Shown here piece by piece: positions 1-64,000 of a stretch of 64,000 bases of DNA (its first letter is position 1; the number at the start of each line of letters is the position of its first letter). The notes beneath the pieces were generated by a model. That model had not been told where the DNA came from. It was given only the letters and a program-made list of their open reading frames with translations, and ran no database searches. The stretch covers positions 7,874,001 through 7,938,000 of the forward strand of contig CM097884.1 of assembly GCA_044892505.1 (NCBI GenBank), in the 5' to 3' direction. Made by a program: the position numbers and the translations under genes. The DNA comes from Schmidtea nova (Eukaryota).

Positions 1-9623: not shown

Positions 9624-10844
9624 TCAGACCAGTATTGTTCTATTGGCAGTAATTTGAACTTCATTTTCAAAAACTCCATAAATAACTACATGAACCGGTT
9701 CATCAATAGGTTTGGCAAACTTTATATCGAGTCGTAAATTTCCGTTTTGAGGGATTTGGCTTTGATTCAAATCAAAATCGGGAGCCAGAACAAATGTAAA
9801 GAATGGATAACTAGATTTAAATTCATCTAGACCAATACCACAATTCAAGTTTTTATCCAAATAACCTAGATTTCGGACAAGACTTTGCATATATGATGCA
9901 CTAAAATTATCATTTTCAAAATCCTGGGTATATGTTTCACGATAATCGGTATTTTTCGACAATGTTAATGAAGTCACATTAAAATGTTTGAATGTAGATG
10001 TGGACTCGGTATAAGACCCATTATATTGATTTTCGGATTGAAAAGCCACAAGAATGAAATTAGGCATTCGTCTATCCCCAAATATCTGCTCCTTGTAAAA
10101 TGACGATGCCCCTTTACCGATTGCAAACGATACGATTTCTTTGGATTTTAATGGATAAATTGCATGTTTTTTATTTAAACCAATTTGATGACCGGCCAAT
10201 ACTGAAGAATCACATCGAACTCTTCTTACCATTAATTTTGCATCAACTATTTGGATAACTGGTTTTCCAGCTACCGATTTCAATGATAATGCAGAATCAG
10301 ATCTCTTCAATCTAATATGTACATTAACTCCGGGAAGTAAGTATTTAGGTTGATCCATAAAATCCAGTTGTAATGACGAACACATGTTGAAAAGTTTAGA
10401 TCCTTTAATCCATTTTTTCCGATCGTCAGCTGAACCATATCCCATTGGAGTAAGACATGTTTCTTTAGCATCATTCGTATAATTTAAAATAGTTTCGATT
10501 ATTGCCTTGTGTGCATATGTATTGTTTCCACCCTCGATTTTTATATTATTAAATCCGAGAATTACATCTTTGAAAAGTGTATGAAACAAATAATTATTGG
10601 GAACTACATCACTCGCATCGGCTAGAGCTTTTTTATCTTTATCTACAACTTTGATTGTAACGGACAATAATGTATCGTTCAAATCCAAATATTCGGTTTG
10701 AGAACCATTAATGTAAAATTCTACATCATTTCTACTATCTGTAATTGAATTCATTGGAAAAACATCTTCAAACACCCCATATTCAATAACTGCTTGAGGT
10801 GATGGTCGATCAAAAAGACATAATTCAGATTTACCGCAAATCAT
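9624..10844 (-). CDS. Major capsid protein (double jelly-roll, Polinton PY/hexon-like), 406 aa
   Basis: SELCLFDRP, VEFYING..EYLDLNDTLL, LDFMDQPKYLLPGVNVHIRLKRS, FNVTSLTL, GNLRLDIKFAKP..V.VVIYGVFEN motifs typical of Polinton MCP. Confidence 0.92.
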   Translation of the reverse strand: MICGKSELCLFDRPSPQAVIEYGVFEDVFPMNSITDSRNDVEFYINGSQTEYLDLNDTLLSVTIKVVDKDKKALADASDVVPNNYLFHTLFKDVILGFNNIKIEGGNNTYAHKAIIETILNYTNDAKETCLTPMGYGSADDRKKWIKGSKLFNMCSSLQLDFMDQPKYLLPGVNVHIRLKRSDSALSLKSVAGKPVIQIVDAKLMVRRVRCDSSVLAGHQIGLNKKHAIYPLKSKEIVSFAIGKGASSFYKEQIFGDRRMPNFILVAFQSENQYNGSYTESTSTFKHFNVTSLTLSKNTDYRETYTQDFENDNFSASYMQSLVRNLGYLDKNLNCGIGLDEFKSSYPFFTFVLAPDFDLNQSQIPQNGNLRLDIKFAKPIDEPVHVVIYGVFENEVQITANRTILV

Positions 10845-11224
10845 TCTTCAAATATAGTTCCATGACCTTTCATTCGTTTGTTTATACGCTTTCGTTTACG
10901 TCTTGGTCCTACCGGTACAGATTCCGGTTCCTTATTTTTTGTAAACATACTTGTAATTGTAGGAAGCATTTGAGTTACAGCAGGTATAGCTTTATTAACT
11001 GCGGCCAAAGCATTGGTTTTCAATGACGGTAATATTTTATTATCTTTCATGATAACATCCTTGGCAGTATTCATTCCGAAATTACCTAGTCGTCTAAGAA
11101 TTGGAAGTGCAAATCTCCCAATAGTTTTCAACCAACCTGATCCATACTGTTTACCGACAAAATACGGTAATTCGCCACCAGTTTGGCTATCACTGTACAT
11201 TGAAACTATATCGGGATTACTCAT
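10841..11224 (-). CDS. Polinton PZ-like virion protein with amphipathic helix and basic C-terminus
   Basis: QTGG.LPYFVGKQYGSGWLKTIGRFALPILRRLG; located between mCP and MCP. Confidence 0.7.
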   Translation of the reverse strand: MSNPDIVSMYSDSQTGGELPYFVGKQYGSGWLKTIGRFALPILRRLGNFGMNTAKDVIMKDNKILPSLKTNALAAVNKAIPAVTQMLPTITSMFTKNKEPESVPVGPRRKRKRINKRMKGHGTIFEE

Positions 11225-12260
11225 CGTTTTTTCGAAAATGTAGAGTTAAGTGAGTTTTTGAATCTTTTGGAAATTTTATAAATCTTCCACTGTCATCCCG
11301 GATATTTATTTCTATATTGTTTATACAAGATGTTGAAACAGGTAAATACAATGGATTTTCAACTTGTATTTGAACAATTTCATCTGGCTCGTATTTTTCA
11401 ATCCATATAGATTTTAGTAAAGGAACCAAGGAATCACCAACAATAATGGGTTCGATAATGTTTGTATACACGAATAATTGCTGATGAAGTTTAGATATTT
11501 TCGGTTGACGAACACCAGAAATGATATTTTTATCGGTAAATGTATCCTTATCTAATCCCAATGTATTGACCAAGTATTTATCAAATCTGACTTTATTGAT
11601 TTTTTCTTTGAGTTTGAATTTGAACAATTTATTTAATTCGACAACTGTAAAAATATCCGAACAATTATCGCTAATATATTTCTGTAATTCATCTAGATGC
11701 GTTATATACAACTCCTCCTTGAAGGTGAATACATGTCCTTCTTGACGATCATACGATATTTTAAAAGTAATTATTTCTTCATCGTTACTGGCCAAGTTTT
11801 GCATAACTTTGAATTCACATTCTTCTTCATTACATTTTATTGTCAGTTTATTACTTCCCATTCGTTTTGCTACATCAAGATCGTTAAATGTAATTGTATA
11901 CGGAACAACATTACACGTGAGAATTATTCTTCCACTTCGTTGCCACATTTCGATATCCGGATCAATTGTGTGAGTTGGAACATTCAGAAGGCCACTATTA
12001 TTATATATCGAGAAAAATGCATTTGCAACAGTTGTTTTCGTAATATAGTAATATATTTTACAATAACTATAATATGGAAAAGGATGGTAAACAAATGTAA
12101 AATCCATTAGAGCAACTTCCCAATTTCCGTTTAAATAAATTGGATTAGGTAAATTCACCATGAATTTACTTGCGGTATTATCCGGATGGATATTCGGACA
12201 ACTATTGCTCGGTAAAATAGTGTAAAAATTCACTTTACTAGATTTTTTGACGAGATCCAT
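11217..12260 (-). CDS. Minor capsid protein (Polinton PX/penton-like), 347 aa
   Basis: FYTILPSNS...PDNTASKFMVNLPNPIYLNGNWEVAL at the N-terminus; LFVYTNIIEPIIVGDSLVPLLK...YLPV...INNIEINIRDDSG...THLTLHFRK at the C-terminus. Confidence 0.92.
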   Translation of the reverse strand: MDLVKKSSKVNFYTILPSNSCPNIHPDNTASKFMVNLPNPIYLNGNWEVALMDFTFVYHPFPYYSYCKIYYYITKTTVANAFFSIYNNSGLLNVPTHTIDPDIEMWQRSGRIILTCNVVPYTITFNDLDVAKRMGSNKLTIKCNEEECEFKVMQNLASNDEEIITFKISYDRQEGHVFTFKEELYITHLDELQKYISDNCSDIFTVVELNKLFKFKLKEKINKVRFDKYLVNTLGLDKDTFTDKNIISGVRQPKISKLHQQLFVYTNIIEPIIVGDSLVPLLKSIWIEKYEPDEIVQIQVENPLYLPVSTSCINNIEINIRDDSGRFIKFPKDSKTHLTLHFRKNDE

Positions 12261-13274
12261 GATGGTTCTTTATATCCATGCCATTTGACATAGTATTGTT
12301 TATCCTTACCAACCATTTTAGTCTTCAAAATCTTTTGAATTCTAAATATCGTAGGTGGAGGAATAACTTGTAATTCTTGTTCGTAGAATTTGCCGCTGAT
12401 TATATTGTTATCAGAGTCACGAATAGTATACATGACAGGATTCTGCACTGTGTTGACTTTCGATATTTGATATACCTCATCACTCCAATTATTATCAAAA
12501 TTTTTAACGAATGGCGATGTACTAATCTTGCTAATTCGAACATGATCATCAACTTTATATTTTGGTTTCTTTACTTTCACTTCACTCACAATATTTTCAG
12601 TATCAACTACTTCTGCCGGTTTCCTACCATTTATACCCCGATGAGCACTATGATTATAACTATGAATCAATTGAGGTAAGACATTAATCCAGGTTTTATT
12701 GCCTTTAAAAACAAAGTATTTTTTCAATCGATCACGCAAAGTTCGATTAAATCTCTCGACATGAGCGGCTTTGAATTGTGAGAATACCGAATAATGATTT
12801 ATTCCCTTGATAACTTCCTTGACTTTACTGTTGTAAAATTCCTTTCCTAAAAAATATTAAATTTATAAATTTAAATTAAAATTTACCCAAATCAGTTTGT
12901 AAATTAGTTGGCCGATCCTTTTTCATCATTGTCTTGATAGCAATTGCCATGTCATTAGCAGATTTAGATTTGACTCCAATTGCTCGAGCAAATCTACTGT
13001 AAACATCAATACATGTTAAAATATACTTGTACCCCTTGTTAATTTTGGAATACGGAATCATTTCCATCAAATCCATTTGCCACAAATCATTGATTCTATA
13101 TGTTTTATATGCTCGAGTTGGAAACCGTTTCAACATCGGTTTGTTTAGACTGTATGCAAGTTGCCCCGATAACCAACTTTGTGTCTGTTGTTTCGACTTC
13201 TGTGCCTTTTTCCTTAGCTTTTCGACTCCACCGAAACCGGCGTCGTCTTTTGGGTTCGTCCAGATCTTCTCCAT
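12230..13274 (-). CDS. Retroviral-like DDE integrase with C-terminal chromodomain-like region, 334 aa after splicing
   Basis: Two track ORFs joined by a 40-nt GT-AG intron (12847-12886): WQMDL...IDVYSR...LQTDLG|KEFYN...AHVERFNRTLR...YYVKWHGY. Confidence 0.95.
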
Positions 13275-13326
13275 TACAACAAGAAGATTTAAAGTTTAAA
13301 TTTAAATTAGGTAATGATTGACCCAT
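13105..13326 (-). CDS. Putative small overprinted protein (MG start, CC, basic cluster) overlapping the integrase 5' end
   Basis: ATG lies 4 nt after the stop of 13330-13839; MGQSLPN...SSCCNG...KRRRRFRWSRKAK; alternative frame over integrase for 170 nt. Confidence 0.4.
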   Translation of the reverse strand: MGQSLPNLNLNFKSSCCNGEDLDEPKRRRRFRWSRKAKEKGTEVETTDTKLVIGATCIQSKQTDVETVSNSSI

Positions 13327-13329
13327 TGT

Positions 13330-13839
13330 TTATGATTTTCTTTTTCCCAATAAACCAGCACCTCCCAATAAAGATAATGCTAATGGTAACAATGCTGCGA
13401 TAAAACCACCTTGTTGTTTATATATTACTTTGCGCATAAGTTTTTTATTTTTTGAGTTTACTAGCGACAACAATGGTTTTTTATGCTTGTTCAAAACACG
13501 GCGATTAGATGGAGTTAGATTCATTTTACCTCGCACGACTTTAATTAAAATAGAGAGTAAATCATCGATGACGTAACTAGGAAACGATTGAAGAATACCC
13601 ATTCTTCTAACGGAAGGGGCTTTAAGTAATGCATTAAAAAACGGTAAACTCCGATGATGTGTTTGTTTAGCATTAGATTTCAAATTATTTTTGGGAATAT
13701 TATCCATAAGTATTTTCTTGGATTTCTTTCTTGATTTCTTTATAGATTTCTTTGTAAATAGTTTCTTTGTTTTCTTTCCCGCTTTCTTTGTTCTAGCCTT
13801 TATCAATGGCTCAAACTTTACTCGAGATTTCATTAACAT
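13330..13839 (-). CDS. Basic virion core-like protein with C-terminal QQGGFIAALLP motif
   Basis: Lys-rich N-terminus; the GGF-hydrophobic tail resembles small Polinton structural ORFs; sits between ATPase and INT. Confidence 0.65.
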   Translation of the reverse strand: MLMKSRVKFEPLIKARTKKAGKKTKKLFTKKSIKKSRKKSKKILMDNIPKNNLKSNAKQTHHRSLPFFNALLKAPSVRRMGILQSFPSYVIDDLLSILIKVVRGKMNLTPSNRRVLNKHKKPLLSLVNSKNKKLMRKVIYKQQGGFIAALLPLALSLLGGAGLLGKRKS

Positions 13840-13859
13840 GATTACGATTGCAAACAGAA

Positions 13860-14483
13860 TTAACTTTGTTTATAAACCATGGCTCCTTCAGGGTTAAAAA
13901 TATCAGTTCTAACGCGTAAATCATCACTGCATTGTTGAGTAAAATCAAGGAAAATATATCCATGAGGAGATTTTGTAGCATCTTGAAAGGCTTCAATCAA
14001 AAAGTTACGATTAGAAGGATAAGCTTGTCTTGCCAGAAAATCAATAACTGTTGCATCTCTAGGATTTTTAAAAACAACAAGATATTGAACATTTAAATTA
14101 CGAGTTCGATGACTACCGCCCTGATGAAATAAATTCTGAGTTATAAAAATAACAGTAACACCTTTATGTCTACTGATTTTCGTAAATAAGTTATTGAAAT
14201 CCTTTTCTTTATTTGCTTCTTGATACAAGTCGTCAATGATAATCACATCACCATGTTTTAATCTAGATGACCAGTTTTTATCGAAACCTTTAATGATTGT
14301 CATTTTTATTTTACAAAACTGATCTTGTGTCATTCCACTTTCGTCGTCAGCACCCCTATGCCAATAAATATTATTAAATTTTGACTTGAATAATTTCGAT
14401 TGCAATAATTTACAAACAAATAAAGTTTTTCCACTCCCGCTCGGACCAACAATTTGAAACACTGCATCATTTCTTAATTCCAT
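13860..14483 (-). CDS. DNA-packaging ATPase (FtsK-HerA/A32-like)
   Basis: Walker A GPSGSGKT, Walker B VIIIDD, SRH and FITQN motifs. Confidence 0.94.
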   Translation of the reverse strand: MELRNDAVFQIVGPSGSGKTLFVCKLLQSKLFKSKFNNIYWHRGADDESGMTQDQFCKIKMTIIKGFDKNWSSRLKHGDVIIIDDLYQEANKEKDFNNLFTKISRHKGVTVIFITQNLFHQGGSHRTRNLNVQYLVVFKNPRDATVIDFLARQAYPSNRNFLIEAFQDATKSPHGYIFLDFTQQCSDDLRVRTDIFNPEGAMVYKQS

Positions 14484-14576
14484 ATTTAAAAATTATATTT
14501 TCTTAATATTATTGTTTATATTTGTTTTAAATACCTGTTCTCAAAGTAATTATTTCATTTAAAAATATTTTCAGTA

Positions 14577-15044
14577 ATGATTAGAAACATTAATTACAAG
14601 GGTAAGACAGATGTATCACACATGAAATTTCCAAATGGAAAACCCCAGCAAATTGTTGATCGAAGTGGAAAATACCCAATAATATACTTTAAATCAGGAA
14701 GATATAGAATAATGGGATGCAGGGAATTTATTAGTGACGAACAAGTTGATTTTTACGATTTAAAGATACAATCGATAACTGTAACTGCGGATTTAGGATT
14801 TATTTGTAATTTGAATGAATTATCGAAATTAATACCGTGTGTTTACGAGCCAGAATTATTTCCAGCTTTGAGATATATCAAATATAATCCCATGTGTGTA
14901 AATATATTTGCAAGCGGAAAATTAGTCATATTAGGATTAAAAAACAAAGACTATAGTACTATAGTTGATGATATTATTTACGATATAAAATCAATTATAG
15001 AAGATAAAGCCTTTGTTGATTTCATACTAACATGTGACTCATGA
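14577..15044 (+). CDS. Divergent TATA-binding protein (TBP)-like protein encoded by the Polinton
   Basis: KIQSITVTADLGF...YEPELFPALRY...VNIFASGKLVILGLK matches TBP repeat 2 (KIQNIV.SCD..F...YEPELFPGLIY...LLIFVSGKVVLTGAK); a shortened repeat 1 ends IIYFKSGRYRIMGCR. Confidence 0.85.
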   Translation: MIRNINYKGKTDVSHMKFPNGKPQQIVDRSGKYPIIYFKSGRYRIMGCREFISDEQVDFYDLKIQSITVTADLGFICNLNELSKLIPCVYEPELFPALRYIKYNPMCVNIFASGKLVILGLKNKDYSTIVDDIIYDIKSIIEDKAFVDFILTCDS

Positions 15045-15219
15045 CTGCAATATCGATGCATTAGAAATGCACGATTCTGATTGGCTCTGTGTGTATCGAT
15101 AGAATAAAGACATGTTGTGCATGCTTCATTCTGATTGGTTCATTGTGTGTGTTTGAAATCATGTGTGTTTCTTTGATATATATACTATGAACAATCTCAC
15201 ATAGTTTATATTCACAATT

Positions 15220-15873
15220 ATGTCGATGACCCAAACACTAATTAAAAGCCGTAAGGATTTTAATTATTTATTTTTCATATTTTATATTATTATTATTTTA
15301 GATAAATTAATGAACGTTATCTATCGAAAGCTGGAGGAGCTATTCCCGAACCTGATGCCGGCTCTCGTCTACACGGCTCCGGAGATGTTCCCGTACAAGA
15401 TAATGGTCTTGACGGGAATAGATATAAACCAGATTGTGCTCGATCACATGACGAGCCAGAATACAGATCTCCCAATGGTACCCGAGCACATTATGTGCGC
15501 TTATCAATGCGGGAGCTGCGTGGAAAGAATCCGGCAGTTTAATATCTGGGTTTTGAGGAATTCCCTCAAACTCTATGATGTTCAACAAATGGACAAAATC
15601 GATGAAGAAAAGGAGGAGGAGGAACAAGTCAAGGAAACCTGGCCCAACTCTACTCCGGAGCCGACAGATGATGAAACAACAACAACAGATTTGGAAGCAC
15701 CAACTCTAGATGGTCCGTTTCCAACTGAATCATCTCAATCACCAGATTGTCAGGAATCACCTCAATCACCTGATTGTATGCAATGCCATCGAAAGGCTGA
15801 AGATTGTGATGGTGATAATAATAATAGTGATGATGGTTGCCAATCTCTTGGTGGCGAACCATCTGACATGTGA
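15220..15873 (+). CDS. Accessory protein with H-x2-C-x3-C-x2-C motif and acidic Ser-Pro tail; one in-frame intron
   Basis: Intron 15251-15301 (GTAAGG...TTTTAG, 51 nt) removes a hydrophobic AT-rich stretch; HIMCAYQCGSC; EEEKEEEE and SPDC repeats. Confidence 0.65.
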   Translation: MSMTQTLIKSRKDFNYLFFIFYIIIILDKLMNVIYRKLEELFPNLMPALVYTAPEMFPYKIMVLTGIDINQIVLDHMTSQNTDLPMVPEHIMCAYQCGSCVERIRQFNIWVLRNSLKLYDVQQMDKIDEEKEEEEQVKETWPNSTPEPTDDETTTTDLEAPTLDGPFPTESSQSPDCQESPQSPDCMQCHRKAEDCDGDNNNSDDGCQSLGGEPSDM

Positions 15874-16393
15874 ATGTTGTTGTTGTTGTTGTTGTAATTT
15901 GTTGTGTAATTTTTGTTATATTATTTGAATAAAAGTTTTATTATTCATTTTAGTTTTTCTTTTTATTTTCATTTTAGTTAAATAAAAGTTTTTTATTCAT
16001 TTTATTTAAATAGTAATAGATTTTTATTAAAACATTTTAAGTAGTAGTTTTTTTTTTATTAACTGTATATAAAAGTTAAAAAATTTTTTTTTTTTTTTTT
16101 TTTTATTAAATATTTTTTCAGAAAGAAAGTAGTAGTATTATAAAATAAATAAATAAATAAGAACATTAGTAACCAGACATTAGAAGCAGAACCTATTCTG
16201 TGATGGTTTTGATATGCAAAAGCTCATTATTGAACATATACAAATTAATTAAACATGCACGCATACAACAAAGACATTGCAATACATGTGAATAGTGTGT
16301 GCAAGATAAATGCATGAATATGATTGGACAAAGACATCCAGTCATTAGTATAAATACAAAGACATTTTATAAAATATTGTCACAATTTATAAA

Positions 16394-16810
16394 ATGAATT
16401 CAAGAAAACAAAATTTAGATATAAGCGAAGAAAAAATATATCAGACTGAGGTAAAACCAGTTCAGATGTACTATGACAGCCGACTTTATTTTTTGGTTAA
16501 TGAAATACCGTATCGATTATCATTTCCGGTAAAGTTAACAAAATCTTTATATGACAGTCTTGCTGTAATTATTGCCAAGGAAGATATTATCGCATTAAAT
16601 CGATTATTTTCAAAGATGAATGTTAATTTGACATGTAAAGAAACCATGTACATCAATAACAGAAAAACTCGGTTTCATGATGCGTTTCAAACTATTGATT
16701 TCATGGATCAAGAACATTGGTTCGTTACCGTTATTATTCAAGGGTACAAGATTGATAAAAAAGATGTTGTTACTCCAATTTGGAGAGTTGACAATGCAAG
16801 ATATGCATAA
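16394..16810 (+). CDS. Accessory protein, possibly an OB-fold ssDNA-binding protein
   Basis: Clean 138-aa ORF with TATA-like and CCAAT elements upstream; C-terminal FVTVIIQGYKI...PIWRVDN recalls viral SSB strands (by eye only). Confidence 0.45.
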   Translation: MNSRKQNLDISEEKIYQTEVKPVQMYYDSRLYFLVNEIPYRLSFPVKLTKSLYDSLAVIIAKEDIIALNRLFSKMNVNLTCKETMYINNRKTRFHDAFQTIDFMDQEHWFVTVIIQGYKIDKKDVVTPIWRVDNARYA

Positions 16811-16852
16811 TTGTTTTTTAATAAATATTTTTTAGTATGAACAATTTTAGTT

Positions 16853-17458
16853 TTGATATTAGTTTTTGTTTTTAAAATGAAATTAATTATAGTTATTTTA
16901 TTATTATGTGTTCACAATACTGAAGGAGAACAAGCTTTGGAAGATTGTCAATCATCCCATCCGTTTCGAAAACAAGATAGTACTTGTGCGAGTTATAATG
17001 ATATATGTCTTTACTCAAACATTGAATGCAGTCAAATAAAATTACAATGTAATCAATGTCCTTCCAAAAATAATGTGATTAATAATGACATTGAAAAGAT
17101 GATTGCCAAAATAATGATGAAAATAGTTGAACGATTAAAATGTATCAATCAAACTTTTGTTAAAAAAGAATATGAAGTCAGATACCAAAATCAAACAGTT
17201 GAAAATGAAAAAACAGCCATTGTATTACATTATATAAGTTTATTTATATTAATAATTATAATGATGTTATCGGCATCCATACGGCTGGAGAAGATTTCAA
17301 ATATTCCAAAGAATAATATTCCGACAAATACTAGTATTCCGATGAATAATATTACAATGAATAATATTCCTATGAATAATATTCCGAGTAATAATCCAGA
17401 TGTAAATAATTTTGAAACTAAATTTTGTACACGTACACAACGATATATTTATAAATAA
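16853..17458 (+). CDS. Predicted type I membrane protein: signal peptide, Cys-rich ectodomain, TM helix, Asn-rich tail
   Basis: MKLIIVILLLCVHNTEG signal-like; six or more Cys in residues ~33-70; TM AIVLHYISLFILIIIMMLSASI; NNIPMNNI repeats; 3' part lies in the TIR. Confidence 0.65.
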   Translation: MILVFVFKMKLIIVILLLCVHNTEGEQALEDCQSSHPFRKQDSTCASYNDICLYSNIECSQIKLQCNQCPSKNNVINNDIEKMIAKIMMKIVERLKCINQTFVKKEYEVRYQNQTVENEKTAIVLHYISLFILIIIMMLSASIRLEKISNIPKNNIPTNTSIPMNNITMNNIPMNNIPSNNPDVNNFETKFCTRTQRYIYK

Positions 17459-18283
17459 ATTTTATTTTCAATGTCTTTGTTCATGTTGCACGTGTATTGC
17501 ATTGTCTTTGTTTAAGTTGCACGCGTGTTGCAAACCTTTCGATGACTAATATTTCTGTTAAAATTATTTATGTTAAAAAAAAAATTTGTGTAAAAAAAAA
17601 AATTTACAATTATAAATTTGGCGGGAAAAAAAAATTTTAAAAAAAAAAAATTTTAAAAATTTAAAAAATTTTTGGCGCGAAAAAATAATTTTTGAAAAAA
17701 AAAAAAAAAAAAATAGTCCCCCCCCCCGGGGGGGGGGTCGGAAAAGTTCTTTGTTTAAAAATTTTTACGCCCACGCATTAAAAAGTTCTTTGTTTAAAAA
17801 TTTTACGCCCACGCATAAAAAAGTTCTTTGTTTAAAAAAAAAATTTGAAAAAAAAAAAAAAAAATTTGTAAGAAAAAAAAAATTTGTGTAAAAAAAAAAA
17901 TTGTGTTAAAAAATTTTGTGTTAAAAAATTTTGTGTTGAAAAAATTTGTGTTAAAAAATTTTGTGTTGAAAAAATTTGTGTTGAAAAAATTTGTGTTTAA
18001 AAATTTTGTGTTAAAAAAAAAATTTGTGTTAAAAAATTTTGTGTTAAAAAAAAAATTTGTGTTAAAAAATTTTGTGTTAAAAAATTTTGAAATTTAAATT
18101 TGGCGCGAAAAAAAAAATTTTCAAAAAAAAAAAATTCAAAAATTTTTGGCGCGAAAAAAAAAAAAAAAAAAAAATTTGACCCCCCCCGGGGGGGGTTCGG
18201 AAAAAAAAAGTTCTTTGTTTAAAATTTTCCGCCCACGCATTATGACTCATTTCTTTGTGTTTGACTCCACACATCTACCTACT
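17114..18283 (-). repeat. Right terminal inverted repeat of the Polinton
   Basis: Mirror of 192-1380; contains CnGn tracts, the TGTGTTAAAAAATTT tandem array, CGCCCACGC and TTTGGCGCGAAA motifs. Confidence 0.95.
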
Positions 18284-19346
18284 ATTGCTTCTTGATTTCA
18301 CTAACAAATTGCAATTTCTAAATGAATGACCTTCTTTACCGCATATTAAGCATTTGTCCTTCAAAGGACACTCAAATCGCATATGGTCACTTTGTCCACA
18401 ACAAAAGCATTGACCAGATCTTAACCTTTCTTCTGCTGGCTCAGGTAGACCACAACATCTATTATAAACTTTCCTTGCGATATGCTTCATTGAAACTAAC
18501 GGTGGTGGTCTACGATCCATAGTTGTCCTCTCATTATATTGTTCTACCACGGGTTTCACTCTATCAATTTGTCTTTCGCTTCTTTCATTTCTATTTTGAT
18601 AACTTATTTCTGGTTGACGAATCGAATACATTCTATTATTTAAAGATGTTTTTTAGTCCATTGCTTCTGTTTATCTTGAGCAACGTTTGCACAGGTTTAT
18701 TTCACTACTGCCTGAACTTCTTCAAATCGTTCTTTTGCATCGTAGCCTTCTCGTGCCTCATATACTTTTGCTAAATTTCTAATTTCTTCCCTCACGATAT
18801 TAGCCTCGTTGAAATATTTTCTTTCAAACGGTCGTTCCGAACTCTGCTGCACAAAATCATTTCAACAATATTTTCTTTTGAAATTCCACAGTCAAAGACT
18901 TCGTCAACAAGTTTCTTTACTCGTATCTCGAATGTAATAAATCTTTCATCGTTATTTTGTTTCACTGCTGATAAGTCACAAATCTTATCCATAACGGACT
19001 TCTTTTTGGTAAATGTTTCATTAAACCATTCACGAGCTTTTTCATTCGTTGTGTCGATGTCCTTAAATTCTTTCCAGAGAATATATGCTTCTTCAGACAA
19101 TAATAAATCAAAAATACTTACTAAATTTAGATCATTTAGTAGCATCCAATCTTCAATATCCTTGAGCAATTTTTCTGCTTCTACCATGCTTCGGCCGTCG
19201 AATCTTCTGACATTAAAATTCAAAATGTCTTTTGCCTGTTTAGGCATAGATTCCATAATCATCTTTCTATACTGATTTATTGTCACCGCGTGAATCGGCT
19301 CGATTTTTTCGGCGTGGTCGCCAGTTACAATCTCTTCATAATTCAT
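18284..19346 (-). pseudogene. Ty3/gypsy-like gag (capsid region plus two CCHC zinc knuckles), disrupted
   Basis: RRFDG...KQNNDERFITFEIRVKKLV capsid-like ORF; frameshift/stop near 18790; CFCCGQSDHMRFEC and CLICGKEGHSFRNC knuckles. Confidence 0.85.
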
Positions 19347-19435
19347 AACAATTTAACAAATTAAAATATATATTTTTAAAACAGTGCTAACTTGATAATA
19401 TTTAAACAAGGTTAATTATTGAACATCACTATAGA

Positions 19436-22109
19436 CAGGGATCCCCAAAGTGCGGCCCCCGGGCCGCATGCGGCCCTCGAGCAATTCAAATGCGGCCCCT
19501 GGCCGAATTTTATAAATTTGAATAATTAAATTACATGGCTTTGTTTTTAATAGGGCCATTTTGTAACATTTTTTAACGAACTAAGTCTTGTTGAATTACT
19601 TATCTTCAATTTAACAATCCCATTATATTTATTTAATATTCATTTTAACAGCATTTGCCAATATAGATTTTTTATAATTCATTTGCGTTTTACAGAAATG
19701 CAAAATATCTTTCCCACTCAAAGTTAACGATGCTTTGCGCCACGGTTACCTTCCTCAGTGATTTTGGCTCTTCTGAAATTGTGTTAGTGATTACACTTCC
19801 TTACGTTCGTAGTTACGTTAATATAACGCCATATACTTAATTTAATTTTTTTTTTCAATAAATGGATGGAGCAAAAAAACGTCGCATTGCAGACGAAAGA
19901 AGGCAGTTTAAAGCAAGTTGGACAAATGACTATTTTGTTATTGAGAACAGTGAAAAGATAATTTGTTTAATATGCCAACAAATAATTTCGGTGATGAAAG
20001 AATACAATGTCAAAAGACACTATGAGACCAATCATGAGGATTACGTTGCTTATGTTGGAGAGCAGAGAAAGCAAAAGGTGACTAAATTACAAACTGGGCT
20101 TTCAGCCCAGCAGTCAATCTTTAAAAATGTTATTAAAATCAATGAAGCAAGTATTGAGGCAAGCTACATTGTTGCTCATGAAATTGCAAAAAGATGTAAA
20201 CCGTTCAATGATGGGGAATTTATAAAGGATTGCCTTATGAAAGTGGTAGATAAAGTTAGTCCAGATAAAAGAAATGCATTCAAAGGAGTCAGTCTGTCCA
20301 GTCAAACCATAACACGCAGAGTTGAAGACATTGGCAAAGATCTTGAAAATCAACTTCAACTAAAGGCTCAAAAGTTTGTTGCGTTTTCATTGGCAATAGA
20401 CGAAAGTACAGATATTGGAGACACTGCTCAGCTATTAATTTTCATTCGTGGCATAACTGACAATTTTGAAGTTATTGAAGAAGTCTTAAAATTGTGTAGT
20501 CTAAAAGGAAGAACGAGGGGAACGGATATATTCGGAGCAATGTGCACAGCAATCGAGGAAATGAAATGTCAATGGTCAGCACTCACTGGAATAACTACAG
20601 ATGGTGCACCGTCAATGGTCAGCAAAAAAATTGGTCTTGTTGGTTTGATTAAAAAAAAAGCTGCTGAAGAAGGGCGAGATATTCTTCATTACCACTGCAT
20701 AATACATCAAGAAGCACTTGTAACGAATTTCTTAAAGATGGAACATGTTATGACTGTCATTGTAAAAACTGTAGATTTTATTAAATCACGGGGACTGAAT
20801 CATCGCAAGTTTAAAACGTTTCTGGAAGAATCTGAAACGGATTTTGGTGATTTGATTTATTTTACAGCTGTTCGATGGTTAAGCCGAGGTGCAACATTGA
20901 AACGTTTTTTTAATCTCAGAAACAAAATTTCCGAGTTTTTGGATAATAAAAACGAGAATAAAAAGGAATTGAATGAAAATGGACAAAATTGTTTAGTTCT
21001 GCTGCAAAATGTGAGTTGGTTTACAGATTTAGCATTTTTAGTAGACATCACTTCACTGTTGAACGAACTTAATTTGAAGTTGCAAGGCTGTGGAAAGTTT
21101 ATTACTACTTTAGTGGACAGTGTGAAATCGTTTGTAAGAAAGCTAACCCTACTGCAAAAACAACTGAAGGACGGAAATTTATCTCATTTCGTGGCTTGCA
21201 CGGAGATTTCAAACCAAAACAGACAAGCTCTTGAACTTTTGCGTTCTGACAAATATTTCGAGATTATTAGCAGTTTACTATCTGAATTTGCCCGACGTTT
21301 CTCTGACTTCAGATTACATGAAACGTCATTTGCTATTTTCCAGAATACATTTGCTTGTGAGCCAGATATTGCACCAACTGATTTGCAATTAGAACTGATT
21401 GACTTGAAGGAAAATTCAGAGGCGCGAACTTCATTTCATGCTTTAAGCTTGATGGAATTTTATCGAAGCCTTCCGTTTTCGGCCTATCCGTCTATTCGAC
21501 AACATGCTCAGCGTATCGGGTCACTTTTCGGAGCCACCTACATCTGTGAAAGAACATTTTCTACAATGAATATCACCAAATCCAAGATGAGGTCACGATT
21601 GACTGATAATCATCTTAGCGCAATCCTGCGCATTGCAACAACAAGCTTCGAACCTCGCTTTGGTAATATAATTTCTCAAAAATCTCAACTTCACAAATCA
21701 CATGACGTTCCCCAGAAGAAGTAAATTTGATTTTGACAACTCCAAGCTAAATCCTAACAACATTTACTTTTAATTTCACTACAAACGATTTGCAAGTAAC
21801 GACATTTTATGTTGAATAAATAAATAAATTATTTTATGTGTTATTACGCAATTTTATACATTTATAGTTTTAAAAATTTAATTTCAAGCACTTCATTAAT
21901 GCTTAATTGATTTCATATAATTTTATTATATATCAAATATGTAAGCCTTAATTTCTATGCCTAGGCCCTAGGCTAGGGCATTTAGGGCTTGCATTTATAA
22001 GCTAAACTTGGACTTGGCGATTTTGGCGCTTGCATGATACCCTATGGCCCGCAAGACTTTATCGTGCCACTAAAGCGGCCCTCGGTATCCAATACTTTGG
22101 GGACCCCTG
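19436..22109 (+). mobile_element. hAT DNA transposon, SPIN/Buster-like, autonomous-looking
   Basis: 16-bp TIRs CAGGGATCCCCAAAGT / ACTTTGGGGACCCCTG (1 mismatch); subterminal CGGCCC repeats; intact transposase ORF. TSD not cleanly matched. Confidence 0.9.
19862..21724 (+). CDS. hAT transposase (GTF2IRD2/SPIN-like), 620 aa, intact
   Basis: CLIC...KRHYETNH zinc finger; AIDESTD, TTDGAPSM, HCIIHQEAL, RWLSRG, TYICERTFS (DDE). Confidence 0.95.
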   Translation: MDGAKKRRIADERRQFKASWTNDYFVIENSEKIICLICQQIISVMKEYNVKRHYETNHEDYVAYVGEQRKQKVTKLQTGLSAQQSIFKNVIKINEASIEASYIVAHEIAKRCKPFNDGEFIKDCLMKVVDKVSPDKRNAFKGVSLSSQTITRRVEDIGKDLENQLQLKAQKFVAFSLAIDESTDIGDTAQLLIFIRGITDNFEVIEEVLKLCSLKGRTRGTDIFGAMCTAIEEMKCQWSALTGITTDGAPSMVSKKIGLVGLIKKKAAEEGRDILHYHCIIHQEALVTNFLKMEHVMTVIVKTVDFIKSRGLNHRKFKTFLEESETDFGDLIYFTAVRWLSRGATLKRFFNLRNKISEFLDNKNENKKELNENGQNCLVLLQNVSWFTDLAFLVDITSLLNELNLKLQGCGKFITTLVDSVKSFVRKLTLLQKQLKDGNLSHFVACTEISNQNRQALELLRSDKYFEIISSLLSEFARRFSDFRLHETSFAIFQNTFACEPDIAPTDLQLELIDLKENSEARTSFHALSLMEFYRSLPFSAYPSIRQHAQRIGSLFGATYICERTFSTMNITKSKMRSRLTDNHLSAILRIATTSFEPRFGNIISQKSQLHKSHDVPQKK

Positions 22110-22732
22110 GACTAGAGAATGGTCTTCTATCGAGCGAATGAACCCTTATGGGCAAGAGGGGAATAGTAACCACCTAGGTTGCTCACCTGCCCTCTTGACA
22201 TACACCGGTTGGTGCAGTTCCAATGTGAGGTACAATTAGGGCATCATCGTGGGGTTCATGATTGTATATTGGTGGAGTTTACCCTAATATGAACACCAAT
22301 AAAACTCACCTAGGAATCAACCACACACCAGCAGAGGTAAAATATTATAAAGCGATGTTATAGAAAGTTAAGAGTAGATAAATATAAGAGGACCTTTAAA
22401 GTAAAGAGTAATTATGCTCATAATACCTTTTATCGGCGGCAGGAACCCGAAAGAGAGAATACAATGAGGAGTAATTTGGCAATACAGCTCACCTGCTCAT
22501 TGAATTCTCCCACCACTGTGTATATTATGAACATTGTTTATCAATAAGTAACTATGGATACACTAGTGAGGGAGATTTAATCATTTTCTTGGAGGTGTGC
22601 AGGTTATGGTAACCTTAGCAATAACAATTTTTTACAACCCGTACGCCAACATAAGTATGAATTTGAAAACCAGAATAAAAATTGCAGAAACAAAATTTTA
22701 ACCCTTTGGACGAGTACGTCGACTAAAGTCGC

Positions 22733-22735
<3 letters not shown>

Positions 22736-22788
<53 letters not shown>
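22736..22788. repeat. (TA)n microsatellite
   Basis: About 26 consecutive TA units. Confidence 0.95.
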
Positions 22789-22796
<8 letters not shown>

Positions 22797-24425
22797 TTTA
22801 ACACCTCCAAAGGGTTAAAGAGAAACTGAAAGAAAATACGACAACTAAAAACTGAAATCTAAAATCCCTATTGGATTCAAAGAGAAATAATCAATAAAGT
22901 AATAGTCCAACTCATTCAAATATATCGATAGGATTGAAACCGAGAAGCAGCCAAGCAATCTTTGAGCGTGATAGAGTAAGCACCAAGATTTGAGTTTTTC
23001 AAATCTGAGTAATTGTATTTAAAGAGAAATCAAATCGATTGTAACTGATAATTAATAAATTTTTGTAATAGAGAATCTGTTATTGTTGTTGCTATTTCAA
23101 AACACGCCTGGAGTCAGATCGATAGATAGTGGTTTATAATTTCACAGACTACCCAACAGTACTATTATCTTCAAAATAAACTGTATTTTTGTTCATTAAT
23201 ATTACTTTAGAAACTTAATAGAAAGCAATCGAGATTTTAGATATTTCATGTAATTACCAGCACAATTAACCAATTAGCTATCAGTTCACCCTAATTATAG
23301 CAAGATGTAACTCAGAGTAACAATTGAGTTTTAAATAATAATATTTTCATAACTTTTTAATAAAAGAGCATGAATTATTTTTATTTATTTAAATTATGTA
23401 TGAATATATAACATTGAAATTTGAATTTCTCATGTGGCCCAGAGCCACATCTTGGTATGATCCGTTATAAGAACATGGCACAAATAAGAGTTAATGAAGT
23501 AAAATTTGTGGATTCCCTCAGACTAAATCCATTTCTTTTCATTGGAGTATTTATTCAGTTTGATGTTTCCGCTAAATTGTATCATTTTCTTAATCAAAAA
23601 TATAGGATCAAGTTATCTTAATTTTGTTAATGTGTAACTTGATAATTTTATCACATAGCATCGGTTAAAATTCATTTAAAATTAATTTTTATTGTCGTGC
23701 AACTCTCTTTCGAGTTGAGAATTGAACTTTTTCACAAGTGACAGATTACTCAAAAGTGACTCTTTCTCTTTGAATCTAAATGTGGTTTTTTTGGCATAAT
23801 TTTAAAAAAAAATTTTGAAATTTAAATTTAATGGTGATACTTTTCTGCATTAATAGTTAAATTCTTTATAAATATTACCAAATTAACAGAAATAATATTC
23901 TAAAATTAAGTCATTCTAATCGAGCAAATTATTATTAGTTTTAAAGAATTAAGTAATTTAATAAAACATTAAATTATTTTAAAAATAAATTATTTTTTTA
24001 TTGAATAAAAGAAAATTTTATTCAGCGGAATAATAATAAATCAGTTTCGCCTTATCGAATATAGAGCTAATAAATCTTTATTTCTTCTTTGAATAAAAAA
24101 ATCCAATAAAACCAGATTATTCTTTATTTTTGTGACCAGTGAAATTAACTGGAATATCTGATTACTTTACTTTCATAGTGGAAACAACATAGAATTTGAA
24201 TTTTCCAACAGATTTATTGACTATAATTTAGTTATTTTGTTCTACAGCAGATTGGTGAGAAAATTTCTGAGAATCGATTGATCTCATCTTTGAGGTGATG
24301 ACTCCTTAATATATTTCTTGCCTGTTTGCTAAATTATATTTCCAAATGAAACACACGCTGATGCTCCTTGGTGATTGGCTGACGAATCAAAAATTTGTTA
24401 TGATTAATGGATTAATTTCCAATCC

Positions 24426-24827
24426 ATGCATAGTGTAAAGGTGTTGATTCCCACTTATTACTCGAAACCTAGTCTTCAATATCAATTAATAAACAACAGT
24501 TATCATGAAATGCCATACATTGAGAACTCTTTCAATAACAAACGTTGGACTTCAAATTTAATCAAACAAGAACCAATTGGATCTCACAATGTTACCTATA
24601 TGATTATGTCAGGACTTGTTGCTTTGTTCATTAATTTTTTCTTTGGGATCATAGCCGTAGTATGTTCCATTTATTCATTTCAGTTGTTGAAACGATTTGA
24701 TTCCACAAATGCCAAGAAATGGGGACGGGTAGCTTTCATATTAAATATACTCGGGATTTTAACTACGATGTTTCTCGTAATTTTGATTTTTCGACTGAAT
24801 TTCAGTGACCGAAACGTTTCTCATTAA
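24426..24827 (+). CDS. CD225/dispanin-family (IFITM/PRRT-like) membrane protein, probable host gene
   Basis: TYMIMSGLVALFINFFFGIIAVVCS...DSTNAKKWGRVAFILNILGIL matches the two-hydrophobic-segment CD225 pattern. Confidence 0.75.
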   Translation: MHSVKVLIPTYYSKPSLQYQLINNSYHEMPYIENSFNNKRWTSNLIKQEPIGSHNVTYMIMSGLVALFINFFFGIIAVVCSIYSFQLLKRFDSTNAKKWGRVAFILNILGILTTMFLVILIFRLNFSDRNVSH

Positions 24828-26127
24828 TTGAGCAGGAAAATATTAAGAAGTACCAAAATCAATTTTTAATTACTTTTCTTGGTGAGATTCAATTGAACTT
24901 CTTTTTATTTTAAACTTGAATAGTGTGGGAAATAAATTTAGTATTTAAATGTGTTTTACGTGGGTAATAAATTTTTTATTTGATATAATTGGGATATTTT
25001 AATAGTTGTGTGGGGAATGACACGAAATTTACTTATTATTGCTTTCCAATTCAGAAACATCATATGAACTTGTTCATTTGTATTAAATTTTACCCGTGGG
25101 CTATTGATTTCATCAACATATCCTTCGTTGTAACAAATTTTATCTTTATTCGAAATAATGAACATATTGAAATCTTAATATCAATAATTTCCGTAAGACT
25201 ACACCTGTTTCGTACATTAAAAGTTTCTATAACATAAATTAAAAATAACCAATAGCAAATGAAAACTTATATTGGTGTTAAATTTTAATTTTTCATAGTT
25301 TAAAAGTTTTATTATGTGATAGACAATCTGTAAGAAAAAATTATTACACCCAAACACAACACATAATTACCACAATAACAATTAACACTGGAAACTATTG
25401 AATATCACAAATATTTTCTTTAACATGAATTGACCCAAACTCAGCAGTCTAACAACTGATTATACGGTGCTTATTACGGCACGATGGTGAAGAATAGCAC
25501 CTTTGTATAATTTTGGTTCGAACAATCACTCACCACTGAGGGATACAACAATTGGTTATTTAACTGGTTGCTTTCTTGGTTTGACTTGGATTTACGCTGA
25601 ACTTCAGTCGATTATTAACTGGATCAGCTCATGTTGCTTATCTCTTTGTTTCTCTGTCTCTTCTCAACTCTTCTTTAAGTTTATTTTTTAAGTTTTGCTT
25701 CGGGTTTCTTTACAATTCTCTTCACTTCTAATTCAATTAATTCTTCTCCCGCTTTCTGTCTCTCACAACTTCTATTCACAATATTCTGTTTCACAATTTC
25801 TCTCTACAATTCTGCTCTCTAAAATTCTGTCTAAATTTGTAAAATTCTGCATCTAAAAGTCTGACCCTTTCTGCTGTGTTTCTCTTTTTATATCTCGTCA
25901 AATTTTATGGCACTAGAGATAATTTTGTTTTTTGCATTTTAATTCCCGGCCATCTCGTGTTTTCCCCCAATTCCTGTTTTTTCTATGACAGCTGTCTAGA
26001 TTATTTTAGATTTCTCTTTTTTCCTTTTTAAGCCGACTTTTTAAGCCGATCATTATTTTAATAATAATACTAAAAATAATCACAATAATAACTTCATAGT
26101 ATTAAACAATAATAATAACAATATTAA

Positions 26128-26332
26128 TTATTATTATTATCAATAATTCTCATAATGACTATAGATCAAAATTTTTTTATAAACAATAACACAATATTTC
26201 GGCACAGCCTTTATCAAGTGTGTATTTATCAAGTGTGTACACTTGATAAAGGCTGTGCCGAAATATTGTGTTATTGTTTATAAAAAAATTTTGATCTATA
26301 GTCATTATGAGAATTATTGATAATAATAATAA
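26128..26332. repeat. Long perfect palindrome: 94-bp arms, 17-nt loop
   Basis: 26128-26221 is the exact reverse complement of 26239-26332; the loop is part of a tandem duplication of TTTATCAAGTGTGTA. Confidence 0.92.
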
Positions 26333-28034
26333 AAAAAGATCAAAGGTGAAAAAAGATAATTATGATAATATTAATTATATTAATTATAATAATAATAATT
26401 TTTAATTAATTTTGGCATTTACATGCCTCAAAAACTCTAATCTCATTCCACCCGGCACTTATGTGCCTTTGATTTAAACTATTTTTTGTGGCATTTAACG
26501 CCAATTCGGAATTTGTGGCTCTTATGTGCCTTATCAATTTGTTACTATTTTTTTCAATTTTGGTGGCACTTTACTGTGCCTTTTAATATTAAAAAAATTT
26601 ATTTTTCACTGGAATTTGCGGTATTTTTCACTTTCGCCGCTATCCTGACTGGTTGTCAAGATAGCGGGATCGCACACAATTCCACCACAATTAACAGATT
26701 TATGAAACTAAATAAAGTGCATGTACTATGAATTGAACCAATTTCATTGGTTATACTGATTGGTTGTACTGTACTAAGTGCTGACATTTCCTGATACAAA
26801 AGATGCCAATGAGATAGAGAAAATATAAGTGTTTAATTAATCATAAATTACGAAGTTCTTACCATATTATGTCTTCACATTCACGAAATGGAAGAGTTTC
26901 TGTAGAAATTTCGGAAATATCGGAAATCCTATGAAATATTGAATTAAATATAGTTTTTAAAAAAATCTTACGACGTATTTTCTCTTTCTCGAAAACTAAC
27001 AGTCGATTCATTTGAAGAGCATTCAAAATTCATATTTTTCACCAAAAAAAAATTTTATTATAAATATTTTAATCACGAAATGAGATGTACCCTTAAAAGT
27101 TTGCATGCAATTTTTATTGTGTGTTGTGTTTGTGTGTATATATTTTAATTTTTCTTACAGAATGTCTATCACATATTAAAATTTTTAAACGACGAAATAT
27201 CAAAATGCAACACCTACGTAAGTTTTCATTTACTATTGGTTATTTTTAATTTACATTATAGAAATTTTTAATGCTTGAAATCAGGTGTAGAGAAGCCCCA
27301 ACTACAAGTCTACATCCACACAAGTATACAAGTGCTGTTGGTGAACATGGCCCCGGGTATTAAGCTATGGACGAACAAACAACACAACACACCAACTGGA
27401 CAACTCAACTCCACACCACAGACAGAAAATAGAATTTATTCGATTTGGATGGGTAATTTTATGCATTTTTTCTTCAATCGATTTAATAAAAATTTCAGAT
27501 TCTGTGGCATTCTTCTACTTCCAATCTCTTATTAAGAAATTATCGTTGGAAAAGCCCTCCAGCTGTAACAGACACTATCTCAAATTTAACTCTTTTCATC
27601 AATTTAAGAGTATATGCATTTTTTTGTGGATAAAATTAACTTTATCTCATTATTTTGCTAATTTAATTTCCAGGTGAGATTTGACATTTATTAAGCTAAT
27701 TATTATTATTTTTTTTACATTTAATTTTTATAAAAAAAAGCAACTATTTTTATATTATATCCAAAAATTGATATTGCATTTATTGTAGATGAGTGATTCA
27801 GTTTATATTTTGTGTTATTCCTGATATTATTTTGTAAATATATCAATGGAAATGCTAAAATCAGTGTATTTTAAAGTTCCCTTTGTATTTAATGAAATGT
27901 GAGGTATCACAATATTTTTTATAAACTGTTACAGTGCCAGCATCCTATTTTTAGGAAGTACAAATCGAAGTATCGAGTGAAACTTTTTTTAAGAACTTTT
28001 ATAAATGAATTTCGTAAAATAATTTTTGGATATA

Positions 28035-31000
28035 CAGTTGACTCCGCTTATAAGAATATCAGATATAGGAATACTCCGCTTATAATGATGGAATTTATAT
28101 GTCCCGGATTTTTTTTGCAATTTTTATATAGTGAGAACTCCGCTTAAACGAATCACGGATATAAGAATACTCCGCATATAAGAATATGAGTTGAAATTTA
28201 TTTTTGATTTAAACTCCGCTTAAGTGCATATTTACATGTATCAATACAATAAGCATCATCGTAGTGAGCATGTCGACGCTTGTTTATTGGCTGAATTTTT
28301 GAGAATTTTTAAGTGCAAATTTTTTATGCTGCTATATTAAAGGTCGTTACCGTGAATAAAAACATTTGTTTTTTTTATATAAATAATTATTATGTATCAG
28401 TATCATGGCTAATGCTTCGAAAAGAAACACGCTTACAATTGAGAAAAAGCTTCAAGTTTTGGAGGCGTTAAAATCCGAAAAGCAACCTGCTGTTGCTGAG
28501 AAGTTTAATGTGAGTCAATCAACAATCTCCAAAATAAAGAAAGCGGAAAAAGAGATCCGCCATGAAGCTCTAACAAACGGGAATCTGAACTGAAAAAGAA
28601 AACAGGCAAGTCCAAATGAAGAAATTTCCGATGCGCTGATGGAATGGTTTTTTCAAATGCGGCAGCAAAATGCTGTGATCAATGGCCCATTAATGATGGA
28701 AAAGGCGTGACAGTTAGCAGTGATGCTTGGGCATGTATTATTTGTTCCAACTAATGGCTGGCTAGAGCGTCTTAAAATTCGGCATAACATTACATTCATG
28801 AAAATTGTCGGCGAAAGAGCTGCTGCAGATCATACCGGGGCTGAAAATTGGATTGTCAACATCTTGCCCACGTTGATTGAAGGGTACGATGAATCAGATA
28901 TCTTTAATGCCGACGAAACATCCCTATTCTACAAAGCAGCACCCTCTGGTACGTTTGCTGCTACTGATACTCAACCAACTGGTGGAAAAGCGCTTAAAGA
29001 ACGAATGACTGTGCTTCTTATCTGCAACGCTAACGGTACCGAAAAGAAAGCATACGCAGTTGGGAAATTCGCAAATCCACGCTGCTTTCGAAATGCTTGA
29101 CCGCCTTTCCCATATTTTAACAGCAGTAATGCGTGGATGACCAGTCGAATTTGGTCTAGTATTCTTATTGAATTTGATCGGAAGCTTGGCGATAGAAAAA
29201 TCATTCTGTTTGCCGATAACGCTGCTTGTCATAAAATGGAAGGAAAGCTCAATAATATTAAATTGGCATTTATACCACCGAACACAACGTCTCTTATACA
29301 GCCGTTGGATCAAGGAATCATCCGTACTATGAAAGTTCACTACAGAACGCAAGTGATGCGGCAAATGCTTCAGGCCATAGAAGAAGGATACTCAATTATT
29401 GATTACACAAAATCAATTGACGTGCTAGTTTCCTTGCACATGCTGAAGCAGGCGTGGTTGCTTGTGTCGCCAGCCACGATCCGAAACTGTTTCCGAAAGG
29501 CTGGTTTTCAAACTGTTGGTCTAGAATTTCATGAAGATGATGTATTGCTAATTCAATCAGCTACTACTGAGCAAGGAGAAGCAGTCATGCAAGAGGATTT
29601 TGAAGCATTCGTAGACTGCGATAATGAAGTCGCATGTTATGGCACGTCAACCGATGCTGAAATTTGCGATCAAGTACAGCGTAAGCACCAAAAAGTGAAT
29701 GACGACAATGACCAAGAAGAACTTAATGGGGTGCAGTTGTTTGAGGCACCCAGAGTAACGCATAAAGAAGCATTACATGTGTTGGATGACGAGGGGAGGC
29801 CCATAGAGGCATTTAAAATCAATAAATATTACCATACAGGTAATAATAGATACCGAGTTAATATCTATCTGGAAAAGTAATCCCCATCGTCAATCGTCTG
29901 TCGCAATCGTCTCAATACCCGTCTCAATACCCGTCTCAATATCCGTCTCAAGTGCCGTCTCAATCATCTGAATCAAATAATAACATCAGCAGAAATCCCT
30001 TTCGTAAAATAACTATAAACTATCTAAAACCCTAATTCACTCTATCAATCTCTGTGATCATCATCATTGTCTAACAATTCTTAACCCTTCAATCTTTGTG
30101 ATCATCATTTGACTATTTAATCAAACATTTTGAACTGTCAATAGACTTTAGTAAATGTGATCGAATTATTTATTTCTTAGTGTTTAATTTCTTATTAATC
30201 TGTAAAAATATTTTATTAACCGGTAAATATGTGCAATTTATTTTTATTATTTTTATCAACAAATATGTTTAATTTATTTTTATTATTATGTTTAATTTTA
30301 TTCAGTAAATCTGTAACAGCAATCTCCTTCGGGATAAATAAAGCAATTTTAATAATTATTTTATTCAGTAAATCTGTAACAGCAATCTCCTTCGGGATAA
30401 ATAAAGCAATTTTGATAAATATCGGAAATTGGTAAAACGAAATAAATCAATTTTAATATCAATTTTTAATTTTAGTATATAAGGCAATGACAATTTAGTC
30501 AGATTGCCATAAAATCAAGTAAAACTTTTTGCGATTAAATTTTGCTCTCTCAGGTACAAATCCTGTAGAGCTTTTAAAATCGACCAGTTGGTCAAAAACA
30601 TAAAAATTAAAACTTGTTGAAGTTGAATTGAAAGTGTGAAAGTGTAGAATATCCATTTGTACACAATTTTTTAATTATAATTTTGTTATTGAATAAATTT
30701 TTTAAACAGACCTCTTATTGTCTTGTTTATTTATATAGGAACCACCAACCCCCAGTTGAGATTTCAAGTACACATATTTGAGACCTCAACACATGCGCTC
30801 GCGACTATTCGACATTATTTGGAGCAAAATATTACAGAATACGACGAGTATTATGCAGTTGCAGATATGATCGAGAAAAATGCATCCAAAAATCGCATAC
30901 AACAGAAAATTACAGATTTTTTAAACAATAAAAGCATAATTGTATGTCCTTTGATATTTTAATTATTAATTTGACAATAAAAACTTCATACTTTAAAGTT

Positions 31001-31091
31001 AATATTGGTCTAACTCTCCATATAGGAATACTCCGAGTATAAGAATGCCTATTATTTGGTCCGGGCTTATTCTTATAAGCGGAGTCGACTG
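28035..31091 (+). mobile_element. Tigger/pogo DNA transposon, degenerate, interrupted by a solo LTR
   Basis: 24-bp TIRs CAGT(T/C)GACTCCGCTTATAAGAATA flanked by TA; CENP-B-like HTH and FNADET, FADNAACH, QPLDQGII motifs with several stops (28405-30962). Confidence 0.92.
29780..30791. mobile_element. Solo LTR inserted in the Tigger transposase
   Basis: TGTTG...CAACA termini and 4-bp TSD CATG; removal restores HKEALHALATIRHYLE. Confidence 0.85.
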
Positions 31092-34000
31092 TAATGTGTT
31101 AAATAAATTTATTTGTTTTTTTTGTTGTAAAGTTTATAGCCCTTAATAATTTATACTAATCGCTGGATCTTTGGTTTAAATTTTTTCTAAGACAACTTAG
31201 ACATTGTGTGTAGTAAAATATCTTTGTTTTATAACACGAATTCCATTTCGTAATTCATATTTAATTATTATTGATTTCTTTTAAATTTTATTAAATCAAT
31301 ATTTAAAAATTAATTATTAATAATGCATAAATTAAACACACATATATTAATTCAGTAACTAATCAATTGACGCATTTAATAAATATTTGGAGTATATTCA
31401 TTTTAATCGAATTTCTTGTATTTATTGAGTAGATTATGGTTTTTCTTAGGAGTGCCATTTAATTGTAAATACTTAGATTTTGTCTTTCCTTTGTCTTCTG
31501 TGTCATAAACTTACCTCTATTTTTTATTGCGCCTCCTACTCACCCTTATATAGGTATTTTATTACTTAAAATTATTCTACCTGCTCGTTACGCCCGTGCT
31601 GCAGGCAGGTAGGGTAATTTGCCATGAAGGTCTCAAATCCCGAAGTTCGAGATCTGAATCCTTCAAGGCCTTTAACCACTTTATTTATTTTTTTTAATCA
31701 ATCTTCATTTTTAAATTTATATATAATTTTATACTTTTATTTATACATATTCATATTTATATTTCTGAGTCACTCCCGAATGGGTTTGTACTACAGATAT
31801 ATTTGTATTGAAATTACTATTATACTACTTCTATTATATATTTTATTGATTTATTATTTTGATTTTTTGATTAGTTTTAAATTTTGCTGATTATTGATTT
31901 TATTGTTTTAATTATTTTGCATTTTTTTACCTTGTTATTTATTAATTTTTTGTTTTACACAAATTTAATTAGATATTTTTTCCATTATTTTACACAAATT
32001 TTCGGGGTACTCAAAACAGAAAAAATTTAAGATAACTAAATTTTATTGTCTTTTCCTTGGATATAATTCGTCTCAGTGTATGAACTGTTGGAACTGGTCC
32101 TTAATATTCTAATGCGACGCAAGCCATTCCATTGGCTGCTCGCATTTTCTTATGCGATAATTAATGTCATTGTTTCCAGAATAGTTCTATAATTTTCTAA
32201 AATTTCTATAGTTCCTCTTAATACATGGATATCCCAATGCTCTTCTCCTTTTCGAACTAACAACTCAGACAATTTCATTTTCAACGTCCATTGCACCTTG
32301 ATCAGACACAATTTCATTTCTTCGTCGCTAGTTCTTATCCAATTTGGCACCTTTAGATTTTCTTTTACTATATTAATCTTCGTTCGGTTTCTTTTTACGC
32401 GAAAATAATTTTCGTATAGCTTTCCTTCTCGCTTGATTTCTTCCATTGTCTTCTTAAGTGTCCTAGTTTGATTTGAATAACATTTTTCTTAGTCAAAGCG
32501 TTTGAAAACAACCGTTTTGTCCACGCCTAAAATCCCATCCATCAGTGGTGTGTAATTATTATTTTAACCAATCAAATCACATTAAAATAATTTAAATTTT
32601 TTACCACTAAATTTTACAATGTAAGATTATTAATTGTTTATGAGTGCACAGTTAACTAAAGAAGGATGAAAGAAATAATACTCTATTGTCATTAATATGC
32701 AATAAAAAGTATCTTACTACTACATTGTCTCTAACCGCATTGATACTTGCGGCTCACATTAACTCCGATCAAACATAGGATAGTTCTTCTTTTTGTCAGT
32801 CTTTGAGATGATAATAATGTAAATGAGTAGAACACCACTTGGAATTGTCAAGATCGCGTATATGAAAAATATATCTACTCAATTGTCATTTGAAGAGTTT
32901 TTTCTACAGACTTTTGTTATTAATTGATTTCTACAGAGTTTTGTTATTAATTGATGAAAGAGTTAATGCTTGAGTCGACTTCTGATCATCCGTTTTTTTC
33001 TTTATGGAATTCATTGTTATGCAGATGAATGTATTTATTCTCAATGAATGTTACTTGCCATCGATCTAGATGAGTTTTCCTCCGGAGTATTGAATTTTTA
33101 TTAGTTATTTATTTGATGTTGGGTGGGTCTATTGATATCGAAGGTTGAAATTTGCTTTCAACTGGTATTCATCCAACACTGCCTGAATTTTATTATTTAC
33201 AAAAATATTTACCCTTTCTTGGAGCTTGTTTTCCGATAAACTGTTACTTCACCATTATAAGTTTCAATCTGAATCCGATTTGTTTCTTTGTGAAGGTATA
33301 TGGCTTCCTGTTGCTCCTTCACTTTAGACCATAGACTGTTTGTATAAGCTCCACTGTCACAAAGGAGTTTTCCATAATAGCATATTGAAGGACTAATATC
33401 TCAATTGTCTGGTCTTGAAGAATGATTATGATTTTCTGCTGTCCTTAGGATGTCCAATATATATACAAATCTTCTTTATCAATCGGTTCGATTTCGATGA
33501 AATTCCTCCACTCTTTTTCGCACATTTGAATTTGTATTAGATTTTACTCAAGCAATTTTTCTTTATAAAATCAAAACGGAATTTGACCCTTCGTACTTAA
33601 AAAAATTTGAAACTTCATTCATCTTTTTTTCTTCCCAAACGATCTCAAAAGATTTAATCAGTTAAATTCAAAATACATTGGGCATTTTTGTTGAATTCTG
33701 CTGCAAAATTTGGAATGTAATAAAATTTATTGTTCAATCATTTTTAATTTAAATAATAATAATAACTAAAATCATTTTGTCTTTCGAAGAGCTCTATTTC
33801 TTTAAATTAACATTTGACAGCATACTAATAGCTTCTCATCGGATTTAATTTCACTTCATTACAAATTTAGAATTCACTACTCACACCTGATAAGTAAATT
33901 CTATTATTTAATTCTCCATTTGACCCAATACGATTTCCACATTTGAAATAAATAACACTGACATAGACAACCACTGGAATGCAAATGTAATCCTTTATAA

Positions 34001-34162
34001 ATGAACTTAGGTACTCAAAATGATATCTTATTTCTTCTTTATGTTACTCTCGTAAAACTTTAACTGAATCTATATTAATTTAACAATCATATAATAAACA
34101 ATCAAATGTTTAAATCTTGCACCAATAATACATACATGGTTTTTGAGCTCTCTGCATTCATC

Positions 34163-34600
34163 TTAAGCTTCCATAACTTCAACCATAAATTTATTATCTT
34201 TCAAATTTTCTTTGTTTCTGGAACTTGACATCAACTCATTATTATAAATTGGTAATTTCATATGAACAGTATCCTGCGTGACGGTTATGAGTTCATATGA
34301 AATGGATTCACTGAAAATAATTGTGGAATGAGCATTACATGTTTTAAGATTCGATATTTTTAAAATAAATCGATTAGGGTTATCAAATACAAATTTCTTT
34401 TCTTTCACTGAAACAAATTGAGATAGGACCAAGCATTTATTAACAAAATAAATATTTTCATTTTTTGTAAAACAGCTCAATTCATACTGAATACTTTGAA
34501 AATCAACAACTTTATCATCTGACCAAAATTCATATTCTAAACTTCCGTTTTTTAATTTAAACCCCTTTTTTGTTAATAAACTTTTTCGATTATTTTTCAT
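34163..34600 (-). CDS. Uncharacterised ORF directly downstream of the gag-like ORF
   Basis: 145-aa ORF starting 18 nt after the gag-like stop, same strand; no recognised motif. Confidence 0.4.
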   Translation of the reverse strand: MKNNRKSLLTKKGFKLKNGSLEYEFWSDDKVVDFQSIQYELSCFTKNENIYFVNKCLVLSQFVSVKEKKFVFDNPNRFILKISNLKTCNAHSTIIFSESISYELITVTQDTVHMKLPIYNNELMSSSRNKENLKDNKFMVEVMEA

Positions 34601-34618
34601 AACAACATAAGAAAGGAT

Positions 34619-35242
34619 TCATTTCATTATCACAAGATTCATTAAGCAAGATTCATTGTAATTTTTAATAACTTTATTCTCAATTAATTGCTGTTCAACC
34701 TTTGAAACTTTTCTTATTAAATCAAATATATCATTAAACTCAATTACACAAGTTGTTTCTTTCAAAGTTTTATTAATATCATTAAAAAAGTTATTGATTA
34801 TAAAATTTTTAACATTGTTATTGTCAACTGAGTTTACTCCAAATGCCTTTTTAGCTAATGAAATTAATTTATACCCATAATCAAGAACAGGTTCATCATG
34901 TTTTTGTTTTCTTTCATAAAAATTTCTTCTCATAATTCTTTTAACTTCTTTGCATACCAATTTACCTTCCATCGCATCATTTAATTTTGTCCACTCATTT
35001 CCAATTTTCTTTTTGTCAATAATAGACCATGCATCACGAGCAACTCCAGTTAAGTATAACGGAAATCTCTGTATAATTTTTGCCTCTGTCCACCCATAAG
35101 CTGTAGCATATATATGATATTCATTCATAAAATCGAAAAATGAAAATGGATCTCCTCTGTATTGATCTATCGGTAATCTTTGAGAACTGACAACATCATA
35201 GCATTCTTTGTCAACATAAACTAATAAATCTTCACTATTCAT
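34619..35242 (-). CDS. Ty3/gypsy gag capsid-like protein
   Basis: YRGDP...YGWTEAKIIQRFPLYLTGVARDAW...RKQKHDEPVLDYGYKL retrotransposon-gag pattern; lies downstream of a PBS. Confidence 0.8.
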   Translation of the reverse strand: MNSEDLLVYVDKECYDVVSSQRLPIDQYRGDPFSFFDFMNEYHIYATAYGWTEAKIIQRFPLYLTGVARDAWSIIDKKKIGNEWTKLNDAMEGKLVCKEVKRIMRRNFYERKQKHDEPVLDYGYKLISLAKKAFGVNSVDNNNVKNFIINNFFNDINKTLKETTCVIEFNDIFDLIRKVSKVEQQLIENKVIKNYNESCLMNLVIMK

Positions 35243-35562
35243 AATGGATTCACTTTACTCTAACTTCATAAATTCATTATAAATTCATTTCAATAAATGA
35301 TTTTCTCAAATCGCACACAATCTAAATTCAAAATTATTACAACAATCAATAATTTACCTTGTCTCAATCTCGTTAAATGATTTCTCTTTATCACACTTTA
35401 TTTTCTCTTTTCAAAAAAAATTTTATTTCAATAATTCTCCACCAACTTTTATCTCGTCGGATATATCACAGTTACTTTTATTCAATAACCTTTTCACCAA
35501 CGTTTGATCACGTTGGGTTATTGCACAGATAATTGTATTCAATAATCTATTCACCAACTCGA

Positions 35563-35650
35563 ATCACGGCGGGCTCACCAATATGTTGGGTTATGGGTTG
35601 TTGGTGAAATGGTAAAAGTTACCAATCAAATATCTGTTGTGTTATCGAAC
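35563..35650 (-). promoter_or_regulatory. LTR 3' end (CCCAACA) followed by primer-binding site TGGTGAGCCCGCCG
   Basis: Minus strand reads ...ACCAACAACCCATAACCCAACA-TAT-TGGTGAGCCC; the LTR end resembles 46280-46329. Confidence 0.7.
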
Positions 35651-36994
35651 GTTTTGAATTTACCTCTTTTTATGTGTACACATTTTTTGATGCATTATAA
35701 CAAAAATTAATTTCACTTCTACCAGTTCAACATTATGGCGACCATAAACAAAATGGAGAAATAAAATTAATTAAAACTAAACAAAGATTAATTAAGTCAA
35801 CCAATCAAAATTAATTAATTGATCAGAACAAATTTAAAAGAAAATGATTAGTTTAAAAAACTGAAAGATGATTAAATGCGTGGGTGGGAATTGTGATTGG
35901 TTTAAATACCTTCGCCAACCACAAAACAACTATATAACGAGGGCTCAGCAAACATTCAGCATGCTATTTTTAGTGCAACTTTAACTGTCATTTTTAAGGA
36001 ATGTTTTGCTAAGTTAATTATAACAATTAAATTTTATGAAACCTTTTGAAAAAATTCGATTTGTAGAAAACAAATATTATTCAAATACAACTCCAAGATT
36101 TTTTTAATTTCTTATTTATGCGTATCCTCTCAAAATTCTGATACGCGTTAATTGGAACAATCTGAGGTTAATAGACTTCATTTCTCCATTTTGAAGTTCT
36201 GTTGAGGTAAACTGAATTACATCTCCGGTTGACCACGTTCTCCAAAGGGTCTGTGGAAGTTAAATTTGAGAAGACTGCAGCTTAAAATCGATCAATAAAA
36301 TGTAGTAAATAATTCCACATGACGTACCAATCTCTAAAATCATAAAACGAATATCTAAACTCCGAGAAATCATTGAATAGATGGTCAAATATACTTCTAG
36401 TAAATGCTGATAGGAAATTGTAAAAATGACACCGGCTGTCACATAATTTCGTCGAATAGAGTTTAGATGCACGAATGATTGAAGTGACTAGCTGCCAATA
36501 CAACAGATCTTATGACACATAATATTTACCTCAAAATCCAGACAAAATTTTCATTTTTATATGATACGATTTAAATCGAAAGCGAATCCATCTTACCGTA
36601 AGAGAAACCAATGGTCAGGTTATTTTACTATTTAGTTTTTTATTTCACATTTTTGCTGATAAATTAAAACTGCCCAATATATAACTGCCCTTCATTGGAA
36701 ACGGGATAATGTGGTGGTCAATAGTAAGGAGTCCGTTGCAAGGAGCTCTCTAAGCAAACATCCTTAAGAACTTGATCAATATCACCTTGGAGAAGATCCT
36801 TTCTGGTAATGAGATGTAGAGAACGGTTACCGTCGAGTCTATCACGGCACTCCCTATAATCCTTTTCGTTTGGGTATCACAAATGAATTTGTTCAATTCG
36901 TCACTGAGAAAGTAAAACCCACTGAGTTTCCTATCAGGGCCCATCCATAACCGAGTTTGTTGCATATACAAGGGAAAGGCAGCTGACTATGATC

Positions 36995-37480
36995 TCAACT
37001 ATGTGATATAAATTTAACGAAAAACCTATTATCACTCATGGATCGGCGCGTCCAGCTCCTATTGCTTTCTTCCTCATATACTAATGCGATCATTGAAGCT
37101 GATTGAGTGTACAATTGATTAATATCGGCAATACATCGACAAGTTATGTCACAGGACAGTTCGTGACCAAATTTGCATTCACATTGTGCAGCTTCCATTT
37201 GTGCATGAAATACTTGCGATCCGCAATCAGGAAACATTCTGGTCCTAACGCAACCGGTACTTTCAGTTATGCCAAATGATATTGTAGCTGAACTCTTTTT
37301 GTTCACATCATCTGGGACTTTTCTTTGTGTAGCAACTACACCACAATCATCATCTCGAACATCAACAGAAAGTAATCCATTCAACGCCATCGCTTTAAAT
37401 GCATAGTCATCCTGAAATAATCTGCCTTCGGCTGAAAAAATTGTCATATTATGATCAAACGCAATTGAATTTGAAGACAT
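36995..37480 (-). pseudogene. PSMA6: Proteasome subunit alpha-6-like degenerate intronless copy
   Basis: FDHNMTIFSAEGRLFQ..YAFKA...VATQRKVPD...IADINQLYTQ aligns by eye to [23 protein letters not shown]...IADISQVYTQ; many radical substitutions; C-terminus lost. Confidence 0.8.
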
Positions 37481-38032
37481 TTATTAATTCCCAAATGAAA
37501 ACGAAACAAAATCCAATTAATTCATTTAAAACCCAGTTATCCACAAATGCAATCAGATTCCAATAAATTCAATTCGAAATATATTTCATCACTTCAAAAC
37601 ATCATTGAAACCGAAACAACCAATTCCTGAAATTAAATCAAATAGTCCAGCTAAATCACTCAAAATAAGTTAATGTTTCCAATAATCCCAAATTAAAATT
37701 CCCCAAATAAAATTACAATTAATCCCAACAAACAAATCTATTCCAAAATTACACGAAGCAAATTAATCTTTTTAAAATCAAATTTAAATCCAAAGTTTCC
37801 AAAAAGTCCCCCAAAAATAAACTCATTAATACGGTAAAACAAACTCAATCAAGGTAAATGTTTTTAATTCATAATTTTCAAAATCTTCCTCGTATATATC
37901 GATCTCTAAAAACTCAGTCATTTGGTTCTCGCGTCTGTGTGCGCACCCGACTCAAACATCATCCTCCCTGTCACGCACACAGAGCGACGTAATCTGCTTT
38001 CCACATTTGAGAATTGATTAGTCAGTTTCAAT

Positions 38033-38497
38033 TCACGGCTTCAAAAGATCACAATTTATAGTGAATTCAAGTGAGTTGGAATTAATTGGCCAGGAGCAAT
38101 TCGTAAGAACCATGAATTGGCTGTTGCATGGCATCACAATATCCGTATTATCATTGAGGTAATCCGAAAATGTTTTATTCAACTGGGAGAATAATTGAAT
38201 GTCATTGAACATTCTTTGAAAGGGACGTGTATTCCAATCCACAGACACTTTTGATTTGATTGATCACGTTTTCCTCATTGTCTATCATCAAATTTTTTGA
38301 AAAGCATCTTTATCTTCGATATATTTGAAAAGAATGATGAAATTCATGACAGCCTTTTCAAATTCTTGATCGTTCATAGATTTGGCTTGCTTACGCAGTA
38401 AATTATCAGCATATCTATTGAGCAATTCAGCTAGCTTTGGAAGCTTCAAGTTTAAATTAGAAATCTTCTTTTTTGATACCCGGAGGAGGCGATACAT
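38033..38497 (-). pseudogene. Cullin gene fragment (cullin homology domain), degenerate
   Basis: ELLNRYADNLLRK...FKYIEDKDAFQK and QRMFNDI...VLTNCSWP are cullin motifs; no flanking exons found. Confidence 0.75.
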
Positions 38498-40028
38498 TTC
38501 GCATAGTCATACTAAACACGAAATATTGTAGTCATAAGATTTATATAGATTTCGATAAGACCGTCTAACAGCTTCCAGGCTCGCTCCACAATCTCTCACA
38601 GCGATCAAGCACCCAATTAATTATTTTAATTTTTATTTAATAATTTTTTTAAAATATTTTAAGAGCGGGTTGTGTAAAGAAAAAATGTTTATAGTGTAAA
38701 TTTTATGTTGCTCAGCTTGTGGGTCATTAATACTAGCAATTTTAAAAGATATAAAATAAGGGTACATATTTGAAAGAGTGAAAATAAACTAAGGAAACAG
38801 ACTAATTTACTATCAAATTGCAAAACTTTTAATTGTTTTTTGCTATCATAAAATTATTTACATAGGTATGAAGAGTACTGAGAAAAAGATACAGTTGTGT
38901 CGATGTGGAGAAACCGATGTGGCAACAAAGAACGTTAAGTTACCGAACGTTCAGAGAGAATTAGAGAATTAGAACCCCAACAAACTCATCAGCTGCTGAA
39001 ACCATTTCTAACATTTAAAACGGATCATATAAAAAACTTGAAGAAGAAAAGGAAGAACTAAAAGGACTAGTATGAAAACTAAAACAAACAAGATTGAAAG
39101 ATTTTAAGACGCAAGAAGTAATTCAACCTATCAGACTAATTTCAGAAATATTAGGATTAAAATGGATCGATAAGCTTAGTTCTAACCTCAAGGATCAACC
39201 GATAGTGAAAACTCCATCAGGCGGAAGAGAAGAAGACATAATAAAAAAACCTGATTCCTTTGGAAAAAGAAACCAAGAAACTAATGTGATCACCGTAAGG
39301 AGGAAAACGCTCTCAGTATATTTGACTATTTAATTGACTAATATTTGATGTTTAGAGTGGGTGATTTAGTGAAATAAATGTTTTTCATTTATATAGTCAA
39401 ATTAAAGGGCCCAAAAGGCTCAGTCATTGAATTAACACATCGAGGGTCTGTAAGACTTCATGTGAACAGACACAGAGATTATCCATTTTAGTTTACTCTC
39501 ACGATTAAAATAACGAAGCTTTTCGGATGAGTAAATCGTGCCTCTTATCAGCACAGTTGGATGATAAGCAGGGTACAGACACGATCAGATAAATAAGTAT
39601 TCCCAATTACACACGTATGGGTGTACATAGATGGAAATCGTTTGATGAACCATGGGAATCATTGTTCCATAACTGCAGTTACCATGAAAATGAAGGTTGA
39701 ACACCCATCGGTAATTCATCAGCTGTATATTTTATTTTTTGGTAATTTATTGTTAATAGATTTAAATAGAAGAGATCAGAATATTCCGCATAAATTCAAT
39801 AAGAAATATTTTCCTTTGTGTTGAAATAGACCTGATAGACGGATGAAGGTTAATAATGCCAAATTATAAACGATTAATTCAAAATACTTATCAAATCCAA
39901 ATTGAAATAATTTGATTAGTAAAAACATGTAGAAAATAACTTAAACTAGTTGACAATCGTTCGAAATGCAGATTCATTTAAACAATAAATTTATTATCTT
40001 TTATGAGTTGATAAAGTAGATTATTTAT

Positions 40029-40450
40029 TTTTGAGGATACCTAAATAATAAATAATATTATTAATAACTTGAATAACTTGGGGGAAAGCCGATTAGTGAT
40101 TGAGCTAGCATTCTGGAACTTGGAGAAGAAAACGGAAAAGCAAAAAATTAAGAAATGAGAAAAGGGTAACAAAAGAAAAGAAATAAAACAACAAAACAGA
40201 GAAAGTTCACTTATAATTAATAAGTGCAAGAAAACAAAATGGAATTCCAAAATTTTCAAACGATAACAAATCCGATATCTTGACTACTGTCAAAGATAAC
40301 ACGGGAACTGGGAAAACTTTGGGAAATGCCTGAGATAAAAAAGGAAAAATCAAATTATCCCGAGTGCCGAACGGGATAAAATAAATAAATTATTGCCGAA
40401 AAGGCAAAAAGTATTCTAAATGTTAAATCATAAAATAAATTTAGGAAATG
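40029..40450 (+). mobile_element. Partial LTR related to 45332-46329
   Basis: Shares TTGAGGATAC...GATTGAGCTAGCATTCTGGAACTTGGAGAAG...ACACGGGAACTGGGAAA with the 45332 copy. Confidence 0.7.
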
Positions 40451-40614
40451 CCGATTTAATCGACATTCCAGAGAAAAATTGATGAAAATAAATTTTAAAC
40501 AAATTTTTAATTAGGATTATTATTATAATTATTATTATAATTAATGATTATCATTATTAAGGTCACTATTATTTTCATTTGCTACTACTACTATTATCAC
40601 TTTTATTGATATTA

Positions 40615-40618
40615 ATAC

Positions 40619-40681
<63 letters not shown>

Positions 40682-40700
40682 CATTATTACTACTATTATT
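40615..40700. repeat. (ATT)n microsatellite
   Basis: Long TTA/ATT run. Confidence 0.9.
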
Positions 40701-41154
40701 ATTGTTATTATAACTTCTATTATTATAATCATTATGGTTACAATTTTTATTATTGTTATAATTGATGTAGTGCGGGAGCTGACAGCACAGCAAGCTAAAT
40801 ATTCAAAAAATAACCAAGTCGATGATTGCAAATTGCACAAAATATTATTAAAATCAATAAACTCTATCATATGATTCGGCCTGAAATTTGATATTGAATT
40901 GACATTGGTATTTGATTTGCTGAACCAATTGTGCTGGTTGAAAGGCATTTTCAGTGTAGTTGCTTAATTAATGAAGAAAGCATTGTGTATTAATATATTT
41001 ATTTAAATACAAATTTCAAAACTTGTTTTATATTTTAATTTTTTTTATTTAAACAAAATTAAAATTTTTAATTTAAATCGGAAGTACTACAATAGCCCCT
41101 GCCGAAGTACGCAGAGCGTATTACTATTATTGTTTAAATTAATATTGGTATTAT

Positions 41155-44100
41155 CATAGGCGATCTAGAAATAATTTATGGGAGGGGCACTTTACAACAA
41201 AAAATCTTTATATTATTATTTTAAGTATGTATTTGTAAAGAATTAATAAAATACAAAAGAAAATTTTTTTACAATAAAAACTGTTTTCGCCTATTTTTCA
41301 TCATTGAGAATCTGTCAATAACTTTTTCAATAGAAACTGTAATGTCGTGATGACAATGTAAAAGAGCTAAGCCAGTTAAGCGATCTTCTCCCATAGAATT
41401 TCTCAACCAGGTTTTCAGTCTTCGCAACATAGAAAAACTTCGCTCTGCTGTGGCGACAGAAATAGGAATAGTAAAAAAAATCTTCAGTAAGTTCAATACA
41501 TCAGGAAATGTGTCTAGAATATTTTCGTTTTTTAAAATATCATTTATAGTAACGTCATCCAGTTCATTGGCCGATTTCTGCAGCCATTTATTTCTCCACA
41601 GTTCAATTTGAGCAGCAATGTGTTTGTTGCCACATACACATAATTTTAAAATGTATTCGGATTCAATAAGCCTATTAAAAATGATTGATGTCTATAATGT
41701 TTTTTGGCATAAGCAGCGCGCAGTCCAAAATTTGAACACGTGAGGAGTTGAACCTTGTTTTTATATCAACTAATATTTCGTCCACCATTGGTATGAAAAT
41801 TGAAATTTTGTAGAATTCTTTAACAGAATCCGTCTCGTAATTATCGCGATGTTGCTGTTTTTTAGAAATTCTCGGCTTAATTAACTCAATATCAATTTTA
41901 ATTGCTGTACTTTCTATGTCCTTCCAAATATCATCGAAAATGTTATCAACATCATTTCTTTTTTCTGTCAAAATATTTATTAGACTTTTAATATTTTCGG
42001 AAACATCAAAATAATTATAAGTTTTTCTTTGAAAAATAATGCTCAACGGATATGTATAAGAAAAAAAACTACACAATGTAGTGAAACTATAATCTCCGTG
42101 CATAAAATTCCCTTTGAAAGTAAATCAGCTTTCATAGAAGCAGTTTGGTCTTCCCAATTACTAATTATACACAAAATTTCACAAATTTTTAATATTTCAT
42201 TTAAGAACAATTTTACGCTTTCGTGGCGTTCATTCCACCGAGTATCACATAATGGCTTTAATTTATGATTCATAATTTTCTTTACTAGAAAACTACGTTT
42301 GGATGACCCATTAATGAAATTTACTACTTCCGATATTTTGCCGAAGCAATTTCGGATTGCTGGTATTTCATTGACTCGGCTTATAGTTAAGTTTAAACTG
42401 TGGTTGAAACACGGAGCCCATATGCAATTTTTTTGCATGCCTTTGAATGTAAGCTACAGCACCACGTTTCTTGGAACTCATCACGCTACATCCATCAGTT
42501 CCTATGGAAACACATTTCGACAAATCTAAAGATAATTTGTTAGTGATAATATCACATACAACTTCACCAATTTTTTCGCCAGATAGTACTGGTTCAACAT
42601 TTTGACTTTCAAGTGAATATATGAATGAATATAAATCAATGAAACAAATATAATCTTCGTGAACAAAACCATCATGTAGATAACGAATTATCAAACTCAT
42701 TTGTGAGATATTCGAAATATCTGTTGTTTCATCGAATAATATTGAATAATATTTTGATTTTTTAACTTTTTCGATAATATAATGTGATATTTCCTCGCCA
42801 CAACACTTAATTAAATCATTTTGAATGGTTTTGGAAATGTATAATGCATTTTTTGCTGACTTTCAAGGTGAGATTTCAATCTTGGAGTACCACAATCTTG
42901 AGTATTGATTTAAAATTTCCAATATTGTGAATACTATTTTTTTCTGTATCAAATTCATTATTTTGAAATATTGAACCATCATCACGATGTCCTCGAAATG
43001 AAATGTTTTGGCGACCCAAAAAAATTACAGTTTCCACCATTTTTTTTAATATATTACGATTTTCTTTTATTTGGTGAACTCTGACTGAATCAATTATGTT
43101 GGGTATTTGTGATGTTTAGTCGGTGCTGTTAGTCTGACTCCTCGGTGTTCTTTAAATTTGATTCAATAAAATAACCCAACACAGAAGAATTTATTTGTAA
43201 CAATCACACTTTTTGACACACTAAGTCTCTTTAAAATTTCACAATAACTTTTATCACTGCTTCTCCGACTTCGCGTAGGGATAAGTCTCCCCAAGGAAGA
43301 TCTCCCTTTCTGGTACGCTGGAATAATAAATTTGGTTTGGAACTTTTCAAATATCGCTCTTAACTCCTCACTTGCTGAATTCACTTACTTTTGCTTCGAC
43401 CATTCTGGCAAACTTTAGTATTTGTCGTTCTCTTTTATATTGCTTCTGATGATTGGTTTCCCACTTCGCTACAGCTGTCAAATGGTAGTTTCCGATTTGA
43501 CGTTTTAATTTTCCATCTGTCGGTTACTCTCCGGGTTTCCTCCAAAGTTATTTTTCTCAGGAATTATTACCTGTCATATTGCTTGTCCGGGTTTCCCACA
43601 CTCTTCGGGTTCTCCATTGTCTCGGGTTTCCCATTAGCTCGGGCTTTCCATTAGCCAATTAATTCTTAATTAATATTTTAATTTGTTAATTCTTTTCTTC
43701 TGGGAACCCCCCCCATTAATTTTATATGTCAATATCTGAATTCGTCTCATCATTTGGCATCCTCCCATACCAATTTCCCCCTCTAAATCTTTATTTTTGA
43801 ATTTTATACATTTTTAATTAACGTTTGCATTTTAATTAATTATTTTTCCAAATTTCGTATTTTCTCGATTTGCACATAGTTTTTTGCTTTTTAATTTTAA
43901 TTTTCTATTTATTTAACAACCCCAACAATTATATTACAAATCTTTCTTGTTGGAGCGATATAATTATCTACGAAAGATTGTCTAGATAGCATTGACGTTT
44001 TATGATAACCGGCTTTAACATGATTATTTAATATGCCATTTTTCTCTCCTAAGAGTCTTTTAAAATTAGTTAAGGGCTTTCTTACAATAATATTCAAAGA

Positions 44101-45120
44101 ATTTCTCTGAACTTCCTCAGGTGCAAAAATAGCACAGTATACACAGAATAATCCCATTTTTGATTTAGACAGCACCAACCAAGGTTTAAACGCATTCAAG
44201 TGAGATTTGTTTTAAAATCGTTTTTTTGTTTTTCCGTTTTGGTTACTTTCGGAAAAGGGATATTCGAAATCATCTTCCGGTACCCAATGATTTACAAGTA
44301 AATCATATTTTTGTTTATCATCACTAATATTTTTTGCATTAAACGAACCAATATCATCACAAATAAGTTCATAATTGATTTGCATATTGCTACTTTCTGA
44401 TTCATTAAGTCTTTCACAATTCGTTTGGATTTGTATTCCGATTTTACTGGTATTACAATCATTTTCATCAACAGCAATAGCAGATTCAGCATTGTTTGAA
44501 TTTGAATTACTCTCTATATTACTTTTTTTTTGAAAAATAATAGTGTAGTGTTTTGTTTGGTCTTTTTGACATTCTGTTGGCTGGTTAACTTGATCTTTTT
44601 GATAAAAAAACATTTAGAAAAAAATAGTATTAATTTGAAAATATATAAAAATACGAAATACCTTTAATCTGATAAGTACAATTTGAATCCCTGAACTACT
44701 TTTAAAATGCTAAATCCAATTTGAATATTGAATAACAACGAGTACAATTAATCCAATTTGAATTACACCATAATTTGCATAATAATAAATGTATGTCAAT
44801 TGTCAATGAAATGTCAACTTGTCAATAACTTAACAGCCACTTTCTCGCTATAAACAATTTTTCAGTGGGTTATCTCGTTACGATTTTTAAGGAAAAGGCG
44901 AAACTTAATGGAAATTGGAAATCGTATTGTTTATCATTAAAATAATATTGAAAATATCCGAAAACTGTAGTGAAAAGTACATGAAAATTTCATAAAAAAT
45001 GAAAAGTACATAAATGAAAATTTCAACATTTAATGTTGTATACTAAAATAATTTAGTATCTCAGTTTTCAGGAGAGGGCACTAGCCCACGGTGCCCCCCC
45101 CCCCCTTAAACCAGCCAGTG
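41155..45120 (-). mobile_element. hAT transposon (ZMYM1/PRKRIR-like transposase), degenerate
   Basis: 8-bp TSD GGTATTAT (41147-41154 and 45121-45128); fragments LFCVYC, LGRQNISFRGHRDD, IGTDGCSVM, CFNHSLNL, TRWNERH, ATAERSFS.LRRLKTWLRNSMGEDRL. Confidence 0.88.
43097..43927. mobile_element. Solo LTR inserted in the hAT transposase
   Basis: TGTTGGG...CCCAACA termini, 4-bp TSD ATTA; near-identical to the copy starting at 50043. Confidence 0.88.
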
Positions 45121-45331
45121 GGTATTATTGTTATCAATTCAAGTATTAGTACAAAATTATTGTTATTTAATAAATAATTATGTCATAGGAAATTACAAAG
45201 CATTATTGTTACAATTATCGTTAAATTATATAATAATTTTACAAGGTATTTTTAAGGGATAAATTTGAAAACTTCACTGAGTAAAACTTAAATATTAAAT
45301 TCGAGGATCAATTTTTTAATGGGGGGAGATA

Positions 45332-46329
45332 TGTTGAGGATACTTAAATAATATTATTAATAAATTGATAGACTTGGGAGAAAACCGATAAGTGATTGAG
45401 CTAGCATTCTGGAACTTGGAGAAGAAAACGGAAAAGCAAAAAATTGAGAAATGAGGAAAGGGTAACAAAAGAAAAGAAATAAAACAACAAAACAGAGAAA
45501 GTTCACTTATAATTAATAAGTGCAAAAAAACAAAATGGAATTCCAAAATTCGAAAACGAAAACAAAAAAAGACGATAACAACCCCGATATCTTGTCAGCT
45601 GTCAAAGACAACACGGGAACTGGGAAATACATTGGAAAATGCCAGCGACAAAAAGAAAAAAAATCAAATTATAATGAGTGCCAAACAGCTATGGGCAAAA
45701 CGGGAGCTGAAAAAAGGAAACGCCAGCTGCAGTAATGGGAGAAAAAGCAAATCATCACAAGTGCGGAGAATGGCGAACTATAAAAAGAGAGAGACAGCCG
45801 TTTTAGACAGAAGTTTTGTGGAACGAATTTGTAATAGAAGTTTTGTGAAGTTTGTGAGAGAAGTTTTACTGAGAAATTTGTGTAGAAATTTGTGGAGAAG
45901 TTGTGGAGAAGTATTAAGGCGAGAATTTGCAACAGAAGTTTTACGATAAGAAGTTATTAAGAAATTGATCGAGAGAAGTTTATTGAAAAACTGATTATTG
46001 AGAAATTTATTGAAAAGTTGTAATCCGAATTTCAAGTCAAAGCAAAGAAAACAAATAGTTGATTACCCATTTTTAAATCTAAATCAGTAGTTGGTGATCG
46101 ATAGACATAAATTATACACGAGTGATATTCCTCACAATAGTGTTGTAATAACCACTGTATGATTGCCTTGGGTTACTGATGAGTGTGCCAGTGTAATTGT
46201 GAAACCAGTTGTGAGATCAATAAAAATTCATGTTGTAATTGTTATTCTATTGATTTTTAAAGCACGCTTTCGGAGTCAGAAATTTGATTGGTAATTTTTA
46301 AACTTCACCAACAACCCAATAACCCAACA
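45332..46329 (+). mobile_element. LTR preceded by a polypurine tract (3' LTR-like)
   Basis: GGGGGGAGA at 45321-45329, then TGTTGAGG...AACCCAACA. Confidence 0.75.
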
Positions 46330-46877
46330 TCTTTGTCTTATTTATCTTTTTAATCTTTTTTATTTCTTGGCAGAAAGTAGAAAATTTTTGATTTATATTT
46401 AATGACATTTCTTGGAACAAAATTCTCTAATCATTTGCTGATAGGGTAAATATCCACCATAAATAGAAAGGTTATCATCAATCACTGCTTTCCCCATAAT
46501 TTTTCTTTGCAACAACCATTGTTCGTAAACTGTTGCCGGAGTTTCATCGGTATCCGTAAGTCCATATTTCAGCAGCAATTCCTTTATCCTTGATTTTGTG
46601 TCTAAAACTGGCTTATTTGTTAAACCCATCCGATTCGAGGATTCTCCTAAATCTCCGCGACTAATTATCGAATCGTTTGAATCCTCCAATGCGTGAATTT
46701 CTTTAAATTTTGCTATTCNNNNNNNNNNNNNNNNNNNNNNNNNNNNNNNNNNNNNNNNNNNNNNNNNNNNNNNNNNNNNNNNNNNNNNNNNNNNNNNNNN
46801 NNNNNNNNNNNNNNNNNNNNNNNNNNNNNNNNNNNNNNNNNNNNNNNNNNNNNNNNNNNNNNNNNNNNNNNNNNNNN

Positions 46878-47340
46878 ATTTAATCAAATAAACAAAAGAA
46901 CATCATTTTCTAAAATATCTGCTGTTGCGATGGGTATGAATGATGGTGTTCATAGTAATTATAATAAATCTAATGAAATAAATAAAAGTAATTTGAAGGA
47001 TAGCATTGGTTCTGTGTTTCCGTTTCCTGAGGATTTTGTAAATTTTTGTAAATTAATTTTTAAAAATATTAGTAATACTAATGTTAAAATATGTCAAGTC
47101 TTTTAAAGTTTTGGACATTTTCAGTAATCAATATGTAACATATATGCCACATACATTGGAGAGACTGCCTGCCATCTCTGTAAGTTCAAGAACATGTCAA
47201 AAAGAGCAAAAGAATAATATTACTGAGCATAATAAGATATGCAAGAATTGCACTGATATTTACAATTTTAAAATATTTTCTAGGATTTTTAAAACTATTA
47301 TGAACGTGTAAATTAGGGGGCTTTGATGATTAAATAATTT
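46878..47340 (+). pseudogene. Degenerate Penelope-like fragment (RT tail / GIY-YIG region)
   Basis: Homologous to 52690-53180 (GMNDGV, NKSNL, CCACATACATTGGAGAGACTGCC). Confidence 0.7.
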
Positions 47341-47801
47341 AATCTTAATTTTATTAATTAATTTTACTAGTGTTAATAAAAGATTTATTGGATTGTGCAC
47401 ATGTACCAAAATACGTATAAGATCAATTTTTATTTTATTGAATTTGTTTATTGTCTGAATTGTCGAAACATATTGACAAAATATATTTTTGAAAATTATG
47501 CTCTTTTATTTATTATTATTATTATCAAACATATAAAATTTGATATGCATAATTTATTATATTAAATTAAATTTACAAAAACTTTTTTTTTAATGGACAA
47601 CATGACATTTTTATTTCAGCATTATTTGATAATCGACTTTTCTCCATAGAATAATGCCTAATTGGTCAAATGACTTCAAGTATTTCTTTTTACAATTGTT
47701 ATTTCTTTTTAAAAATATTATATTTCTAAAACAAATTAGTAATAATTAGTTATAATAATAATTCTAATAATTCAATTAATTAATAATTCAACATAATTTA
47801 C

Positions 47802-50800
47802 TTTTCTTCTTCTATCGTTCGCTGATCGTCTTCTTTCTTTTTCTTGATTGCGTCGTTTATCTTTTGCTGCCTAGTTTTCTGTTTCAACCATTGATCGAAT
47901 TTTTCAGCTCTAAATTTGTTTTATTCAAATCTATTAATTTTGATATTCACTTGTTTATTTCTTTATTATCTTCAGTTGTTTCATCTTCAGTTGAAGGAGG
48001 AGCAGAACCACGCCTATGCCAGTTACGTTTTGGAGCATTTAATGCTGAACCTAAGAATTCTCCAGGAGGCAAAAGTTTCTGGAAAAATTTCCAATTATAT
48101 ATTGAAATCATTTTTATTACTTCACAGTAAAACTGAGAGGCTGGTCCAGTTTTCCATTTGGGTAAAGAAGAGTCAAACATCTGAAAAGCCATCATTGGCG
48201 GGTTGAGAAATTTAGTTTCCGTATTTTTAGCACGTTGCTGCCAACGAAACATAAACAAATGTCTTTCACAGCTTTTGTGTCCATATTTATTGGCTAGTGT
48301 CATTGGCGTTAACCCGCCGCAGTCTTTTAAGTCAATGTTTGCACCTGTAAAGCCAACTTAATGTGTGCAAATTTTGTTTTATCACAATCACCTTTTAGCA
48401 GTAGCAAATCTATTATTTCGCTTTTATCTTTCGCCGCGGCTAGGTGAAGAGCTGTTCGCCCAAGCTTCGTTGAGTAATTAACTTTTGCTCCTTTACATAA
48501 AACAATTAATTTAATAATTACTTATGTCGTAGTAATGAGAGATAGGTTCTTTTTAAACTGGATAAAATCAGCTAATTTCAATAACATTACAGTTAATACA
48601 ATCTAAACTCATAATTACTTTTTCAAATAAAATTTATTTTTTTAGTTTATTCATAAATTCAATCTGCCTAATTTCAGATTTTTATTTTTATTCTTAACCC
48701 CGTGTGCAATAAACACGAGTCTGACTCGTGTCAACTTAAATTTGATTTGTGAAACAATCACGTGTCTGCTCGTATAATTTTTATGTTTAATTTTATTTTT
48801 TTCACTGTAGTATTTAATAAATAAAATTCTTTATTTTTCTGTTATGAAATTTCTTTGAAATAATCATTTCAGGCACATAAGTTATTAAAATAAGAAAAAC
48901 TACAATTTGTTAAAATATTTTATCTTCATCATCTTTACGAATCCGTGTATTTTTATTCTTTCAGACTTTATATCAAAATTTTTTCTACTTACCACAAATT
49001 TTGAAAATAGCAGTGACGAAAATTTGTATTAAACTGAAAACATTTTGATCTATAGTCTAAAAACTGAAAAAATGAAATCTTTCATACTTATTTATTTTTA
49101 TAAAACAAAAACTGATGAATTTTATTCATTAAAACATAGACAGCCATGTTCGATTGCTTCTTTGCCAATCTTTACCAGCAGCTTGTTTCATTTCATGGCG
49201 CTAAAAATCTCTTTCTTAAAGCCATTAGACTTTTGATATGCAATTTTAATATGTTTGATATTCTCGGATGGAACTATTTTCTAGCTGTTTGTGAATATTG
49301 GCAAAATTGTAAGCTCAAAAACTTGTTTGGTTCAACGTAGGATGTCTAAATCGACATTGAACAAATATTGGGGGCACTTTAGTCATGACAGTTGAAAATG
49401 TTAAGATCATAAAGAAGAGAATAATCTTAACACTATTTCTGACTCCAAATTATAAATGTAAAATAAATATAAATGTGATCATATGTATCTTAAATTAATA
49501 AAGTCGGTTGATCGTGTTTGATCAACTACTTTTCTAATACTTTTATTAAATGATAATTTTACAAATGTATTAAGTGTAAATAATTTAAGAAGAATTGTAC
49601 AAGATCTGAATTAGATTGATCCCTGGTGATTTCTGCTCACAAGAGGCCTATGACTTCTTTGTAACTCCCTCCTCAATAATACACAGAAGGGGAAGTAAGT
49701 AGGGGGAAGTGATGACACGACACCAGTGAGAAGTATGGATAATATTTTTTTTGATATTTTCCCATATATAAATTGTTTAGATTATATTTTGAATATATAA
49801 TTTTTAGAAATTATATTTTTTTATTTTTTGATGAATATTTGTTGCGATTATTTTTTGGTGAATATTTTTTGGCAAATATATTTTGGTGATATTTTTTGGT
49901 GATTATTTTTTTGACCAATTTGTTATACCACTCATTGACTGCTGAATTACCCCATACCCCCAATGCCACTCAACCACCAACCAATCTATTTACTATATTA
50001 CAATACCGTCCCCAAACCACCATTATATATATTATATATATATGTTGGGTATTTGTGATGTTTAGTCGGTGCTGTTAGTCTGACTCCTCGGTGTTCTTTA
50101 AATTTGATTCAATAAAATAACTCAACACAGAAGAATTTATTTGTAACAATCACACTTTTTGACACACTAAGTCTCTTTAAAATTTCACAATAACTTTTAT
50201 CACTGCTTCTCCGACTTCGCGTAGGGATAAGTCTCCCCAAGGAAGATCTCCCTTTCTGGTACGCTGGAATAATAAATTTGGTTTGGAACTTTTCAAATAT
50301 CGCTCTTAACTCCTCACTTGCTGAATTCACTTACTTTTGCTTCGACCATTCTGGCAAACTTTAGTATTTGTCGTTCTCTTTTATACTGCTTCTGATGATT
50401 GGTTTCCCACTTCGCTACAGCTGTCAAATGGTAGTTTCCGATTTGACGTTTTAATTTTCCATCTGTCGGTTACTCTCCGGGTTTCCTCCAAAGTTATTTT
50501 TCTCAGGAATTATTACCTGTCACATTGCTTGTCCGGGTTTCCCACACTCTTCGGGTTCTCCATTGTCTCGGGTTTCCCATTAGTTCGGGCTTTCCATTAG
50601 CCAATTAATTCTTAATTAATATTTTAATTTGTTAATTCTTTTCTTCTGGGAACCCCCATTAATTTTATATGCCAATATCTGAATTCGTCTCATCATTTGG
50701 CATCCTCCCATACCAATTTCCCCCTCTAAATCTTCATTTTTGAATTTTATAAATTTTTAATTAACGTTTGCATTTTATAAATAAGAGAACACCATTTTTT

Positions 50801-53800
50801 TAAATATATTGCAATATATTTCAACAGCTTAGCTGTCATCATCAAACTTTCCACAATCTCAATAAAATAAAAATTGATCTTAATTATACGCTTAATAGTG
50901 ATTACATAATTACATATGCATAATCCAATAAAACTTTTATTTACCCTAATAAAATTAATTAAATACTCTCAAAATGCATGTAGATATTGCATTTTGTATA
51001 TTTATTTTTTGATTAAATGATTTTATCATCAATGCCTCGCAATTCATATGTTCATAATAATTTTTAAAACCCTTAGAAAGTATTTTGAAATTAGAAATAT
51101 CAATGCTCTTCTTGCAAGTCTTATTATGCTGAATAATGTTACTTTTCCGCTCTTTCTGGTATGTTCTTGAACTCGTGTACAGAGATGACGGGCAGTCTCT
51201 CCAATGTATGTGGCATTACACCCATTACAAGTAAAACGATATACGAGATCAGAACACAGACCAAATGGCGTCACAGATTTATTACTGAACATATCCCGAA
51301 CTTTGCAAGACTTAGAAATTATTTTAACATTAGTATTTCCAATATATTTTATAATAGATTTTTTTAAAATTTACAAATCCCTCAGAAAACGGTAAAACTA
51401 TAACAGAACCAATGCAATCATTCAAGTTACTTTTATTTATTTCATTATTATTATTACAATCAACACCATCATTCATTCCCATAACAACATCACCTGTTTC
51501 AATCAAAGGAGCACTATCAGGGGTATTAAATGGATCAACACCAGGAGAAATTTTGTCATCAATCACATTCAACTTATTAATACACTTATCAACAGTTTCA
51601 CTCACCATTCGTTGCAAGAAACATTTTGAATATCCATTATTCTGTAGTAATTTAAGTAATTAATCAATACTATTTATAGATTTACAATAAGTTGACGGCA
51701 ATGTCCAAGAACCATAAACCAATCTCCTTATCATATTTCTTTTATATTTAAAATCACAAAAACTTTCTGGTGATGTATACAAACCAGTATCTGTTGTTTT
51801 CCTATAAATTTCGGTTTCAAAATATTTCTCTTTCTTTTCAATCAACAAATCAAGAAATGATATTTTAGAATTAATTTCTTCTTCAAAAGTAAATTTAATA
51901 TTTTTATGCAAATTATTCATATAATACAAAAAAGGCTCAATATGTTCTTTTTTCTTAAATACAAGAAAAATATCATCAACATAACGTTTATATACTAAGG
52001 GTTTATTCACACTACAATTTATAAATTTATTTTCTAAACTTGACATAAAAATAGATACCAGTGTAGGAGCTAAAGGTGAGCCAATGGCAACACCATTAAT
52101 TTGCTTATACCATTGATTATCAAAGATAAAATGGACATTAGAAGTAGCAAATGTCAAAAGTTTACGAAAAGCAACAACTTCAATAATATTATGAAGTGAA
52201 GTGTTAACACTCCATAAATTGCAGCAAATATCAATCGTTTCTATTAAAGGAACATTTGTAAAAAGGCTAACCACATCAAATGAAACCATAAAGTCATCAT
52301 TCCCACTCTTATTTAAATTTACTATAAAAGAGGCAAACTCAAAGCTATCTTTACATTCATATTCAGTCTTAATCAAGGGTTTCAACAAACTATCTAAAAA
52401 TTTCGCAACCTTATATTGTGAAGTTTGAATCATTGACAATACAGGTCTCATAGGTAAATTATCTAAATATCTTTTGCCGTCAACTTATTGTAAATCTATA
52501 AATAGTATTGATAAATTACTTAAATTACTACAGAATAATGGATATTCAAAATGTTTCTTGCAACGAATGGTGAGTGAAACTGTTGATAAGTGTATTAATA
52601 AGTTGAATGTGATTGATGACAAAATTTCTCTTGGTGTTGATCCATTTAATACCCCTGATAGTGCTCCTTTGATTGAAACAGGTGATGTTGTTATGGGAAT
52701 GAATGATGGTGTTGATTGTAATAATAATAATGAAATAAATAAAAGTAACTTGAATGATTGCATTGGTTCTGTTATAGTTTTACCGTTTTCTGAGGGATTT
52801 GTAAATTTAAAAAAAATCTATTATAAAATATATTGGAAATACTAATGTTAAAATAATTTCTAAGTCTTGCAAAGTTCGGGATATGTTCAGTAATAAATCT
52901 GTGACGCCATTTGGTCTGTGTTCTGATCTCGTATATCGTTTTACTTGTAATGGGTGTAATGCCACATACATTGGAGAGACTGCCCGTCATCTCTGTACAC
53001 GAGTTAAAGAACATGCCAGAAAGAGCGGAAAGAGTAACATTATTGAGCATAATAAGACTTGCAAGAAGAGCATTGATATTTCTAATTTCAAAATACTTTC
53101 TAGGGGTTTTAAAAATTATTATGAACGTGTGAATTGCGAGGCATTGATGATAAAATCATTTAATCCAAAAATAAATATACAAAATGCAATATCTACATGC
53201 ATTTTGAGAGTATTTAATTAATTTTATTAGGGTAAATAAAAGTTTTATTGGATTATGCACATGTAATTATGTAATTACTATTAAGCGTATAATTAAGATC
53301 AATTTTTATTTTATCGAGATTGTGGAAAGCCTGATGATGACAGCTAAGCTGTTGAAATATATTGCAATATATTTAAAAAAAATGGTGTTCTCTTATTTAT
53401 ATGAATAAATTGCCATTTTTATTTAATACTTTGTTTGCATTTTAATTAATTATTTTGCCAAATTTCGTATTTTATCGATTTGCACATAGTTGTTGTGCTT
53501 TTTAATTTTAATTTTTTGTCTTTTTAACAACCCCAACATATATATGAAATCTGTGAAATTGGTTAATGAATGAGCGGAAATAGGAGTATGTGGACAATAC
53601 AGCAGTACGAATGAGAAGTACAGTTAATCTGTCAAAAAATAATCGAAAAAACATATTTACCAAAAAATAAATAATTTCTAAAAATTATATATGTTACAGT
53701 TAAAGCATAAATTGCAGTGAGCGTATACACTAACTAGTTGATGCATGCTTTCACTTGTTGTTTTAGTGAAAGTATTCATTATTTCAAATGATACATACTG

Positions 53801-56800
53801 TATCTAGTGAGTGTATACATCCACTGATTCGCATTAGTGATAGTATTAGTTGAATGATTCTAACCTCAAAATTTTAAAGACTTGTGCTAGTTGTGTCTAC
53901 TGCAAATAGAAATCTTGCGAAATTTACGAAAAAGATTATGAAAATAACACTAATTTATTAATAAATAATAAATAAATTTAATAAAAATTAATAAATAAAT
54001 TGTAAAAATATCTATCATATATAACAATAGATAATAAACAACCCATTGAAATACTTTAACTAATCTACAGTAGAAGGTGTATACACTAACTAGTGGAAGT
54101 ATTCATAAATTTATTTATGTATACTTTCTCTGATTACTTTAGTTAAAGTATACTTTAGCTAGTGGGTGTATACATTGACTAAGTTGATGCTTTAACTGTA
54201 ACATACAAAATATAATCTAAAAAAATTATATATGAAAAAATAAGATCAAAAAAAATATAAATTTCGGGGCTCCACGGATGCGACGAAAGCGGTCAACTGC
54301 TTTGCGATTGACTTAAATTTGAAAATATTGATTAGTATACTTAATACATACATTAAAAAACCCTTTATTTATTTCTTTATTAGCCAACAATCAAATATCA
54401 GGATATTGACGTATCCTCTTTCTTTTATTCGTGAAATCCTTGTTCTGGAATGATTAATCAAAATTCTCTCTTTCCTGTTTGTTCAACTTGTTTCTGCTTT
54501 CTGACAATATTTACTGTTGCTAATTTTGTTGTGCAAATTTTTGCTCAAAAAGTAACGTTGGGATCAAGCTTAGATAAGCATAAAATAAAATAAAAAGCAC
54601 AAAATCTATGTGCAAATCAATTAAAAACACAAAATCAAAAAAGGATAAATAATGTTCTAAAATTAATTAAAAATTTGAAAAAAATAATAATAAAGATTTA
54701 ACGGGGGAAATTGGCATGTATGAATGGCAAATGGGGAGACGAGTACGAATATGATAATAAAATATCAATGGGAGGTCACCAGAAAAAGATATTTAGTACA
54801 CAGAAATTAATTAAAAATTAATGAATAATTTATTAGTCATGAAAAAAAACCCGAGCAACGGGAAACCCGAGCGAAAATCGAATTACCAAAAGCGTGGATC
54901 AAATAAATTGAATTTGAACAAATTCTAATTAACAAAAACTCAATTACGGAAAGTCATAATTGAATTTGAGCTCTAGTTACGAAAACAACCAACTAGTTGA
55001 CAAATTGGTAAACTATAAAAGCGGCAGGGAAAACAGCAAATTGACAGTTTGGTCGAAGAAAATTACCAGTGTTTAAAAAAGTGCAGAAGATGTATGCAGA
55101 AACTTGAAAAGTTGTATTGATTTAGTCGTCGTGAATTTTCAGATTTAAATAAATAAAATTTAGTGTTTTGGGTTTTAGTTATTTTATTAATTGACGGAGC
55201 ACGAGGAGTCAGAAACTAGACAGACTCAAATTAATAAAACAACCGTAATCTATTTCTCCGAGTTAATAGTGTTGCTGTTATATCAATTAATGTCCAATCA
55301 GACACAGCTATTTACTCATCTGACGTTTCCAACAGCCTTTTTCAATATGATTCGACCAATCGGTAAGAAGATGTCGTGATTTTGTAATTGTTCCGTAATT
55401 TTTGTCTGTCTTGTTTAATACTTTCCTCAATGGTCGTATTGCCCTTTTCTAATTTTTGTGAGGGTTTCTATATAAATAAATTTGGTGGATTAATAATAAT
55501 AATAATTATTCATATATTTTGAGTATCAAGGTCTGATGAAATTACTAAAAATAAACCTGATCTATTTATAGCAATTCTTTTATTACTACTTTCTAAATTT
55601 AGTAATTATGAAATCACTAATTATATTTTTGTAAATTATTTTTGGGTGATTTTGAGACTACAAGCTTGGCCTAACAAAAGCATTGCCTATATGGTGAAAA
55701 GGCGACTTGTTCGGCAGATTCTGAAATGGATTCGTGGCATAGAGTTTACTTACGCATCTAATCGAATATTGAACTACCGTCAAATTGGGAGACCACATAT
55801 TATAATGTCCATTGAAGGTGATTAATAAAATCTTATAAATTTATAAAAAACAAATTTTTAACCTGATTTAATCAATTTTGAGCACATTTCTAAATGACCC
55901 CTATGTGATGCAATCAACAAGGCAATATTTGCTCTCTCTTGCAGCCATTGGCGTTTTTCTTTGTCGAATAATATTTCAGAGGATGGAGTGGCAAAATCAG
56001 AATCTTGTGTCACTCCCATAGTTAAAATCTGACAAAATGAATACCCAAAGTTATTAAGTGATTAAATCTATCCATAATAAAGTTCTAATAAAAATATGGA
56101 ATATCATAAGGACGCTAAACACCAAAGTAAGAGAAATTTAGCTAAAATTTCAATAAATCAATTATAACCCAATGATGTTCCATTAATATATACAAAAGTT
56201 GTATTAATATATACAAAAGTTGAATTAATATATACAAAAGTTGAATTAATATATACAAAATTTGAATCAATATATACAAAAAATATCATTAATATATACA
56301 AAATCTATTTAAATTTTGAACAAAGATTCTCATGCACCAACCAAGAAAACACAGAGTAACACTTACCCATGAAATAGTAAATAACATAAAAAGAATGAAC
56401 AATCAACATAAAAGCGCGAAAGAAATTCAACTTTTGTATATATTAATTCAACTTTTGTATATATTAATGAAACCGACTGTAAAATGTTTAATGATACCAC
56501 AATAATAACAATCAAATTTGATAAATTTTCAAACCACCAAATTATTGCTATTATAATAAAATTAAAATCAATTTTACAAATTAAAAAAATCCCATATCTT
56601 TCCCAAAATTTAGGATCTCCTAAAGGATTATATTATTTACAAATTCTTTTAGTGTCGTAGGTGTAAAGGTTCAATTTTTATTTGTTGTTGGCGCACACTG
56701 GTTTCCCTCTCCCTTTTCATTTTTGTTTCACTTTGAATTAAATTATAAAAATTAAAAATTTCAAAATAAATAACAAGACAAAAAAAATTCTATATGCATT

Positions 56801-59800
56801 ATAAAGATTTGAAAAAATTAATAACAGAGATTGAAAGATAATTTTAAAAAAAGTTTATTGAAAATTCGAAATAGAAATTCAAAAATTTTAAAAAGGATCC
56901 TAAAAAGATATTGGATAATCATGGCTCAGGTTGTGAGTCTGTGTGCAGGCTGGTGTGTCTGGTGTGCGCATTTGTTTTTTTAATGTAGTCGCATCTGTGT
57001 GCGCATTTTGTCTTTCGTTCTTGGTCGCGTCTGTGCGTGAGCTTGTTTGTTCTTCTTGGTCGCGTCTGTGTGCGCGGTTCGGTGAACTTGTGAAGGTTCA
57101 ATTGACTTTGATTTTTAGAAGTTATAATAATTGAATTTTTGGATTTGTTTTGTCAAATCAGTTAATTGTTATTATAATATTTTCATATAGTTAATTAGTG
57201 TATCAGGAAGTATTCAATAAAGTCGTTCCAACTTTGTTTAATACTTATCTGGCGCGAAGATTATTAAGCAATACAATATACACTTGATAAAGGCTGAGCC
57301 GAAATATTGTGTACTTGTTTAAAGAATCTTAATATTGTTTTTTAAAAACAAACAGTCATCCGAAAAATAATTGAAGTGATTGAAATTATTTATTTATTAA
57401 ATATTATTTAAATTATATTATCATTTACATCAGTGCTTTTCAAATTTTTAGATCTGGCGAACCGGCGGAAATCTTTACGTGGCGTACTTTTTTCAGTGTA
57501 CTGACGTGGTGATCGATCAAGCCTCGAAGGTGCTAGTGCGAAGCAAGCCTCATATGAAAAATGTTATGAAGTGGAGTCCCAGTTGCCAACAGTTTATAGT
57601 GCATTGAACAAAAAGTTTGTCTCATTTTTTGCTATATATACTCGAACATTTTTCGGAAAAACTTAAACCCCTTACTATTTTTTGTTCATTTCCAATCATC
57701 TTCAAGTCGCAGTAAAATGTTTTAATGATTGCTGTAATAAGAGTTTTTATTTCACCTGCTTTTTAAATAAATACATATTTTTTTCTTTTCTTGGTGCCTT
57801 TTGCGGGCCGACATGCGTCCACGGACCACCACTTTGAAAAGATATGATTTACATGAACATTACCATAAATTTTATTAAATTTCAAAATTATTAAAAATAT
57901 AATAGATAATTTATATGATGTATATACATTATTTTGTGAAAAATTCTGATTTTAGAGGCATTTATATTGATTTAGTGAAAGTTTGGCGGCTTTTAAAAAG
58001 TAAAAATTTAATTGATTTAATTGTAAAAGGGAAAATATTTGATATTGTGGAGAACTTTAAGATCTGTTAATAATTTATAGAATTGTAATAATAAAAAATA
58101 TTAATAATTATTTAAAAAATAAAAGATTGTGTTAACCGAGAGTGTTTAATGTCTAATAATATATTTTTTGAAGATAGTGGATTTTGTTATAATAAAATGA
58201 AACATCAAAGGTTAGATTTTCAAGCAATTTCCCCGTTTACTAATGAGCTGGAACCATTTACAAATGGCGATATTTCTATTACTTATCACTTCTCACATCA
58301 TCCAGTTCATCTAGAGATCCGCAAGAAAAATACTGCGCATTCCAATAATGATAATATTTATAATAATACTTGTCAAAACCCCGAAATGGTGAAATTAAAG
58401 ATAAGATAAGGAAGACATTTAAATTAATAATAAATTAATGAAATCTACTATAAAAAGTATATATAATAATCATGTTTCGGCTGGTAAAAAACGTATCCAG
58501 CAACGTTAGTTCCCTGTTATACCAATAGATAAAAAAATTTGTCATTTTTTAGATCAAATATTAGCTATGGAGGTGAAATAAATTTAATGTTAAAAGCTTC
58601 AGGCATCATTGAACGAAATATCTTCATAAAAATAGAAGTATACTCGACTTTTTAATCTGACCATAAAGAATATGTTTGTTTACATCACCTGTGCGCAACC
58701 TGTGGCCGTGGACGTGTATATTAAAGTATATGTAATGGCGGCCCTGCAGGAGTAGGTTACAGCCCATTTCAACGAAAAATATTTCAACTTGCCTGCTCAT
58801 AATTAAACAAATTTAAAAAGTATTAAAATACTCTCGAGTATTAAATAAAGAAAGATAAGCTATTTTTTCTAAAAAAGGTAATAAAATATTATATAGTATA
58901 AAGTCGATAGTCAAAGTTTTAATCATTAATTTCTTTTTAAATCTATTCTAATTTTGCCCAATAATGTCTCTGAAAAGGAATAGAACATTGGCGGAAGAGA
59001 GGTGGAGCTTCAATTTTAAATGGAAGCTGGAGTTTAAAAAATAATTGAGAACAGTACAAAGAGCAATACAGAAATTTCCGAATCGCCAACAATCACACCA
59101 ACTAATTCATAAACACTAGAATATGAAAAATAATGAGCACGAATGTCAACCTCGTCATTAAATCGAAATACTGATTTGACAATATAAAACCTTATACATT
59201 TAAAACTACCTCGGCCTAAAAAAAGTCTCCAGTCAGGCTGTTATTTACATATTCCAGTTTATAATGAACGCCTGCAGTGCAAATATGAACATCAGTGGGA
59301 ACAAAGGTCACCAAAACCTTCAACATGCTGCATGCGCACATTTACATATGCACGCACGCACGCACTCACACACACATACACACAGAATATGACTACTCAC
59401 ACCAGACACACAACAGTGATAACAGTGAGTCATGTTAATGAAGGATTGTCATTTTCTTAGAATATGGCTACTCGGAGAGAGCTTACATACTTTTAGAAAG
59501 GCATTATTTACGGATATTACCTTTGTGGAAAAATTCAGAGTGAAACTGCTGCATTGACTGTCCATCCCAAAGGAACTATTAACTACTTCCTGAGGAGCAG
59601 ACACGTGTCAACAAGAAACTTTCAGGCTGCCATAAACTTCTGAGCATCCGTACACAACGGCAGCTGAAACGACTTGTGGTGGCTCATCGTCGGTTCCCCC
59701 TGTCCAAATTAATGTCCACATTTAAAACTGGACCTATGCATGCCAGCATGTTTACCATTCGTCTCGCATTATATTTTCATGGTTTCTATGGCAGATACTG

Positions 59801-62478
59801 CGCAAGGAAGCCCTTGATTATAGAAACAATTCGTCGTCGTCGCTTGAAGTGGTGCCGGGAGATAAGGAGTTGGACAGCAGAACAATGGCGCTCAGTAATT
59901 TGGAGTGATGAATCACGTTTCACTCATTTCAAATCTGATGGACAACAATTCTGCTGGTGTTGTGCAGAATATATTGTGCAGAATATATATTTGGATTAGC
60001 GTTTGTTGTTAATTAATTTAGTGCCATGTTTGTTGTCTTATGTATAAATTTAATAATTAAATTATTAATGTATTATTAAATTAAATAACTTTTTAAAAAA
60101 GCTTTGTTTAAATAATCACAAAATATTACTTTTTATCTTCTTTTCAAAAAGTCATGGCCGAAACATTCCAAATAGAATTTACAATTATGGAATCTGCTCT
60201 ACAACCCGATACTATTACCGATAAAGTCAGGAAAGATGAAAGAGTAGTCAATCTGAAATCAAACTAAGTTAATTTTAACATAAAAGTCGATAGTCCATTT
60301 CACATATACGATGTAGTAATGGAGAACAAAAGCATTCATACTAAACTAGAGTTGCTATTGACTCTTGTTTACAATAAAAACAACAGTCAACAATTTTGTT
60401 TTAACGGAAGACCACTGTTTATTACATCTGAATGACACCTAGGCGAAGATGCTGAAAACTTTACAACCACAAATATTCATACAATTGTCAACAACAATTT
60501 TGAAGAATTCCAAAGAATATTTCCAAATGATCAATATTGTTTTTAACAATATTCAGATATTTATGGGACAAGAAAATATAAAGAAACAGATTTTTATGGG
60601 CTCAATCTGAGAAAGTGGAGGAGAAGAGTTGTACCGAGCTTTCTAAAAATGGACAACTTCGAGATATTAGGAGGATATTCTACTACAGTGTTGTCCAAAC
60701 TGTGTGCCACGGCACACTGGTGTGCCGTGGCGGGTGCCCAGGTGTGCCGTGAAATTTTTTTAAAAAAAGTCAAAAAAACCGTTTTTCCAAACAACTTAAT
60801 AAAAGGAAATTGAATTGTTGATATTTTAACAGTTATTTCAAATTTAAATGAAAATCAGTCAATTACGTGCGAAATTTATTTGTTTACAATCATATTTATA
60901 TTTCTTACTAGAAATATTGACTATCTAAAATACGTAAGCAGCTTAATTATGTTTATTTAGATTCTGTCTGAATTGTCCGAATTTTGGGTTTCTGTTAAAG
61001 ACGAATATCCAAATTTGAGTAAGAAGGCAATTGAAATATTATTACCATTTGGTTCTTCTTATCTCTGTGAACTGGGATTTTCAACTCTTACCACAATTAA
61101 ATCAAAGAAGCGGGAACGTATGGTTAACATTGATCAAGAATTAAGAGTTTGTTTGTCAAAAATTCCACCACGATTAGAACTTATTTGTTCGGAACATCAA
61201 GCACATAAATCTCATTAACTATGTTTTATGAATTTTTCATTCACTAATTTTTCTAAATTTAAAATTTTTTACATTAAATTTATTTCAAGTAAAAAAGATT
61301 TTCATTTCTTATTAAAAGATTAGTAAAAGTGCAATAAAAAATTGCAAATAAAGCAAAAAAAAATTTAGGTGTGCCACGAAAATTTTTAATTCAGCCAAGT
61401 GTGCCGTGGCTCAAAAAAGTTTGGACAACACTGTTCTACTACAATTACGAAAGGAACAAACGAGAATAGAACATAATCAACTTTGTTGTACCGTGAAAGA
61501 TTTAACCATGTTCTCAATGAAAACAGTCTTGTGTCAGTTTATAGATCAGAACAAATCAATCTATTAATCGGTATAGATATCATGAAGAAGTACAACAACA
61601 AGACGACAAATCTGTTGATTTGATAGAATGTATTTTGTCATTAATCTTTTCATTTTTCTAAATGCCTAATTTTAAAAAAATGACTCTTTCTTAAATAGCT
61701 AGAGGTGAGATAATCGCACAATTACCCTTTTTATAGATTTGTGTAATATCTACTGTCCAAATTTGGAGTTCCATTCAATTCTTTTTAATATTGAACAGGT
61801 AAAGTCATTACAGACATTCTCAATGTACTTTTCGACTCAAAATAACTTGAAAAATATAATTTCACATAAACGATAAGAAATGCAGTTTCTGTTGGAAAAT
61901 GGAATATGAAGAGAGATATTGACAAATTTAAGCTACAAGTTTTTGTTTTTAAACCACAATCATGATTTTAATAAAACTTTACCTACAGACACGGACATTT
62001 TTAGAAATTTTGCAAAAATCAATAAAATTGTGGCGAAAATCAAAAAGTGAAGTGACAAATTTGAAAACGCTAAGAAAACTTAATAATTATCATTTACTTT
62101 GGTAATATCATTTTTGATAACAGCTGTTATCAATTCCTTCCAAACATGCCAGATATCCATGGTTAAGGTGGCATTCGATACAATATCACAACTTTGAATA
62201 GTTGCATCATCGACTAGATCGCCTTAAATAATTTATTTTTAAATTTAATTTCAAATGATTGTTGTAAATTAATAAATGAAAACTAATATAAAAACGATCA
62301 TACATTTATCTAGATAATATAAATGTTGAATGTTTGCTGGAATTCCTGATGCTATTTCCGTTTCAGCTCGGAGATCTCGAATTAAAGTTGATGGATAAAT
62401 TAAATCCAATTTAAAATTTTCATTTGTGGGTAACAAATTAATATTAATATTTATTTGTTTCTTTTTATTTTTTTTCAT
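47802..62478 (-). CDS. ANKRD60: Spliced host gene, ubiquitin-like domain plus ankyrin repeats (ANKRD60-like)
   Basis: Exons 62304-62478, 62098-62222, 55863-56028, 48392-48490, 47951-48344 and 47802-47909 join in phase with GT-AG: SGIPANIQHLYYLDKCDLVDD...DIWHVWKELITA...QERANIALLIASHRGH...GRTALHLAAA...GANIDLKD.GGLTP. The 5' and 3' ends are uncertain; 46399-46718 may be a last exon. Confidence 0.8.
50776..53401. mobile_element. 5'-truncated Penelope-like retroelement with ~926-bp inverted arms around the RT core
   Basis: 50776-51701 is the inverted copy of 52474-53401; RT (RPVLS, SFDVVSLFTNVP, GVAIGSPLAP, RYVDDIF) at 51660-52451 (-); GIY-YIG (VYRFTC..C..TYIGET.R.L..R..EH) in both arms. Confidence 0.92.
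53325..53378 (+). ncRNA. Minimal hammerhead ribozyme motif in the Penelope repeat
   Basis: CTGATGA-T-GACAGC-TAA-GCTGTT-GAAA followed by the palindrome AATATATTGCAATATATT (helix III); helix I weak. Confidence 0.7.
54580..55255 (-). mobile_element. Diverged relative of the 43097/50043 LTR family
   Basis: Shares GAGGAGTCAGA, CGGGAAACCCGAG and TGTGCAAATC segments in reverse orientation. Confidence 0.5.
56181..56482. repeat. 21-bp tandem repeats with inverted copies (MITE-like remnant)
   Basis: About six TTAATATATACAAAAGTTGAA-like units at 56181-56303; two inverted units at 56426-56469 ending CCGACTGTA. Confidence 0.65.
57431..57846. mobile_element. Non-autonomous hAT (MITE)
   Basis: Imperfect TIRs CAGTGCTTTTCAAA / TTTGAAAAGATATG; 8-bp TSD ATTTACAT. 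Confidence 0.8.
59464..59999 (+). pseudogene. Tc1-like transposase remnant
   Basis: ARKPLI...RRLKWC...W.SVIWSDESRF; stops and frameshifts upstream; truncated. Confidence 0.8.
60686..61433 (+). mobile_element. Internally deleted Buster/Charlie-type hAT
   Basis: Perfect 16-bp TIRs CAGTGTTGTCCAAACT; TSD TTCTACTA; retains the dimerisation-domain tail (LLPFGSSYLCELGFS...KSKKR). Confidence 0.92.
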
Positions 62479-63300
62479 TTCTCTTTTAATATATTTACAA
62501 ATAACTTTTAATTTAATTTATTTAAACACGTCGATTCATGTTGCTAATGGTAACGATTGCATTAGTAATTTAAAACAATTTTATAATTATTGAATTACAT
62601 AATTAGTTTTTGAAATTTATTCTGATTATGAAAATGATTATATATTCAAATACATTTGGTATGGTAATCTAAGAAATTATTGCCAGGAAATACTAGAAAA
62701 GAATTAAATTCATTGCAATAAAGCACAGTATAGTCTGCTTAAAATGGTTAAATCTGTCCAGGTTATTTTCACCAGGTTCATGTTGGGTGTGTAGGTTGTT
62801 AAAAGATTTATTGCTACTATGCTAACCGTAATTCGCATATCTTTATGAAAGGGTTAATTTACCTCACTCGCGTACCCATAGTTACTCTTTGGTAATTATG
62901 TTGCTAATGTACACGGCGGAGTAAGTATTCAATGAGCAGGTGAGCTTTATTATCAGAATTAATAGTCATTTTTTCTCTTATGAGTCCACGGCTGCCGATA
63001 GAAGGTATTACGCTCACGATTTCTTTATTTTTCAAAGTTCTCTTAATTTATCAATACTTACCTTTCTATAATATCACCTTACATTGTCTAGCATCCCACT
63101 CCTATGATTTACTTTAACGCTCATAAAGTTGCATCTTACACCTAGCGATATTTCACAATTTTTTAAATCATTCCGTCTGCGTTTTAAAAATTTATATTCA
63201 AAAATTTGCTAATTGTTTGATCCAAAGATTATGCGCAAGGATCTGCCAATATTTTTGTCATAAAACTAGTATGATGTGAGCCCATCAGAAATATGTCAAG

Positions 63301-63800
63301 ACCCCCCTAGAAAAAAATTTTATGTAGGTCAATTTAAGGACACTTTAAGGTCAATTTTTTTGTTTAAGGTCACCTAAAAGACACTTTAAGGTAAAAAAGT
63401 AGGTCAAGGTAGATTTAAGGTGAAGTTAAGGACAAATTTAAGGTTTAAGGACACTTTAAGGGCAATAAAGTAGGTCAAGATTGTTTTAAGGACACTTAAA
63501 GGACAATAAAGTAGGTCAAGGTTGTTTTAAGGACACTATATGCACAAAAAGTAGGTCGATTTCAGGTCACGGTTAGGACAAATTTAGTAGGTCAAATATT
63601 TTTAAGGTGAATTTAAGGTTAAAATAAGTAGGTCAAATATAATTTTTCTAAGTCTAAATTAAGTAGGTTAATAATACTTTTCGAAATTATTCTAACTTAT
63701 AATAATAAAATAAAATTTTTTTCTATGTCGAAATTCACTAGGTCAAATATAATTTTGAAAATCTTTCTGTCAAAATTAGATTTAAGTAGGTCAATAATAA
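63301..63800 (+). repeat. Degenerate array of AAGTAGGTCA and TTAAGGACA/TTAAGGTCA motifs
   Basis: Eight exact TAGGTCA copies, same orientation, starting after CCCCCCTAGAAAAAAA. Confidence 0.75.
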
Positions 63801-64000
63801 TTTTAGTATTTATTCTAAGTCAGAATTAATTATGTCAATAATCTTCTGTTGGGCTTGTTAAAATCACAGAAAATATATTTAAAATTGCACAAATCAATAA
63901 AAATACAAAAATTTTAAAAATTATAATTAATGTTCAAACATTAATTAAAAATTAAAATAAAGTTTGAGCGGGGGAAACTGGTATGGAAGGATGCCAAATG

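Follow-up and report, generated by a model that had tools for sequence, protein, structure and literature searches.

A TATA-binding-protein-like gene in a Polinton lineage of Schmidtea nova and a candidate target box before its late genes

The window, a stretch of 64,000 nucleotides from Schmidtea nova (contig CM097884.1, positions 7,874,001 to 7,938,000), contains a complete 18.1-kb Polinton with AGTAG...CTACT ends (192..18283), which is inserted in gag-like sequence and flanked by the 6-bp target duplication ATTGCT (186-191 and 18284-18289). Its terminal inverted repeats (TIRs) are ~1.2 kb long, the left one at 192..1380 on the forward strand, where an N follows at 1381, and the right one at 17114..18283 on the reverse strand; the Polinton hallmarks of TIRs with AG...CT ends and a 6-bp duplication are thus both present. 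Repeated TTAAACAAAG units, GGCGCG(A) motifs and C8-G8 palindromes occur within the TIRs, and ~15 copies of a 50-51 nt repeat lie upstream of the polymerase gene (6887-7669). Downstream of the element are a hAT/SPIN-type transposase ORF (19862-21724), a CD225 (IFITM-like) host gene (24426-24827) and a 2.6-kb inverted-repeat structure (50795-53381). In four runs of unrecorded kind, all of them made up of contigs, the stretch is evenly covered, without a usable splice or start signal.

The element carries the core set of protein-primed DNA polymerase B (pPolB), rve integrase, A32 ATPase and C5 protease, all on the reverse strand. The polymerase (1320 aa; 2841..6803) is 57-65% identical to loci that match PF03175, the A32-like packaging ATPase (13860..14483) matches PF04665, and the integrase (PF00665; 12230..13274) is broken across reading frames in the window copy. 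The adenovirus-type (C5) protease (PF00770; 9176..9421) is probably a second exon, as the gene looks spliced, with a very short first exon, GTAAG, a pyrimidine tract, CAG and a conserved frame (~9500-9555, reverse strand). The putative major (406 aa; 9624..10844) and minor (347 aa; 11217..12260) capsid proteins on the same strand were assigned by position and size and have no Pfam match, and both ORFs are conserved in sister elements. A 73-aa Met-Gly ORF (13105-13326, reverse strand), also conserved in sister elements, overlaps the integrase start and possibly encodes a myristoylated virion protein.

On the forward strand, a 138-aa protein (16394..16810) has the predicted fold of a T7 gp2.5-like single-strand DNA-binding protein (SSB), with a middling resemblance to the T7 gp2.5 and ASFV CP312R SSBs (Z 7.4-6.7) and BFVD matches in giant viruses (to E 1e-6); the ESM Atlas gave nothing usable for this gene. 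The idea that this neighbour is a partner transcription factor was dropped because of its gp2.5-type fold. Several SSB-like genes in metagenome loci, like the protease gene, resemble second exons. A Pfam scan of 14 ORFs of the Polinton returned no match to TFIIB or RNA polymerase, so that the two element-encoded components of an orthogonal system of the Nucleocytoviricota type were not found there. In the host genome (labelled G000), 25 candidates yielded 6 matches to PF00382, compared with thousands of element copies, a search that a very divergent TFIIB could escape.

Head-to-head with the ATPase gene lies an open reading frame of 155 aa (14577..15044, forward strand), which ORF analysis, Pfam, phmmer, an AF2 model, Foldseek and alignment identify as a gene for a TATA-binding protein (TBP)-like protein. 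Residues 62-133 match the Pfam TBP family (PF00352, E 1e-13) and the first 60 residues have no Pfam match, while each of the 35 phmmer matches to the PDB is a chain of TBP or of a TBP fusion (lowest E 1e-17). The AF2 model, built from 41 homologues (mean pLDDT 92), has strands at residues 2-10, 25-28, 35-38 and 42-48, no helix before residue 79, a complete TBP repeat 2 afterwards and nothing beyond the saddle, with no extra domain. Searched with this model, Foldseek placed TBP structures at all of ranks 1-44, and in a wide structure search yeast TBP 66-240 was aligned over 142 of the 155 residues (Z 12.1, rmsd 2.7), compared with Z 6.1 for the highest-scoring chain that is not a TBP. Similarly, 29 of 30 ESM Atlas matches belong to TBP-family clusters, whose archaeal or bacterial labels rest on few members and were left out of account.

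These searches confirm the fold that the preliminary description had proposed from the letters alone. Its clear second repeat is complete in the model, with the stirrup motif YEPELFP at residues 90-96 and IFASGKLVILGLK at residues 110-122, and its shortened first repeat, without a segment like YNPKRF, appears as a gap in the alignment. Alignment and model agree that repeat 1 has no H1, S2, stirrup or H2, so that the two full repeats of canonical TBP, each with five strands and two helices, are not found in this protein. The asymmetry of the saddle that had been proposed holds for these helices, S2 and the stirrup; it does not extend to the DNA-binding sheet of repeat 1, most of which is retained in the model, where both sheet halves of the saddle are present, as judged from the 142 residues aligned to yeast TBP.

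E91 and E93 are invariant in 41 of 41 family members, and two C-terminal stirrup glutamates are described as TFIIB contacts of TBP in the available text of PMC7221094, so that at sequence level this canonical pair is present. The basic N-lobe patch on H2, given in the same text as a common site for TFIIA, TAF1, Brf1/2 and Mot1/BTAF1 (PMC7221094), is missing with the deleted H2 of repeat 1. Three of the four canonical intercalating phenylalanines are kept (F38, F95 and F111, each invariant in the 41 members), and the fourth position is K, P, S or R in the alignment of the same members. F18, found in 39 of 41, lies close to the lost phenylalanine position. At base-facing positions, N6, R44, M46, S66, R99, C107 and N109 are each present in all 41 members where canonical TBP has V, V, T, N, I, V and L, and L119 is present in 39. 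In yeast numbering, which we take from the alignment, these replacements presumably correspond to V71 (N6), V122 (R44), T124 (M46), N159 (S66), I194 (R99), V203 (C107), L205 (N109) and T215 (L119). R99, C107 and N109 fall on the three positions, I194, V203 and L205, of the altered-specificity mutant TBPm3, which accepts TGTA according to the part of PMC1636458 available to us.

The gene is abundant in the host genome. A 24-nt pattern over the stirrup has 5,278 matches in G000 and its reversed control has none. Among 40 copies sampled from the first 41 listed matches, a sample biased to copies with an intact stirrup, the ATPase lies within 1.2 kb of the TBP-like gene in every case, and 31 pass an open-frame test; of the nine that fail, two have an open frame but not the required start motif. 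The dN/dS values between four subfamily representatives are 0.12, 0.15, 0.20, 0.20, 0.22 and 0.46. In 24 of 24 pairs of the window with a copy and in 6 of 6 subfamily pairs, dN is smaller than dS; by these ratios the gene is under purifying selection. More distant families in the host genome carry versions at 79% and 51% identity.

Relatives also extend beyond this genome. With the TBP-like protein, 58 cluster representatives were matched at E 1e-30 or better, and 42 of 58 database matches outside G000 are close homologues. Homologues at 29-63% identity (best segment) occur in 60 metagenome loci, of which 38 hold at least one element gene and 25 a core Polinton gene; for the 20 loci that reach 3 kb or more, these numbers are 18 and 15, and 20 of the 22 loci without a recognised neighbour are shorter than 3 kb. 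The suggestion that homologues might always sit beside a Polinton ATPase did not hold, as in many metagenome loci the gene follows protease-side genes. Scans of viral contigs with the TBP alignment, with capsid and ATPase proteins and with a capsid alignment confirmed no relative, and a phage collection gave no match. Two sister-element contigs carry genes for a ubiquitin-conjugating enzyme and a dual-specificity phosphatase (L029:225-719 and L028:4008-4316). Two other Polinton contigs (L200, L201) had been binned into bacterial MAGs, probably through contamination.

The phylogeny with host TBPs that had been recommended placed the family apart from them. In a FastTree analysis of 177 of 221 rows, near-copies having been removed, the divergent proteins form a 165-row clade (SH 99) separate from cellular TBPs. 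A nested group of 110 rows holds the helix-less forms, and longer forms that by alignment keep the repeat-1 helices branch outside it; one of these (L068) adjoins a Polinton ATPase and integrase. A 46-row IQ-TREE analysis, in which the bootstrap had not fully settled, recovers a 26-row Polinton TBP clade at 100/100 with four host paralogues outside. Two proteins guessed to be intermediate (P0112, P0123) fell among the helix-less rows of this tree, so that this group needs two changes. Both trees were built without a named Nucleocytoviricota TBP. As judged from these trees, the TBP-like gene belongs to a wide, Polinton-borne clade apart from host TBPs. The host has at least four TBP-family genes (L081-L085), one apparently in two copies, and two divergent ones group together at 100/99.

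A short, directional box precedes the late genes of the element, late being used here as a label for packaging and virion genes and not for a measured time. The form TATAAACAA occurs six times in the Polinton, on the reverse strand every time. It lies 37 nt before the ATPase start (14512..14520, in 39 of 40 sampled copies), within the 3' end of the ATPase gene before a 169-aa gene (13866..13874), before the 73-aa ORF (13414..13422), within the putative minor capsid gene before a 127-aa gene (11317..11325), within the latter gene 42 nt before the putative major capsid gene (10878..10886) and at the protease stop before a 133-aa gene (9172..9180). Two variants on the same strand are CATAAACAA, ~60 nt before the integrase ORF (13326..13334), and GATAAACAA, which precedes the putative minor capsid gene from within the 3' end of the integrase gene (12296..12304). 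In the 5.9-kb late block the core form TATAAACA occurs six times in sense and never in antisense orientation, compared with a shuffle mean of 0.46, and none of 500 shuffles reached six. One ATAAACAA lies 165 nt before a 134-aa gene, which also has CCAAT and TATA.

Upstream sequences from this window, from the metagenome loci and from eight further stretches of G000 were compared for ATAAAC no more than 120 nt from the gene start. It was found in 92 of 98 distinct late windows vs 9 of 68 other windows, although the elements are related and the windows are not independent. By gene, it precedes the ATPase in 19/19 windows, the major capsid gene in 13/13, the 73-aa ORF in 7/7 and the protease in 4/7, and the TBP-like gene itself in only 6 of 52. 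Conversely, a TATA-type match occurs in 23 of 68 non-late vs 5 of 98 late windows and CCAAT in 25 of 68 vs 17 of 98. A profile of 88 sites reads T(71%)-ATAAAC-A(88%)-A(69%), ATAAACA is found 89 times in sense and once in antisense orientation in 97 late windows, and the ATPase start follows it within a narrow range of distances (28-47 nt). A Polinton contig that was picked by its capsid gene (L200) has a TBP-like gene and the box before seven late genes, and no box before the TBP-like gene; L201 and L202 are too short to be scored for the gene.

Most boxes sit in the coding tail of the preceding gene. In the last 45 codons of late-block genes, Ile-Asn is written ATA-AAC in 27 of 39 cases vs 20 of 224 elsewhere (Fisher p 3e-15, which is too small a value because the Ile-Asn sites are related); by this codon count the box holds at synonymous sites. 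The preliminary description had supposed that the saddle may recognise a non-canonical TATA, and the conserved TATAAACA box before the late genes now offers a candidate for that target. Before many TBP-like genes without a TATA box, including that of the window (14520-14560) and those of L023, L028, L033, L048, L064 and L066, there is a TTTGTTT(T)A motif, in several copies ~35-40 nt before a TCAT, which may mark another class of promoter or be the box in reverse, used for self-control.

A second Polinton group in the same genome, defined by a PF21738 capsid and a PLA2-integrase, was used as a control without the TBP-like gene. Eight copies were examined, three of them bounded by TIRs within the stretches analysed, and unfiltered profile searches found no TBP-like match between the TIRs of these three; TBP matches in L181, L185 and L194 come from adjacent first-group elements, which each carry that group's ATPase. 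ATAAAC was present in 0 of 43 upstream windows from eight gene classes of the second group, and the box is thus no general need of Polintons in G000. As the control comes from one lineage, whose virion module is different, the co-occurrence of box and gene may reflect descent alone. Other families found through PF03175 in this genome were set aside as controls, as the type that was traced (L101) carries a TBP-like gene at 51% identity. The second group (L176/L177, L178/L179, L184/L185) has a PLA2 domain fused to the integrase and a zinc-finger ORF near the left end. Many of its starts read TAAA(A)TG, which we take to resemble a poxvirus late motif.

Taken together, we favour, as a reasonably probable reading of these sequence patterns, that the TBP-like gene encodes a late-gene promoter factor of this Polinton lineage, which would read TATAAACA and recruit host TFIIB and Pol II. 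The protein would be made from its box-free promoter, presumably by host machinery. Co-occurrence and the residue changes suggest that the target of its remodelled saddle is TATAAACA, a TATA variant whose position 7 is C. The retained glutamate stirrup would recruit host TFIIB and hence place Pol II ~35 nt upstream of the genes for packaging, integrase and virion proteins. Repeat 1 of canonically oriented TBP covers the downstream half of the box, and here the differing half of the box is the downstream half and the remodelled repeat is repeat 1. With the repeat-1 helices the surface for TFIIA, TAF1, Mot1/BTAF1 and Brf1 is lost, so that by the published interfaces the protein would work outside TFIID and escape eviction. 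Ordinary TBP would use such a box poorly, which hints at a switch for late genes built into the element. In the portions of these reports available to us, the yeast HIS3 box TATAAAG is active with A or T at this position and inactive with C (PMC4457894), and C or G there forces a Hoogsteen pair on TBP (PDB 1QN3; PMC8643651). Against the late-factor reading, such a pair does allow wild-type TBP to occupy a C(-25) box (PDB 1QN3; PMC8643651), the lost phenylalanine and the two lost helices may weaken binding, and the box is found in just four of seven protease windows and, as ATAAACAA, before the 134-aa gene that bears CCAAT and TATA. The fuller claim of a two-step transcription programme in a large animal Polinton lineage, with a lobe-deleted TBP, a saddle re-keyed to TATAAACA, which host TBP would use poorly, and borrowed host TFIIB, is one to which we would give about even chances.

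The same box could instead be read by a host factor, either a forkhead protein or a host TBP aided by an activator, the TBP-like protein doing other work and being merely co-inherited. The forkhead consensus is RYAAAYA, with ATAAACA as a forkhead core, and the ATAAACA within the box fits it; moreover, TBP-DNA structures with C at position 7 exist and the TBP-less control is a single lineage. However, ATAAACA is almost wholly confined to one orientation in the 97 late windows (89 vs 1), the usual forkhead site GTAAACA occurs there 0 times in sense orientation, a T precedes the core in 71% of 88 sites and the distance to the ATPase start is held to 28-47 nt. A site so fixed in orientation and distance looks more like part of a core promoter than like an enhancer, and we regard a host reader as unlikely, though with an appreciable chance. 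Somewhat less probable still is a decoy role, in which the protein would sequester host TFIIB or obstruct TATA boxes and so damp host or element transcription; an invariant TFIIB stirrup without the TFIIA/TAF1 side and the thousands of copies in the host genome would suit it, but a pure decoy needs no invariant new base-facing residues, and the lineage-wide box would be left unexplained.

A role at the element termini, in which the protein would bend or bind DNA for replication, packaging or integration together with the adjoining SSB, is recommended by the SSB-like gene, which adjoins the TBP-like gene in 18 of 60 metagenome loci, and by the TTAAACAAAG repeats of the TIRs, which have TAAACAA in common with the box. 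Yet TATAAACA itself is absent from the TIRs of this Polinton, the TFIIB-contact glutamates are invariant and other elements place the TBP-like gene away from the SSB, and only a slim chance is given to such a role. The preliminary description had also named a one-off, decaying fragment of a host TBP as the finding that would overturn its proposal. Failure of the intact-ORF test by 9 of 40 sampled copies is what a recently captured fragment would lead one to expect, but the 5,278 matches, purifying selection (dN below dS in all 24 and all six pairs), the homologues at 29-63% identity in 60 metagenome loci and the exclusion of four host paralogues from a 26-row clade at 100/100 tell against it, and the selection and tree results refute this idea almost beyond doubt.

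Read as a late-gene promoter factor, the protein can be set beside three known systems. It shares with cellular TBP the saddle fold, a complete repeat 2, the TFIIB-contact glutamates and three of the four phenylalanines, and differs from it in its length of 155 aa, a repeat 1 without H1, S2, stirrup and H2, invariant replacements at seven or more base-facing positions, ~25% identity and a separate clade. The herpesvirus TBP mimics (KSHV ORF24, EBV BcRF1, HCMV UL87) act at TATT late promoters with host Pol II, according to the available part of PMC6541308, and the proposed arrangement of a viral TBP-like factor, a modified TATA box and structural genes is alike. ORF24, as far as the sources seen describe it, acts as one of six proteins in a complex and contacts Pol II directly, whereas the Polinton protein is a bare saddle with no extra domain; unlike the herpesvirus mimics, it is recognisable as TBP by sequence and keeps the TFIIB stirrup, and its box is TATAAACA as opposed to TATTWAA. 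With the TBP-like proteins of Nucleocytoviricota it shares a viral TBP fold, and its best BFVD matches are found there (E 2e-7). For these viral TBPs, the available text of PMC7221094 proposes that loss of N-lobe regulatory residues evades Mot1/BTAF1 and reports diverged TFIIB-contact positions paired with viral TFIIBs. The Polinton protein, in contrast, keeps the glutamates and has its helices deleted outright.

The preliminary description could not say whether TBP had been reported among Polinton genes. In the accessible parts of Starrett et al. 2021 (PMC8502044), which treat adintoviruses and Polintons with the same element type and core genes, a bare 'TBP' label stands in the legend of Fig. 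5, as it does in the preprint, so that there is some precedent for a TBP-like gene in a genome related to Polintons. The term occurs once in the article text available, with no family, structure or promoter described, and the available supplement mentions neither TBP nor TATA. VLTF3 is the transcription factor reported in polintoviruses in the accessible text of PMC11131425; viral TBPs are known from large DNA viruses according to that of PMC7221094, in which 'polinton' occurs 0 times. In a literature search that lay outside figures, bioRxiv supplements and most subscription journals, no description of the family, the deleted lobe or the box was found. We describe a gene that is real, selected and lineage-wide in these Polintons, a variant of viral TBP with a strong candidate target.

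These observations touch on how Polintons control their virion genes, and on whether they follow an early-to-late programme like free viruses; according to the available text of PMC8097293, no particles of vertebrate Mavericks had been observed. For this control there would now be a named factor with a defined 8-bp target. If the two-step reading is true, the capsid and packaging genes of thousands of copies would stay off until a 155-aa protein is made, and the lineage would provide a natural orthogonal TBP-promoter pair with an origin apart from the herpesvirus TATT system. Furthermore, it would represent a natural experiment in which TBP has shed the lobe for TFIIA, TAF1 and Mot1, with helix-keeping forms persisting in related elements (L068). 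With more than 5,000 copies in the host, any leaky expression might act on host TFIIB, or on host genes that carry this box. The genome measures 1.25 Gb, of which 5,278 full-length 18-kb copies would fill up to ~7.6%, and its Polintons are often nested in one another.
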